Below, one piece after another: positions 1 through 64,000 of a DNA stretch of 64,000 nt. A model generated the notes under the pieces. The model searched no databases. It was given only the letters and a program-made list of their open reading frames with translations, and was not told the origin of the DNA. Source of the DNA: an uncultured Gemmatimonadaceae bacterium (GTDB taxonomy: Bacteria; Gemmatimonadota; Gemmatimonadetes; Gemmatimonadales; Gemmatimonadaceae); assembly GCA_963716745.1 (NCBI GenBank), contig OY970320.1, forward strand, positions 1,024,001 through 1,088,000. The letters run 5' to 3'. How positions within the stretch are numbered: position 1 is the stretch's first letter; the number at the start of each line of letters is the position of its first letter. A program made the translations under genes and the position numbers.

Positions 1-769
1 CGGTGAGATCGAGCACCTTGGTGCCGCCCGTCTCAGCTCCACTCTCCTGTTTCGGCTCGGCGATCCGCTCGGTGTCGCCCTTCTTGATCTTCCGGCGGAT
101 GAGCGCGAGCAGGTCGCGGTGGTACGAATCCACGAAGCCCGAAGGATCCCACTCGCCCGCGAGATCATCCACGAGACGTTTGGCGAGCTGCAGGTCCTTG
201 GCCGAGATGGCGGCCCCCTTCTTCCCGGCGGCGGGCAGATCGAGCCCCTTCGTACCGCGCAGCTCGCTCTCGTAGCGCATGATGTTGAGCATGAGCGCGG
301 GCCCGTTCACCACGATCGCGCACAGATGCTGCGTCGTGTGCATCACGATCTGTGCGACCGCGGCGAGCCCTGTGTCGCGGATCGTCTCGCGGAAGAGCAC
401 GTAGGCCTTTTCGCCGCGCTTGCCGGGCACGAGATAGTACGGTGTCTCGAAATACCAGGGCGGGATATCCTGCGCGGGTACGAAGTGTTCGATGTCGATC
501 GTCTGCGTCGCCTTGACGTTCGCTCGCTTGAAATCCGCGTCGCTGAGCACGACGTAGCGATCCTTCTCGTATTCGTGTCCCTTCACAATGTCGTTCCAGG
601 CCACCTCTTTGCCGCTGCGCTTGTTGTAGCGACGGTAGCCCACGGGCGACAGATCGTTCTTGTCGAGCATCGTGAAGGAGAACGCGCGGCGGTCCTCGGC
701 GGGATGGAGTTCCACCGGGACGCTGACGAGTCCGAAGGAGAGCGAGCCACTCCAGAGTGCACGGGCCAT
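1..769 (-). CDS. ku: Ku DNA end-binding protein (NHEJ), 3' end runs off the window
   Basis: Manual translation from ATG at 769: MARALWSGSLSFGLVSVPVELHPAED...IVKGHEYEKDRYVVLSDADF...YFETPYYLVPGKRGEKAYVLFRE, a typical bacterial Ku. Absent from the ORF track because no stop lies in the window. Confidence 0.95.
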   Translation of the reverse strand, partial: MARALWSGSLSFGLVSVPVELHPAEDRRAFSFTMLDKNDLSPVGYRRYNKRSGKEVAWNDIVKGHEYEKDRYVVLSDADFKRANVKATQTIDIEHFVPAQDIPPWYFETPYYLVPGKRGEKAYVLFRETIRDTGLAAVAQIVMHTTQHLCAIVVNGPALMLNIMRYESELRGTKGLDLPAAGKKGAAISAKDLQLAKRLVDDLAGEWDPSGFVDSYHRDLLALIRRKIKKGDTERIAEPKQESGAETGGTKVLDLT

Positions 770-795
770 GGGTCACCGAATGGTTCGCGGAGATG

Positions 796-839
796 AAAAA
801 AGGCGCGAGAGACCGGAGTGACCGATCTCATCGCGCCTT
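796..839 (-). terminator. Intrinsic terminator about 27 nt upstream of ku
   Basis: Minus strand AAGGCGCGA...TCGCGCCTT stem running into a T6 tract. Confidence 0.7.
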
Positions 840-845
840 CGACTC

Positions 846-934
846 GCGGCCCGCCTGCGCCGCGCGTCAAGGTGGCCGCCGAAGCGGCCTATTTCGTGCT
901 ACCCCAATATCGGGTGGCCGGTCCGGCCACGCAA
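846..934 (-). promoter_or_regulatory. Candidate sigma70 promoter plus structured 5' leader (possible riboswitch) of ku
   Basis: TTGCGT-17 nt-GATATT (934-906), then GGGGTAG...GGCCGC-TTCG-GCGGCC hairpin...GCAGGCGGGCCGC, followed by a terminator. Confidence 0.4.
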
Positions 935-942
935 CCCGATTA

Positions 943-1497
943 CTACTTCGTGATGTCGATCGCCGTCGCCTCGTTGTAACTCAGGATCATCTGGTCGCCT
1001 ATCTTTGCGCTGTTGAATGCCGTGACGCCAGGGTTCACTTTGAACGAATAGATCTTCCCGTTCGGATTGGCGAACGCGATGGTGCGGGTCTTCATGTCCA
1101 CGCCCGTGATCTTGCACACCACGTTCACGATCTTCACTTCATTGATGTCCGGCAGCCCGGCCGGTGTCACCGTGATCTTCTCAGGCGGCGCCGCGACCGA
1201 GGCATCGCCGGGGCGCCGCATCCAGAGCACCGTGGACTCCACGAACCTGACCGTCACCGTGTCGCCGACGTTCACCTTGAACTGATTGGTCGCGGCCGCC
1301 GGCAGCGTGAACTCATGCATTTGGCCGTTGGAGCCCTGCACCGTGAGCAGGTGCGCCTGGTAATCGTTGCCTAGCACGATCCCTTTCCAAACCGAGACAT
1401 CGCTCGGCACCTTCGGCTTCTCCTGCGCCACCGCGATCCCACATACCGCGACCAGTAGACCCGCCGCGATCCTGATCAATGCACGCATGGTGTTCAC
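943..1497 (-). CDS. Secreted hypothetical protein with two OB-fold-like repeats
   Basis: Signal peptide ending AVA-Q; repeated '...KVNVGDTVTVRF' and '...KIGDQMILSY' motifs. Confidence 0.65.
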   Translation of the reverse strand: MNTMRALIRIAAGLLVAVCGIAVAQEKPKVPSDVSVWKGIVLGNDYQAHLLTVQGSNGQMHEFTLPAAATNQFKVNVGDTVTVRFVESTVLWMRRPGDASVAAPPEKITVTPAGLPDINEVKIVNVVCKITGVDMKTRTIAFANPNGKIYSFKVNPGVTAFNSAKIGDQMILSYNEATAIDITK

Positions 1498-1554
1498 CGT
1501 GTAGTTGTAGTTGAAGGCAACAGCCGACAGCCAACAGCCAGCCGTTAGTCGCGG

Positions 1555-1764
1555 CTACCCTTCGTACTTGAAGGACACCTTCACCTTCGCCCGGTACGCC
1601 TCCACCTTGCCGTCCTTCATCGTCATGTCGAGCTGAGCGACTTCGGCCACGCGCAGCCCGCGGATCGTCTTCGCAGCGCGCTTCACCGCCGCGGCCGCCG
1701 CCTTCTCCCAGCTCTCGGTGCTCGTGCCAACCAATTCGATGACTTTGTAAACACTTTCCGCCAT
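1555..1764 (-). CDS. Dodecin-domain flavin-binding protein
   Basis: MAESVYKVIELVGTSTESWEKAAAAAV...YRAKVKVSFKYEG. Confidence 0.9.
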   Translation of the reverse strand: MAESVYKVIELVGTSTESWEKAAAAAVKRAAKTIRGLRVAEVAQLDMTMKDGKVEAYRAKVKVSFKYEG

Positions 1765-1946
1765 AAGAACCCCCGTAGTTCGCGTGTTCGAAGTTGCGCA
1801 TGCCGCGGCGCTTCCCGCTTGCCGCATCCCGCGCCGTTCGTCCCGCGTAGTATACGGAAGTCCCGGTATGCGCGCGACCTATTGACTCGCCCCCGCCGCG
1901 GAGCTTGAATATGCGGCGACTCTATTTCCGCTCTCTGAGGACCGAC

Positions 1947-2744
1947 ATGGCGCAGGCGCAGCTCCCCGTGATCCACCGCGGGTTCGGCGAAACGATGCGG
2001 ACCGACGCGTGGTGGATCAGGCCGGTGATCATCGTGATCGTGCTCGGCGGCTTCCTCGCCTATGCGAACTGGGCGGCTTGGCAGGGCGATCACTACCAGT
2101 TCGGGAACTACCTTTCGCCGTTCTATTCGCCGCTGCTCTTCGGCAGTTCGTCCTTCTCGTGGTTCGGCGCCCGACCCGCGTGGTTCCCGGCTTGGATCTC
2201 GCCGGCCCTCCTGATCCTCCCCTTTCCGGGTTTGTTTCGGGTCACCTGCTACTACTATAGAGGTGCGTATTACCGGTCCTTCTGGGCGGACCCCCCGGGC
2301 TGCGCCGTTGGCGAGCCCCGGAACACCTATCTGGGGGAGAAGTCATTTCCCCTCATTCTCCAGAACGTCCACCGCTATTTCCTGTATGCGGCGCTCATCT
2401 TCCTGGTGATCCTCGCCACGGATGTGTGGCGCGCACTCTGGTTCGCCGACCCGGCGACGGGCGTAGAGCATTTTGGCGTCGGCGTGGGCACGATCGTGCT
2501 CGCGGTGAACGTCGTCCTGCTCAGCTGTTACACATTCGGCTGTCATTCCCTGCGCCATATCGTTGGCGGTCATCTCGATTCGCTCGCCGGCCGCCCTGTT
2601 CGGCAAACTGCGTACGCCTGCTCGAGCTGCCTCAACCGCAAGCACATGTACTGGGCGTACGCGAGTCTCCTCTCGGTGGGATTCGCGGACATCTATGTCC
2701 GCCTCTGCTCCATGGGCATTTGGACGGACTGGAGGCTCTTCTAG
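1947..2744 (+). CDS. sdhC: Succinate dehydrogenase membrane anchor, mycobacterial Sdh1 (Rv0249c-like) type
   Basis: YLSPFYSP, RVTCYYYRGAYYRSFWADPPGCAV, QNVHRYF and GCHSLRH motifs; abuts sdhA. Confidence 0.85.
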   Translation: MAQAQLPVIHRGFGETMRTDAWWIRPVIIVIVLGGFLAYANWAAWQGDHYQFGNYLSPFYSPLLFGSSSFSWFGARPAWFPAWISPALLILPFPGLFRVTCYYYRGAYYRSFWADPPGCAVGEPRNTYLGEKSFPLILQNVHRYFLYAALIFLVILATDVWRALWFADPATGVEHFGVGVGTIVLAVNVVLLSCYTFGCHSLRHIVGGHLDSLAGRPVRQTAYACSSCLNRKHMYWAYASLLSVGFADIYVRLCSMGIWTDWRLF

Positions 2745-4562
2745 ATGGCCGAATTCGAAACACAGGATCACGACGTCCTCGTGATCGGCGCCGGCGGCGC
2801 CGGACTTCGCGCGGCCATCGAGGCCGCCAGCGCCGGCGTGAAAGTCGGCGTCGTCTGCAAATCCCTGCTCGGCAAGGCGCACACGGTGATGGCCGAAGGC
2901 GGCGTGGCGGCCGCGCTGGGCAACGTGGACGACCGCGACAACTGGCGCGTCCATTTCGCCGACACGATGCGCGGCGGACAGTATCTCAACAATTGGCGCA
3001 TGGCCGAATTGCACGCCAAAGAAGCGCCGGCGCGCGTGAACGAGCTCGAGGCGTGGGGCGCCGTGTTCGACCGCACTCCCGACGGCAAGATCCTCCAGCG
3101 CAATTTCGGCGGGCATCGATATCCCCGCCTCGCCCACGTGGGCGATCGCACCGGCCTCGAGATCATTCGCACGCTCCAAGACCATGCGATCCACCAGAAG
3201 GTGGACGTGTTCATGGAATGCACGGTGATCGCACTGCTCAGAGACGAGGGGCGGATCGCGGGCGCGCTGGGCTATGATCGCGAACGGGGTCGCTTCAAGC
3301 TCTGGCGCGCCAAGGCGGTGGTGCTCGCCACCGGCGGCATCGGAAAATCGTTCAGCGTCACCAGTAATTCGTGGGAGTACACGGGCGACGGCCACGCGCT
3401 CGCGTACGTGGCGGGCGCCGAGCTCGTGGACATGGAATTCGTGCAGTTCCATCCCACCGGCATGGTGTGGCCGCCGAGCGTGCGCGGACTGCTCGTGACG
3501 GAGGGCGTGCGCGGCGAGGGTGGCATCCTTACGAACAAGGATGGCCGCCGCTTCATGTTCGACTCGATCCCCGACAACTACAAGTCGCAGACCGCCACCG
3601 ACGAAGAGGAAGGCTGGCGCTACACGCAGGGCGACAAGAACGCGCGCCGCCCGCCCGAGCTGCTCACGCGCGACCACGTGGCGCGCTGCATCATGCGCGA
3701 GGTGCGCGAAGGGCGGGGGTCGCCGCACGGCGGCGTGTTCCTCGACATCTCGTGGATCAAGAACCGGATCCCCAACGCCGCCGAGCACATCCGCAAGAAA
3801 CTCCCGAGCATGTACCAGCAGTTCAAAGAACTCGCCGACATCGACATCACCGCGGAGCCGATGGAGGTGGGACCCACGACGCACTACATGATGGGCGGCG
3901 TGCGGGTGGATGGCGACACGCAAATGTCCACCGTGCCCGGGCTCTTCGCCGCGGGGGAAGTGGGCGCGGGACTACACGGCGCGAACCGGCTGGGCGGCAA
4001 TTCCCTCTCGGATCTCCTGGTGTTCGGCAAGCGCGCGGGCGAATTCGCCGCGAGGTTCTCGAAGGACCACAAACGCCCGATCGTGGACGCCCAGGACGCC
4101 GAGCGCGAGATGAAGACCGCGCTGCTGCCGTTCGAGCGCGAAGTGGCGAACGGTGAGGGGCCGTTCTCGATCCAGCATGACCTCCAAGGCGCGATGCAGG
4201 ACCTCGTGGGCATCGTGCGCGACGACACACACATGCGGAAGGCTCTCGACGCGATCGAGGCACTCAAGACGCGCACGAAGCGCGTGGCCGTGAGCGGGCA
4301 TCGCGAGTACAATCCGGGATGGCATACCGCGCTCGATCTTCGCAATCAACTCATTGTGAGCGAGGCGATCACGCGCGCGGCGATCGAACGGAAGGAGAGT
4401 CGCGGCGCACAGTTCCGCGAGGATTTTCCGGACAAGGATCCGGAGGCCGCGAAGTTCAACATCGTGGTTCGGCAAGGCGCGGGCCAGCGCATGGAGCTGC
4501 AGCGCCGCACGATCCCGCCGTTGCCCGCTGAGCTGGCCCAGATCATTGAGGAGATGAAGTGA
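2745..4562 (+). CDS. sdhA: Succinate dehydrogenase/fumarate reductase flavoprotein subunit
   Basis: GAGGAGLRAA, AHTVMAEGG (covalent FAD His), QFHPTG, HYMMGG, HGANRLGGNSL, ESRGA. Confidence 0.97.
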   Translation: MAEFETQDHDVLVIGAGGAGLRAAIEAASAGVKVGVVCKSLLGKAHTVMAEGGVAAALGNVDDRDNWRVHFADTMRGGQYLNNWRMAELHAKEAPARVNELEAWGAVFDRTPDGKILQRNFGGHRYPRLAHVGDRTGLEIIRTLQDHAIHQKVDVFMECTVIALLRDEGRIAGALGYDRERGRFKLWRAKAVVLATGGIGKSFSVTSNSWEYTGDGHALAYVAGAELVDMEFVQFHPTGMVWPPSVRGLLVTEGVRGEGGILTNKDGRRFMFDSIPDNYKSQTATDEEEGWRYTQGDKNARRPPELLTRDHVARCIMREVREGRGSPHGGVFLDISWIKNRIPNAAEHIRKKLPSMYQQFKELADIDITAEPMEVGPTTHYMMGGVRVDGDTQMSTVPGLFAAGEVGAGLHGANRLGGNSLSDLLVFGKRAGEFAARFSKDHKRPIVDAQDAEREMKTALLPFEREVANGEGPFSIQHDLQGAMQDLVGIVRDDTHMRKALDAIEALKTRTKRVAVSGHREYNPGWHTALDLRNQLIVSEAITRAAIERKESRGAQFREDFPDKDPEAAKFNIVVRQGAGQRMELQRRTIPPLPAELAQIIEEMK

Positions 4563-5326
4563 TGCCCACCGAGACCAAGGCGACCTTCAAGATCTGGCGC
4601 GGCGACCGGGACAAGGGCGCCCTCGTGGACTACACGATCCCGATCAGCGATGGCATGGTGGTTCTCGATGCGGTGCACCAGATCCAGGCCGAGCAGGCCA
4701 ACGATCTCGCGGTGCGCTGGAACTGCAAGGCCGGCAAATGCGGCTCATGCTCCGCGGAGGTGAATGGGCACCCGAGCCTACTCTGCATGACGCGGCTCAG
4801 CGATCTGGACCTCGAGAAGCCGGTGACGGTGGAGCCGATGCGCGCTTTCCCGCCCATCCGCGATCTCGTCACGGACGTCTCGTGGAACTATCGAGCGAAG
4901 AAAGGGATCAAGCCGTTCACGCCGCGCAAGCCGGATGCGCCCGATGGCACGTGGCGCATGCAGCAATCCGAAGTGGATCGCGTGCAGGAGTTCCGGAAGT
5001 GCATCGAGTGCTATCTTTGCCAGGACGTGTGCCACGTGCTGCGCGACCACGGCAAGCACGAGGAGTTCATCGGACCGCGCTTCTTCGTCTACTCGGCGGC
5101 GCTCGAGATGCATCCGCTGGATGTGGCCGATCGCGTGCCCGATCTGAAGGAGAGCCAGGGGATCGGGTACTGCAACATCACCAAGTGCTGCACCGAAGTG
5201 TGTCCCGAGCACATCACGATCACCGACAACGCGATCATCCCGCTGAAAGAGCGCGTCGTGGATGAATTCTTCGATCCCATCGGCAAGTTGGTGAAGATCT
5301 TCAGCCGGAAGAACGCCGGAGCCTGA
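4562..5326 (+). CDS. sdhB: Succinate dehydrogenase/fumarate reductase Fe-S subunit
   Basis: CKAGKCGSC, CIECYLCQDVC and CNITKCCTEVCP cysteine clusters. Confidence 0.96.
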   Translation: MPTETKATFKIWRGDRDKGALVDYTIPISDGMVVLDAVHQIQAEQANDLAVRWNCKAGKCGSCSAEVNGHPSLLCMTRLSDLDLEKPVTVEPMRAFPPIRDLVTDVSWNYRAKKGIKPFTPRKPDAPDGTWRMQQSEVDRVQEFRKCIECYLCQDVCHVLRDHGKHEEFIGPRFFVYSAALEMHPLDVADRVPDLKESQGIGYCNITKCCTEVCPEHITITDNAIIPLKERVVDEFFDPIGKLVKIFSRKNAGA

Positions 5327-5342
5327 GCGGCAGGAGGCTTGG

Positions 5343-5846
5343 ATGACGTTCCCGATCAAACCGATCTCCAAGAGCGGCATCGCGGCGGCGCTGATGAAGG
5401 CGGAGCGCTATCGTCTCATCAACGACCCGAGTGCGGCGGAGAGCATCTGCCTGGACGTGCTATCGGTCGAGCCCGACAACCAGCAGGCGCTGGTGGACAT
5501 GATCCTGTCGATCACCGATCAGTTCACCAAGGCGCCCGCGGTGGAGTACGGCCGGGCGATCGAGCACCTGCCCCGGCTGCAGGACGAGTACAAACGCGCG
5601 TACTACGAAGGGATCATCTGCGAGCGGCGCGCACGCGCCCATCTCGCGCTCGGTGCGCCGGGCGCCGCCGAGATGGCGTACGACTGGATACGGCGCGCCA
5701 TGGCGCACTACGAGCGCGCCGAGAAACTCCGGCCGCACGGGAACGACGAGGCCATTCTGCGCTGGAACACCTGCGTGCGGATATTGGAGCGAGACAAGCA
5801 TCTGCGCCCCGGCATTGAGCAGGAGTACGAGCCGAGCTTCGAGTAG
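5343..5846 (+). CDS. Helical (TPR-like) hypothetical protein, probably co-transcribed with sdh
   Basis: GGAGG RBS; AESICLDVL, YYEGIICERR and ILRWNTC motifs; 17 bp after sdhB. Confidence 0.75.
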   Translation: MTFPIKPISKSGIAAALMKAERYRLINDPSAAESICLDVLSVEPDNQQALVDMILSITDQFTKAPAVEYGRAIEHLPRLQDEYKRAYYEGIICERRARAHLALGAPGAAEMAYDWIRRAMAHYERAEKLRPHGNDEAILRWNTCVRILERDKHLRPGIEQEYEPSFE

Positions 5847-5850
5847 CGCG

Positions 5851-6865
5851 CTACGGCGCGCGAGCGCACTTCGCCGATCCGGCGAGTTGGATACTGGTGC
5901 CGCTGAATCCGAGGCCCACGTGAAGCCGGACGAGAGTGACTGAAGCCGCCGGCTGCGGCTGAACGTTCGATCCCACGATCGTGCCCAGGCGTGCCTGGTC
6001 GCTATCGGACATGCCGCTCGAGCCGACGGCCACCTTGATGGGTGAACCAGTGGAATCGAAGGTCACTGTCACGTCGGCGCCGCCGCGCGCGAGCGGTGGA
6101 GAAACGCCATTGAGGAGCATGACCGTGAGCGCCGTGTCGACGTAGTCGCTCACGGCGCCGCGCGGCGCGGGCGTGGTGTCGCGGCACGGCTCCGAGACTA
6201 AAGCAGTTCCGGCGCCGCCATCCGCCCCCGCGTCGAGACCTTCGAAATGAGCGGTCCAGAAGACCTGCCGAAGCGACATGAGGTCGGACTTGTAGGTGCT
6301 ATTGATCCAGATGTATGCGCTAGGGAGATTGCCGACCGAAGCCCACCGGATCACGGCGAGATAGTGCCGGCCGACATCACTGCCGTTCGTCATCGCGGCA
6401 GCCTCCTTGTCCCATTTCCATGTGGTGATCTCCGCGGGCCGGCCCGCAATGACCGTCGTGCACGACGATTCCAACGTATGGTCGTAGGAGGCGCCGCCGG
6501 TCGACAGGCCGCGTCCCAGTGACTGCATTCCTCCGCCGTTGACCTCGTTCCCGCCGCCGGCAACGCTGTAGTAGAACGTCTGCGGCACGGATATGCCCTG
6601 GTCGCCGATCACAAGCCCGATGAAACGGTTGCCGGCACGGTATGTCGCGGCGCGGCCGCCACTCGATCCGGCGAACTTGTACGCGCTGGGGACCTTGAGA
6701 CCCAGCGCCTGTAGCGTGGCGGGCGTCCACTTCGCCGTATCGTCGTGCGGCACCGTGCACATGTTGTCACCGCTCGCCACGATCGCTACGTGGCGCTCCG
6801 CGTCTCCGGGCAGGGCGGCGGCGAACGATCAGCATCGAGACTGGAAGGACGGCGAAAAGGCGCAT
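5851..6865 (-). CDS. Secreted hypothetical protein (frameshift near N-terminus)
   Basis: Signal-like MRLFAVLPVSMLI at 6865 joins the 309-aa ORF after an indel. Confidence 0.55.
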
Positions 6866-6953
6866 GGCAGACTCTGCCCGGCAGTTGGGGTCGGCGCCAA
6901 ACATATGGCCCAGCCGCCGTCGCCGCACCATCGATCCATTGCGCGAAGAACCC

Positions 6954-7538
6954 TCAGAGCGCCGCCTTCGCTCCGTCGCCTTTCGTGTACGAGATTGCTC
7001 GTCTTCTTCCCGCCCGTGACCGCCTGCACGATGTTCACCTGGTCATCGAAGAGATCACAGAGCATCTGATCGGAGACTCGCGCGCTGGACGGGACCTTGG
7101 CTGCCCGCACGCAAAGGAAGGTGACGTCGCCTTCCTCGCGCGTGCCGCACGACGTCCAGGCTATCACACGACCGGATGCGTCCGCGAGCTGGAACGTGGC
7201 GGCGAGATACGCGAACGCCGCCGCATCATCCATCGGACGGGATGATCCCGAGCGCTTGGCCACCGCCAGCGCGAGATCGCTCGTGAAGACACGAATGCTC
7301 GCGTCGAGCTGCAACGAGACAGGATCGTAGTTCATCTGCGCGAGCGTCGTGTGCAGCGGATGCGCCTCGGCGCTCCCGCACCAGGATGCCAGACAGGATC
7401 ACGCGTGGCAGAGATCGCCAAATGAGCCTTCCGCCGCGAGCAGTTCCAATCATGTCAATCATGTTAATCCTGTCCAATGCGGTTGTTCGTGAACTGCTTT
7501 GACAGGATTAACATGATTGACATGATTGGAACTACCAC
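6954..7538 (-). CDS. DUF6702-like periplasmic protein (frameshifted, start uncertain)
   Basis: AEA-HPLHTTLAQMNY...SIRVFTSDL...DDQVNIVQ...TKGDGAKAAL*; follows the HupE/UreJ gene. Confidence 0.65.
7443..7533. repeat. Palindromic element family B (9-bp AATCATGTY/AATCCTGTC units, then inverted)
   Basis: gttccaatcatgtcaatcatgttaatcctgtc...gacaggattaacatgattgacatgattggaac; second copy near 26908. Confidence 0.85.
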
Positions 7539-8138
7539 GGCGCGCGCTCGATGGCCCATCGGGCGGCGATGACGGCCACCACGGCGGAAACGGCGACAAC
7601 ACGCAAGCCTGAGCGGCGTCGGCGATCGTGCGGGCAACTTCAGTCTCGCGATCGTCCTGTCCACCACATGGAACAGCGTGAACGCGAGGAGCAACACCAC
7701 GATCTGTCCGCACTCGATGCCCACGTTGAAGCCGAACAAGGGGAGCGCCACGTTGTCCACGAAGAGACTCTTCAAGTACGTCGCGAAACCGGCGCCGTGC
7801 ACGAGGCCGAACAGGCCCGCGAAAATCACGCGATAGCGGCCGCCCCACAGCGCGGCGCCACGGTCGGGCACCGCGAGATTCTCCACCGCCGTCGCGACGA
7901 TCGTGAGCGGGATCAGGAATTCCACGATGTCGCTCGGGATCGACAACGCGCCCGTGACCGCCAGTGCGAGCGTGATCGAGTGGCCGATCGTGAACGCGGT
8001 GATCACCCAGAGCGTCTGCCGCCAGTCGCTCACCCGATAGATCGCGGCGAGCACGAGGAGAAAGAGGATGTGATCCATCGCGCCGGCATCCACGATGTGC
8101 CGGAAGCCGAGCTGCACGAACGTCGCGAATTCGCTCAT
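7532..8138 (-). CDS. HupE/UreJ family membrane protein (frameshift near C-terminus)
   Basis: LGFRHI...DHILFL...TAFTIGHSITL...FGLVHGAGFA...FGFNVGIECGQ; true end WAIERAPW* at 7532. Confidence 0.88.
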
Positions 8139-9396
8139 CGGGCCCCCGCGACGTACAGGTCGGGATCGATCGCACGTGCCCGTGCCATCTCGCCGGCCGC
8201 CTCGCGCGCGCGGCCGAGCGCCGCATCGATCGCGGCCGCGTGATAGAACAGCATCTCATCCTTGGTGCCGAGTGCGAGCGCGTGCGTCATCATCTCGCGC
8301 GCTTCCGCGTCGCGGCCCTTCTTGTGCAGCGCCCACGCGACGACATCGTAACCATAGATGTCGCGCCGCGTCGCAAGATCTTCCTGCGACCGTGCGAGCA
8401 CGTAGTCGGTGCGCCGGCCATGATCCAGCAGGAACAGACTCCACGCGCGATGGTACGCCGTGGCCTGGCGTGAGACCGCCACCTCCATCGCTCTCGCGTT
8501 CTCCTCGGCGCGCACGCGGTCGCCGAGCGCCGCATACGCGTCGCTCATCGTACCGAGCGTCGCCGGATCGAGACTCTGCGCCACCGCGCGCGATCCGAAG
8601 TCGATCGCGCTCTGCCAATGGCGCTGCGCTGCCTCGACGCGTGCCATCGCGGCGAGCAGCCGGTAGTCCTCGGCGTGCACCTGCAGGCCGCGGTCGTACG
8701 CGTTGCGCGCGTCGGCGAATAGCCCGCGCCGGAACTGCACATCGCCGATCCGCAGCCAGAACCACGCCTGCTGCTCGGCCGGCACATCTTTCCGGTCGAG
8801 GATCTGCAATAGCGACCCGTTCAGGAGCCGGTACGATTCTTCAGGCCGCCCCTGCAGCTCAGCCCAGCGCGCGAGGCGCGGCGCGACGGAGAGGTCGTTC
8901 GTCTTTCCGGCTACCGACGGCGAACGATGCGCGCGCCGAGTCATACTGGCCCAATTCCATTCGGATCTCACCGAGCGATGCGCGGAACGCCGCGTTCGAC
9001 GGATCGCGATCGGCCAGCTCGCGCGCGATACTGAGTGCGTCGGTGAATCGGTGCTCCGAGAGAAGCGACGACGCGAGCGCCTGGTGCGCCTTGGTATTGT
9101 GCGCCGAGCGGTTCGCGAGCGAGCGCCGCGCGGCTTCCTCGGCGCGCAGCACGTCCTCGTAGTCTCCCGTCGCGCGCGCGCGGCGCATGTACATGAGCGC
9201 GAGCGTGCCGGGCGCCATGGCGCCGGTGGGATCGCGTCGGGCGACGCCTTCGTAGAAGACGATGTTCGAATCGAGTATTGCTGCGGGCGACGGGCGGGCG
9301 TGCGGCCGCGATGGGCTTCGCGGCGTGCGACAGACTCATCGCGATCGCCGCACAGAGCCCAATGGAGCTCGCGATCAATAGTGGCTTGCGAATCAT
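8135..9396 (-). CDS. Secreted TPR-repeat protein (several frameshifts)
   Basis: Signal peptide MIRKPLLIASSIG...; TPR helices in ORFs 8859-9218 and 8135-8971. Confidence 0.8.
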
Positions 9397-9409
9397 GAGT
9401 GCCTCCGAC

Positions 9410-9490
9410 GTTCGGGACTCGGGACTCGGGACTCGCCGCGGGACGCGCGTCCCGATTCCCGCGGCGAGTCCCGAGCCCCGAATCCCGAAC
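9410..9490. repeat. Palindromic element family C (GGGACTC heptamers, then inverted)
   Basis: cgggactcgggactcgggactcgccgcggga...tcccgcggcgagtcccgagccccgaatcccg. Confidence 0.85.
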
Positions 9491-9494
9491 GCGA

Positions 9495-10028
9495 TCAAGC
9501 TGGTGGTTTCAGGTAGGGGAACGTCGACGTATGCCGCATGGGATCAGCGACGTTGTCCGTGCACAAGGGGAGCGCAAAATTCGCGCACACTTGATGCCCC
9601 GGGTCTCCAAGCAGCGGACCAAAGATCGCCGTCAGTCCGGCGTCCACGACGTCGTCGCTCGTGTTGCGCCCGCCCCAGCCGTCCGCCAGCGCCCAACTCA
9701 GCCAGCCCGAGGTGTTCGTGGGCTTGTCGAGCTGTACGATCAGCATGTCGGGCAGCAGCACCGCCGCGAGCGTGTGACCGATGATCGTGTCGCGGCCGAA
9801 GGCCGTCGGGAATGCTTTCACCGTGCTCGCGAACGCGGCCACATCGCTAGCGGGTCCGATCGACCCGTGGAACGCGTGATCGCGCTTCATCAGGAACACC
9901 TCGCTCACGAGCGGATTCCCCAGGCGCTGCACCTGGTCATATGCGCGCGTCGTGGGCGCGGTGGTGTTCGAATTGTCGCTGCAGGCGGCGAGCGCCAGCG
10001 CCGCAACGATGAGGGCCGCATGTCGCAT
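9495..10028 (-). CDS. DUF4331-family lipoprotein (C-terminal-half-like)
   Basis: Lipobox LAAC; QVQRLGNPLVSEV, LLPDML, GGRNTSDDVVD, FPYL. Confidence 0.75.
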   Translation of the reverse strand: MRHAALIVAALALAACSDNSNTTAPTTRAYDQVQRLGNPLVSEVFLMKRDHAFHGSIGPASDVAAFASTVKAFPTAFGRDTIIGHTLAAVLLPDMLIVQLDKPTNTSGWLSWALADGWGGRNTSDDVVDAGLTAIFGPLLGDPGHQVCANFALPLCTDNVADPMRHTSTFPYLKPPA

Positions 10029-10062
10029 GGATCGATTCCTCGTCAGGATATGGGTGGTCATG

Positions 10063-10821
10063 TCAGCGGCTGATCGTGCCCCAGACGCCGATCTTGTCGG
10101 TGGCGCCGCGGAGCTCGGAGCTCGGGAGTTCGATCACGATGGAGAGCACGTTGAACGGATGGCCGCCCGTGCCGCCCAGGATGTCCACCGCCGCGCCCGG
10201 CGCGCGGAAGCTGCTCGCGGTCGGCGTGTCGGGCAGCATCGAGAGCGGGCCCGTCACCGGCTTGCGGTCGGGGATGATCCGGAAGAACTGCTCGAGGTCA
10301 ATGAAGAAGGGATCCTGCCGTGCGCCGGCGAACACCTGCATGCCGGTGGAACTGCCGAGCACCGTGTTGATCTTGCCGCTCACCGTCGGCGTCGATGTCG
10401 AGAGCGTGTTCTGCATCGCGCCCGCGACCGGCGGCGCCATCGGGCCGCGCACTTCCACGGTCTCGTCCACGCCGGTGCCACGGAATACGACCTGGATCAC
10501 CTGATCTTCCACCGCGTCGCCGTTGTTGTCGATCTTGAACTGGTATAGCAGGTTGTTGTCGAAATCGGTGACGCCCGGCTGCGCTTCGGCCGGGGTGAGC
10601 AGCGCCCAGCTGTTGAGGATGAGCACGATGCGGCCCGGCGCCGATCCCGGGAACGCGTACACATCCGTCATGTCCATCGACGGATTCAGTTCGACGTCGG
10701 CGGTATCCTGGTGGTCCGACGCGCGCGCGTGCCTCAGGGCGACGCCGCTCGTCGCGACGATCGCGGCGAGCCCGGCGGCCCAGAGCCAGCGATGCGTCCT
10801 GACATTCGCGATCCACTTCAT
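10063..10821 (-). CDS. DUF4331-family secreted protein (N-terminal-half-like)
   Basis: ASDHQD...DMTDVYAF...LYQFKIDNNGD...FAGARQDPFFIDL...IGVWGTISR. Confidence 0.82.
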   Translation of the reverse strand: MKWIANVRTHRWLWAAGLAAIVATSGVALRHARASDHQDTADVELNPSMDMTDVYAFPGSAPGRIVLILNSWALLTPAEAQPGVTDFDNNLLYQFKIDNNGDAVEDQVIQVVFRGTGVDETVEVRGPMAPPVAGAMQNTLSTSTPTVSGKINTVLGSSTGMQVFAGARQDPFFIDLEQFFRIIPDRKPVTGPLSMLPDTPTASSFRAPGAAVDILGGTGGHPFNVLSIVIELPSSELRGATDKIGVWGTISR

Positions 10822-10896
10822 GAGTGCCTCCCGGCTTGGTAGATGGGTGCGACCACCATCTACGCCGGGAACGCCGAACTGGATCTGTGCCGCGCG

Positions 10897-11708
10897 CTAC
10901 TTGCCCGCGGCGCCCCACCAGGAAGGGCGTGGTGCTCGGCTGCTTGGAGCCGCCGGCGGGCTCGTCGGTCACCGCGATCGCGACGAGGGAATCGCTGGGG
11001 AGCGCATAGGTCGCGCGCACGAAGGCTCTCCCGTCGGGGGCGGCGGCGAAGGTGCCAGCGCTCACCTTCTGCTGGTCCTTCGTGATGAGCCAGAGTTGGT
11101 ACGTGCGGCCGGGCGCGTTCGCCGGGAGATCGTACGCGACGAACGTCCACTTGTTCGCCGGCTGGTCCCAGAACATGCGCGCGAACGGCTTTCGCACGCC
11201 GGCCGCGGCGGCATTGATGACTTTCACGCCCGGGCCGGTGAGCGCGTCGATCGTGGCTTGTTGCTCAGCGATCCTGGAATTGAGGACTTGGTACGCCGAA
11301 TCGGCGTCCGCGAGTCGAAGAGCCTCCCTCGTTTCTTCCCGCGCGACTCCCGTGTACCAGCCCCCGAGCCACCCGAGCACGAGCGCCGCCGCGAGCAATG
11401 CGTAGCGCGCCGCCGGCTGCTGGACCGGCTTCCGCACGCGCGATCCGAGCGACGGCATTCTCCTTGCTATGCGCGACGCGGCGCTGGAGCCGGGCCATCA
11501 CGCGCTCCTTGCGCTCCGGGTCCATCGGCTTGAGCGGGATGGACGAACCGACGCGCGCGGCGACGTCGCGCAGTTCGGCCAGTTCCTTCCGGCAGTCCGC
11601 GCACCAAGCGATGTGCGCTTCCACGGCCGCCGCATCCTCGGGCGACAGTGCGTCCAGCGCGGCCAGCGCGAGCAATTCGCGCGCGTCCTGATGATTCATC
11701 GCGCTCAT
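10897..11708 (-). CDS. Anti-sigma factor, RskA-like with N-terminal zinc finger (frameshifts)
   Basis: HIAWCADC (ZAS HxxxCxxC), TM helix, YQLWLI...IAVTDEPAGGSKQPS. Confidence 0.88.
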
Positions 11709-12325
11709 GACGCGCCGCCGCGATGCAGTTCCAGCGGTGCGCGCAGTTTCTCGAGCGCCAAGCGCACGCGCGTCTTCACCGTGCCGAGCGGGAGCGATGT
11801 CTTCTCGGCGATCTCGCTATGGCTCAGACCGGCGAAATACGCGAGCTCGATCACCTCACGCTGATCCGCGGGCAATACGGTGAGCGCGGCCACGACATCG
11901 CGGGCGCGCTCCCAATGTTCGGCCGACGTGTGCGCGTCCGCGTGCGCGGCCGGCGCCTCGGTGCTGAATCCCCGCTGCGGCGCAGCCTTGGTGGGAGGCT
12001 GATCGAGCGGCTCCTCGGCGCGGCGGCGGCGCGAGCGCAGCCGGTCGAGCGCCCGGCTTCGCGCGATCGTCGAGAGCCACGTGGATACTGCGCCACGCGT
12101 CCCATTGTAGCGCCCAGCCTGACGCCAAGCCTGCCAGAAGGTCTCCTCCACCACATCCTCCGCCTCGTCGGCATCGCCGAGCAGGTGAAAAGCGAGCGTG
12201 TGCACCGTGTCGACCCACCGATCGTACAACTGGCCGAGCGCCTGCTCGTCGCCGCGCGCCATGCGCGCGACCACGGCCGCGTCGGTGTTCTCATCATACG
12301 TGTGCTGATCGGGAGGCGGATTCAT
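11705..12325 (-). CDS. ECF RNA polymerase sigma factor (SigK-like)
   Basis: AEDVVEETF, WLSTIARSRALDRLR, LAYFAGLSHSEIA...LGTVKTRVR. Confidence 0.95.
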   Translation of the reverse strand: MNPPPDQHTYDENTDAAVVARMARGDEQALGQLYDRWVDTVHTLAFHLLGDADEAEDVVEETFWQAWRQAGRYNGTRGAVSTWLSTIARSRALDRLRSRRRRAEEPLDQPPTKAAPQRGFSTEAPAAHADAHTSAEHWERARDVVAALTVLPADQREVIELAYFAGLSHSEIAEKTSLPLGTVKTRVRLALEKLRAPLELHRGGAS

Positions 12326-12436
12326 TCTTCCATCAATGTAGACCGGTGGTCGCGGCGCGCCAGACCGCGCTCTGGCGCAATTTTCCGGCGGCCGATAGTA
12401 TCGCGAAGCATCCCGACCATTCGATCAGGAGGCTCC

Positions 12437-13018
12437 ATGCGCCGTCGCCTGCTCGCTCCCGCGATCCTCGTTGCCGCGCTCGGCGCGTGCGTCACCGCGA
12501 GCGTGGAATCGCATCCGATCTCGCCGGCCGATCTGTACGCGCCGGGCAAGGGCGACACGCTCGAGGGCGTGATCTTCTATCAGCCGCGCCCGTACATGCT
12601 GACGTACGTGTTCACGCAGTTCGATCCGGCCGTGTCGAAGAACCCGGCGGACAAGAACGTTCCAGCCACCGACAGCTGCTGGCGCACCGTGCAGCATACG
12701 GAGCTATTGATCCTGCCGGATTTCGCGCACCCGCGCATCATGACGCCGGTGCGCCACGGGATCGGCACCGTGAAGCTCTCGGTGACCATGTCGGGCGGAC
12801 TGATCACGGCGGTGAATTCGGACGGGACATCCACCGCGGCGGATGCACTGAAGGCGATCACCGGAGGAGTGGCGGATATCGCGGGCGCCGTGCGTGCGGT
12901 GGCGCCGGTGCCGCCGAATGCGCGGCGGTGCAATACGGGCGCCGTGTTGTCCGTGATCGAGCCGGTGGATTGGGCGAAGCTGCCGATCCGGTTCGGGCGT
13001 GATACGGCTAACTACTAA
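12437..13018 (+). CDS. Hypothetical lipoprotein
   Basis: AGGAGG RBS; MRRRLLAPAILVAALGAC lipobox. Confidence 0.7.
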   Translation: MRRRLLAPAILVAALGACVTASVESHPISPADLYAPGKGDTLEGVIFYQPRPYMLTYVFTQFDPAVSKNPADKNVPATDSCWRTVQHTELLILPDFAHPRIMTPVRHGIGTVKLSVTMSGGLITAVNSDGTSTAADALKAITGGVADIAGAVRAVAPVPPNARRCNTGAVLSVIEPVDWAKLPIRFGRDTANY

Positions 13019-13024
13019 CTACGC

Positions 13025-13130
13025 CGGGGCTCGGGACTCGGGACTCGCCGCGGGACGCGAGAGATGCGCGATGGAACCATCGCGCACTTCTCGAATCCCG
13101 CGGCGCTAGTCCCGAGCTCCCGAGTCCCGC
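13025..13130. repeat. Palindromic element family C, copy 2
   Basis: ggggctcgggactcgggactcgccgcgggacgcg...cccgcggcgctagtcccgagctcccgagtcccg, between convergent genes. Confidence 0.85.
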
Positions 13131-13142
13131 GTAGTTAGTGCG

Positions 13143-15249
13143 TTAAGCTTTCTTCTCCAGATACGCCGCCGTCGCTGAGTCCGCGACCATCCAACTCGAG
13201 TGCAGCAAGAACCCGTGTATCTCATCCGGGAACACGATCAGCTCGTATGACACCCCCGCCGCGTCGAGGCGGCGCGCGAGGTCAACGGTCTGCGCGAAAT
13301 GCACGTTCCCGTCGGCATCGCCCTGGATGAGCAGCACCGGACTCTTCCAGCCGGCGATCGAACTCACGGGCGATGACCGCCACGCGACAGCCTTGGCGCT
13401 GTCGAGATCGCCGCGCTCGTAACGCCATCCCGGCGGCGCGTACGCATCGCGGATGTCGGACAGCCAGTCGTGCACGCCGTGCAAGTCCACGCCGGCGGCG
13501 AACACGTTCGAGTTCTTCGCGAGCGCCATCGCGGTAAGGAAGCCGCCGTACGATCCGCCCCAAATGCCCACGCGCTTCGGATCCACGTTCGGCAGCGCCG
13601 CCAGATATTTCCCGGCCGCGAGCACGTCCTGGTACTCTGCGGCGCCCGCCGGTCCCGCGTGCGGCGGATGATGGAAATCATGTCCGTAGCCGATGCCCAG
13701 CCGATAGTTAACAGTCACCACCACGAATCCCCGGCTCGCGAGATACTGATTCACCGCATAGCCGTTCGAGTAGTAGTCCATGTAGTGCCAGCCGAGCATC
13801 ATTCTGACGCGGCGGACCGCCGTGCACGAACACGACGGCGGGGCGCTTGCCGGCGAAGGCCGGGTTCTCGAAGAGCTGACCGTGGACCACCGTGCCGTCG
13901 GCCGCCTTGTATGACACGGCTTTGGGGATCACGAATCCCACTCCGGGCCAGTCGGCCGGCAGACGATCTTCGCCAATGAGGCGCGGCCCCTGCGCGGAGC
14001 CGAACGTGTAGACCGCCGGGAGCGGCGGCCGTTGTGCCTCGGAAGAGATGAACACCACGTCCTTCATGTCGCCGGTGATCACCGGCGTCCACTGGATGCC
14101 AGCGCCCCTCGTGATCGCCGTGAGTTCGGTGCGGTCCACGGCGAGCCGGAAGATGTGCCGCCGCTCATCGTCGCCCGCGTAGCCGCCGGTATTCGCGCTG
14201 TACACGATGAACTTGTGATCGCTCGACATCGACACGTGCTCCACCATGAAATTCCCGGCGGTGAGCAGCGTGGGTGCGCCACCCGCGGCGGGCACGCTGT
14301 ACAGATGCGGCCAATTGTCGAGATCGGCGAGGAAGATCAGCACGTCGCCCGCGCCCCACGCCAGATTCGCACTGCCGGCGGTCTCGGGGAACGATCCGTG
14401 CAGCGTCTTGGGACTCTGCCACGCGAGGTGGTCCGCGCCCGTCGCGACATCCGCGACACGAATGGACCACGGCGATGGCGTGAGCTTGAGGTACGAGTCC
14501 GGCGCGCCGCCCTGCCCCGGCACGCGGACGAACGCGATGCGCTTCCCATCGGGCGACCATTTGGGACTGAAATCGTACGACGCCGCCGGCGCGAGGAAAC
14601 GGATCGGCGCGGAATCGGAGGTGAAGACGCCGATGAACGAGTGATCGCCGCGCTCCGAGACGAACGCGAGCTGCGAACCATCGGGCGAGAATGTCAGCTC
14701 GCTGTTCGTGCCACGCGCGTAGAACAATTGCGCGGCGGGTTTGCCGCTGGTGAGTGACACCCAGTACACCTGGCCGCCGCGCGTGAACACCACGCGGTCG
14801 CCCTTGGGTGACACGACGGGCGCGTCGCCCTCGGTGAGCAGCCGTGGCGCCGAATCCGCCGCGACATTCACCGCCCAGATCCCGACTCTCGGCTGCACCG
14901 TGCCGAGCGTGGGATTCGGCGCGTCGTTCGGCCAATTCGAATCGTGATCGCCGCCGCGCACGAACACCACCGTCTTGCCATCGGGCGTGAAGGCAAGTTG
15001 GCCGAGTTCCTGACCGTCCTCCACCACGTAGCGCGTGAGTTTGCGCGCGGCCCAGTCGGGTGCTTGTGCCTCGTAGATATTCCGAACGCCCTGCTCATTG
15101 AACACCCACGCGACCGCAGCGCCGTTGGGTGCGGCGGTGAGTTCCAAGGGATACGGATAACTCAGCGCTTGCTTGAGCGTGAAGGAGGGAGGGGATTGGG
15201 CGCTGAGTGAGAACGCCGCGGCTGCAGAGAGAACGAGAAGCTTCTTCAT
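13143..15249 (-). CDS. S9 family prolyl oligopeptidase with PD40 propeller (frameshift near 13802)
   Basis: Signal peptide, FSPDG/WSPDG repeats, VHGGP, GGSYGG, QGDADGNV, DEIHGF. Confidence 0.92.
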
Positions 15250-15299
15250 GGAGGCCTCGATGGGAGTCGGGCGGAATATGCGGTACGAAGGGCGTGCAT

Positions 15300-15438
15300 G
15301 GAACCGCTGACGGCGTTCGCGGTACCGCGAACGGCGCGCGTGGCGTTGGCGTTGGGAGCGGCGGGCAGCACGGAGAAGCAGTCCCATACGCCAACGCTAA
15401 CGCGCCGTTGGCGGTACCACCCGCGCCGTTAGCGGTCA
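15300..15438. repeat. Palindromic element family A, copy 1
   Basis: GGTACCGC(T/G)AACGGCG ~21-bp units and GGCGTTGGCGTTGGG...CCAACGCTAAC inverted arms. Confidence 0.85.
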
Positions 15439-17670
15439 GTTCCCGACCCGTTCCCGTAAAGCGATGAACCTCGGCTCCGCGCGGATCTCGATCATCCGTG
15501 AGTCGGTCTTGAGGAGCATCATAGAATGTGATTTCTCCTCGTACGCCTTCTCGAGCAATTCGAACGTGCGTTCCTTATCGCCCAGTGCCAGGTGTACCGT
15601 GGCGAGTTCGAAGCTCGAGACGTACCGCTGCTTCGCGACCTCGGCGAGTTCGCCAAGCAGCGTTTCCGCTTCGGCGCGGTGACCGGCGAGCGCGTGGACA
15701 CGCGCGAGTGCGGCGAGCATCGTGGGATTCCGTTGCGAGAGCGCGACCGATCGCTCCATCTGCGCCTGCGCTTCGGAGAGGCGGCCCAGCGCCGCGTAGT
15801 TCAGGCCCATCCACCAGGTGGCGACCAGGAAGTCCTCGTCGAGATCGAGCGCGGCGCGATAGTGCGGGATCGCCTCCTCGAAGCGGCCGGCCAGATGGTA
15901 GCAATGACCCATCGCGGCGAGCATGATGAGCGCGAGCGGCTCGAGTTCCAGCGCCTGCCGCGTGAACGCGAGCGCCTCCTCCGTGAAACCCCGCAGCATC
16001 TGCAGATTCCCATAATAGAACGGCGCCGTCGGATAACGCGGGTTCAATACCATCGCGCGTTTGAGGTCGCGCGCCGACCCATCGAGATCCCAATCGTAGT
16101 ACAGCTTCGCGTATCCCCGCGCCGCGTACGCCTCCGCGACCGTCGGGTCCAGCTCGCACGCTCGATCCATGGCCGCGTGCGCGAGCGGGAATGCCTCGCG
16201 TGGCGCCATGTAGTCCCAGAAGCCCAAAATGTTATAGCTGTCAGCCAGCCCCACATGGGCGCGCGCATACGTCGGATCCTTCGCGATCGCCTGTTCGAAA
16301 TAACCGACTCCCCGCCGCAGCGCCGTCTCGTTCCGCTTCGCCCAGTAGTAGCGGCCCTTCAGATAGAGCGCATACGCATCGACGTTCTCGGTGGGCTTCT
16401 TCACGAGCGTCGCATCGGGGTCGCCGAGTAGCTTGATCTTGAGCACGTCCACGATCGCGCGCGCGATCTCATCCTGGATCGCGAACACATCGTGCAGCTC
16501 ACGGTCGAACGTGTCGCTCCACAGGTGGTAGCCATCGGCGACGTCGATGAGCTGCGCGGTGATCCGCAGACGCGTGCCCGACCGGCGCACGCTCCCCTCG
16601 AGCACCGCGGCGACGTTCAGCCGCTCGCCGATCACGCGCACATCCTCGGTCTTGCCCTTGAACGCGAACGCACTCGTGCGCGCGGCGACGCGCAGCGACG
16701 GGATGCGCGTGAGCGCGTTGATGATCTCTTCGCTGATGCCGTCGCTGAAGTACTCGTTCTCGGCGTCGGCGCTCATGTTCGCGAAGGCAAGCACCGCGAT
16801 GGACTTCGCCATCGCCGGGCCGGCGCGCGCGGGGGTGACCTCCGTCGACGCCAGCGCCGTGCCGAATTCGGCGGCGGTGGAGTACCGATCGTCCGGCCGC
16901 TTGGACATTGCGCGCGCGAGCGCCTGCACGACGCCGTCAGGCGCCGCCGCGCTCACGCGCCGGAGACTCGGCGCCGTCTCGGTGAATCGCTTGATCATCA
17001 CCGCCTGCGATGTGGCGCCCATGAAGGGCGGCTCGCCCGCGATCATCTCGTACGCCATGGAGGCGAGGGAGTAGATGTCGCTGCGCCCATCCACGTCGGC
17101 ATCGCCCGCGATCTGCTCGGGGCTCATATAGGCGGGTGTCCCGATCGCGAGCCCCGCCTCGGTGAGCGTGGACGTGCCCGACCCGCTCACCGCCTTCGCG
17201 ATCCCGAAGTCCGCCACGAGCGCTTCGCCGTCCTGCAGCAGGATGTTCTCGGGCTTCACGTCGCGGTGGATCACGCCGCGGCGGTGCGCGTAGTCCAGCG
17301 CGGACGCGACGGCGCGCGCGATGCGGATCGTCTCGCCGGGTGAGAGCCTCCCCTCGCGCAGCATGCGCGCGCGCAGCGTCTCGCCCTCGATGAGCGGCAT
17401 CACATAGTACAGGAGCCCGTTGCACTCTCCCGAATCGTGCACCGGCACGATGTGCGGATGCTGCAATCCGGCTGCGATCGTGATCTCGCGCAGGAACCGG
17501 TCGGGCCCGACCGCCGCCGAGACATCGGGTCGCAGCACCTTGAGCGCGACGCGCCGGTCGAGCTTCACATCACGCGCGACGAAGACGACGGCCATGCCGC
17601 CGTGGCCGATCTCCTTCTCGACGATATAACGGTCGCCAACACCGGCGTGGAGGCGTTCGATCAATTCCAT
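15436..17670 (-). CDS. Hanks-type Ser/Thr kinase with TolB_N-like and TPR domains
   Basis: GHGGMAVV, VALKVL, HRDVKPEN, DFG, GTPAYMSPEQ; SIAVLAFANMS...YFSDGISEE; TPRs. Confidence 0.95.
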   Translation of the reverse strand: MELIERLHAGVGDRYIVEKEIGHGGMAVVFVARDVKLDRRVALKVLRPDVSAAVGPDRFLREITIAAGLQHPHIVPVHDSGECNGLLYYVMPLIEGETLRARMLREGRLSPGETIRIARAVASALDYAHRRGVIHRDVKPENILLQDGEALVADFGIAKAVSGSGTSTLTEAGLAIGTPAYMSPEQIAGDADVDGRSDIYSLASMAYEMIAGEPPFMGATSQAVMIKRFTETAPSLRRVSAAAPDGVVQALARAMSKRPDDRYSTAAEFGTALASTEVTPARAGPAMAKSIAVLAFANMSADAENEYFSDGISEEIINALTRIPSLRVAARTSAFAFKGKTEDVRVIGERLNVAAVLEGSVRRSGTRLRITAQLIDVADGYHLWSDTFDRELHDVFAIQDEIARAIVDVLKIKLLGDPDATLVKKPTENVDAYALYLKGRYYWAKRNETALRRGVGYFEQAIAKDPTYARAHVGLADSYNILGFWDYMAPREAFPLAHAAMDRACELDPTVAEAYAARGYAKLYYDWDLDGSARDLKRAMVLNPRYPTAPFYYGNLQMLRGFTEEALAFTRQALELEPLALIMLAAMGHCYHLAGRFEEAIPHYRAALDLDEDFLVATWWMGLNYAALGRLSEAQAQMERSVALSQRNPTMLAALARVHALAGHRAEAETLLGELAEVAKQRYVSSFELATVHLALGDKERTFELLEKAYEEKSHSMMLLKTDSRMIEIRAEPRFIALRERVGN

Positions 17671-17702
17671 GGGCCACAATCTAGCTTCTTAGGGCGTGTG
17701 TC

Positions 17703-17867
17703 GAACCGCTGACGGCGGGGTTGGTACCGCCAGACGGCGGGACGTGGCACCGTTGGCGTTCGGGATTGGCATTGGGACCTCCAAGGAGCCCGCGGTACCG
17801 AACGTCAACGCCACCACGCCGCATCGGTACCAATCCCGCCGTTCAGCGGTGCCAGCACCGCAGTTCA
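17703..17867. repeat. Palindromic element family A, copy 2
   Basis: gaaccgctgacggcggggttggtaccg...ggtaccaatcccgccgttcagcggt. Confidence 0.85.
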
Positions 17868-18773
17868 GGCCCTCACGAAATCCTTCCCCTCATGCCCGAA
17901 CTTGAACGCCTCAGGATGCAGGATCTCTGCGAGTATCTCCGCACTCTCGACGATCCTCGGCCCGGAGCGGTTGAAGTATGCGTTCCCATCGGCGAGGTAC
18001 ACTCGCCCCGCGCGCACGGCCGGCAGCTCCTTCCAGCCGTGGATTTGAGTCAGCGCCGGATACTCCTCCCTTGTGCGATCGAGATCGAATCCGCACGGCG
18101 TCACCACGATCACGTCCGGTGCTGCCGCGGCCAACGCGGAGGGCTCGCATACCGGACTGTGCACACCCGGCTTGCCGAGCAGCGGCACGCCGCCGGCGAT
18201 CTCGACCAGCTCGGGCATCCAATTGCCGCCGGTGAAGATCGGCGCGATCCACTCGATCACGGCGACGCGCGGATGAGGCAAACCGCGCGACGTCGCCGCG
18301 ACCGCGTCCAGACGTCCGCGGAGCGACCTGATCAATTCCTCGCCGCGCTGCGGAATCCCGATCGCCGCGGCGACTCTGGCGATGTCGCCCCAGATGTCGG
18401 CGAGCGTGTACGGCGAGAGATCGACGATCGGCGTCTCGTGACCCAGCCACGCGCCGCAGGTGGCCGCGAGATCGCCGGGACTCACGGCGCAAACCTCACA
18501 CTGGGTCTGGGTGACTAATACATCGGGGGCCAGACCACGCAGCTTCTCCGAGTCCACGCGATAGACCGAGAGTCCTTCCTGAAGCACCGCTTGCACCTGC
18601 TGGTGGATCTCGTAGCTCGTGCCATCGAACGGATACTTCGGCGACGTGACCTGGGGGAGCGCTTTCACGCCGGCGGGGTAGTCACACTCATGCGAGCGGC
18701 CGACGAGGAGGCGCTGTTCGCCAAGAGCGCAGACGATCTCGGTGCCCGATGCAAGAAGAGAGACGATACGCAT
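17865..18773 (-). CDS. Cobalamin/iron-siderophore-type periplasmic binding protein (TroA/BtuF-like)
   Basis: MRIVSLLASGTEIVCALG...VGRSHECDYP...TQTQCEVCAV...YFNRSGPRIVES. Confidence 0.88.
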   Translation of the reverse strand: MRIVSLLASGTEIVCALGEQRLLVGRSHECDYPAGVKALPQVTSPKYPFDGTSYEIHQQVQAVLQEGLSVYRVDSEKLRGLAPDVLVTQTQCEVCAVSPGDLAATCGAWLGHETPIVDLSPYTLADIWGDIARVAAAIGIPQRGEELIRSLRGRLDAVAATSRGLPHPRVAVIEWIAPIFTGGNWMPELVEIAGGVPLLGKPGVHSPVCEPSALAAAAPDVIVVTPCGFDLDRTREEYPALTQIHGWKELPAVRAGRVYLADGNAYFNRSGPRIVESAEILAEILHPEAFKFGHEGKDFVRA

Positions 18774-18833
18774 AGTTTGAAAACTAACAGTCGTTGGTCG
18801 TACGCGTTTGGAACTGACCGGAGCGAAATCGTC

Positions 18834-19838
18834 ATGAGAATGCGAATGCTGTCCCTGGCCGCGCTCCTGCTCTGCGCACATACGCTCCCCGCCCAGGACG
18901 CGCCGGCGATGCCGCATGTGGATCGCGTGCGCATCGCGGAGGCGTTCCGGCTCGCGGATGCGGTGCAGGACAAGATCTGGCCGGGCTGGAGCAGCGCGCC
19001 GTTCGCGGTACTGCTCGTCACGCCGAAGTATGAATTCCTGATCCGGCATCCGAAGCCGAGCGAGGATTTCACGCTCATCGGGTACGACAGTGTGATGCAG
19101 GAGAAAGTGTGGTATCGCGAGCGGCAGTATTCCGTGAGTTTCCTCGCGACGTTCCCGGCGGTGGGCGGCGTGCCGACGATCGTGATCGGCGAGGCGGAGT
19201 ACACCACGGCGAAGACCAGCACGCCGTGGGTGGTCACGCTGGTACACGAGCACTTCCATCAGCTGCAATATTCACGGCCCGGTTACTACGACGGCGTGAC
19301 CGCGCTCGGCCTCTCGCACGGCGATCAGTCGGGGATGTGGATGCTGAACTTCCCGTTCCCCTATGCGGATTCAGCGGCGCAAGTGAGGTTCGCCGCCGCC
19401 GCGCGCGCACTGGGCGCTGCGTTGAACGCGCGCGGACAGCCACGTTTCCCGGCGGCCGTGGCTGCGTTCCGCCGCGACGACAGAGCGTTCATGTCGAGAG
19501 TGGCTGCGGAGAGTGCGAAGTACTTCGCCTTCCAGTTGTGGCAGGAGGGGATAGCGCGTTATACCGAGTATCGCGTGGCGGCCGCGGCGTCGAGGGGCTA
19601 CGAGCCCGGCCGCGAATTCAAGGCGCTCAAGGATTACACCGCGTACTCCGCGGTCGCGGCGAGCGTGCTGCGCAACATTGAGTCGGAACTCGCGAACGAG
19701 CAGCTCGGGCGGGATCAGCGAGTGGTCGTGTACAATTACGGCGCGTCGATCGGCTTGCTGCTGGACCACGCGGAGCCGAAGTGGCAGGCGAAGTATTTCG
19801 CGGAGCCGTTCGATCTTGAGAGGTACTTCAATCACTGA
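18834..19838 (+). CDS. Secreted HEXXH metallopeptidase-like protein
   Basis: Signal peptide; VHEHFHQLQ and downstream EGIARYTE (gluzincin-like). Confidence 0.75.
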   Translation: MRMRMLSLAALLLCAHTLPAQDAPAMPHVDRVRIAEAFRLADAVQDKIWPGWSSAPFAVLLVTPKYEFLIRHPKPSEDFTLIGYDSVMQEKVWYRERQYSVSFLATFPAVGGVPTIVIGEAEYTTAKTSTPWVVTLVHEHFHQLQYSRPGYYDGVTALGLSHGDQSGMWMLNFPFPYADSAAQVRFAAAARALGAALNARGQPRFPAAVAAFRRDDRAFMSRVAAESAKYFAFQLWQEGIARYTEYRVAAAASRGYEPGREFKALKDYTAYSAVAASVLRNIESELANEQLGRDQRVVVYNYGASIGLLLDHAEPKWQAKYFAEPFDLERYFNH

Positions 19839-19847
19839 TCAAGCAGG

Positions 19848-19934
19848 ACTGCGGGACTGGCACCGCTAACGGCGGGATTGGCGTTGGGGGTCAACCTGCG
19901 CGGGTCCGGTCACCAACGCTAATCCCGCCTCCAG
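19848..19934. repeat. Palindromic element family A, copy 3
   Basis: actgcgggactggcaccgctaacggcgggattggcgttgg...ccaacgctaatcccgcc...ggtaccagttccgcggt. Confidence 0.85.
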
Positions 19935-19973
19935 CGGTACCAGTTCCGCGGTCAGCGGTGCGACTCACGCCTT

Positions 19974-21632
19974 TCACGTCGTCGCTTCAGCTGCTGCGCG
20001 TCCCGCGACGCGTCCTGAGAACAGACACCCGCCCAGGAACGTCCCCTCGAGCGCTCGATAACCGTGCATCCCGCCGCCGCCGAAGCCGGATGCTTCGCCG
20101 GCGGCGTATAGTCCTGGCAGCGGCTGACCATCCGCGCCAAGCACGCGCGCAGAGAGATCGGTCTCGAGTCCGCCGAGTGACTTACGTGTGAGAATGTTCA
20201 AGCGAACCGCGATGAGCGGACCGGCCGCGGGATCCAGCAGCCGGTGCGGCTTCGCGACGCGAATGAGCCGGTCGCCAATGTAACGTCGAGCGCGCCGGAT
20301 CTCGCGCGCCTGCCAATCGGTTGGATCGGCGCTCATCATCTGCTCGTCGCGCACGCTGATCTCGCGCGCGACCTGCGCGACATCCAGCAGCGCTGATCCC
20401 GCGAGCGCGTTCATCGCGTCGACCAGTTCGGGCAGTGTGCGCCGCACGACGAAATCCGATCCGCGATCGACGAACGCCTGCACCGGCGGCGGCGCGCCGC
20501 CCATCAGTCGCGTGCGAATGAGTGACAACACGCTCTTGTTGGTGATGTCCGGATTCTGCTCCGATCCGCTCAGCGCGAATTCCTTCTCGATCGTCCGCTG
20601 CGTGAGCACGAACCACGTGTAGTCGTAGCCCGTGCGCGTGATGCGCTCGAGCGTGCCAAGCGTGTCGAAGCCGGGGAAAATGGGAGACGGCAGGCGCCGC
20701 CCGGTCGCGTCGAGCCAGAGCGAGCTCGGCCCCGGGATGATGCGGATCCCGTGATCGCTCCAGATCGGCGCCCAGTTGTGCAGCCCCTCGGTGTAATGCC
20801 ACATGCGATCGCCGTTCACCACGCGCGCACCAGCGCGCTCACTGATCGCGAGCATCCGGCCATCCACGTGATCGGGCACGCCGCACACCATGGTCTTCGG
20901 CGCGGCGCCGAGACGCGACGGCCAGTTCTTGCGCACCAGCTCCAAGTTCGCGCCAATGCCGCCCGACGCGACGATCACGATCGGCGCACTGAACGCGAAG
21001 GCGCCGGCCACCAGACGCGAACTCTTCGCGCCGCGCGCCACGGCACTCGCCTCCAGGACATCACCGCTGACGCCCGTCACCGCGCCATTCGTGACGACGA
21101 GGTCATTCACGCGGTGCCGGAATCGGAGCGTCACGAGTCCTCGCGATTCCGCCACGCGCACACGGCGCACGAACGGCGCGAGCACGCCTGGCCCCGTGCC
21201 CCACGTGAGATGAAATCGCGGAACGGAATTCCCCACCGGGCTCCCCGCTACTCCACCGCGCTCCGCCCAGCCGACTACCGGGAAGAATCGGATGCCCTGC
21301 GCGCGCACCCACGCGCGTTTCTCTCCCGCCGCGAAATCCACGTACGCCTCGGCCCACTTCCGAGGCCATGCATCCTCGGCGCGATCGAATCCCGCCGTAC
21401 CCATCCAGTCGCGCAACGCGAGTTCGCGCGAATCGCGGATGCCGAGGCGACGCTGCTCGGGCGAGTCGACGAGAAAGAGACCGCCGAGCGACCAGAACGC
21501 CTGGCCTCCGAGTGATTGCTCGGGCTCTTGATCGACGATGATCACATGGCGACCGGCGTCGGCGAGCTCGGCAGCCGCAACGAGGCCGGCAAGTCCGGCG
21601 CCAATGATGATCACATCGGCATCGAGAGGCAT
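19974..21632 (-). CDS. FAD-binding dehydrogenase (KsdD-like putative oxidoreductase)
   Basis: GAGLAGLVAA, GGQAFWSLGG, RFHLTWGTGPG, GMHGYRALEGTFLGGC. Confidence 0.9.
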   Translation of the reverse strand: MPLDADVIIIGAGLAGLVAAAELADAGRHVIIVDQEPEQSLGGQAFWSLGGLFLVDSPEQRRLGIRDSRELALRDWMGTAGFDRAEDAWPRKWAEAYVDFAAGEKRAWVRAQGIRFFPVVGWAERGGVAGSPVGNSVPRFHLTWGTGPGVLAPFVRRVRVAESRGLVTLRFRHRVNDLVVTNGAVTGVSGDVLEASAVARGAKSSRLVAGAFAFSAPIVIVASGGIGANLELVRKNWPSRLGAAPKTMVCGVPDHVDGRMLAISERAGARVVNGDRMWHYTEGLHNWAPIWSDHGIRIIPGPSSLWLDATGRRLPSPIFPGFDTLGTLERITRTGYDYTWFVLTQRTIEKEFALSGSEQNPDITNKSVLSLIRTRLMGGAPPPVQAFVDRGSDFVVRRTLPELVDAMNALAGSALLDVAQVAREISVRDEQMMSADPTDWQAREIRRARRYIGDRLIRVAKPHRLLDPAAGPLIAVRLNILTRKSLGGLETDLSARVLGADGQPLPGLYAAGEASGFGGGGMHGYRALEGTFLGGCLFSGRVAGRAAAEATT

Positions 21633-21662
21633 GATTCTACTTACCATAGCCGCACTGCAAGG

Positions 21663-21815
21663 ACGGCGGAACTGGTACCGCGAGCGGCGGGGTTGGTACC
21701 GCGAGACGGCGTGTGTGGCGTTGGCGTTGGGAGCTGCGTGCTCAATGGAACTCGCGGTGCCCAACGCCAACGCTAACGCGCCATTCGCGGTACCAGCCCC
21801 GCCGTTCGCGGTTCA
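21663..21815. repeat. Palindromic element family A, copy 4
   Basis: gaactggtaccgcg...ggcgttggcgttggg...cccaacgccaacgctaac...gcggtaccagccccgccgttcgcggt. Confidence 0.85.
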
Positions 21816-24520
21816 CTCCGCGCGCAGTGCCTCCGTCGGCTCAATGCGCGCCGCGCGCCTCGCCGGCACCCAACTCGCGATGAGCACCGCCCCCACCAGC
21901 ACCGCCACAATGCCGATGAACGTCACAGGATCCGATGGCTCCACGCCGTACAGGAGAGACCCGAGCACGCGCGTGGAGATCAACGCACCCGCGAGTCCGA
22001 TCGCCGCGCCTGCCGCGGCCACGCCTATTCCCTGGCGCACGATGAGCCGCACCACATCCCCGCGCCGCGCGCCGAGCGCAATGCGCACGCCGATCTCGCG
22101 CGTACGCTGGCTCACGGCGAACGAGATCACGCCGTACGTGCCCATCGTCGCGAGCGCGAGCGCCATCACGGCGAAGAGCGCGAGCAGCAGCGCGCGGAAT
22201 CGCATGGCCGCGGTCGCGTCCGCCACGCGCGAGCCCATCGTGCGAAGATCGTATAGGGGCGCGTCCGGATTCATCTGGTGGGTCACCTGCCGCGCCGCCG
22301 CGGCGAGCGCGAGCGGATCGCCGGTGGTGCGCACGAACACCATCATGCGGCCGCGCGTCGACTGGTAGTACGAGAGATAGACCGCGGCCTCCGGCATCGA
22401 GTCGAGCGTCACATAGCGCACGTCGCCGATCACGCCCACGACGCGGGCCGTGTCATTCCAGAATCCGCCCTGCCCCACGCTGATCGGTTTCCCGATCGGG
22501 TCCTCGCCCGGCCAGAGCCGGCGCGCGGCCGTCTCGTTCACGAGGACGACCTTGGGCGCGCCGGCGCGATCCTGCTCCGAGAAGAGCCGTCCTTTCACGA
22601 GGGGCACGCGCGTCGCGACGCGTCCATTGCGGCGTGATCCAGTGGACGCCCACCAGCGGCTCGCTGCCCTGCGCGACGGGCGGCCGGTCGCGAAGACCCG
22701 CAATGGTGATGTTGCACCCGCCATTCAGCGGCGGACAATCGGTCAGGCCTACGGCCGTGACGCCGGGCAACGCCGAGAGCCGCTGGATCATGCCGTCATA
22801 GAAATTCGGGAGCGAGTCTTTGGCGGCGGCCGCCGGCGCGTTGAAGCGCATCGTGAGCAGCTGCGATCCGTCGAAGCCGGCGTTCACACTGAGCAGCCGC
22901 TCGAGGCTGCGCACCATGAGTCCCGAACCCGCCAGCAGCACGAGGGAGATGGCGATCTCCGCCACCGCGAGCGTGTTGCGGCTCGTGAGCCAGCGGCGTT
23001 CGGCGCGCGGCGCGTCGCCCTTGAGCGCGCCGCTGAGCGCGGGCCGCGTCGACTGGAGCGCAGGCACGAGTCCGAACATCAGGCCCGTGACGATCGCGAG
23101 CAGCGCGGCGAATGTGAGGGCCGTGCCGTCCAGGCTGATCGTGCTGAAATTCACCGCGCCGATCCCGGCTTGGTCATTGAGCTGGAGCGCGGTGGTGGGA
23201 TTGAGCGTGGTGAGGAGCTTGACGCCGCCCCACGCGACCGCGATGCCGGCAGCGCCGCCGGCGCACGAGAGCAGCAGGCTCTCGGTGAGCAATTGACGGA
23301 CCAGCCGCGAGCGGCCGGCGCCAATGGCAAGCCGTACGGCGATCTCGCGCCGGCGTCCCGACGCACGAATGAGGAAAAGGTTCGCGACGTTCGCACATGC
23401 CGCGAGCAGCACGAGTCCCACCGCGGCGAGGAGCACCAGCAGCGACCGCCGTACGACGGGATCGGCGCGCGTCGCGTCGAGTTCGCGCGCCACCGCGCTC
23501 CAATGGATCGTTTTCACTTCGGGATGCGGATACTGCGCATCGATCACCGCTCCGTAGCCCTTCACCGCCTCCTTCGCTTGCGCGGGCGTGACGCCGGGCT
23601 TGAGCCGCGCGGTGGCGCTGAAGCTATGGCTCCAAGCCTGGTTGAGCATGTCGGCCGGGAGCGACATGACCGGCAAGAGCAGATCCGCGCGGCCGGACAG
23701 GCCGCGGAAGCCGGGCGGCAAGACGCCCACCACGGTGTATGGCGCGCCATCGATCACGATGTTCCGTCCGAGCACCGCGGGATCGGCGTTGAACTCCCGC
23801 TTCCATAGCGCGTCGGCGAGGATCGACGACGTGCGCGGTACCCGGCGTGACGTCCTCGTCTGGCAGGAAATTCCGTCCGAGCGCGGGCTGGATACCGAGC
23901 AATGGGAGATAGCGCGCGCCGACCATCTCGTCGACGAACCGCTCCGGCTCCTCGCCGCCGGTCATTGTCCCCTGGTACTCCATGGAGAGCGCGACATCGC
24001 TGAACACCGTCTGCGCCTCACGCAGCGTCGCGAATTTCGGGTACGACCAGGGCAGTGCATCGCGCGCCGGCTCGCTCCCCATTGCGGGCCGCGCGAGGTT
24101 GAGCGCCATGAGGCGCGCCGGTTCACGGAAGGGGAGCGGGCGCAGCAGCATGGCGTTCACGGCGCTGAAGATCGCCGTGTTCGCGCCGATGCCGATCGCG
24201 AGCGTGAGGACGGCGACCACAGTGAAGCCTGGCGTGCGACGGAACGCGCGGAACGCGAAGCGCAGATCCTGAGTGGTGGTGTCGAGCCATGAGAGTCCCG
24301 CGGTCATGCGCGCCTCCTCCTTCACATTGGTGATATTCCCGAACCGGCGGCGCGCGGCGTAGGCCGCCTCATCGCCGCTCATCGTGCCCCGCCCCGCGGC
24401 CTCACGCTGCATCGCCTCGAGCGCGAGATGCATGCGGATCTCATCCTCCATCTCGCGCGCGTGGCCCTCCGGATCGCGCAGCACGCGCCAGCGGTAGCGG
24501 AGCGAATCGAAGAGGGACAT
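21813..24520 (-). CDS. ADOP-type duplicated MacB/FtsX ABC permease (two frameshifts)
   Basis: Permease prefix (ARRRFGN), [44 protein letters not shown]. Confidence 0.9.
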
Positions 24521-24529
24521 GACCCGTGC

Positions 24530-24871
24530 CTATGCGCGCCGCATCACGCGGCCGATCGCCGCGAGCACACGGTCGAAGCTGACGATCTCTTGCCCCAGTT
24601 GCCGCCGGCCGGCCGCGGTGATGGTGTAGTACCGCGCGCGCCGTCCGGTGGGTGACTGGCCCCACTTGGACGTGACCCAGCCCCGCTTCTGCAGCCGCTC
24701 GAGCGCGGGATACAGCGAACCCTGCTCCACCGACAACACATCGCGCGAGCGCGCTTCGATCTGCTGCGCGATCGCGTAGCCATGCATGGACTGCATGCTG
24801 AGGGTCTTGAGGATCAACATGTCGAGGGTGCCCTTGAGCAGTTCGGCTCTCTCGGTGGCGGATCGGGCCAT
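24530..24871 (-). CDS. PadR family regulator (acidobacterial type)
   Basis: LLKGTLDMLILKTL...HGYAIA...QGSLYPALERL...RRARYYTIT. Confidence 0.95.
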   Translation of the reverse strand: MARSATERAELLKGTLDMLILKTLSMQSMHGYAIAQQIEARSRDVLSVEQGSLYPALERLQKRGWVTSKWGQSPTGRRARYYTITAAGRRQLGQEIVSFDRVLAAIGRVMRRA

Positions 24872-24897
24872 CAGTGGACCTCGGATAGGAAGAATGA

Positions 24898-24915
24898 CTA
24901 CCTATTGATAGGTAG
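24898..24915. promoter_or_regulatory. Candidate PadR operator
   Basis: Perfect inverted repeat CTACCTAT-TG-ATAGGTAG, 27 bp upstream of the padR start. Confidence 0.6.
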
Positions 24916-24957
24916 ACACTCGTACTATCACAAGGGTTGCCATGGTTGAACCGCAGA

Positions 24958-25070
24958 ATGCGGGACTGGTACCGCTGACGGCGGGATTGGCGTTGGGTAC
25001 CGCCGTTCCCAACGCCAATCCCGCCTCCAGCGGTACCAGTCCCGCCCCCAGCGGTACCACGCACGCCGTT
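24958..25070. repeat. Palindromic element family A, copy 5
   Basis: gcgggactggtaccgctgacggcgggattggcgttggg...cccaacgccaatcccgcctccagcggtaccagtcccgc. Confidence 0.85.
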
Positions 25071-25123
25071 CCGATCCCACGCTATAATTCGGCATCACGT
25101 TGAGCCCCCGCACGGAGCCCCGC

Positions 25124-26895
25124 ATGCCAGCGCATTTGGCCGATCCCGATCACAATCCCAGTTTCACCAAATCCGTCTTCCTCGGTGAGATCCGCGAGGA
25201 TCTCGTCTTCCCCTTCCCGGTGCTGAGCCCGGAAGAATCCGAGAACCTCAACGCGATCTTGGATTCCTTCCGCGCCTGGGCGGCCGAGAACGTCGATTCG
25301 CACCAGCAGGATCACGACGGGAAGTTCCCCGACGCGGTGCGTACCGGCATGGCGCAACTCGGGCTCATGGGCGTGAACATGCCCGAGGAGTACGGCGGGT
25401 TCGGCGCGAGCGCCATGACGTTCAATCGCGTGTTCGCCGAGGTCGGCGCTACGGATGCGGCGCTCGCCGTCTACTTCGGCGCGCATCAGTCGATCGGCGC
25501 CAAGGGCATCACGCTGTTCGGTACCGACGAGCAGAAGAAACGCTGGCTCCCGCGCTGCGCCTCGGGCGAGCTCATCGCGGCCTTCTGTCTCACCGAGGCC
25601 AGGCTCCGGCTCCGACGCGCAGGCGATGCACACGACCGCCGTGCCGAGCGCCGACGGCACGCACTACATGCTGAACGGCCAGAAGATCTGGATCTCGAAC
25701 GCGGGCTATGCCGGCGTGCTCACGGTGTTCGCGAAGGTGCCGGTCGAGATCGATGGCAAGAAGAAGCTGCGCGTCACGGCGTTCATCGTGGACGCGCACG
25801 CACCCGGCGTCTCGCTCGGCAAGATCGAAGAGAAGATGGGGATCAAGGCGAGCGACACGCGCACGGTCTCGTTCGAGGATGTGCGAGTGCCCGCCGAGGA
25901 CATGCTCGGCGATGTCGGCCACGGATTCAAGATCGCGCTCGAGATCCTGAACTCGGGGCGACTCGGCTTGCGCGCCGCGAGCCGCGCAGCGGCGCGCAGC
26001 GCATGCGCGGCCACGGCGCTCGCGTACGCCAAGGAGCGGCGAGCAGTTCGGCCGTGCCGATCGGGTCGTTCGAGATGATCCAGCGCAAGTTCGCCATGCT
26101 CGCCGCCGACTGCTACGCGGCCGACGCGGCGTGGATGCTCACCGCGAGCATGGTGGACCGCGGCGGCATCGATTTTTCGCTCGAGACGGCGGCCGTGCAA
26201 GATGTTCGCGCTCCGAACTCGCCTTCCGCGCCGCCGACCGATTGCATGCAGATCGCCGGCGGCATCGGCTACTCCAAGGAGTACCCGTACGAGCAGGCCG
26301 GTGCGCGACGCGCGCATCAACATGATCTTCGAGGGGACGAACGAGATCCTGCGTGCGCTCATCGCGCTCACCGGCGCTGCAGCAGCCCGGCGAGCATCTC
26401 AAGGCGATCGGCAAAGCGCTTCAGCGACCCGCTCCATTCCATTGGCGCGATCAGGACATACATCGCGGGCCGCGTGAAGCGCCAGGTGGTGAAGTCAGTG
26501 TTCACGCAGGTGCACCCCGCCCTCGAGAAAGAGGCCGATCTCGTCGCGACGGTGATCCACGATCTCGCGCTCGGCGTGGAGAAGCTGCTCATCGAGCACG
26601 GCAAGGAGATCATCGAGCACCAGTTCCACCAGGAACGCATGGCGAACGCGGCGATCGATATCTATCTCTCGACCGCCGCGCTCTCGCGCGCGACGGCGGC
26701 GCTCGAGGCGGCCGGCAGCGTGGAGGGCGCGCAGGCCGACGTGGACAACGCGCGCATCTTCATCCCGCCGCGATGCGGCGCGCCCGCCGCTCGGTGCGCG
26801 CGTTCGAGCGCAACCAGGATGCGCGTCTCAAGACACTCGCCGAGCGCGCGCTGGAGACAGGATCGCTCACCGTGAAGACACCGACCGATCGGTAG
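25124..26895 (+). CDS. Acyl-CoA dehydrogenase (VLCAD/ACAD9-like, many frameshifts)
   Basis: PEEYGG, AHQSIG, FCLTE-PGSGSDA, NGQKIWISN, KMGIKAS, IFEGTNEILR across frames. Confidence 0.9.
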
Positions 26896-26907
26896 TAATA
26901 AGCATCT

Positions 26908-26965
26908 CAATCATGTAAATCCTGTCAAATGCTTTCGACAGGATTAACATGATTCAGATGATTTC
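26908..26965. repeat. Palindromic element family B, copy 2
   Basis: aatcatgtaaatcctgtcaaatgctttcgacaggattaacatgatt. Confidence 0.8.
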
Positions 26966-27006
26966 AACAACGAACGACTGAACATCCCTAAACCCGGAGA
27001 ATTCCA

Positions 27007-27429
27007 ATGGATCGCACGTCCAACGCCCGCTGGGAGGGTGACCTCAAGGCGGGCAACGGCAAGGTGAAGCTCGGCAGCGGCACCTTCGCGGGGAATTACT
27101 CATTCGGCACGCGGTTCGAGAACGCGCCGGGTACGACACCCGAGGAGCTCCTCGGTGCGGCGCACGCCGCGTGTTTCTCGATGGCCCTGGCGGCCGGACT
27201 CGCGAAGGATGGTCACACGGCCAAGAGCATCGACACGACGGCCACGGTGCATCTCGAGAAGACCGACGCCGGATTCTCGATCACGAAGATCGATCTCGTG
27301 ACGGTGGGCGAGGTGCCGGGGCTGGCGGCCGCCGATTTCGGCAAGGCCGCGGAAGACACGAAGAAGAATTGCATCGTGTCGCGGGCGTTGGCGTCGGTGC
27401 CGATGACGGTAAAAGCGACACTGAAATAA
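27007..27429 (+). CDS. osmC: OsmC peroxiredoxin
   Basis: TPEELLGAAHAACFSMAL...KNCIVSRAL. Confidence 0.95.
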   Translation: MDRTSNARWEGDLKAGNGKVKLGSGTFAGNYSFGTRFENAPGTTPEELLGAAHAACFSMALAAGLAKDGHTAKSIDTTATVHLEKTDAGFSITKIDLVTVGEVPGLAAADFGKAAEDTKKNCIVSRALASVPMTVKATLK

Positions 27430-27580
27430 CTGCGGGACTGGTACCGACTAACGGCGGGGTTGGCACCGTTGACGACGTGTGAGCAGTTGACGTCGCGAAC
27501 TGCGCGACTCCAACGACTGCGCAGTCCCGGTGCCAACGTACCGCGACCGTTCGCGGTACTAGCCCCGCCGTTTGCGGTGC
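27429..27580. repeat. Palindromic element family A, copy 6
   Basis: actgcgggactggtaccgactaacggcggggttggcaccg...cggtgccaac...gcggtactagccccgccgtttgcggt. Confidence 0.8.
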
Positions 27581-27629
27581 TACGCACGCCTGCCTTGCGA
27601 TGCTCCCTCCGCGACGGCAGAATCGTGTC

Positions 27630-29681
27630 ATGAAATTCTCTCTCTCCGCCGCCACGCTCTGCGCCGTCGTTCTGCCCCTCGCTGCGCAGCATGACTACCC
27701 CGCTCCACTCATCAGCGAATCCACCGTCGCCGCACTCAACAACGAGTTGAGCGGCGCCGCGGCGAAACGCACAGTGGAATTCATCGCGCAGCTCAACCGC
27801 CCGCGCGGATCGAAGACGTTCAACATTGCGTCCGATCACATCGCCGCTGAACTCACGCGCTATGGTCTCGATGGCGTCACGGTGATCGAGATCCCAACGG
27901 ACGGCCGCACAATGTATGGCACGGAGAAATCGCGCCCGGCGTGGGACCCGCAATTCGCGGAACTGTGGGAAGTGCGCCGCGATGGCGCGAAGACGGTGGA
28001 CGTCACGCGCATCGCGAGCTTCGAGGATGAACCGGTGGTGCTCGCCGAGGACAGCGACAGCGGCAGCGTCACCGCCGAGATCATCGACGTAGGCGACGGC
28101 ACCTCGGAATCCGATTACGCCGGCAAGGACGTGCGCGGCAAGCTCGTGCTCATCGCCGCGCAGCCAGGCGCGGCCGCGCCGCTCGCGGTGGACAAGTTCG
28201 GCGCCGCCGGCATGGTGAGTTATGCGCAGAACCAGCCCACCGCGTGGAGCGGCGAGGACGAGAACCTGATCCGCTGGGGCCACCTCGATTCGTACTCGCC
28301 GCGCAAGACATTCTCCTTCATGCTGTCGCTCAAGCAAGCACGCGCGATGAGAGCGCGGCTCGCCGCGGGCGAGCATGTCACGCTGCGCGCCACGGTCATC
28401 GCCGCTCGGCATCCCGGCTCGTACCGCGTGGTCACCGCCGTGATCAAAGGCGCCGATCCCGCGCTGAGCGCCGAAGAGATCGTCTTCAGCTGCCACCTGG
28501 ACCACCAGCGTCCCGGCGCGAACGACAACGCGAGCGGCTGCGCGACGATCCTCGAGGTCGCCCGCACGCTCGACAAGCTCGTGCGCGAAGGCCGCATTTC
28601 GCGCCCCGCGCGCACGATCCGCTTCATTTGGCCCGCCGAGATCGAAGCGACGATGGCGCTCTTTCATTACCGCGCCGACATGCGCGCGCACTTCAAGGCC
28701 GCGGTGCAGATGGACATGGTGGGAGGCAACGCGAACACGAAGGCGATCTTCCACGTGACACGCGGGCCGCCGAGTTTGCCGAGCTTCGCGTACGATGTAG
28801 GCGAAGCGTTCGGCGCGTACGTGAACAACGAATCGGACGGCTACGCGTCGGGCACTGGCGGACAGTATCCGTTCGTGTCGGTGGAGGGCGGAAAGGAGGC
28901 GCTGCTCGCGAACCTGGCCGAGTTCACGATGGGCAGCGACAACATCATCTACGCGGAGGGCTCGTTCCGCATCCCGGTGATCTACTTGAACGATTGGCCC
29001 GACCGGTACATCCACACGAATTTCGATACACCGGCGAACATCGACGCGACGAAGCTCCAGCGCGCGGCGTTCATTGGCGCGGCGAGCGGGCTGTATCTCG
29101 CGAACGTGCGCTCCGCCGGGGTCGCGGCGCTCTGGCATGCGATGAAAGGACAGGCATTGCGTCGCGCGGCGGTGGTCATGGATCGGCGCAACACGCTCCC
29201 GGCGGCGGAAGCGAGCGTGCTCACGCGTGCGCAGATCGCGATCGAGCGCGCCGCGTTCGCTTCGATCGGCTCCTTCGCGCCGATCCCCGACAGCGTGAAG
29301 ACGGATGCCGAACTCTTCTTCTCGCGCCTCGAGACGATGCTCGGCCCGGTCAATGCGGTGCCGGCCGCCACCGGCGACGGCGCGCTCGTATATGCGCGAA
29401 CGCCGCAGGCCACCGGACCAATGACGCTGTTCGTTGGCTATGATTATTTCGCCGACCACTACAAGGGGCCGCAACCTCGACTCATAGACTATCAGGGCCT
29501 GCGCGGCGCGGGCGGCGAATACATCTACGAGACGCTGAACCTCGTCAATGGCAAGCGAAACGCGCGCGACATTCGCGATCTCGTGAGCGCCGAGTATGGG
29601 CCCGTGCCGCTGGATCTCGTCGTCGAATATCTCAAGGCGCTGCAGACCGCGGGCGTGCTCAAGCTCGCCGCCAAGGAGTAG
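27630..29681 (+). CDS. Secreted M28 family metallopeptidase with PA domain (DUF4910-like)
   Basis: SCHLDH, GANDNASG, WPAEIE, QMDMVG, GSDN, YIHTNFD. Confidence 0.88.
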   Translation: MKFSLSAATLCAVVLPLAAQHDYPAPLISESTVAALNNELSGAAAKRTVEFIAQLNRPRGSKTFNIASDHIAAELTRYGLDGVTVIEIPTDGRTMYGTEKSRPAWDPQFAELWEVRRDGAKTVDVTRIASFEDEPVVLAEDSDSGSVTAEIIDVGDGTSESDYAGKDVRGKLVLIAAQPGAAAPLAVDKFGAAGMVSYAQNQPTAWSGEDENLIRWGHLDSYSPRKTFSFMLSLKQARAMRARLAAGEHVTLRATVIAARHPGSYRVVTAVIKGADPALSAEEIVFSCHLDHQRPGANDNASGCATILEVARTLDKLVREGRISRPARTIRFIWPAEIEATMALFHYRADMRAHFKAAVQMDMVGGNANTKAIFHVTRGPPSLPSFAYDVGEAFGAYVNNESDGYASGTGGQYPFVSVEGGKEALLANLAEFTMGSDNIIYAEGSFRIPVIYLNDWPDRYIHTNFDTPANIDATKLQRAAFIGAASGLYLANVRSAGVAALWHAMKGQALRRAAVVMDRRNTLPAAEASVLTRAQIAIERAAFASIGSFAPIPDSVKTDAELFFSRLETMLGPVNAVPAATGDGALVYARTPQATGPMTLFVGYDYFADHYKGPQPRLIDYQGLRGAGGEYIYETLNLVNGKRNARDIRDLVSAEYGPVPLDLVVEYLKALQTAGVLKLAAKE

Positions 29682-29687
29682 CGCACA

Positions 29688-30683
29688 ATGTGGTGGATCA
29701 GCTATCGCGGCGAAGCGAGCCACGGGATCAACAACATCGGCGTGTTCGAGGATGATGGCGCGCCACGCCGCGTCCATCCGCTGCTCCTCGATCCGTCGCC
29801 GACGGCGCATCCGCTGCATATCGCGCGCGGCTTCGCGCTCGTGGGCGACGACCTGTACATCGCGAACGCGTGGCGCAAGGACAGCCACGTGGCGCGCTAC
29901 CAGCGGCGCGGCGACACGTTCCACTTTGCCGACGTCGTGGTCGCGAGTTCGCACATCTCGGCAATGGTCCATCCGTTCGACGTCGAGTTAGGCGACGATG
30001 GCCGGCTGTACGTCTCGTGCCAGGATACGAATACCGTGGTCGCGATCCTGCCCGAGACGCGCACGCCCGCACCGATCGCGCTGCACCTGCGCAAGCAATT
30101 CCCGCAGGGGAATTTCCTGCCGGGTACGCAGGTCGCGTCGGCGCAGGGGAATCTGCCGGAAGTGGGTGAGAGCGTGCCGTCGGATGTGCCGGCGCCGCAG
30201 GGGCTCGCCGTGGTGCTCGACAAGCGCGGCAAGCCGCGCCATTCGGTGCGCGGGATCATCGTGCACCGCAAGCACCTGTACGTCGCCGACGAGGCGGGCG
30301 ACATGGTGAAGATCTTCGAGCTGCGCTCCGGCCGCCTCGTGGGGCGCATCAAGGGGAAACGCGTGAGCAAACCCGTGCATCTCATCCTGCACGGCGAGAC
30401 GCTCTACATCGGCGCGTCGGGCTCGGGCAGCATCCTCGCGTTCGACATTCCGAAGAAGGCGCCGAAGGGGAAGTACAAGCCGCGCACCGTCATCGATCGC
30501 AAACTCGACGCCCCCTCCGGTTTCGCGATCGGCCCCGATGGGGATATTTACGTGGCCGAACGGAAGAAACAGCGCGTTCGGAGATTCACGGCGGAGGGGA
30601 AGAAGAAAGGGACGTTCATTCGGGACCTACCCGATTGGCCGGAGTTCCTGCTGCATGTGCCGGACTCACTACGAACGACGTGA
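29688..30683 (+). CDS. NHL/SMP-30-like beta-propeller protein
   Basis: Repeated PxG/D-hydrophobic...LYVAD blades (HPFDVEL...LYVSC; PSGFAIGPDGDIYVAE). Confidence 0.75.
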   Translation: MWWISYRGEASHGINNIGVFEDDGAPRRVHPLLLDPSPTAHPLHIARGFALVGDDLYIANAWRKDSHVARYQRRGDTFHFADVVVASSHISAMVHPFDVELGDDGRLYVSCQDTNTVVAILPETRTPAPIALHLRKQFPQGNFLPGTQVASAQGNLPEVGESVPSDVPAPQGLAVVLDKRGKPRHSVRGIIVHRKHLYVADEAGDMVKIFELRSGRLVGRIKGKRVSKPVHLILHGETLYIGASGSGSILAFDIPKKAPKGKYKPRTVIDRKLDAPSGFAIGPDGDIYVAERKKQRVRRFTAEGKKKGTFIRDLPDWPEFLLHVPDSLRTT

Positions 30684-30935
30684 GTACCGAGTCGTGCGTG
30701 TTCGACCACGCATGGCGGGAGTACCGAGTCGTGCGTGTTCGACCACGCATAGCGTGAGTACCGAGTCGTGCGTAGTCGACCACCAACTTCATACGTACCG
30801 AGTCATTCGTAATCGACTCACGCTGTTTAGTGGGCCCGGACGCACGACTCGGTACTCACGCTCATGCGTGGTCGAACACGCACGACTCGGTACTCCCGCC
30901 ATGCGTGGTCGAACACGCACGACTCGGTACTCACG
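30679..30935. repeat. 37-bp tandem array (4 copies) followed by its inverted copy (~3 copies)
   Basis: GAGTACCGAGTCGTGCGTGTTCGACCACGCAT units at 30682, 30719, 30756 and ~30793; reverse-complement units at 30840-30935. Confidence 0.92.
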
Positions 30936-31012
30936 CCGTCCATGCGTTGAAACCCAACCCCGCAAGCGGTGTAAAACAGTGAGTAGCATCCCCCCATCCA
31001 TGGAGGGCCTCA

Positions 31013-31336
31013 ATGCGCTCACGAACTCTTCGCGTGGCGACCGCTGCGCTCTTGATAGCAAGCTCCTCGTTCGGAATTTCCGCGTGTTACAGCGCCGAGG
31101 CGGGCGGAATGTATGTGGCGTTCGCCCCGCCCGTGCCGCCGGTGGAAGAGGTGATCGTCCAGCCCCAGCCGAATTTCGTGTGGGTGCCCGGCTACTACTC
31201 ATACGCCAATACGCACTACGTATGGGTGGGCGGCCGCTGGGCGGCTCCGCCGGACGGCTACCATCGCTGGGTCGAAGGCCATTGGCGCGAGACCAAGAAA
31301 GGCTGGCACTTCGAAGAAGGGCGCTGGGAGAAATAG
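31013..31336 (+). CDS. YXWGXW-repeat lipoprotein
   Basis: ISAC lipobox; FVWVPGYY, YVWVGGRW, RWVEGHW, HFEEGRW. Confidence 0.88.
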   Translation: MRSRTLRVATAALLIASSSFGISACYSAEAGGMYVAFAPPVPPVEEVIVQPQPNFVWVPGYYSYANTHYVWVGGRWAAPPDGYHRWVEGHWRETKKGWHFEEGRWEK

Positions 31337-31399
31337 TGCATCGCGCATCGTGCATCGTGCATCGGCGTCTCAATGCGCGATGCACGATGCCCGATGAAC
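31336..31399. repeat. Heptamer palindrome (GTGCATC x4, then inverted x4)
   Basis: gtgcatc gcgcatc gtgcatc gtgcatc ... aatgcgc gatgcac gatgccc gatgaac. Confidence 0.8.
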
Positions 31400-31400
31400 G

Positions 31401-33896
31401 TCAGTCGTCCCTCAGCGCGATCGATGGATCCAGCCCCGCCGCGCGACGCGCCGGCAGCCAGCAGGCCAACGCCGCGATCGCCACGAAGAGCACGGCCACG
31501 GCACTGAACGTCACCGGATCCGTTGGCGCGACGCCCACGAGCAGACTTCGCATCACTCTCGTGAGCGCGAACGACGCGACCAGTCCCACGCCGATCCCGG
31601 CCAGCGCTCAGCTTCATTCCCTGCCCGATCACCATCGAGAAGATCCCCGTCTTCGGCGCGCCGAGCGCCATGCGCACGCCGATCTCCGCCGTGCGCTGCC
31701 GCACCGCGGTGCTGAGCACACCGTAGAGTCCCACGCCGCTCAGGATCACGGCGATCGCCGCGAACGCGCCAATGAGCACGAGCGCGAAGCGCGTCGGCGC
31801 GCGCATGCTCTGTCCACGAAGCTCTCCATCGGCCGCACATCGGCAGATGGTGGCACTCGGCTCCAGCGCGCGCACCGCTTCACGCGCCGCCGACGTGAGC
31901 GCCGCCGGGTCGCCCTTGGTGCGCAGCGACCAACCGCCCAGGTTGCCGAAGAAGAACTGACCGTCGGTGAAGTACATCGTCTCGCGTCCGGGCGCCGCGA
32001 GCGTCAGGTGGCGCTGATGCTTCACCACGCCAATGACGTTCACGTACTCCGCCGTATCGGCGCGGAAGCGCACGAGCAGCCGCTTGCCCAGCGGATCCGC
32101 GCCCGGGAACGCCTTCGCGGCCAGCAGGTCGTCGATGATCACCGACTGCGATTTCGGGATGTTCTCCGCCTCGGTGAAATCGCGCCCCGCAATGATCGGC
32201 GTGTGCATCGCGGCGAAGAATCCCGGCGCCACGATGAATGAGTTCGCTTGCTTGAACGCCGCCATGTCGGTCGCCGCAGCCTCGGTGCCCCACCGCACGT
32301 TCGATTCCTGCCCGTCGAGCAGCGTCGGGAACGATGACGTCAATTCCGTCACGCCCGGCACCGCGGAGAGCCGATCGTTCAACGCCCGTTGGAACGCCTG
32401 CCGCTGCATCCTGGTTCATGCGCCGCGCGATCTGCAGGTTGAACGTGAGCACGCCGTGCGGATCGAACCCGGGATCGGTGTTCACGAGCGCGAGGAAGCT
32501 GCGGAACATCAAGCCGCCGCCGATGAGCAGCACGAAGGCGAGCGCGACCTCCGCCATCACCGACAGCTGTTGCGGAGCCGGCGGCCGCTGCCGAGCCCCT
32601 CATTGCGTCCGCTCTGGCGCAGCGTAGAAATGAGATCGGGGCGCGACGCGCGCAGCGCCGGCATCACGCCGAACAATGCCGCGGCCACCAGCGCGGCGAA
32701 CATCGTGTACAGCAGCACGCCGCCATCGATCCCGACATACGCGAGATTCGGGAATGTCCTGCGGGCCGATCGCCACGAGCATGCCGATCCCCGCTTTCGC
32801 GACCGCCAGTCCCAGCACCGCGCCGCCCATGGCGAGCACGAGCGCCTCGGCGAGCATCTGCCGCACGAGCCGCGAGCGGCTGCCGCCGAACGCCGCGCGC
32901 ACCGCGAGCTCGCGCTCGCGCCGCGACGTGCGCACCAGGATGAGGTTCGCGACGTTCGCGCAGGCGATGAGCAGCACGAAGGCCACGGCGCCGAGCAGGG
33001 CGACGAGCGCCGGCTTCACCTCCGAGACCAGTTCGGCGTCCATCGGCACCGCGCGGAAGTAGACGCCCGCCGTCGTCTTGATCGGGAATTTCTTGCGCAG
33101 ATCGATCCCGAGCGCGTCGAGCTGCGCCTGCGCTTGTCCAAAGCGTCGCGCCGGGCTTGAGGCGCCCGATGAGACGGAAGATCACATTGATCCGCGATCC
33201 CTTCTCGAGGTCGATTCGCGCGGCCTGGAAGACGTCGTGATCGGGCGTGATCCCGTAGCGCGGCGGGAAGAGGATCTGCAGCCCGGGCGCCGCGACGCCC
33301 ACGATGTGGCCCATGTTGAAGCCCATGTCGAGCGTCTTGCCAATGACATTCGGATCGCCACCGAAGTGACTTTTCCAGAATTCGTTCGAGAGGATCACCG
33401 CGACATCCTGCGGCGGTGGCGGCGGCGCATTCGCGGCCGGCGGGGTGTTGGGCTGCGGCGGAGGCGGGATCGCGTCGTCGTCGTTGAAGTCGCGGCCGAG
33501 GGCCACCTTGGCGCCCAGCACGCGAAGGAGGTTCGGCGTCACGAATCCGAGCTTGATCTGCTCGGGCTCGCCCTGGTCGTTCTTGAGGGAGACGCGGAAA
33601 TTGTTGATGCCCGCGATGTCGCTGAATGCCGTCGCCTGCTGGCGCATGTCCCACAGGTCCGACGGCGCGATGAAGAAGTCGTACACGTTCCGGTTCCGCA
33701 TGTCGCTCGTGACGATCGCGAGGCGCGACGGATCCGCGTATGGCAGCGGGCGCAGCATCACGGCGTTCACCACGCTGAAGATCGCGGTGCTCGCGCCAAT
33801 GCCGAGCGCGAGCGTGATGAGGGCCGTGATCGCGAACCCCGGACTCTTCCTCAGGGTGCGAACACCGTAAGCGATGTCGGACAGGAACGTTTCCAT
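31401..33896 (-). CDS. ADOP-type ABC permease (many frameshifts)
   Basis: METFLSDIAYGVRTLRKSPGF...[45 protein letters not shown]. Confidence 0.88.
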
Positions 33897-34056
33897 GGAG
33901 CACCCCAGGGATGCGGATGGGTCCGGCGGGCGGTCCTCGGTTGGACACGCCGCGTGCGGAAAAGGTGTCCTCGACCTCGGCATCGGTGCAAGCGCGCGCT
34001 TGCGCGCCGGCCGGGACCGCTGAATGGTTACGGGGACGAACTCCCTACGGAGACCC

Positions 34057-34729
34057 ATGTCGAATCGTGTCAGCTTGGGAGCCATGCTTGGCGCGATGAT
34101 CTCGATCGCGCCGGCTCGCGTTCGGTCAGGCCGTGGTGCCTGCGCCGGTGCACGTGCAGCCGGCGAACAGCCAGACCCTTCAGCAGACCGTATCGACCGC
34201 GCAGGCGATGAGCGTGAAGCCGGCGCCCGCCAATGCGGCCGCAATGCATGCCCGCGTCATGCCGCACCTGAGCGCGCCGGCGCAGAGTTGGGTCCAGTCG
34301 GAGGCGAGGGTGATCGCCGGGCGGAATCTCAGTTCCTCGCAGATGATCGGGATGGCCCAGTCCGATGTGAAGAGCCGGTTCGCCGGCCAGGGGCTGTCCA
34401 ACATGGACATCGACCAGCTCGTGCAGCTGGTGATGTTCCAGACGGCACAGGACGCGCAGAACGATCTCAAGGACCAGCTCGCCGCGGTGCAGAAGAGCAA
34501 CCAGGAGAAGGCGGCCCAGCGAAACGCGGCGAACCTCCAGAAGCAGCAGGCCGCGGCCATCAAGGATTCGCTCAAGAACCATCAGGACCAAGCGGGTGAC
34601 GTCTCGCAGGAACAACAGATGAAGATGCAGACATACATGAACCGCATGAGCCAGGCGGAGAAAGCTATGAGCAACATGCTGCAGAGGATGTCGCAGACGA
34701 ACTCCGGCATCCTGTCGAACCTCAAGTAA
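34057..34729 (+). CDS. Secreted Gln-rich helical protein with T3SS filament/needle-like C-terminus (one frameshift near 34114)
   Basis: MSNRVSLGAMLGAMISIAP-LAFG|QAVV after removing one G; C-terminus QMKMQTYMNRMSQAEKAMSNMLQRMSQTNSGILSNLK. Confidence 0.65.
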
Positions 34730-34755
34730 CGTTCGTCATCCCCTCGGAGAATCCC

Positions 34756-35658
34756 ATGATCCCCTTCCGCGCGATCTTCGTCGCAGCGCTGTATCTCCTT
34801 AAGACGGGTTCGTTCCTGCAGTTGCCAGGCATTACGGGTGAGAGTACGGATATGAAGCACAAAGACTGGATCGCGCTCGAATCGGTGAGCTTCGGCGTCA
34901 CCAATGCCGCGGCGTCGGGCAGCGGGGCGAGCACGAGGTCGAGCAGTAGCAGGACGTCGTCGAGAGACATCCAGATCACCAAGCTCAACGATAGGTCATC
35001 GGCGGAGCTCATGCAGGCCGCCGCGAACGGCAAGCATTTCGCCACTGCGGAGATCGATGTTGGCACGACCCGCTATCTGCTGAAGGAGGTGATCGTCGCG
35101 TCGGTGCAGCAGACGGGGCATGGCTCGGGCGGGGGTGAGCCGACGGAGCACCTGACGCTGGTCTACGAGAGCATTCAGATCATCTATCCGCCGAAGCCAG
35201 GCACGACGGCCGCGGCCGGGGCCGCTGCCGCACCGCGCCCGACGACCATGGCGGCACCACCGATGGCCGCGCCGCCCGCTGCGCCGCCCACTGCGCCGAC
35301 CCGGGCGATGGCTGCCGCTCCGGCCACTATGTCGGCACCGGCCGCGACGAGCCCCGTCGCGCTCGAACAGCAACTCACGCAGTCACTCAGTGGAGCGGGC
35401 CGGACGTGGGTCGCGACGGAAGGCCGCGCATTGTCGCAGAATAACGGGAGCGCGGATCAACTGGTGGCCGCCGCGCGCCAGAGCGCGCAATCGCGGTTCG
35501 GCGCTCAGCCCGCCAACGTCACGAACGCGCTCGCGTTTCTCGCGCTCATGGACGCCACCAAGGCGGATCACAATCTCGCGCAATTGCAGCCCGCGATCCG
35601 CGAAGTGATGGGCGCGACGAACGCGAGCGCGGCGGGAGGGCTCGCGAACTTACACTAG
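34756..35658 (+). CDS. hcp: Hcp (T6SS tube) domain fused via a Pro/Ala linker to a helical domain shared with the upstream gene
   Basis: FLQLPGITGESTDMKHKDWIALESVSFGV...DIQITKLNDRSSAELMQAAANGKHF...LKEVIVASVQ...PTEHLTLVYESIQIIY. Confidence 0.88.
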   Translation: MIPFRAIFVAALYLLKTGSFLQLPGITGESTDMKHKDWIALESVSFGVTNAAASGSGASTRSSSSRTSSRDIQITKLNDRSSAELMQAAANGKHFATAEIDVGTTRYLLKEVIVASVQQTGHGSGGGEPTEHLTLVYESIQIIYPPKPGTTAAAGAAAAPRPTTMAAPPMAAPPAAPPTAPTRAMAAAPATMSAPAATSPVALEQQLTQSLSGAGRTWVATEGRALSQNNGSADQLVAAARQSAQSRFGAQPANVTNALAFLALMDATKADHNLAQLQPAIREVMGATNASAAGGLANLH

Positions 35659-35659
35659 C

Positions 35660-36049
35660 TCACTTCTTCTCCGTCACCGGCTCGGGGAAGACTTTAGCCC
35701 AGTCGGCCGCGCTCAGCACGTTCCGGAGATCGAAGATCCGGTCGGTGAGGTGACTCGCGTTCGCCGAATCGGCGGCGATGAACGGCTTCACGTCGGCCAC
35801 GAGCTGCCCGTCCGTCGTGGCGCGGTCGGCGAGGGCGGTCTTGAGCGACGCGATCAGCTTCGAGCGCTCCTTCTGGAACGCTTCATTCTCAACCTTCGCC
35901 GAATCCACGATGGCCAGCGCCTGTTTTTTCGTGGGCTCCGCCGTGATGCTCTTGTCGATGCCCTTGCTCGCGGCTTCGATGTGCTGCTGGATGAGCGCCG
36001 AGGCGCCACCATGCAGCAAGAAGTAGGCGATGATCAGCGAGGTCAGCAT
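35660..36049 (-). CDS. Small helical membrane-anchored hypothetical protein
   Basis: N-terminal hydrophobic helix; all-alpha; ends LRNVLSAADWAKVF. Confidence 0.7.
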   Translation of the reverse strand: MLTSLIIAYFLLHGGASALIQQHIEAASKGIDKSITAEPTKKQALAIVDSAKVENEAFQKERSKLIASLKTALADRATTDGQLVADVKPFIAADSANASHLTDRIFDLRNVLSAADWAKVFPEPVTEKK

Positions 36050-36064
36050 GGGATACGCTCCGTT

Positions 36065-36517
36065 TCAGTATTCGAGCGCCTGGACTTCGGCTTCGGAGAG
36101 CTTCAAACGCGCATTCTTGAGCTGCTGCCACTCCGCATTGGTGGCCATCGCCGCCATGCGCGATCGCAGCGCCGCGAGTTCGGGGACCACCGTTGCGCGC
36201 TCGGCAGCCGACGCGCTGAACACCGAATCGAATTGCGCGCGCGTGGAGCCGTAGTCGCGCGTCAACACGCCGATGCGCGCACTGGCCGCGGAGTCCCGCG
36301 ACGCGACGCCCGCGATGATACGCTGGAATTCGTTCGTCATCGCGACGAGTGAGTCGGCGCGAGCGGAGTCTGTCACGATCTTCCGGATCTCGCTTTGGAA
36401 CTGCGTCATATCGTGCTGCGCGGTCTGGCTCGGGCTCAGCTCCGGCTTCTTCGAGCACGCGGATAGCGAGAGCATGCAGGCGAGCGCCGCTGGAGCACAT
36501 TGGATGAGCGTTCTCAT
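36065..36517 (-). CDS. Helical lipoprotein, probable paralog of the downstream gene
   Basis: LSAC lipobox; ends LRSRMAAMATNAEWQQL. Confidence 0.72.
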   Translation of the reverse strand: MRTLIQCAPAALACMLSLSACSKKPELSPSQTAQHDMTQFQSEIRKIVTDSARADSLVAMTNEFQRIIAGVASRDSAASARIGVLTRDYGSTRAQFDSVFSASAAERATVVPELAALRSRMAAMATNAEWQQLKNARLKLSEAEVQALEY

Positions 36518-36628
36518 TGTCCCGTCCCTTGACAGGTCCCTTCCGCCGAGCACGCGAACGTGGAGAGGATCGCATCAGCAGTGTACGGCCGCAATACGAC
36601 CTTGTACGTATGGTTAGATTTCGGCTAC

Positions 36629-38572
36629 ATGACATTGGTCTCCATCTCCGGCGTCCGCGTCGATTTCGGCGCCACGACGATCGTTCAGGACATCACGTTC
36701 ACCGTCGCGCGCGGCGAGCGTTGGGGCATCGTGGGCCGCAACGGCGCCGGGAAGACCACGCTCTTCCGCGTGATCACCGGCGATGTGGTGCCCGTGGACG
36801 GATCGGTCGCGCGCCTGCCCGGACTCCGCGTGGCGCTGCTCGATCAGCAGCGGGACTTCGGCGGTGCGGTGACGGTGTGGGAAGCCGCGGCCTACGGGTA
36901 CCGCGAAGTGATCGCGCTCGAGAAGTCGCTCGCCGAGCACGGCGAGGAATTGGCGCGACTCGGCGACAGAGTCTCGCAGGCGGACATCGAGCGGTACGGT
37001 CACGAGCAGGAACGCTTCGCGCACGCCGGCGGCTACGATTACCACGCGAAAGTCGACGCAGTGCTGCAAGGACTCGGCTTCGATCCGGGCGAGGCGCACG
37101 GCCGCGCGCTCGCGAGCCTGAGCGGCGGCGAGCGCGGCCGGCTCGGCCTCGCCGCGCAGCTCGCGTCGCCCGCCGACCTCGTGCTGTTGGACGAGCCCAC
37201 GAACCACCTCGATCTCGACACCACGCGCTGGCTCGCCGAGTTCCTCGAGTCGTACGACGGCACCGTGATGATGATCTCGCACGATCGCGCGTTCCTGGAC
37301 GACACGGTGGATCACGTGCTGCACGTGAACGCGAAGACGGCCATCGCGTACCGCGGCGGCTACTCGTCGTTCGTGACGCAGCGCGCGGAGCGCCAGCTCG
37401 CGCAGGAGCGCCAGGTGGCGCAGCAGCGGAAGTTCATCGAGAAGGAGGAGGACTACATCCGCCGCAACATCGCGGGGCAGAACACCGCGCAGGCGAAGGG
37501 GCGGCGCACGCGCCTCGCGCGATTGCCGCGATTGTCGCCGCCGCCGGGCGAAGGGAGCGTGCTGAGCTGGCGGCTGGAGATCGCGGAGCGCGGCGGCGAC
37601 CAGGTGCTCGTGGCCGACAAACTCACCGTGGGCGTGGCGGGGCGCGTGCTGGTGCGCGATTTCTCCGCGTCGGCGCGCCGCGGCGATGTGATCGCGTTGG
37701 TCGGCCCCAACGGTGCCGGAAAGAGCACGCTGATCGCGACACTCTTGGGCGAGCGGCAGCCGATCGCGGGCGAGGCGCGCGTCGGCGGATCCGTCGGGGT
37801 CGAGTGGTTCCGGCAGGACCTCGAGCAACTTCCCAAGGACCGCACGCTCTACGATTGCATCGAGGACCTGCGCCCGCAGTGGACGCGCGGCCGCATCCAG
37901 AATCACCTCGGCAACTTCGGATTCTCGGGCGATGAAGTGCGCTGGAGCACCGCCACGCTGAGCGGCGGCGAGCGCGCGCGGCTTGCGCTCGCGATGCTCA
38001 CGCTCGGCCACGCGAACCTGCTGGTGCTCGACGAACCGACGAACCACCTGGACGTCGAGACGATCGAGGGTCTCGAGGACGCGGTGGAGGAGTACGAGGG
38101 AAGCGTGATCCTCGTGAGCCACGACCGCGCGTTCCTGCGCGAACTCGCCACGCGCGTGTGGGCGTTCCACGGCGACACGATCGAGGATTTCGCGGGCCCA
38201 TTCGTGGAATGGGAAGCGCACGCCGCGAATCGCACGGCGCGCCAGGAGAAGGCCGACGCCGAGCGCGCAGCGGCGCAGCGCGAGCAGACGCGCACGGCCG
38301 CGAAGAAGGCCGCCGCGAAGAAGGAGAGCGCGCCGAGCGACAAGAGCACGCGGAAGGCGGCCGAGGCCGGCGAACGCGAAGCGCAGCGGCTCGAAGCGCG
38401 CGTGGCAGAGTTGCAGCGCGCGCTCGAGGATCCGGCGCTCTACGGCTCCGGCGCCGACGGCGCGCGCCGCGCGGGCAAGCTCAAGGCCGAGCTCGCGGCC
38501 GCGACGCGCGAGCGCGATGCGGCGCTCGAGCGTTGGACGCTCGCGGTCGAGGCGCTCGAGAGCGGAGCGTAA
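36629..38572 (+). CDS. ABC-F family ATPase (Uup/YheS-like)
   Basis: Two NBDs (GRNGAGKT, LSGGE, LDEPTNHLD x2), no TM segments, C-terminal coiled coil. Confidence 0.95.
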   Translation: MTLVSISGVRVDFGATTIVQDITFTVARGERWGIVGRNGAGKTTLFRVITGDVVPVDGSVARLPGLRVALLDQQRDFGGAVTVWEAAAYGYREVIALEKSLAEHGEELARLGDRVSQADIERYGHEQERFAHAGGYDYHAKVDAVLQGLGFDPGEAHGRALASLSGGERGRLGLAAQLASPADLVLLDEPTNHLDLDTTRWLAEFLESYDGTVMMISHDRAFLDDTVDHVLHVNAKTAIAYRGGYSSFVTQRAERQLAQERQVAQQRKFIEKEEDYIRRNIAGQNTAQAKGRRTRLARLPRLSPPPGEGSVLSWRLEIAERGGDQVLVADKLTVGVAGRVLVRDFSASARRGDVIALVGPNGAGKSTLIATLLGERQPIAGEARVGGSVGVEWFRQDLEQLPKDRTLYDCIEDLRPQWTRGRIQNHLGNFGFSGDEVRWSTATLSGGERARLALAMLTLGHANLLVLDEPTNHLDVETIEGLEDAVEEYEGSVILVSHDRAFLRELATRVWAFHGDTIEDFAGPFVEWEAHAANRTARQEKADAERAAAQREQTRTAAKKAAAKKESAPSDKSTRKAAEAGEREAQRLEARVAELQRALEDPALYGSGADGARRAGKLKAELAAATRERDAALERWTLAVEALESGA

Positions 38573-38576
38573 GTTT

Positions 38577-38943
38577 TCATCGCGCCTTCGGTCGCGGCGC
38601 CATCCCGGCGCCGGCGCCCTCGCGCTTACACGCTTCGAGCCTCGCGCAAAGGGCGCGCGAGTCTCTCGCTACGCGCGGGGGCGCCTCTGCCGGGACGGCA
38701 CCGCTCCCTGACATCGATCTCGTGGCGAGCGCCCTTGAGCGCGCGGGAAGTCCCTCGTGCCAACGCGGAGCACCGCGCGAGCGCGCGCTGCCGTTCTCGA
38801 TCCGAAGGCGCGCGGCGCGCCCCGGAGGGCGGCGCGTGCGCGTAGCGAGAGACTCGCGGCGCAGTTCAGCCGCGAGTCTCGAAGCGTGTAAGCGCGAGCG
38901 CCGACCCGGAGCGGGTGCGTCGCGCGCCGCCTTCGCGCGATGA
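38577..38943. mobile_element. MITE-like element family D, copy 1 (long imperfect inverted arms)
   Basis: tcatcgcgcc...cgcgcttacacgcttcgag...tctctcgctacgcgc ... gcgcgtagcgagaga...ctcgaagcgtgtaagcgcg...gcgcgatga. Confidence 0.7.
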
Positions 38944-38956
38944 ACGTCCGCGCGCG

Positions 38957-41900
38957 CTACGGCGCGAGGTCCGCGGTGGCCGACACGATCGCGGGTTGTT
39001 TCAGTCGCGCGAGCTCATCGTTCACGGACTTGAGATCCGCGCCGAGTGCCTGATTCAGGGCCGCGAGCTGTTTCTGCAGCTGCGCGTTCAGGTCCTTGAA
39101 CACTTCGTACGACTGCGCCGTCGGCTTGCCGTCGGCGCTCGACACGGTGTTGTACAGCGAACCGAGTTCGTCGTTCAGCTTGATCGGGTAGTTCAGCATG
39201 TCCTGCCCAGCCCGGTTCTGCACCGAGTACAGTTCCGATTCCACCGCATTCAGTTTCGCGGTGAGCGTCGCGGCGCGCTGTTTGAGCGCATTGTCGTTCG
39301 TTCTCGCGATCGCGGCCGCCATTTGCGCTTTCACGTTGCGGCTCGTGCGCACGCCGTTGTTCGCGGCGCTCACGGCGTCGCGGATCTGGATCTGCAGCTT
39401 GAACTGTTCCTCGAGGTCCGCCTGGCTCGCCTTCGAGCGCGGATCGTTCTTCACGACGAACGTCTGCGATTCCGCCGTACCGCCATCCACGGTGAGTTTC
39501 ACCGTGTACGTGCCCGGCACTGCGACCGGTCCCTGCAGGAATCCCGTCCAGAGTACCATGCGGCTGAACCACGCGGCATCGGGATACTGGAGATCCCACA
39601 CGAAGCGGTTCATCCCCTTCTTGTTCGGCGCGCGCTCGGGCGGGAATGGATGCGCCGGTGCTTCTTCCGCCTCCGGCTGCACGTGGCGAATGACATTCGT
39701 ATCCACGGCCGCCGCGAGCACGCCGAGGTTCCGGAGACTGTCGAGCTTGCCGCGGTACCGCGTGCTGTCGGTGAACGCGAAAGTGTCGGCCGCGCTCGTG
39801 AACGTCTTGATGAGCGTGCCCTTCGCGTCAAAGAATTCGAGCGTCACCTTTTGGTCGGCGCTCTTCACCCAGTAATCGATGATCGCGCCGAACGGCGGAT
39901 TCTGGCCGCCCGGAATGCCGAGCTCCGGACCCGAACCGCCGAAATCCGCGCGAATGACCACGGCCGGCGCGAAGAGATGCGACGCGCCCGCGATCGCGTC
40001 GGGCGCGAGTGCGCGCAGCGTCGCGACGTCGTCCATGATCCAGAACGACCGGCCGTGCGTGGCGGCGACGAGGTCGTTGTCCTTCACCACGAGGTCGTGC
40101 ACCGGCACCGGCGGCAAGTTCCGCTGGAGGCGCTGCCAGTGGCCGCCGTCATCGAACGAGATCCACACGCCGCGCTCGGTGCCGGCGTACAGCATCCCCT
40201 TCCGCACGGGATCCTCGCGCACGACGCGCACGAACTCGTCCGTCGTGATCCCCGCGTCGATGCGCTTCCAACTCTTGCCGTAGTCGGTGGTCATGAAGAT
40301 GTACGGCCGCATATCGTCCAGCTGATACCGGTTCGCGGCCACATACGCGGTGCCTGCATCGTGCGGCGACGGCTCGATCATCGACACCCGCGTGAAATCG
40401 CCGAGATCCTTCGGCGTCACGTTGGTCCATTTGCCGCCGTTGTCGCGTGTGATCTGGATGAATCCATCATCGGACCCGGTCCAGATGGTCCCCTTCTCCT
40501 TCGGCGACTCGGCGATGGTGAAGATCGTCCCGTATGTCTCGACGCCGGTCTGGTCTTTCGTGATCGGGCCGCCGGATGGACCGAGCGTCGCCGGATCGTG
40601 CCGCGTGAGATCGGGGCTGATCGCCTTCCACGACATCCCCTGATCGGTAGAGCGGAAGAGCACGTTCGCGCCGACATACAGCACGTTCGGATCGTGCGGC
40701 GAGATCGCGATGGGCGTCGTCCACTGCATGCGATACTGGATGTCCGACGACGGATGGCCGAGCGGGTTCACCGGCCAGGGCGAAACATCCTTCTCGAAGC
40801 CGGTAAGCAGGTCGACGCGGCTGATGAATCCGCCGTAGCAGCCGGCGAAGACGATGTTCGGCTGGTCGGGGCGCGACACCACGTAGCCGCTCTCGCAGCC
40901 ACCGCCGTTCTTCCAATCGCCGTAGTGGATCCCGCCCGCGTTCGCGCTCGGCCCGCACAGGCTGGTGTTGTCCTGCTGCGCGCCGCACACCCAGTACGGG
41001 AAATCCGTGGTGGTGGACACATGATAGAACTGCGCGGTGGCGAAGCTCTGCGCCGTCCAGCTCTGGCCCGCGTTGATGCTGACGTTGGCGCCGCCATCGT
41101 TTGAATTGATCATGCGCTGCGGATTGTCACTCGCGATCCACAGGTCGTGATTGTCGCCGTGCGGATCGCGCACGCGGCTGAACGTCCGGCCGCCGTCGCG
41201 CGAGCGCCAGATCGAGGTGTTGAGCACGTACACCGTGAGCGAGTCCTTCGGATCGGCAAAGATGCGCGAGTAATACCACGCGCGCTGGCGCAGCTTGCGC
41301 TCCCAGTTCATGCGCGTCCACGTCGCGCCCGCGTCATCGGAGCGGTACACGCCGCCCGAGTCGTTTTCAATGATGGCCCACACGCGCGCGGGCATCGCCG
41401 GGGAGATCGTGATACCGATGTTGCCGATCACGCCTTTGGGCATGCCGGGATTGCGCGTGATCTCCTTCCAGTTGTCGCCGCCATCGGTGGTCTTGAAGAT
41501 GCCGCTGCCCGCGCCGCCACTCGAGAGCAGCCACGGCTTGCGCCCCGCCTGCCAGAAGGCCGCGTAGAGCACTTTGGGATCGGCGGGATCCATCGCGAGG
41601 TCGGTGACGCCGGTGGAATCGTTGCGGAAGAGGATCTTCTTCCACGTCTTTCCGCCATCGCTCGTGCGATACACGCCGCGCTCGGGGTTCGGCCCATAGG
41701 TGTGGCCCTGCGCGCCGACGTACACCACATCGGGATCCTTCGGGTGGATGCGCACGCGCGAGATCTGGCGCGTCTCGGCGAGACCGAGATAGGTCCACGT
41801 GCGGCCACCGTCGCTCGAGCGGTACATGCCGTCGCCGTGCGACACGTTCCCGCGGATCGGGTACTCGCCCGTGCCGACGTAGACGACGTCCGGATTCGTT

Positions 41901-42202
41901 TCGCTCACCGCCACCGCACCGATCGTGCCGCCGAAGTAGGCGTCGCTCGTGGGACGCCAGGTGAGTCCGCCATCGCTGGTCTTGAACAGGCCGCCGCCGG
42001 TGGTGCCCATGTAGTACTCGTTGGGCCGGGCGACGGAGCCCGTGACCGCGACGGACCGTCCGCCGCGATACGGCCCGATCTCGCGCCAGGAGAGCGCATT
42101 GAAGGCAGACGTGTCGATGGCCGCCGGCGACTGTGCGGCGAGCGGCGCGACCATGAGCGACAGCGCGACGGTGAACGACGCGCGGCGAAGGATGCTGGAC
42201 AT
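38957..42202 (-). CDS. Secreted VPS10/BNR (Asp-box) repeat glycosyl hydrolase-like protein
   Basis: WREIGPYRGGRS, many S.DGG.TW Asp boxes, ATHGRSFWIMDD. Confidence 0.92.
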   Translation of the reverse strand: MSSILRRASFTVALSLMVAPLAAQSPAAIDTSAFNALSWREIGPYRGGRSVAVTGSVARPNEYYMGTTGGGLFKTSDGGLTWRPTSDAYFGGTIGAVAVSETNPDVVYVGTGEYPIRGNVSHGDGMYRSSDGGRTWTYLGLAETRQISRVRIHPKDPDVVYVGAQGHTYGPNPERGVYRTSDGGKTWKKILFRNDSTGVTDLAMDPADPKVLYAAFWQAGRKPWLLSSGGAGSGIFKTTDGGDNWKEITRNPGMPKGVIGNIGITISPAMPARVWAIIENDSGGVYRSDDAGATWTRMNWERKLRQRAWYYSRIFADPKDSLTVYVLNTSIWRSRDGGRTFSRVRDPHGDNHDLWIASDNPQRMINSNDGGANVSINAGQSWTAQSFATAQFYHVSTTTDFPYWVCGAQQDNTSLCGPSANAGGIHYGDWKNGGGCESGYVVSRPDQPNIVFAGCYGGFISRVDLLTGFEKDVSPWPVNPLGHPSSDIQYRMQWTTPIAISPHDPNVLYVGANVLFRSTDQGMSWKAISPDLTRHDPATLGPSGGPITKDQTGVETYGTIFTIAESPKEKGTIWTGSDDGFIQITRDNGGKWTNVTPKDLGDFTRVSMIEPSPHDAGTAYVAANRYQLDDMRPYIFMTTDYGKSWKRIDAGITTDEFVRVVREDPVRKGMLYAGTERGVWISFDDGGHWQRLQRNLPPVPVHDLVVKDNDLVAATHGRSFWIMDDVATLRALAPDAIAGASHLFAPAVVIRADFGGSGPELGIPGGQNPPFGAIIDYWVKSADQKVTLEFFDAKGTLIKTFTSAADTFAFTDSTRYRGKLDSLRNLGVLAAAVDTNVIRHVQPEAEEAPAHPFPPERAPNKKGMNRFVWDLQYPDAAWFSRMVLWTGFLQGPVAVPGTYTVKLTVDGGTAESQTFVVKNDPRSKASQADLEEQFKLQIQIRDAVSAANNGVRTSRNVKAQMAAAIARTNDNALKQRAATLTAKLNAVESELYSVQNRAGQDMLNYPIKLNDELGSLYNTVSSADGKPTAQSYEVFKDLNAQLQKQLAALNQALGADLKSVNDELARLKQPAIVSATADLAP

Positions 42203-42286
42203 AGGATGCTCGAGGAAATGGGGAATGTGCGCTGCGTAGAACTTCAGCGAATGCGCCGCCGGTCGCGAGCGTCGCGCGAGTGGGTG

Positions 42287-42717
42287 GTCGCGCCGCCGGT
42301 CGCGGCGCCGCCCCGGCACCCGGCGCCCTCGCGCTTACACGCTTCGAGCCTCGCGCAAACGGCGCGCGAGTCTCTCGCTACGCGCGGGGGCGCCTCTGCC
42401 GGGACGGCACCGCTCCCTGACGTCGATCGGCGCGCGCGCGGGCCGTCTCGGTTCGCGATCGATGCGCACGATCCTTCACCGAGCAAGCCCTAAGCGAGGC
42501 GCCAGAGGGCCGCGCGACACGGAGTCGCGCAGCGGGAACGCGGCGCGGTGGAAGTATGTTCGAGCGCGCCACGATCGATGTCAGGGAGCGGTGCCGTCCC
42601 GGCAGAGGCGCCCCGCGCGTAGCGAGAGACTCGCGGCGTCGTTCAGCCGCGAGGCTCGAAGCGTGTAAGCGCGAAGGCGCCGGCGCCGGGATGGCGCCGC
42701 GACCGAAGGCGCGATGA
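42287..42717. mobile_element. MITE-like element family D, copy 2 (~140-bp inverted arms)
   Basis: Left arm near-identical to 38580-38720; right arm 42575-42717 is its reverse complement; internal ~145 bp is unrelated to copy 1. Confidence 0.75.
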
Positions 42718-42779
42718 CCCACTCGCTACTCCCGCGCCGAGCGGCCATACTATGCCAACCTCGAGCGCGGAGCGGCACG

Positions 42780-43295
42780 ATGGCCGAAGAGAAAAAGTCG
42801 TTGAAGCAGAAAGCCGAGAACGAGCTTCGCGAACTCGGCATCGTGTGCGGCTATCTCTTCCTCGTGTTCCTCTCCGCCGCGCTGCAGCGGTCCGTCATTC
42901 TCGATCAGCAGGGCATTGCGATCAACGAGTACGGATTCGCGCTCATCAACGCGCTCGCGATCGGCAAGGTGATGCTCATCGCGAAGCAGCTCCACTTCGC
43001 GCAGCGGCCCGGCCAGCCGCTCTACGTCTCGGTGATCTTGCAGTCGGCGGCGTTCGCGGTGCTGCTCTTGATCTGCAAAGTGATCGAGGACGTGGGCTTC
43101 GACATGTACAAGGGAAAAACGCTCGCCGAATCGCTGCCGCACCCGGGCGGGCGGCCGCTCATCGAGTTGGGCGCTCTGACCATCGCGTTCTTCCTCTCGC
43201 TCCTGCCCTTCTTCGCCTTCAGCGAACTCAGCGGCTCGCTCGGCGAGGGCGCACTCACGGCGCTCTTCCTCAAGCCGAAGACGAAGAAGGCCTGA
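42780..43295 (+). CDS. Hypothetical 4-TM membrane protein
   Basis: Hydrophobic segments; GFALINALAIGKVMLI, LLPFFAFSEL. Confidence 0.75.
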   Translation: MAEEKKSLKQKAENELRELGIVCGYLFLVFLSAALQRSVILDQQGIAINEYGFALINALAIGKVMLIAKQLHFAQRPGQPLYVSVILQSAAFAVLLLICKVIEDVGFDMYKGKTLAESLPHPGGRPLIELGALTIAFFLSLLPFFAFSELSGSLGEGALTALFLKPKTKKA

Positions 43296-43301
43296 TCGCG
43301 C

Positions 43302-44471
43302 TCAGAGGTAGCTGAGCCACACGCTCCGGTGCGCGGCCTTGTAGCGGGCGTACCACGCGCACGCGGGATACAGCAGCGCGATCGCGATCGCCCACACGAG
43401 ATAGAGCAGCGGCAAGCTCCACGTGTACCCTTCGGGCGGCGGCGGATTCGACATCGGATGGTTCGCGAACAACCACGGGTTCACCGCGCCCTCGCGGATC
43501 GCCGAGACCACGAGCGCCAGTGCGTGGATGAGTGGGATGTGCAGGAGATAGAAGAACAGCGGCACGCGGCCGAACACGTCCAGTGCGTTCCCGACGGCGC
43601 CACGCGCGCGCTCGAGCAACGGCAGCGCCGCGATGATCGGGCCCAGCGTCATCAGCAAGAAAAGTAGCGACGCCGGATATTTGTTCGTGTTCAGGAATCG
43701 CAGCGCCGCGGGCGGCGCCGTGGGCGACTGCGGGTGCATCCAGTGCCGCGGGTCGCCGTACAGATCGGGCGCGCGCAGCACGAGAAAGAGCACGATCGCG
43801 CCGAGTCCGATCTGGTAGCACAACCGGTCACGCCGCGCCGGCTCCATGCGCATCACCGCACCGAACGCGTATCCCGCCGCCATCACGCCGATCCATGGCA
43901 CGAGCGAGTAGAGCACGACCACGGGCGTGCCCTCGATGCCGCCGCCGAGATACATGAACTGCCAGAGCGGGGCGAGCGGATTCTTGTCGAGCGTCTGCCA
44001 GAGCTGCGGGACGACCGGGTCGAGCAGATTGTGCGCCGCGATCATGATCACGCCGATGGCGGCGACGGCGCGCAGCGGCAGCCACACCAGCGCCGCGAGC
44101 ACGATCATGCAGCAGCCGAGCATCCAGATGACGCCCGCGAGCATGTAGTGCGACCAGTCGAAATTGAACGTCCATGCGAGGCGCAACACCGTCGCCTCGA
44201 GCACGATGAGCCACAATCCGCGCGCCGCGAGGAACTTCGACAACGCACGCGCCCCGCCGTGCGACATGCCGTAGAGGAACGCGCCCGTGCCCGCGAGGAA
44301 CACGAATCCGGGCGCCGAGAAGTTGGTGACCCATCGCGTGAAGAACACGCCCGGCGTCGGCCCGCCCGCCGGCACACCGGAGTACACGCGCACATGGTCG
44401 ATCGCCATGAGGACCATGATGATGCCGCGTGCGATATCGATCGACCTTATGCGCCCGGACGGTTCTGGCAT
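43302..44471 (-). CDS. DUF1624/HGSNAT-catalytic-like membrane acyltransferase
   Basis: RIRSIDIARGIIMVLMAIDH, APGFVFLAG, KYPASL, GRVPLFFYLLH. Confidence 0.88.
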   Translation of the reverse strand: MPEPSGRIRSIDIARGIIMVLMAIDHVRVYSGVPAGGPTPGVFFTRWVTNFSAPGFVFLAGTGAFLYGMSHGGARALSKFLAARGLWLIVLEATVLRLAWTFNFDWSHYMLAGVIWMLGCCMIVLAALVWLPLRAVAAIGVIMIAAHNLLDPVVPQLWQTLDKNPLAPLWQFMYLGGGIEGTPVVVLYSLVPWIGVMAAGYAFGAVMRMEPARRDRLCYQIGLGAIVLFLVLRAPDLYGDPRHWMHPQSPTAPPAALRFLNTNKYPASLLFLLMTLGPIIAALPLLERARGAVGNALDVFGRVPLFFYLLHIPLIHALALVVSAIREGAVNPWLFANHPMSNPPPPEGYTWSLPLLYLVWAIAIALLYPACAWYARYKAAHRSVWLSYL

Positions 44472-44504
44472 GGGGCGATCTTACTTCGCACTTGTCGGAA
44501 TTTC

Positions 44505-44591
44505 AACTGCAGACCTAGACGCTAGACCTAGACGCTAGAATGCGTCCGTAGCTGCTTTCTAGCGTCTAGGTCAGCGTCTAGGTCTGCAGTT
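44505..44591. repeat. Palindrome of 13-bp AGACCTAGACGCT units
   Basis: aactgcagacctagacgctagacctagacgctag...ctagcgtctaggtcagcgtctaggtctgcagtt. Confidence 0.85.
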
Positions 44592-46485
44592 ATTTCTTTG
44601 TGCTCTTCGTCGCCCGCACAGTGCCGGTCGCAGACACACCGCTCCCCTTCACCACCGCCGTGATCGTCTGGTCGCCGGCATTCGCGCCGAGGGTCCAGTG
44701 CGTGACGGCCTGGCCCTTCGCGTCGGTCATCACGCGACTCGGATTCGGCGCTCCGGCAACGGCCGTGAATACCACCTGCACGTCGGGCACCACGTTCCCG
44801 TACGCATCCGTCACAGTGGCGACGACCGGCTTCGCCAGTGCATGCGCGGCCGCTGCGCTCGATGGCAGCGCGCTGAGTTCGATGTTCGCTGCAGCGAGCG
44901 GCACCGCCTTCGCATGGATCGCGACCGGCGAGCCGGCACCCGCGGCAAGCTCGAGCGTCTGGTCGCCCGACTTCGTGCCCAGCGTCCACTTGATCTGCGC
45001 GCGACCGTGTTCGTCGGCCACCGGCATCGTGTCCGCCACACTTCCCGCACGCACGGTCACGTGGATCGCGGCACCCGGCACCGGATTCCCGTTGCGATCC
45101 TTGAGCATCGCGATGATCGGCTTCGCGAGCGCCGCGCCGACTCTTCCCTCCTGACCGCCCCCGCTCACGACGCTCGCGCCGGCGGGAAGCTCCGCCAGCG
45201 CCGTCACCGTGAGCGTGAACGCGGGCATCGCGCGCGCGTTCCCCACCTGCACGCGCACATGTTGCGTGCCCGCGTGCGGTCCGAGCGTCCAACGCGCCCA
45301 TGCCTCGCCCACGGAATCGGTGCGCGTACTGAGCGCCTCGATGCTGCCGCCGTCCAGCGCGGTGAACGACACGGGCACATCGGCCTGTGCGGCGCCGGCG
45401 GAATCGGTCACGCGCACGCCCACGGATTCGCCGAGCACCGCGCCCGTGCGGCCGGCCGGAATGTCCCGCGCCGCTTTGATGCGCGTGTTCGCGCGCACCG
45501 GATCCGACTCCGCGATCACGGTCACCGCGCTGTCCACGCCTGCCGCGGCGATCACGAGCCGCTGACGTCCCGCGTGCGCGCCCAACGTCCACGTCGTGTG
45601 CGCTCGGCCGTTTCGATCGGTCACGCTCTTCGACGGATCGGCGCTCCCTTCGTCGCCCTCGGTGGTGAACGTCACCGCGACGTCGGCCATCGGACGGCCG
45701 CCGCGCGAGTTCACCTGGAGCTGCACCGGCTGCGCGAGGTGGCGGCCGGCGGGCGCGCGCTGCCCCGCCCCGGATACCAACGCAGCCGATGTGGGGGTGA
45801 GCGTCACGTCGGCGATAATGGTGGAGGTGTAGCCATCCACCTGCGCGGTGAGCGTCGCGTGGCCGGGCCCCACGGCCTGGGCGACGCCCGCGGCGTTGAT
45901 CGATACGACGGCCGTGTCGCCCGTGGTCCACTTGAGCGTCCGCGCCGGTACGAATCGCCCGCGCGCATCGAGCGGCCGCGCGACGAGCGTGACCGACGTG
46001 CCCTCGGGGATCCGCAGCAGCGTATCGTGCGCGATCGCGACGGCGCGCACCAGTTGATAGACGGTGATGCGCGACGTCGCGAAATGTTCGCGCACCGCCG
46101 CGCCGATGTTCACCGCGCCGACGCCGCGCGCGACCACGGCGCCGGACGAGTCCACGCGCGCGATGAGCGTGTCGTCGCTGGTCCACAGGATGCCGGCGCC
46201 CGAGATCGTCGCGCCATGCTGGTCGGTGACGGTCGCGACAAGATGGACGGTATCGCCCAGGGCGTGCAGCGTGTCCGCCGCCGGCGAGAGCGTAATGCGC
46301 CGCGCCGCGAGGTCGGCGAAGTTCATGCCGCCCGTATTGAGCCACGGCGTGAGCCCCAGGTTCCGCGCGTTCACGATCAGCCCGATGATCGCCGCGAGCG
46401 CTGCGATCGAGGAGATGGTCCACCGGCCGGCCGTGGTGAGCCGCCTGACATGCGTTGGAGTGGGCTTGGGCTCGCGCGCGGGCAT
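44590..46485 (-). CDS. Membrane-anchored bacterial Ig-like repeat protein (Big_2/Big_1)
   Basis: N-terminal TM; WTSDDTLIARVDSSGAV (Big_2); repeated TD..G.A...WTLG...G.Q (Big_1). Confidence 0.85.
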   Translation of the reverse strand: MPAREPKPTPTHVRRLTTAGRWTISSIAALAAIIGLIVNARNLGLTPWLNTGGMNFADLAARRITLSPAADTLHALGDTVHLVATVTDQHGATISGAGILWTSDDTLIARVDSSGAVVARGVGAVNIGAAVREHFATSRITVYQLVRAVAIAHDTLLRIPEGTSVTLVARPLDARGRFVPARTLKWTTGDTAVVSINAAGVAQAVGPGHATLTAQVDGYTSTIIADVTLTPTSAALVSGAGQRAPAGRHLAQPVQLQVNSRGGRPMADVAVTFTTEGDEGSADPSKSVTDRNGRAHTTWTLGAHAGRQRLVIAAAGVDSAVTVIAESDPVRANTRIKAARDIPAGRTGAVLGESVGVRVTDSAGAAQADVPVSFTALDGGSIEALSTRTDSVGEAWARWTLGPHAGTQHVRVQVGNARAMPAFTLTVTALAELPAGASVVSGGGQEGRVGAALAKPIIAMLKDRNGNPVPGAAIHVTVRAGSVADTMPVADEHGRAQIKWTLGTKSGDQTLELAAGAGSPVAIHAKAVPLAAANIELSALPSSAAAAHALAKPVVATVTDAYGNVVPDVQVVFTAVAGAPNPSRVMTDAKGQAVTHWTLGANAGDQTITAVVKGSGVSATGTVRATKSTKK

Positions 46486-46564
46486 CGCTGTTAGACTCTT
46501 GGCGAAGGGGACGGGCAACGCGCGAATGATGGCCGCAAACTCCCGGCGGAGCCATACTTACGTC

Positions 46565-49500
46565 GTGACCAAGTCGCGATGGCTCAAGTGGGGCGTCGGG
46601 ATCGCCCTCACACCCTTCGTGTTGCTGCTCCTCGTGCAGCTCACAGCGCCGCTGTGGCTCGACGCGGCGGCAGTGAAAGCCGAGGTCGCGAAACTCGTAG
46701 CCAAGGCCACGGGTGGACGCGCGCAATATGGCGGGCTCTCGCTGCGCTTCTTCCCCGTCCGCGCGTCGTGCTCACCGAGGTGAGCTTCGACCTCCCCGGC
46801 ACGGTGAACGTCCAGGCGCACACGGTCCTCGTCGACGTCAGGCTCCTGCCGCTCTTCCGCGGGAGCGTCGAGCCGAGGCGCCTTCGTCTTGTCGCGCCGC
46901 GCATCGCCCTCACGATACCGAAGTCCGCACCGGACACGACCCCCGCGAGCGCAAAGCCCTTCTCGCTCGCCAGCGCCGACTCTCAGCTGCACGGCGTGCT
47001 CGCGATGATCGAATCGCGCGCGCCGGGTCTCGAGGCCGACGTGGACGGCGGGCATCTCGAGCTGGACTTGCCTTCTCAGCCGCCGCTGATCCTCCAGAAC
47101 GTGGACCTCACGGTGGATGTGGAGACGGACGCGATCCAGCTCTTCGACCGGCGTGACCACACCGTGGGTGAGGCGCGTGGCCGTTCGCGCGCGCATGCAT
47201 CCATCCGATCTCGCGGGCACGGCCAATCTCGCGATCGATCAGCTCAATGCCGCCGCGCTCGGCGGCGCGCTGGGGAACTCGAGCGATTGGCCGGTCGGCA
47301 TAGGGGTCGTCTCCGTAGAGATCGATGCGCAACTGAGAGGCCTGAGCGACGCGCAGGCGACGGTGCGGACGAGCGCGCCGAGCGTGGCGCTGCGGTTCGG
47401 CAAGGTGCGTCTCGATCTGGCGGGCGTTGGGATTGATGTCGCCGGCGAGACGCACGCCGGCGCCGCGACGATCATGCTGAAGCGGTTCGCCCTCGATTCG
47501 CCGCGCATTGGCGCGAGCGGTACGCTCACGCGCAGCAGTGCCGGCGCGCTCGCGCTCTCTGCGCAACTCGCCGATCTCGATCTCACCGTCGCGCAGTCGC
47601 TGCTCGCGAGTCTTGCGCCGGCCGTGCCAGCGCTGGCGTCGCTGCCCGTGCACGTGACGCGCGGATCGCTGGTGCACGCGACGCTCACGAGCCGCGCGGC
47701 GACGATGGGCGACCTGTTCGCACTGCCGGCGATGATCATCTCGGGCTCCCTCGAGAACACCGACGCCACGCTCACGGTGTTCCAGGATCTGCCCATCACG
47801 GCTGCGAGCGCGAACGTTGCGCTCACCGGCGGACGACTGCACGCGGATGCGCTGCAAGCGCGCGTGGGCGCGACCGCCGCGAGCGATGGCACATTCGATC
47901 TCGATCTGAATCCCGCCGTGCCGCCGCTGCGCGCGAGCGTCACCGTCGCGGCCGACTTGGCGCAGGGGTTCGCGATCGCCGGCCGCGTGTTGGGCAAGGA
48001 CAGCGCCACCACACTCGGCGCGATCACCGGGCTGCGCGGAAGTGTGCTCGCGCGCGTCACGATCGGCGGCGACGTGAACACCGTCGTGCCGCGCGTCGAT
48101 TTCTCGGCGCTCACTGCATCGGCGCGCTACGCGGCGGTCCCGTTCGCGATCCACATTGCCGACGGCGGCGGGAGTTACACGACGTCCGCGCTGGCGATCC
48201 GCGGCCTGCGCGGCACGATCGGACACTCGACGTTCGACAGCATCGATGCGGGTCTGTCGCTCACCGGCCCGATGGTGGTGAACGCCAGCCGCGGCGCGGT
48301 GCATCTCGCGCTCGCGGAATTGTTCACGTGGGCCGCAGCGCAGCCCAAGCTCGCGAAGCCGCTCGACGGTGTGAAGTCGGTGTCCGGCGGACTCTCGATC
48401 TCGGTCGCCGCATTGTCACTGCCGGTGAAGACGCTGGACGCGCTCACCTTCCGCGCGTCGGCCGTGCCCGAGCACATCGCCGTGGACGCGCCGAAGTATG
48501 GTCCGCCAGCCACCGTTAACGGCGGAGTGATTCACGTGACGCAGGCTCGCGTGAATGCCACCAGCGTGGCGGTGAATGCGCTGGATGCCCGGCTCCTGGT
48601 ATCCGGCGGCACCGAGAACTTCCGCGACACCACGAGCGAGTTGCTCGTGTTCGCGAAGGGGAACGTGGGGCTCGATGCGTTGGCGTGGGTGTTCGAGAAA
48701 GCGAAGCTGCCGCCGGCGCTCAAGCTGCGCGGCGGGCTGCGCATCGTCGATGCGAGCGTGAGTCTTCGGACGAGTGAGGGGATCGGCGCGAGCGGGACCG
48801 TCACCGTGGAAGGCGGGCCCGAGATCGGCTTCGACCTCCACAGCGCCACCGACAAGTTGCGGATCGACCGCTTCACGCTGCGCGACGACGCGTCGAACGT
48901 GACCATAGGCGTGACGGTCGAGGGCCCGCGCATCAATGCCGTGTGGAAGGGACGCCTCGCCGGTTCGAGCCTCGAGCACATCTTTACAGAGCCGCCGCTC
49001 ACGCTGGACTTCGTGGACGGCGATCTGCGCATCGAAGGCGATCTCAAGGCGCCGAAGAAGTCGCGCGCCACCGGCACGTTCACCGGCGCGGCGATCCACC
49101 TGCCACCGGCGATCAAGATCCCGCTGGTGATCGACCGTCTCTCGATCGAGGCGAAAGACACTTCGCTGTTGCTGCGAACGGCCGAGTTCTCGAGCGGCGG
49201 GAGCCGGGGCTCGATCACCGGATCCGTCGCGTTCCGCGCCGACAAATTCATCGTGAACGCCGCGGTGCATGGCGACACGGTGATCATTCCGGTCACCGTC
49301 CATCACGCGGACAGCACAGCCCCGGTGCCCGCGCAGAAGGCGCCGCCCGCTCAGACCAACGCGGAGAAGGAGACCAAGTTCATCAAGGCGCTGCATGAGA
49401 TCCCGGCGGAGGGCAGCGTGCGCGTGGACATCGGTGTCTTGCGCGTGGGCGCGATGGAATTCGCGCCGCTGCAGGCGAGCGCTACGATCGAGGGCGCCCG

Positions 49501-50248
49501 CATCGATCTCGCGCTCACGCACGCGGCGCTGTGCGGGATCGCGATGTCGGGCGGGCTGGTGCTCGAGCACGATACCTTGGACATCCACGCGTCCCTCGCG
49601 GCGCACGCGGCGCCGCTCGCGGGCGCGGTGAAGTGCCTCAGCAACCAGCACGTCGATATCAGCGGCAAGGTGACCGTCGCGGGCAGCATCGCGTCGCGCG
49701 CCGTTCCAGGCCGCGTCGTGGATAATCTGCGCGGGACATTCAAGCTGACCGCCACCGACGGTCGCATCAGCAAGTTCGACGAACTCGCGCGGGTGTTGAA
49801 AGTCGTGAACGTGACGCAGGTGCTCGTGGGCCAGGGCGCCGATTTCAAGGAAGGAGGCATGGCGTACAAGACCGTGGCCTTCGATCTGGCGATCACCGGT
49901 CCGCTCATCGACGTCAAGTCGTTCTCGCTCGACGCGTCCGGATTGGATGCGGGGGCGCATGGCACGGTCGACTTCGACACGCGCGCCCTCGACATCGACG
50001 TGCTGGTCGCGCCGGTGAAGACGCTGAACTGGGTGATCAGCCATACGCCGATCGTGCGGAGCATCTTCGGCGGCACGATCCTCGCCCTGCCGGTGCACGT
50101 GGGCGGGACGATCGATCACCCGACGGTGGTCCCACTCGGCCCTTCAGCGGTGAGCAGCCGCCTGTTCGACATCCTGGGGAACACGGTGAAGCTGCCCGCG
50201 ACCATGATCAAGACCACGTCGAGCGACAGCACCAAGAAGGAGCCGTGA
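46565..50248 (+). CDS. AsmA-like (bridge-like lipid transfer) protein, two frameshifts
   Basis: N-terminal TM, long beta-rich body, AsmA-like C-terminal G.VDF...LDIDV...VHVGGTIDHP. Confidence 0.8.
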
Positions 50249-50278
50249 GGCGTGAGTAACGAGTCGTGCGTCATGTGC

Positions 50279-50321
50279 TTGACAATGCCGGTTGCTTGTT
50301 GTATTTAACCATCTAGTTAAA
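50279..50321 (+). promoter_or_regulatory. Promoter (TTGACA) and ArsR operator palindrome
   Basis: TTGACA at 50279; TTTAAC-catcta-GTTAAA at 50304-50321, just upstream of arsR. Confidence 0.65.
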
Positions 50322-50334
50322 CACAGGCTCCGCG

Positions 50335-50700
50335 ATGCTCTCAGCCGGCGATCAACTCTCGACCACCCTCAGTGCCCTCGCCGATCCCACGCGGCGCGCG
50401 ATCCTCGCGCGCCTCGCGACTGGCGAGGCGACGGTGAACGAACTCGCCCGGCCGCTGCCCATCAGCCTGCCCGCCGTCTCTCGGCACCTCAAGGTGCTCG
50501 AGCGCGCCGGCCTCATCTCCCGCGGCCGCGATGCCCAGTGGCGGCCGTGTCAACTCGAGGCCGAACCGCTGCGCGAGGTCTCACACTATCTGGATCGCTA
50601 TCGCCGGTTCTGGGAGGAGCGCTTCGACCGACTCGAGATCTACCTCAAGGAACTCCAAGCGAAGGAGAAGCCCCATGTCCGGAAAAGAAAGCGCCGCTAA
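50335..50700 (+). CDS. ArsR/SmtB family regulator
   Basis: ALADPTRRAIL...SLPAVSRHLKVLERAGLI. Confidence 0.93.
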   Translation: MLSAGDQLSTTLSALADPTRRAILARLATGEATVNELARPLPISLPAVSRHLKVLERAGLISRGRDAQWRPCQLEAEPLREVSHYLDRYRRFWEERFDRLEIYLKELQAKEKPHVRKRKRR

Positions 50701-51139
50701 CCGCGAGATCGTCACCACGCGGCTCCTCAAGGCGCCACGCGAGCTCGTGTTCGCCGCGCTCACCGATCCCGCGCACATCGGCGAATGGTGGGGGCCCAAC
50801 GGCTTCCGCACCACGGTGCGCGATATGGATGTTCGCCCCGGCGGAGCGTGGCACTTCATGATGCACGGCCCCGACGGCACGGACTACCCCAACGTCTGCA
50901 CCTATATCGAGGTCGTGACGAACGAACGCCTCGTGTTCGATCACTCCACCGGCGAGCCGAACGATCCGCAGCGCTTTCGCAGCGAGATCATACTGGAAGA
51001 CCGTGGCGGCGACACGCTGATCACACTGCGCGCCGTCTTCCTCACGGTCGCGGCCCGCGACTACGTCCTCCGGGAACACCACGCGGCCGAAGGCGGTAAA
51101 CAGACGCTGGCGCGTCTTGCCAAGTACCTCTCGGCTTAG
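50675..51139 (+). CDS. SRPBCC/AHSA1 domain protein
   Basis: REIVTTRLLKAPRELVF...WWGPNGF...DVRPGG...GPDG. Confidence 0.92.
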   Translation: MSGKESAANREIVTTRLLKAPRELVFAALTDPAHIGEWWGPNGFRTTVRDMDVRPGGAWHFMMHGPDGTDYPNVCTYIEVVTNERLVFDHSTGEPNDPQRFRSEIILEDRGGDTLITLRAVFLTVAARDYVLREHHAAEGGKQTLARLAKYLSA

Positions 51140-51191
51140 CGATGTTCTCCCTTGGGCCTCACCACCGCTCACCTCTTGCCCGCGGCCTCCT

Positions 51192-53639
51192 ATGCTGAAC
51201 GATCTCAAGTTCGCCGTCCGCAGCCTGCTCCTCGCGCGTGGATTCACACTCGCCGTCGTACTCACGCTCGGCCTCGGCATCGGCGCCAACACCGCGATCT
51301 TCAGCGTCGTGCGCGGCGTGCTCCTGCGCCCCCTGCCTCACCGCGACGGCGACCGCCTCATGTATCTCCGCCAGAGCGCCGACGGGCCCGGCCGCGAGGA
51401 CGTCGCGTTCTCCGTTCCCGAGATCAACGATTTCCGCGAACAATCCAAGACGCTCGGCGGCATCGCCGAGTACTCGCCGTACTCGCTCACACTGCAAACG
51501 GATCACGACGCGGTGAAGCTCGACGTCGGACTCGTCACGGGGAACTACTTCACCGTGATGGGGCTCGCGCCCGTGCTCGGCCGCCCCTTCGACAGCCGCG
51601 ATGACGGCAAGGGTGCTGCGCCGGTCGTGATGTTCACGTACGCGTACTGGAAGCAGCATTTCGGCGGCGATAGTTCGATCATCGGCAAGACGCTCACGAT
51701 CGGCGCGAAGCCGGTGCTGGTCGTCGGGGTGCTGCAGCCGGCGCCGTACTTCCCGGCGCGCATCGACGCCCTCATGAACATGGTGAACAGCGAGCACCAC
51801 CTCAGCGCGACGATGGTCCAGGGCCGCACGCACCGCATGACGCAGATGATCGCGCGCCTCGCGCCCGGCGCCACGGTGGCACAGGCCCGCGCCGAGGTGC
51901 ATGACATCACCAAGCGCGTGCATGCGGACCATCCCGAGGCGTACGACGCCGCGTCCAATTATCACGTGACGCTCACGCCCTTCCACGAAGTGCTCGGCGA
52001 GAAGGCGCAGCTCACGCTCTGGCTGCTCATGGCCGCGGCCGCGTTCGTGCTCGTGATCGCGTGCGCGAACGTCGCGAACCTCACGCTCATGCGGGGCGTG
52101 CGCCGCGAGCACGAGCTCGTAGTGCGCGCGGCGCTGGGGGCCGGCACGCGCCGACTGCGCCGCCTGCTGCTCGCCGAGAATCTCGTGCTCGCGCTGCTCG
52201 GCGCGGCGTTCGGCCTGGTGATCGCGTTCGCCGGCGTGCAGATGCTCATCGCGTTCGCGCAGCGCTACAGTCCGCGCGCCGGCGAGATCAGTGTGGACGG
52301 CATGGTGCTCGGCTTCGCCTTCCTGCTCGCGGTGGCCGTGGCCGTGCTGCTCTCCTTCGCGCCGACGCTGGCGCGCGAGAACGGATTGGGCGCGGCGCTC
52401 GCGCAGGGCGGGAAGCGCGCGAGCGGCGGCGTGCGCCGCCAGCGGCTGCAGCAGGGTCTCGTGGTTGCGCAGATCGCGGTGAGCGTCATCCTGCTCACCG
52501 GCGCCGGTCTGCTCACGCGCACCATGCAACAGCTCCAGAACGTGGACGACGGACTCGATGCGGGCCACGTGCTCACGATGGAAGTGCCGCACGATTTCAA
52601 CTACAAGGACAAGAGCGCCGTGGTCGCGCGTTACCAGCAGATGCAGAGCGAGGTGGCGGCGCTTCCCGGCGTCACGGAGGTGGGCATCGGTTCCACGATG
52701 CCGCTGCGCAGCGCCGGATTCCTGCTCGACGTGAAGGGCGAGGGGCATGAGGTGGCGCCCGGCGAGCCCGCACCGCAGGCGGAGTATCGCACGGCCAATC
52801 CCGACTATTTCAAGGCGGCCGGGATCCCGCTCATCGCCGGGCGCGAGTTCACCGCGAACGACGGGCCCGTGCCCGCGTCGCCTATGGTGGTGATGGTGAA
52901 CAAGACACTCGCTAACCTGCTCTTCCCGGGGCAGGACGCCGTGGGCCGCCGCATCGCCTGGACGGGGGACGTGCTCAAGTTCGTCGGCATTTCAGGAGAC
53001 TGGCGTACTATAGTAGGGGTCGTGGGCAACACGAAGGACGGCGGCCTCGACGCCGCGGCGCTGCCCGTGGTGTTCCTGCCATTCGCACAGAGCGATTTCC
53101 CGTCGGGCGGGCTGGTGATCCGCTCGAAGGGCGACGTTGCGGCGGTGGGGCCGGCCGCGACGCGCATCGTGCGCGGTCTCGCGCCCGACCAGCCGATCGA
53201 GCACGTGATGACCGTGGACCAGATCCGCGACGAGAGCGTCGCGCCGCGCCGGCTGAACGCCGCGCTCGTCGCGTCGTTCGGCATCCTGGCGCTCGTACTC
53301 GCGACGATCGGCATCGGCGCGGTGCTCGTCTTCTCCGTGAGCGCCCGCACGAACGAGATCGGCATCCGCATGAGCCTGGGTGCCGATTCCGGCCGCGTGC
53401 AGCGCATGATCCTCTCGGAGGGCGGCCTGCTCGTGATCACGGGGCTCGTGATCGGAGTCGGCGGGTCGCTCTGGCTCTCCCGTCTCATGCAGGGACTGCT
53501 CTTCGGCGTCGCGCCGCACGATCCGGCCACGCTCGGCGCCGTGGCCTTCACGATGGCATTCGTGGGAGTGGCGGCGTGCTGGATACCGGCGATTCGAGCG
53601 GCGCGCATTGAGCCGGGTGTGGCATTGAGGGCTCAGTAA
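51192..53639 (+). CDS. ADOP-type ABC permease (intact)
   Basis: MLNDLKFAVRSL...[37 protein letters not shown]. Confidence 0.92.
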   Translation: MLNDLKFAVRSLLLARGFTLAVVLTLGLGIGANTAIFSVVRGVLLRPLPHRDGDRLMYLRQSADGPGREDVAFSVPEINDFREQSKTLGGIAEYSPYSLTLQTDHDAVKLDVGLVTGNYFTVMGLAPVLGRPFDSRDDGKGAAPVVMFTYAYWKQHFGGDSSIIGKTLTIGAKPVLVVGVLQPAPYFPARIDALMNMVNSEHHLSATMVQGRTHRMTQMIARLAPGATVAQARAEVHDITKRVHADHPEAYDAASNYHVTLTPFHEVLGEKAQLTLWLLMAAAAFVLVIACANVANLTLMRGVRREHELVVRAALGAGTRRLRRLLLAENLVLALLGAAFGLVIAFAGVQMLIAFAQRYSPRAGEISVDGMVLGFAFLLAVAVAVLLSFAPTLARENGLGAALAQGGKRASGGVRRQRLQQGLVVAQIAVSVILLTGAGLLTRTMQQLQNVDDGLDAGHVLTMEVPHDFNYKDKSAVVARYQQMQSEVAALPGVTEVGIGSTMPLRSAGFLLDVKGEGHEVAPGEPAPQAEYRTANPDYFKAAGIPLIAGREFTANDGPVPASPMVVMVNKTLANLLFPGQDAVGRRIAWTGDVLKFVGISGDWRTIVGVVGNTKDGGLDAAALPVVFLPFAQSDFPSGGLVIRSKGDVAAVGPAATRIVRGLAPDQPIEHVMTVDQIRDESVAPRRLNAALVASFGILALVLATIGIGAVLVFSVSARTNEIGIRMSLGADSGRVQRMILSEGGLLVITGLVIGVGGSLWLSRLMQGLLFGVAPHDPATLGAVAFTMAFVGVAACWIPAIRAARIEPGVALRAQ

Positions 53640-53650
53640 ACGGCAAACGG

Positions 53651-53748
53651 CCGGGAACCGATTACCGGGAACCGGTGAGGCATGACAACACATGGAGTTA
53701 ATGCCATGCGTTTGCATGCATCACCGGTTCCCGGTAACCGGTTCCCGG
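53651..53748. repeat. Heptamer palindrome (CCGGGAA-type x4, then inverted)
   Basis: ccgggaa ccgatta ccgggaa ccggtga ... tcaccgg ttcccgg taaccgg ttcccgg. Confidence 0.85.
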
Positions 53749-53767
53749 TTCTTTGCAGTTGACCGTC

Positions 53768-53802
53768 ACCTCTTGACAAACAAGAGGTAAGACGGCTACC
53801 CT
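53768..53802 (+). promoter_or_regulatory. Candidate PadR operator overlapping the -35 box
   Basis: ACCTCTTG-acaaa-CAAGAGGT inverted repeat containing TTGACA; TACCCT 18 bp downstream. Confidence 0.6.
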
Positions 53803-53829
53803 GGGAGCACCCAACTACCCGGGGACCGA

Positions 53830-54166
53830 GTGGAAAACCCGAACACCGACGTCATCCAGGGCACCCTGGATCTCCTGATCCTCAAGACCCTGAGTCTCGA
53901 GCCGATGCACGGGTTCGGCATCGCGCGCCGCATCGAGCAGATCTCGCGCGGTGTGTTCAAGGTGAATCCGGGTTCCCTGCTCACCGCGCTCCAGCGTCTC
54001 GAGCGCGCCGGCGCGCTCGACGCCGCGTGGCGCACGACCGAGAATTCGCGCCGTGCGCGCGTGTACTCGCTCACCCGGTCCGGACGCCGCCAACTCGAGC
54101 ACGAGACCGCCGAGTGGACGCGCCGCACGTCGGCGGTGTCGCTCCTGCTGAGAACGGAGGGACTAG
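53830..54166 (+). CDS. PadR family regulator (stop displaced by a 1-bp insertion)
   Basis: VIQGTLDLLILKTL...HGFGIARRI...PGSL...RRARVYSLT; TAG at 54164 is out of frame by 1. Confidence 0.9.
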
Positions 54167-54170
54167 GCCG

Positions 54171-56799
54171 ATGTCGCTCTGGCGTCAGCTCACCGCCGGC
54201 CTGCGCGTCCTCACGCGCCGCAACGCCGCCGATCACGATGTGCGCGACGAGGTCGCGGATTTCTTCGATCGCGCGGAAGCCGAGCAGCGCGCGCGCGGTC
54301 TCTCGCCGGAGGACGCGCGCCGCGCCGCCCGCCTCGAGATCGGCAACGAGACCATGGCGCGAGAGCAAGTGCGCGGCTTCGGCTGGGAGAACCTCGTATC
54401 GACGTTCTTCGCCGACCTGCGCCACGGCGCGCGCCAATTGCGCCGCGCGCCCGGCTTCACGGCCGTCACGGTGTTCACGCTCGCACTCGGCATCGGCGCC
54501 ACCACCACGATCTTCAGCGCCGTGAATCCCATCCTGTTCCGCGCGCTCCCCTACCCGCATGCCGAACGCATCCTCTCGATCTACGACGCGGGCGACGGCG
54601 GCGCGCATCAGATGGGCACGTTCGCCACCTACACCGAGCTCGCCGCGCGGAATCACACGCTCGACGCGATCGCGGTGATGAAACCCTGGCAGCCGACGCT
54701 CACCGGATCCGGCGAGCCCGAACGGCTGGAGGGTCAGCGCGTGAGTGCGAGCTACTTCCGCGTGCTCGGGATCGCGCCGGCGATCGGCCGCGACCTCAGC
54801 GCCTCCGATGACCGGCAAAACGGCCCCGCCGTCGTGCTGCTCAGTGACGAGCTCTGGCGCCGGCGCTTCAATGCCGACCCCGCGATCGTGGGGCGCATCG
54901 TCAGCCTCAATGACAACAGCTTCACGGTGATCGGCGTCATGCCGCGTGGATTCGCGAACATTCCGTCGCCGGGCGCCGCGCTCTGGGCGCCGCTCCAGTA
55001 CGACATGACGCAGCCCGGTGCATGGGGGCACCATCTGCACACGATCGCCCGCCTGCGTGAGAACGAGACCGTCGAGCGAGCGCGCGATGATCTCAACGGC
55101 ATCGCGCGGTCGCTCGTGGTGAAGCAGCCGCAGGCCTTCGGCCATCCGGCGCAGGGCGTGACACTGCTGCAGGCCGAGACAACGCGCGATGTGCGCCCCG
55201 CACTGTTCGCCGTGCTCGGCGCGGCGCTCCTCGTGTTGATCATTGCCTGCGTGAACGTGATGAACCTCCTGCTGGCTCGCGGCGTGATGCGGGAAGGCGA
55301 GTTCGCGATGCGCGCCGCGCTCGGCGCAGGCCGCGGGCGCATGGTGCGCCAGCTGCTCACCGAGTGCCTGCTGCTCGCGGCACTCGGCGGCGCGGCCGGA
55401 CTCGCGCTCGCGCAGTTCGGAATGCGCGCGGTGGCGGCGCTCACTCCGCCCGACCTGCCGATGGCGAACGCGATCGCGCTCGACAGCTCCGTCTTCGCGT
55501 TCGGGTTCGCGCTGACAGCGGTGGTCGCCCTCAGCTTCGGCTTGCTCCCGGCGATGCGAGTCGCGCGCGGCGGGTTGAACAACCCATTGCAGCAACTCTC
55601 GCATCGCACCGCGGGTGGCCATCACACGGCGCGGCGCGCGCTCGTCGTGGCGGAGGTCGCCCTCGCGCTCGTGCTGCTCGTCGCTTCCGGCCTCATGCTG
55701 CGCACGCTTGAGCGGTTCTTCTCCGTGCCCCCGGGCTTCGATGCGTCGCACGTGATCACGATGCAGGTGCAAACCGTGGGTCACCGCTACGATGCGGACA
55801 GCGCCACGTTCCAACTGTTCGCGCGCATGCTCGGCGCCGTCCGCGAGGTGCCGGGCGTGACCGCCGCCGGCTTCACGAGCCAACTGCCGCTGAGCGGCGA
55901 TGACGATGTGTACGGCGTGCACCTCGAAGCCGACGACGCACCCACCGAGGATGCGCAGGCATTCCGCTACGGCGTGAGCGCCGGATATCTCGAGACAATG
56001 GGCATCCCGCTGCGCCGTGGCAGGCTGCTCGATGCGCGCGATGCCATCGGCGCGCCCGGCGCGGTGCTGATCAATGAATCGTACGCGCGGCGCAAATTCC
56101 CCGGTGAGGATCCCGTGGGCCGGCGCGTGCATGTGGGGCCCACCGATCGACCGTGGTACACCATCGTGGGCGTCGTGGGCGATGTGAAGCAGCAGTCGCT
56201 GGCGGCGTCGCGGTCCGACGCGGTGTATCTGCCCACCGAGCAGTCGTGGTTCGCGGACCACACGCTGTGGCTCGTCGCGCGCACGCGCGGCGACCCGGCT
56301 GCGCTCGCGCCCGCGATCCGGGCCGCGATCTGGAGCGTGGACCACGACCAGCCGATCGACCGCGTGGCGACGATGACCGATCTGCTCGCGCGGTCGGGCG
56401 CGCAACGCCGTTTCGCTATGGTGCTCTTCACCGCGTTCGCGATCGTCGCGCTCGTGCTGGCGGCCGCCGGCATCTACGGCGTGCTCTCAGGAAGCGTCAC
56501 CGAGCGTACACGCGAGATCGGCGTGCGCGCGGCACTCGGCGCTTCGCGCGGCGAGATCCGGAATCTCATCATGCGCCAGGGCATGACGCTCGCGGGCGCC
56601 GGCGCGATCCTCGGGATCATCGGCGCGATGGCCGCGAGCCGCGCACTCGTCACGATGCTCTTCGGCGTGTCGCCGCTCGACCCCGCGACGTATATCGGCG
56701 TCAGCGCACTGCTGCTCGCGGTCGCCGCGCTCGCGTGCTGGCTTCCGGCGTGGCGCGCGGCACGAGTGGATCCGGGGATAACATTAAGAGCGAGAGTGA
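54171..56799 (+). CDS. ADOP-type ABC permease with prefix domain
   Basis: MSLWRQL...[45 protein letters not shown]; end probably LRAE* with a 1-bp indel. Confidence 0.92.
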
Positions 56800-56947
56800 A
56801 CGACCGGAAACCGATTGCTGGTTTGCAACCGATGCGGCATGCGAGCATCGGAACAATGCAGACATAGATGGTCAGACGGAGACGTTAGTAATACTCCCGC
56901 AGTTGCCTGCGAAGTCGAAGCTAAAGACTCAGGCGTCGAATCGAAAG

Positions 56948-58644
56948 TTAGAGCGCCGCCGTCAGATACAGGAACGGCCCATTCAGTTGGTATTCGAGCC
57001 GACAGCACGTCTCCGTTCCGCAGCGTCTTGTTGATGTCGGCGTTCAGGAAATGATATCCGGCGCCGATACCGTAGTTCTTGAACGCGAACCACTCCAACG
57101 CGAGGCGATCGTCGGTCACATTCCCGGCATAGCCCGAGACATCGAAGGGCAGCAGCTCGGCCGGAATGCTCACGAACAGCGATGGACGCCGGAGCCAAGT
57201 CGCCGTAGAGGCCGAGGAGCGGCACCGCCGCGCCGATCCCCGTACCGTTCACGGACGTCTGGCCTCCCTCCGGATGCGCTTGATGCCGAAGTTCACGGCG
57301 CTCGCCACATAGTCGATGCCGATTCCCGCACCCACCTGCCAGCTCTGCTTTCTGCCAGATGTAGTAGCGATAGGTGAAGCCCGAATAGTGGAAATTCGTC
57401 TTGGATGTCATGTGCCAGGCCCGGCGACATAGGTCGAGTCACCGAAGTGGATCGTGTCCGTGAGCGTCCGTTCTCCGCGCCGGATGACATTGAAGTACTC
57501 GAACGTGACCATATTCTTGTTCCCCCACTGGAACTCCGCGTGGAGGTCAATGTCGCTGCGAGCTCGACGGCAGGCCGAGCTTCTCTCCAGGTCGAGCCCG
57601 GGGCCGGACTGAGAGTTGTTGGTGAATTGCATCTTCGAATTGACCGCCGGCCCGATATCCGCCAATCGCGAATTGCCAGGGATGCGGCACCAGACCGTAG
57701 CGCGGGAGGCTGTCGGGGTACGGCGGCTCGTGCGAGTCGATCGGCGCGGCACCGGCGACGGCGCGCCGAACGCCGCCTTGAGGTAGAGTGACGGCCCCTC
57801 GATCGCGTACTTGTACGTCAGTTCCGCGCCGTCGTCGAAGAACTTGTTGGCGGTGAGGCCCACATAGTGATACGACAGTCCGAAGCCGTAGTTGTGGAAC
57901 GGGTAGTACTCCGCCGCGATACGGTTGTCCGTCACCGAACCGCCGTAGCCCGCCACATTGTTGATGTACAGCATTTGGAGATCGCCGCGGAGGAAGAACT
58001 TGGGAATGACCTCCACATCGCCGTAGAAGCCGACCATCGGGGCCGGGCGCATGAAGTTCCCGCTCTTCTGCCGCGCTGTCGGCCTGCCCTTGCACCGTTG
58101 GCCTTGATCCCGAGACTCCCCGAGAGGCTGAACGCATCAATCCCGAGCCCGGCGCCGAACTCCCACTTCTCGCGCCGCCAGAATGTAGTAGCGGTACTGG
58201 CATGCCGTAGTACTGCATGGCCGTCGCTGCGTCAGACGTGGCTCCCGCGTGGTAGACTTCACCTCCGAAAACGATGCTGTCCTCGAGGGTCTTCGAGGCG
58301 CCACGATTCAAATGGAAATAGTCGAACGTCAGCATCTGCTTCTTGCTGAGACGGAAGGTCGCAAGCGCTTCGAAGTTCTGGGTGGTGGACTGCAACCCCA
58401 GCCGCTTCTCGAGATCGACCCCGTGCCCTCCAGCAGCGCGGTGGAGAATTGCGTCTTGGAGGAGATCGCCGGCAGGAACGCGCCGGCCGCGACCGTGAAC
58501 TTCGCGGGGAGTTCGCCGTAGCGGTGCGTGGTGTCCGGTTCGGGTTTCGTCTTGGCTTTGGCTCGAATCGCCTCTCTTGCGCGAGCGCGGACGCGGCGCC
58601 GAGAGCCAGCATGCGAGCGCGGCCAACTGCGAACGAACGACCAT
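56948..58644 (-). CDS. Outer-membrane protein with two tandem homologous beta-barrel domains (heavily frameshifted)
   Basis: Repeat 1: DLEKRLGL...FDYFHLNR...IVFG...YRYY...GPSLYLKAAF. Repeat 2: DLE..LGL...FEYFNVIR...IHFG...YRYY...GPFLYLTAAL*. Confidence 0.65.
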
Positions 58645-58832
58645 GCGACTCCCGGGATCCAGAAAGATCGGGTGCGAATTCAATCAATACTATCAGTCTT
58701 CGAGCGGCGTCTGCGCCACTGCTGGCATAGGACTTAGGGCCTATTTCCCGGGCGAGGCCAGGTGCGATATTGCCGCCGGGCCGCCAGGTAAAGGCTGGCG
58801 GCGCCCAATGACTACGCCACAGGAGATACGAC

Positions 58833-59850
58833 ATGAAGCTCACGCACTTGGGACCCATGGTCGGCGCGCTCGCCGCGGCGGCCCTTCTGGCCGCCGGGGC
58901 CGGCGCGCAGACCGACCCGTTGCCGTCGTGGAACGAAGGCAGCGCGAAGGTGGCGATCGTCTAGTTCGTCGCAGGGCACCACGACGCCCGGCAGCTCGAC
59001 CTTCGTTCCGGCGGAAGAGCGGATCGCTACGTTCGACCAGGACGGCACGCTCTGGGTGGAGCATCCGATGTACTCGCAGCTCTTCTACATCTTCGATCGC
59101 GTGCCGGCGGTCGTGAAGGCGGACCCGAAGCTCGCGAACGTCGAGCCGTTCAAGACAGTGATGTCGAAGAACACGGAAGCGATGTCGAAGCTCACCGTGC
59201 CGGATCTCGAGAAGCTCGCCGGCGCGACACTCTCCGGCATGAGCATGGACGATTTCCACGCGCAGGTAAATGCGTGGCTCGCGGCGGCGACGGATCCGCG
59301 CTGGCACAAGCACGTCACCGATCTCACGTACCAGCCGATGAAGGAAGTGATGGCGTACCTGCGCGCGAACGGGTACAAGACATACATCGTCACCGGCGGT
59401 GGGCAGGATTTCGTGCGCGTGTATGCGGATGCCGTATACGGCGTGCCGCCCGAGCAGGTGGTGGGCAGCGCCGGCGAAGTGAAATACGTGTTCCCGAACG
59501 GCGGCACGCCGCATTTGGTGAAATTGCCGAAGATCATCGTGAATGACAACGACGCCGGCAAGCCGGAAGCGATCCACTTGATGATCGGCCGCCGCCCCTA
59601 CGCCGCCTTCGGGAATTCGACGGGCGATCAGCAGATGTTGGAATACACGAAGGGCGGAACGGGAATGCGGCTGTCGATGATCGTGCTGCACGACGACGCC
59701 GAGCGCGAATATGCCTACGGACCTGCGACCGGATTGCCGGACACGAAGGTGGGGACATTCACGCAGGGGTTGTATGACGAGGCGTTGAGGGGAGGATGGA
59801 TCGTGATATCGATGAAGCGAGATTGGAAGAAGATATTCACTTGGGAGTAG
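58833..59850 (+). CDS. Secreted HAD-family hydrolase/phosphatase (in-frame TAG at 58962 plus frameshift)
   Basis: Signal peptide, DPLPSWNEG, FDQDGTLWVEHP, IVTGGG, FGNSTGDQQML, SMKRDWKKIF. Confidence 0.88.
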
Positions 59851-59865
59851 GTGTTGTGGCATTTC

Positions 59866-60035
59866 TGTTGACTGTAGACTGTCGACTGTAGACTGGCAGT
59901 CACTCGAGGACTGTTTACTGTCTACTGCAATTCAAACGGCCTGGTGCTCGGAAGCCACCAGGCCGTTGGAATTGCAGTCACCAGTCAACAGTGATCCAGT
60001 GCACGACAGTCAACCGTCAACAGCACTGCGACTAC
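59866..60035. repeat. GACTGTA-type heptamer arrays flanking a strong hairpin; likely bidirectional terminator
   Basis: gactgta gactgtc gactgta...; actgcaattcaaacggcctggtg...caccaggccgttggaattgcagt; inverted cagtcaa units; between convergent genes. Confidence 0.75.
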
Positions 60036-60781
60036 CGACTAAACTCCACGCGGACACCCAATACGTATGTCTTCGTCGCCGGCTGGAAGAGTTCGGTGAC
60101 GCCATATTTCGGCCCGCTCACGTGCACCACGGGCGATTCGGGGAATCTGAACAGATCGGCATATGCGATGAGCGCCCATTTACGCTCGAAGCGATAGCCC
60201 AAGGTCGCCGATCCGCCGATCGCATTGCCCGGCGTGATGACCGGATCCTGTTCGAATCCGAGCGCATTGAGATTCGCATCCAACTGCGCCCACACCGGCC
60301 GATTGAGGCGCAGCCCCGCAGTGACGCCGGGGCCCATCGCATTGTATTCGGCGCCGAGGGCGAGATAGACCACGCTATAGTTCTCCTCCTGCTTCGTATT
60401 CAATTCGCGCCGCCAGAATTCGCCGCCGAGGGCGCACACGATATCCACGCGATCCGTGAACCGATAGCGCCCCTGGATCTCCTGCATCGTTCCGAAGTAG
60501 CCGGTCACGCTGGTGGCGGGGTTGCCATTGAAGAGTCCGGCGCCGGAGTACTGGGCCGCGCCGCCGTAGAGCTTGCCTCGATAGGCGAACAACAGCCCGC
60601 TCGCGACCGGCTGCGTGTAGCCGGCGTCAAAGCCCAGCAGCAGCCCCGCCTCCACCACCGCGATCGGCTGGATGGCTTCGGACCAGTGATAGTACGCAGT
60701 GCTGCCGCCCAGATACCACTGCGCCGGGGCGCGAAATGCCACGGCCGCGAGCAGCACGGCGGTCACGAGGCATTTAGGCAT
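60032..60781 (-). CDS. Outer-membrane beta-barrel protein
   Basis: Signal peptide; alternating aromatic/Gly strands; C-terminal YVLGVRVEF. Confidence 0.7.
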   Translation of the reverse strand: MPKCLVTAVLLAAVAFRAPAQWYLGGSTAYYHWSEAIQPIAVVEAGLLLGFDAGYTQPVASGLLFAYRGKLYGGAAQYSGAGLFNGNPATSVTGYFGTMQEIQGRYRFTDRVDIVCALGGEFWRRELNTKQEENYSVVYLALGAEYNAMGPGVTAGLRLNRPVWAQLDANLNALGFEQDPVITPGNAIGGSATLGYRFERKWALIAYADLFRFPESPVVHVSGPKYGVTELFQPATKTYVLGVRVEFSR

Positions 60782-60832
60782 GGGGAATGATACGCGTTCC
60801 GGGACAGTTGGGTCCCGCTCGAGCGCTGCTCC

Positions 60833-61225
60833 CTACCGCCCGCCGAATCTCGTGGACGCCTCGGCCACCGCCGCAAGCAGCCGCGTCTCGTCGAACGGCT
60901 TGAGCAGGAAACCGGCGCCAAGATCCGCGGCGCGGCGCGCGATGCCCGCGTCGCCGGATGCGGTGATGAACACGCAGGGCACTCCGGGATGATGCACCGC
61001 CAGCTGTTCCTGCACTTCGAAGCCGGACATGCCGGGCATTTGGATGTCTACCAGCACGATGTCGGGCACACTCCCGCGCGACCAGGCCAGGAATTCGGGC
61101 CCGGAGGTGAATGCCGCGCTGGTGTAGCCGAAGGAACGGAGTAAGCGGCCCAATGCTTTCCCGACTTCCGCTTCGTCGTCTACGATCGCGATGAGCTGCG
61201 CCGGATCAGCCATCATTCCGTACAT
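60833..61225 (-). CDS. Single-domain response regulator
   Basis: IAIVDD, LVDIQMPGMSG, FITA, FLLKPF. Confidence 0.93.
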   Translation of the reverse strand: MYGMMADPAQLIAIVDDEAEVGKALGRLLRSFGYTSAAFTSGPEFLAWSRGSVPDIVLVDIQMPGMSGFEVQEQLAVHHPGVPCVFITASGDAGIARRAADLGAGFLLKPFDETRLLAAVAEASTRFGGR

Positions 61226-61263
61226 AGCGCTAGAAAGCTCGTCGCGGATATTGGACGAAAGGG

Positions 61264-61890
61264 CTACCCGGCGGGGTCAATGTGGGCGGTCTGGGCGACG
61301 CGCACGAGATCCGCGACCGACTGGACGCCCATCTTGGACATGACGCGTCCGCGGTGGACCTTCACGGTCTTTTCGGTGGTGCCGAGGTCGGCGGCAATGC
61401 GTTTGTTCGGTTTGCCGGCAATGACGTGGCGCATCACCTCTTGCTCGCGCGGCGTGAGCGCGGCGAAATTCGATTCGATCGCGGCGCGCGCACCGGAAGC
61501 GCGCCGCGCAGCGCGATCGGTCTCGATCGCCGCGCGCACGGCGGGCACGAGCACATCGGCGGTGGCCGGTTTCGTGAGGAAGTCCACGGCACCGGCTTTC
61601 ATTGCACGCACGCTCGTGGGGATGTCGCCGCGGCCGGTGAGGAAGATCACAGGCGTCGAGCGGCCGCGCGCCAGGAGTTCGCGCTGGAGGCCCGGCCCAT
61701 CGAGGCCGGGCAGCGACACGTCGAGCACCAGGCATGCGGGTGCGGGCGGTTCATCGGCGGCAAGGAACGCCTCGCACGACTCGAACGCCCGCACCGCGAG
61801 ACCTTCCGCGCGCAGCAGCCGCGCGAGTCCGGTGCGCACCGCCGCGTCGTCATCCACCAGGAACACCATCGATTCTTCGGCCATCGTCAC
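61264..61890 (-). CDS. FixJ/NodW-type response regulator (REC + LuxR HTH)
   Basis: VDDD, LDVSLP, FLTGRGD...AVDFLTKP, LTPREQEV...TVKVHRGRVMSKM. Confidence 0.95.
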   Translation of the reverse strand: MTMAEESMVFLVDDDAAVRTGLARLLRAEGLAVRAFESCEAFLAADEPPAPACLVLDVSLPGLDGPGLQRELLARGRSTPVIFLTGRGDIPTSVRAMKAGAVDFLTKPATADVLVPAVRAAIETDRAARRASGARAAIESNFAALTPREQEVMRHVIAGKPNKRIAADLGTTEKTVKVHRGRVMSKMGVQSVADLVRVAQTAHIDPAG

Positions 61891-64000
61891 TTGAGGCTCT
61901 CCACGGCTGGCAGTTCGAACGCGAACGTCGCGCCGCCTGATTCGTTGTTCTCGCCGTACAATCTGCCACCCTGCGCCTCGATGAGCGAGAGGCTGATGGC
62001 CAGCCCCATCCCCATGCCGCCCCGCTTGCTCGTGGAGAACGGGGTGAACAGCCGCTCGCGCATGTCCGCACGGATGCCGGTGCCACGGTCGATCACCTCG
62101 ACGCGCACCACGCCGTCGGGCGCGGACGCGCGCACGGTGACCGCAGCATCCGTCCGCGCCGACTCTTCCGTACTCTCGAACGCGTTCAGCAGGAGGTTGA
62201 GCAGCACCTGCTCGATGTGCACACGATCGGCCGAGACCATCGGCAGCCCGTCAGGTGTCTCGACCGCGATCGCGACGTGGCGCACCAGCGACTCCCCGCG
62301 CACGATCGCCACGGTGCGCTGCACGACATTCCCGAGATTGAGCAGCTCGACGCGTCCCGATCCGCTCGCGAAGTGGGCGCGCAGACGGCTGATCACGTCC
62401 GCCGCGCGCTGATCCTGCGCCGCGATGTCGGCGAGGATGTCGCGGATCTCTGCGATGTCCGGATTCTCGCGGGAGACGAGACGCATTCCGGCTTGCGCGT
62501 TCGCCAAGATGGACGCGAGCGGTTGGTTCAATTCGTGGGTGATCGACGCCGAGAGATGCCCTGCGGTCGCGGCGCGCGCGAGGCGGGCGATCTCGCGGCG
62601 CTCCTTCTGCAACTCGAGCTCGGCATTACGGCTGGTTGTGATATCGCCGGCGGCGCCGACGATGCGAACGCCCTGCCCCGGCTCATCTTCCACTTGTCCG
62701 CGCGCGGCGATCCAGCGAACGCCGCCGTCGGGGTGCCGCACGCGGTATTCGATGTCGAGCGGTTGGCGCGTGGCAAGCGTATGGTCGATCGCCGCGCGCA
62801 GCGCACTGCGATCCGCGGGCTCGACGGACGCGAGGTACGCCGAGAAGGTGAGTTTCTCGTCGCGCGGCATGCTGGCGGCCTCGCGTGCCTCGGGCGTGGC
62901 CCAGATCTCATCCCGCGCCACATCCAGGATCCAGACGCCCCCGCGCGCCGCGCGTGACGCCATGCGCACGAGATGCTCGCTCTCGCGCAGTTCGGCGAGC
63001 GCGCGCCGCCGCGCGCGCCGCTCCACCAACAGCAGGAGGATGAGCGTCGCCTGGATGATGATCGCCCCGCCCGCGGCGATCACCGTGAGGCGATGCTCCT
63101 CCCACAACGATGGCGCGCGGTAGCGCACGATCGTATTCGGCGGCAGCCGTGACTCGGGAATATTCCACCGTTTGAGCTCGCGCCAATCGACCATCGGACG
63201 CGGCGCCAGCGGCTCCGCGCGCGCCACCGACTTGGGCGCCGCACCGTGGAGGATCTCGAGTCCCATGTCGGCCGCTGCGTGGCCCATGTCGCTGAACACG
63301 GCCATGGCGCCGCCCACGATGCCGCGTCCCATGTACGGATCGGCATAGGCGTACATCGGCGCGCGGCTCGACGGCTGGAGCAGTTGCAGCGCGCGCGCCG
63401 GCGTGTACGTCGTGCCGGCCGAGTCCGCGAACATGGCGATGAACACGATCGCCGTATGGTCGGGCAGTTGGGCGACGCGCGTGCGCAACTCGGCCATCGT
63501 CAGGCCCGTCAGGTACGTGAACGGATATTCACGTTCGAACGGTGCGGCCTGCTTCCTGAAGTCGGCAAGGAAATGCAGGTCGCGAGGCGACGCGCCGTTC
63601 ACAACGAGGAACCGCTGCGTCTCGGGCTGCAAGCGGAGCACCAACTCGATGGTGCTCGCGGCCGGCCAAATGCTGCGCACCCCGACGATACGCGCATCCG
63701 GCATACTCGCCGGGAGTTCGTCATCCGTGACAGCGATGTACACGATCGGTACGTTCGGGAACAACACACGGCGATTCTTGATGAGGTACAGCAGTGCCGG
63801 TCCGCCGGCAGAGATGATCAGATCGGGCGCCCTGCCGCGGTACCGCGCCTGTAGGTATTCCCGCTCCATGTCGGAGCGCACGGTGCCCGGCAGACGCGAA
63901 ACGTCCAGATATTCGGGCTGGATCTCCAGATGGAACGATGAATCGGTCGCGAACCGCTGGCGGAGCGCCGAGTCCATCGCGACGTTCGCGGGGATCAGGC
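61887..64000 (-). CDS. FixL-like sensor histidine kinase (ABC-substrate-binding-like sensor, PAS, HisKA, HATPase); 5' end outside the window
   Basis: HELNQPL, QVLLNLLLNA, DRGTG, GMGMGLAIS; PAS EYRV..PDG..RWI. Confidence 0.93.
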   Translation of the reverse strand, partial: LIPANVAMDSALRQRFATDSSFHLEIQPEYLDVSRLPGTVRSDMEREYLQARYRGRAPDLIISAGGPALLYLIKNRRVLFPNVPIVYIAVTDDELPASMPDARIVGVRSIWPAASTIELVLRLQPETQRFLVVNGASPRDLHFLADFRKQAAPFEREYPFTYLTGLTMAELRTRVAQLPDHTAIVFIAMFADSAGTTYTPARALQLLQPSSRAPMYAYADPYMGRGIVGGAMAVFSDMGHAAADMGLEILHGAAPKSVARAEPLAPRPMVDWRELKRWNIPESRLPPNTIVRYRAPSLWEEHRLTVIAAGGAIIIQATLILLLLVERRARRRALAELRESEHLVRMASRAARGGVWILDVARDEIWATPEAREAASMPRDEKLTFSAYLASVEPADRSALRAAIDHTLATRQPLDIEYRVRHPDGGVRWIAARGQVEDEPGQGVRIVGAAGDITTSRNAELELQKERREIARLARAATAGHLSASITHELNQPLASILANAQAGMRLVSRENPDIAEIRDILADIAAQDQRAADVISRLRAHFASGSGRVELLNLGNVVQRTVAIVRGESLVRHVAIAVETPDGLPMVSADRVHIEQVLLNLLLNAFESTEESARTDAAVTVRASAPDGVVRVEVIDRGTGIRADMRERLFTPFSTSKRGGMGMGLAISLSLIEAQGGRLYGENNESGGATFAFELPAVESLK

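Follow-up and report, generated by a model that had tools for sequence, protein, structure and literature searches.

Hcp, a ring-forming tube fold that makes up the inner tube of the T6SS (type VI secretion system), is usually taken as a hallmark of that machine. In a 64,000-nucleotide stretch of DNA from an uncultured soil Gemmatimonadaceae bacterium (the window), a gene for an Hcp-domain protein follows closely on a gene whose product resembles Bsp22-type proteins of the T3SS (type III secretion system). Here both folds appear to lie behind Sec signals in an organism without either machine. What might such a pair be doing there?

Genomic context

The genome consists of a single 3.29-Mb contig with a marker-gene completeness of 89.8%. 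On this contig we found no matches to TssB, TssC, TssF or VgrG (PF05591, PF05943, PF05947, PF05954), to the phage sheath or to SctV/FlhA (FHIPEP), and TssC was found in none of three relatives' genomes. Because of the completeness value, the case for the absence of a T6SS core is strong and not absolute. The first-pass annotation had reported that the 64 kb hold no T6SS or T3SS genes. This holds and extends to the whole 3.29-Mb genome, where TssB, TssC, VgrG and SctV, representing the tssBC, vgrG and sct genes that it had proposed to look for, were not found. Its description of the pair as an orphan is apt in that the genome encodes no secretion machine that we could find; it does not suit gene 1, whose family has 1590 relatives.

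Layout of the locus

Gene 1 (34057-34729) is followed by gene 2 (34756-35658) in a two-gene operon, whose features are collected in Table 1. Because of the GGAG motif that precedes it, we take the ATG at 34057 as the start of gene 1. The reading frame of gene 1 shifts upstream of GTG 34133, and the extra base is best placed at T 34116 when the window is aligned to its relatives L003 and L005. Once this base is removed, the N-terminus agrees with the signal peptides of all five full-length homologues (P0007, P0008 and P0010-12). The frameshift may be either an assembly error or decay; among contigs from four public sequencing runs, none spans position 34116. A six-frame search of the genome with the gene-1-family profile matched gene 1 at E 2e-65. 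In the AF2 model of P0007, helices at residues 57-69, 72-88 and 92-106 form a three-helix domain (pLDDT >90), which is followed by a hairpin of helices 114-175 and 182-221. A promoter and terminator scan gave nothing informative and found no terminator-like site in the spacer between the genes. Next to the pair lie a permease gene and small genes unrelated to it; downstream, on the opposite strand, there are two conserved small genes that look exported.

Table 1. Features of the two-gene operon, in coordinates of the window.
Feature	Position	Strand	Basis
RBS motif GGAG	34049..34052	+	Read directly; ends 4 nt upstream of gene 1 ATG
Gene 1 part one, frame 1: n- and h-regions of Sec-type signal peptide	34057..34116	+	Read directly; 5/5 full-length homologues alike
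Single extra base (frameshift) relative to two relatives	34116..34116	+	DNA alignment to L003 and L005
Rest of gene 1 in frame 2, ending with stop TAA (34727-34729)	34117..34729	+	Homologues; family profile
Gene 1 N-terminal three-helix shared domain	34220..34390	+	AF2 model of P0007; hhalign to gene 2 C-domain
Gene 1 two-helix hairpin, Gln-rich middle, conserved tail ending NLK	34400..34726	+	AF2 model; hhalign
Intergenic spacer, 26 nt, with GGAG at 34746-34749	34730..34755	+	Read directly; promoter/terminator scan
Gene 2 putative signal peptide, residues 1-19	34756..34812	+	Kept in 4/4 close homologues and 2/2 fused relatives
Gene 2 Hcp domain, residues 20-144	34813..35187	+	PF05638 full profile
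Gene 2 Pro/Ala/Thr-rich linker	35188..35352	+	Read directly; varies among homologues
Gene 2 C-terminal domain: shared three-helix domain, shortened hairpin, tail GGLANLH, stop codon	35353..35658	+	hhalign to gene 1 family; family profile; alignment with P0037 and P0085

The sequence features described at first pass are present throughout, with three corrections. An extra base does interrupt gene 1, and it is best placed at the T given above and not at a G; the gap between the genes measures 26 nt (34730-34755) and not 27 bp; and what had been called a short hydrophobic N-extension of gene 2 is indeed present, and is in fact a conserved signal-peptide-like N-terminus found in all four close homologues and in P0037 and P0085.

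Signal peptides and putative export

Signal peptides were judged by eye and with a crude hydropathy rule. By these means both proteins look Sec-exported, and the earlier proposal that both leave the cytoplasm is supported by conserved Sec-type N-termini in relatives, namely in five of five for gene 1 and in six of six proteins of the gene 2 type. The latter comprise four close homologues together with P0037 and P0085, and in both groups every protein opens with a basic residue that leads into a hydrophobic stretch. Among the other Hcp loci, about 74 of 77 have no such signal peptide and start 3-10 residues ahead of the first strand. Most members of the gene 1 family carry signal peptides as well, and 116 of 125 short members were positive in the crude hydropathy test. 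Signal peptides are wholly absent from some members in Mycobacterium, other Actinomycetota and Chloroflexia, and the function of the family is therefore not tied to export in every lineage.

The Hcp fusion and the domain common to both genes

The complete Hcp domain noted at first pass in gene 2 was confirmed by PF05638, which matches over its whole profile (positions 1-129 of 129) at E 6.7e-27 and 94.8 bits, against a cut-off of 23.5. TIGR03344 gave E 1.5e-8 and 34.7 bits, under its cut-off of 58.9. While the match to PF05638 is shared with Hcp/TssD, gene 2 differs from these proteins in its conserved signal peptide, its C-terminal fusion and a genome without T6SS.

The first-pass annotation had also aligned part of gene 1 with the C-terminus of gene 2, and this likeness proved to be true homology. 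Comparison of the two families by hhalign gave a probability of 95.5% for the shared domain (E 1.5e-8, 59 columns), and when all six frames of the genome were searched with a profile built from 59 gene-1-family proteins, the C-terminal domain of gene 2 was recovered at E 6e-9. On these profile alignments the C-terminal domain of gene 2 is homologous to the N-terminal domain of gene 1. Aligned with P0037 and P0085, it appears as a truncated copy of the gene 1 module. P0037 (343 aa) combines a signal peptide, Hcp and the full gene 1 module in a single protein, and P0085 is intermediate in this series of Hcp fusions. The two folds are thus physically fused in some proteins, and because Hcp fusions to the full module exist, the folds of Hcp and of the gene 1 module are suggested to be used together. 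The mini-hairpin of gene 2 had no direct match to Bsp22-position or needle profiles. With the gene-2-family profile we found at least six proteins among 8000 scored candidates, and proteins of the gene 2 type are therefore likely to be rare.

Relationship of gene 1 to T3SS filament and needle proteins

The tail of gene 1 had been likened at first pass to the Bsp22/EspA/SctF class, and profile comparison bears this out, with an hhalign probability of 98% for a family of proteins encoded next to the T3SS gatekeeper; for SctF the signal is weaker, at 78%. The gene-1-family HMM scored 44 bits (E 1e-15 as a single comparison) on a 183-aa protein in a T3SS cluster of Chitinimonas lacunae. When the gene 1 hairpin was compared with 52 members of the family of this protein, hhalign gave 98.4% (E 1e-14) over 116 columns that include both helices. 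A second hhalign run on this gatekeeper-adjacent family gave 98.1%, the two runs having E values of 1e-13 to 1e-14, against 1.4% in the reversed control. In the reverse direction, an HMM of the Bsp22-position family found gene 1 only at E 0.08. A SctW/BopN-like gene lies within 3 kb at 22 of 78 loci of the gatekeeper-adjacent family, and all 22 are from beta-proteobacteria (Achromobacter, Bordetella, Acidovorax, Comamonas and others).

According to a preprint, which names WP_003820049.1 as the Bsp22 accession, Bsp22/Asp occur in the same genera and at the same gene position (bioRxiv 10.1101/2025.09.16.676505), and another report describes Bsp22 as having founded a tip-filament family that stands isolated (PMC12607632). 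The architecture described for Bsp22 and Asp (PMC12607632; bioRxiv 10.1101/2025.09.16.676505) matches that of gene 1: two conserved terminal helices with a predicted pairing enclose a variable region, and the extreme C-terminus is strongly conserved. Homology of the gene 1 hairpin to Bsp22/Asp-type helices is supported at the level of profiles, the proteins compared being gatekeeper-adjacent ones of the same genera and not Bsp22 itself. Unlike Bsp22/Asp, gene 1 has a Sec signal peptide, an extra three-helix N-terminal domain and a short loop between the helices. Bsp22/Asp sit beside the gatekeeper BopN/SctW in a T3SS (Bsc-type) cluster and leave via the T3SS without a Sec signal, whereas gene 1 is part of no T3SS locus, its genome has no SctV, and its Sec-type N-terminus is shared with all five full-length homologues.

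The weaker likeness to SctF needles is confined to the C-terminal helix, where the alignment runs from one end to the other (40 columns; hhalign 78%, E 1.8e-5, from a thin needle alignment of six sequences; reversed control 0.5%). Gene 1 is three times longer than SctF, carries a signal peptide, and its first helix is unaligned. Sub-threshold matches to PF09392 were found in 6 of 36 family members, always at the extreme C-terminus, and to TIGR02105 in three of five short members, with E values of 0.003-0.04 that all fall under the curated cut-offs; neither model matched gene 1 itself in the Pfam and NCBIfam scans. EspA/SseB (SctA class) resemble gene 1 in their helical hairpin and permissive middle. 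As weak leads, the NCBIfam SseB model aligned to the last 62 residues of gene 1 at E 0.012, and the closest named clusters in the ESM Atlas were EspA, the nearest at 0.84, and needle, all within 0.81-0.84, the shared N-terminal domain alone giving no usable named match there. Two sequence-profile searches of the PDB returned no needle or EspA chain. One of them gave nothing below E 0.07 and a weak CesA-type chain at E 0.16; in the other, matches to Fis (E 0.008-0.05) were weak and were judged to be due to chance.

A proposed role for the gene pair

Our preferred reading, put forward tentatively and short of being probable, is that the two Sec-exported proteins act in the envelope or outside the cell, independently of T6SS and T3SS, with the Hcp ring serving as a hub for oligomers or filaments of gene 1. 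Gene 1 would self-associate via its hairpin, like its T3SS relatives, and the Hcp ring of gene 2 would present, on flexible Pro/Ala/Thr linkers, six copies of the truncated gene 1 module. These might pack like-with-like onto gene 1, in which case the ring would be multivalent and act as a hub at which oligomers or filaments of gene 1 are nucleated, anchored or capped. Export, ring formation, self-assembly and contact between the two proteins are all parts that we infer, as is their co-assembly into an appendage. Complex prediction with residues 22-197 of gene 1 and the C-terminal domain of gene 2 (residues 196-300) gave a score of 0.00, which is evidence neither way.

A bolder and distinctly doubtful extension is that Sec-exported relatives of tip-filament and needle proteins are widespread self-assembling fibres of the envelope or surface that work without an injectisome, and that in this lineage an exported Hcp ring was taken over to give them a six-fold base or cap. 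Such an appendage would be of a new kind, owing its tube fold to one secretion machine and its filament fold to another, and Bsp22-type tip filaments would have been recruited from this older Sec-dependent family, or the reverse. The family link itself gives Bsp22-type proteins about 1590 relatives, which makes the origin of T3SS filament proteins testable. Should the proteins assemble, the pair would be a tractable two-protein system for the role of exported Hcp rings. A literature search at the level of listings returned no paper on Sec-exported Hcp, nor on Sec-exported homologues of needle or tip-filament proteins.

Distribution of the two genes

Co-assembly has to be weighed against the possibility, in our view somewhat unlikely, that both proteins are exported and work independently. 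In that case gene 2 would have arisen by the joining of a gene 1 paralogue to an exported Hcp; that the genes are neighbours would record only this duplication, with no co-assembly. The gene pair recurs in four of five loci (the window, L003, L005 and L174). In L004, gene 1 is deleted to a short remnant and gene 2 is intact, and gene 2 can therefore persist alone, as independent function would predict. All pair-bearing loci share one common synteny and belong to one Gemmatimonadaceae lineage; they therefore represent a single evolutionary event and are not independent support. The conserved pairing that the first pass had named as a check is accordingly there in most of the loci, and is confined to this lineage, with one locus without gene 1. 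Among 151 sampled family genomes, a tally that includes the unpublished genomes G342 and G215 with matches to the Hcp domain only, G000 and G249 were the only ones to yield a full-length gene 2. The genome of the window also contains a second exported Hcp-like gene (L002) and, elsewhere, a third and divergent gene 1 paralogue; both are unpaired, which again favours independence.

For the family of gene 1 at large we counted, at E<=1e-3 and 50% clustering, 1590 unannotated representatives from 15 or more phylum-level groups, and the C-terminus N-[LMIVFW]-K is present in 141 of the 150 best members. Long members have inserts of hundreds of residues between the two helices, a flagellin/EspA-like topology in line with the preferred reading. 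In favour of independence, an Hcp-like ORF lies within 8 kb at two of 80 loci and is missing from the other 78, so the family usually stands alone, and no conserved neighbour was found for the wider family beyond lineage synteny. At first pass the arrangement was said perhaps to be undescribed; for the module in isolation this gives way here, as gene 1 has a very large family around it whose members usually stand alone. Against independence are the tight 26-nt spacing with its RBS, a spacing that L174 and L003 keep at 24-34 nt, and the existence of Hcp fusions to the full gene 1 module. Moreover, at a divergence of 51-90% both proteins still have the same N-terminal domain, and their C-terminal tails have stayed of one kind.

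Other explanations

We rate it as unlikely that the gene 1 family comprises soluble helical proteins of the periplasm or surface, of the envelope stress or chaperone kind (Spy/CpxP- or LiaX-like), and no filament formers, with the exported Hcp ring acting like the cage of a chaperone and Bsp22 resembling gene 1 through a shared ancient hairpin only. The second helix of gene 1 contains repeated 'S-x-E-Q-Q-x-K-x-Q' motifs, which may recall LTXXQ-type motifs, and P0007 has a weak match to LiaX (E 0.0066, far under the cut-off). A family member in Lysinibacillus adjoins a HisKA_3/LuxR two-component system, and the two small exported-looking genes downstream of our pair might also fit such a function. 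However, gene 1 had no match to LTXXQ or Spy/CpxP at E<=1 in Pfam and NCBIfam, and there was none to LTXXQ, Spy/CpxP or Skp at E<=0.1 in 36 members scanned with Pfam and seven with NCBIfam, the sole exception among these chaperone families being OmpH on P0045 (E 0.083). An extreme C-terminus that does not vary, and helices that tolerate huge inserts between them, would also suit the core of a polymer better than a soluble chaperone.

A module in decay, with gene 1 as a pseudogene in this genome and no joint function left to the pair at present, appears quite improbable. A frameshift interrupts gene 1 in the window and also in L005, in addition to its deletion in L004, as might be expected of decay. 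Yet L003 and L174 have it intact, and in the window its frame is unbroken but for the single base, with 63-74% identity to intact homologues. Genes are split elsewhere in the same assemblies too, namely the Hcp-like gene in L002 and a secretin, and therefore indel errors are indicated.

Finally, gene 2 might be a regular T6SS Hcp that carries an effector extension at its C-terminus (Hcp-ET type), gene 1 an accessory or immunity protein and the T6SS encoded elsewhere in the genome, a highly improbable reading that we reject: C-terminally extended Hcp fusions are a known kind, with an Hcp domain, a linker and a C-terminal domain in the same order as in gene 2, and the Hcp domain shares 30-39% identity with canonical Hcps, but the C-terminal domain of gene 2 matched no toxin family in Pfam and NCBIfam, the single 3.29-Mb contig shows none of the T6SS and T3SS core genes listed above and TssC is missing from the three relatives, so that this is not an ordinary Hcp-effector fusion, and the putative signal peptide of gene 2 is conserved and has its counterpart on gene 1.

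Structure and conservation of the gene pair

Gene 1 (a helical protein with a signal peptide) and gene 2 (an Hcp fusion protein) are separated by 26 nt, not by the 27 bp of the first-pass annotation. This gap includes a GGAG motif, and a promoter and terminator scan found no terminator-like site in it. The pair is flanked upstream by a divergently transcribed MacB/ADOP-like permease gene and downstream by two small convergent genes. The latter had no family match, the second has a lipoprotein-type signal, and both are kept at the same position in two relatives' loci, L004 and L174.

Coordinates of the gene pair and of other loci discussed in the text
Feature	Sequence	Position	Strand	Remark
GGAG motif upstream of gene 1 start	window	34049-34052	+	sequence reading
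Gene 1	window	34057-34729	+	ATG 34057, frame 1 then frame 2, TAA 34727-34729
Gene 2	window	34756-35658	+	26 nt after gene 1
First small gene	window	35660-36049	-
Second small gene	window	36065-36553	-
Gene-1-family paralogue	own genome	C1:788321-789181	-	profile E 4e-10
Split secretin gene	own genome	C1:2334443-2334932	+	loci L164/L165
Second Hcp-like gene	own genome	C1:3276030-3276600	-	L002 1376-1954; PF05638 E 9.7e-7
Gene 1 remnant	L004	5692-5943
Convergent gene pair	L141	899-2747
Hcp gene with alternative ATG	L020	about 5900-6600

In frame 1, gene 1 encodes a basic and then hydrophobic N-terminus. Alignment of the DNA with the two closest loci supported the single surplus base proposed earlier, but its best placement is T 34116 and not a G. 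An assembly indel error is no less likely than a real mutation, because an Hcp-like gene and a secretin of the same assembly are also split, as is gene 1 of the relative's locus L005, at another place. The secretin gene is broken into two overlapping frames, and taken together with gene 1 and the Hcp-like gene of locus L002 it suggests indel errors in the assembly.

Gene 2 is immediately preceded by gene 1 in the window, in two relatives' loci (L003 and L005) and in the metagenome contig L174, while in L004 gene 1 has been deleted to a short remnant of start and tail that runs in frame into gene 2. The flanking genes are common to all five loci, which therefore represent one lineage and one event. 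Synteny of the pair is thus conserved in four loci, but within a single lineage and with gene 1 lost from L004. Among 151 sampled genomes of the family, two of them unpublished, full-length gene 2 occurred only in the window's own genome and one of the same genus; another 41 had Hcp-domain-only matches. In a Terriglobales MAG (L141), a gene-1-family gene is convergent with the gene of a 344-aa signal-peptide protein in which two Hcp-like repeats, both partial, score about E 8e-6 each; the family may have become associated with Hcp a second time here, independently, or the arrangement may be chance.

An Hcp protein with a signal-like N-terminus and a shared domain

The product of gene 2 contains a complete Hcp domain at residues 20-144 (Pfam, E 6.7e-27), from which a linker rich in Pro, Ala and Thr leads to a C-terminal ~100-residue domain. 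The short hydrophobic N-terminal extension described in the first-pass annotation turned out to be signal-peptide-like: all four close homologues (51-90% identical) open with M-x-P-x-R, a hydrophobic stretch of 10-15 residues and small residues leading up to the first Hcp strand, and the same opening was found in two more distant fused relatives, P0037 and P0085. The 19 residues ahead of the Hcp domain are thus no artefact of start-codon choice. In a set of 80 Hcp loci from 185,579 species genomes, this type of N-terminus was limited to three Gemmatimonadaceae loci; about 74 of the 77 others start 3-10 residues ahead of the first strand; of the rest, two are cut or broken and one archaeal locus is ambiguous. 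In this last locus (L020, a Nitrosopumilaceae archaeon MAG) an alternative upstream ATG would give a 29-residue hydrophobic, signal-like extension, possibly of an archaeal exported Hcp. The second Hcp-like gene in the window's genome encodes a clear signal peptide; a frameshift splits it, and no gene-1-like gene lies beside it.

The proposed match between the C-terminal domain of gene 2 and gene 1 was upheld by comparison of the two family profiles (95.5% probability, E 1.5e-8, 59 columns), and a pairwise BLASTP of two homologues gave E 2e-4. Run against the whole genome in six frames, a gene-1-family profile of 59 proteins, with no gene-2 sequence among them, found the domain at E 6e-9. The similarity thus reflects real homology. 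P0037 (343 aa) consists of signal peptide, Hcp, linker and the gene-1 module in full; P0085 has an intermediate form. Aligned with both, the C-terminal domain of gene 2 corresponds to the gene-1 module with its hairpin reduced to a stub, which retains the tail type G-G-L-x-N-L-K/H.

The gene-1 family and its relation to type III secretion proteins

The pair had been described as an orphan module, which holds for the lack of T6SS and T3SS in the genome but not for gene 1: among 1.84 billion cluster representatives, a profile search identified 1590 relatives at E<=1e-3, 495 of them at E<=1e-10. No Pfam or NCBIfam model covers this family. Within its best 150 proteins, 141 carry N-[LMIVFW]-K at the C-terminal end, and 116 of the 125 short (<=300 aa) M-starting ones have a strongly hydrophobic N-terminal stretch, as scored by a crude hydropathy rule and not by a signal-peptide predictor. 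A genome scan with a sub-alignment of the family gave 202 loci, of which 80 were kept; these belong to Gemmatimonadota, Acidobacteriota, Bacteroidota, Verrucomicrobiota, several proteobacterial classes, Myxococcota, Chloroflexia, Actinomycetota (including Mycobacterium), Eubacteriales, Patescibacteria and others. Only 2 of the 80 have an Hcp-like ORF within 8 kb, and no conserved neighbour was found among the loci compared.

The AF2 model of P0007, an intact gene-1 homologue (mean pLDDT 81.5, >90 over residues 60-170), shows a three-helix N-terminal domain, which is the shared domain, followed by long helices at 114-175 and 182-221. In long family members (700-1200 aa) very large inserts part the two helices and the hydrophobic N-terminus is mostly absent. 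Flagellin and EspA have the same topology of helices split by inserts, and in both the helix pair is the polymer core.

The likeness of the gene 1 tail to the Bsp22/EspA/SctF class, proposed in the first reading, was borne out by profile comparison. Sub-threshold matches to the PF09392 needle model occurred in 6 of 36 family members, always at the very C-terminal end and reaching the final profile positions, and to TIGR02105 in three of five short members at the same place; the SseB model matched the gene 1 tail at E 0.012. Needle genes were present in 6 of 201 genomes of one order, and near them was a weak match to a 183-aa protein resembling the gene 1 hairpin. In Chitinimonas lacunae this protein sits within a T3SS cluster (SctN, L, J, W, V, D, YscX, CesT), and the gene-1-family HMM matches it with 44 bits over both helices. 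Its family comprises 114 loci; 22 of the 78 kept have an SctW/BopN-like gene within 3 kb, and all 22 are beta-proteobacterial (Achromobacter, Bordetella, Acidovorax, Comamonas, Rhodocyclaceae, Melaminivora). Bsp22/Asp tip-filament homologues are reported from these genera, in this position and with this architecture, in a 2025 preprint (bioRxiv 10.1101/2025.09.16.676505), and a 2025 mBio paper portrays Bsp22 as two helices, one N-terminal and one C-terminal, with a mixed region between them (PMC12607632).

The comparison with Bsp22/Asp was made through this family, whose gatekeeper-adjacent members from the same genera stood in for the Bsp22 sequence itself. Aligned by hhalign with 52 of its proteins (the 78 loci minus 26 dropped for out-of-frame pieces, stops or a length above 320 aa), the gene-1 family reached 98.4% (E 1e-14, 116 columns), in a second alignment with 17 of them 98.1%, and with six SctF needle proteins 78%, where the C-terminal helix alone was aligned. 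Reversed-sequence controls gave 1.4% for the gatekeeper-adjacent family and 0.5% for the needles. The reverse HMM reached gene 1 at just E 0.08, and sequence-profile searches of the PDB returned no needle or EspA chain.

A signal peptide is absent from the gatekeeper-adjacent proteins. Close relatives of theirs from Paenibacillus, Cohnella and Lysinibacillus (L259-L331; 40-57% identical to the T3SS-cluster protein) are stand-alone genes encoding a membrane anchor or signal peptide, and gene-1-family members from Actinobacteria, Chloroflexia and some alphaproteobacteria have neither. Judged from these N-termini, the superfamily probably uses more than one export route. The placement of Bsp22-type proteins in a very large and mostly Sec-dependent family is new here. 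In Lysinibacillus locus L281 the tip-filament-like gene is transcribed divergently from the genes of a HisKA_3/LuxR two-component system.

Possible mode of action

The absence of T6SS and T3SS genes reported for the 64 kb extends to the window's genome, one 3.29 Mb contig with a marker completeness of 89.8%, in which no TssC, VgrG, TssB or TssF, no phage-type sheath and no FHIPEP (SctV/FlhA) was found; it encodes two secretins. TssC was found in none of three genomes of gene-2-bearing relatives. Both proteins of the locus carry conserved Sec-type signals and share a module; the Hcp domain is intact, the gene 1 hairpin is tip-filament-like, and the genome has neither system.

Both products might function in the cell envelope or extracellularly, where the gene 1 protein would self-associate via its hairpin, like its T3SS relatives, and the gene 2 ring would display six shortened modules packing against it, as a hub, base or cap. 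We propose this whole chain tentatively, as a possibility short of even odds. The main rival, that both proteins are exported yet independent and their adjacency is a relic of duplication and fusion, is only somewhat less probable; in its favour, L004 keeps gene 2 next to a remnant of gene 1. A chaperone or envelope-stress role is improbable. Decay, with gene 1 split in the window and in L005, appears more doubtful still. With T6SS core genes absent from the own genome and TssC from the relatives, gene 2 therefore does not encode an ordinary Hcp-effector fusion, and a classical Hcp effector retains hardly any likelihood.

The literature covered by our search included no paper on an Hcp exported by the Sec route, nor one on needle or tip-filament relatives that take this route. 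An exported Hcp fused to a tip-filament-like module, and the pairing of such a fusion with a free paralogue of its module, are new here.

Further members of the gene-1 family

The window's genome encodes a third, divergent paralogue with a signal-like N-terminus, the shared N-terminal domain and a different C-terminus; a multicopper-oxidase-like gene adjoins it. Three loci from Mycobacterium and other Actinomycetota (L118, L122, L143) encode members of ~175 aa without signal peptide, adjoined in L122 and L143 by a gene for a 700-aa Ser/Thr kinase. Because these proteins are very similar to members from Chloroflexia and Sphingomonadales, their sequences hint at horizontal spread. In P0088 (1196 aa, from the representative library) the gene-1-type module is the C-terminal part of a protein that also carries DUF5650 repeats and ABC_toxin_N/TcdB_midN-like segments; this is the slot in which the variable end of polymorphic toxins sits.
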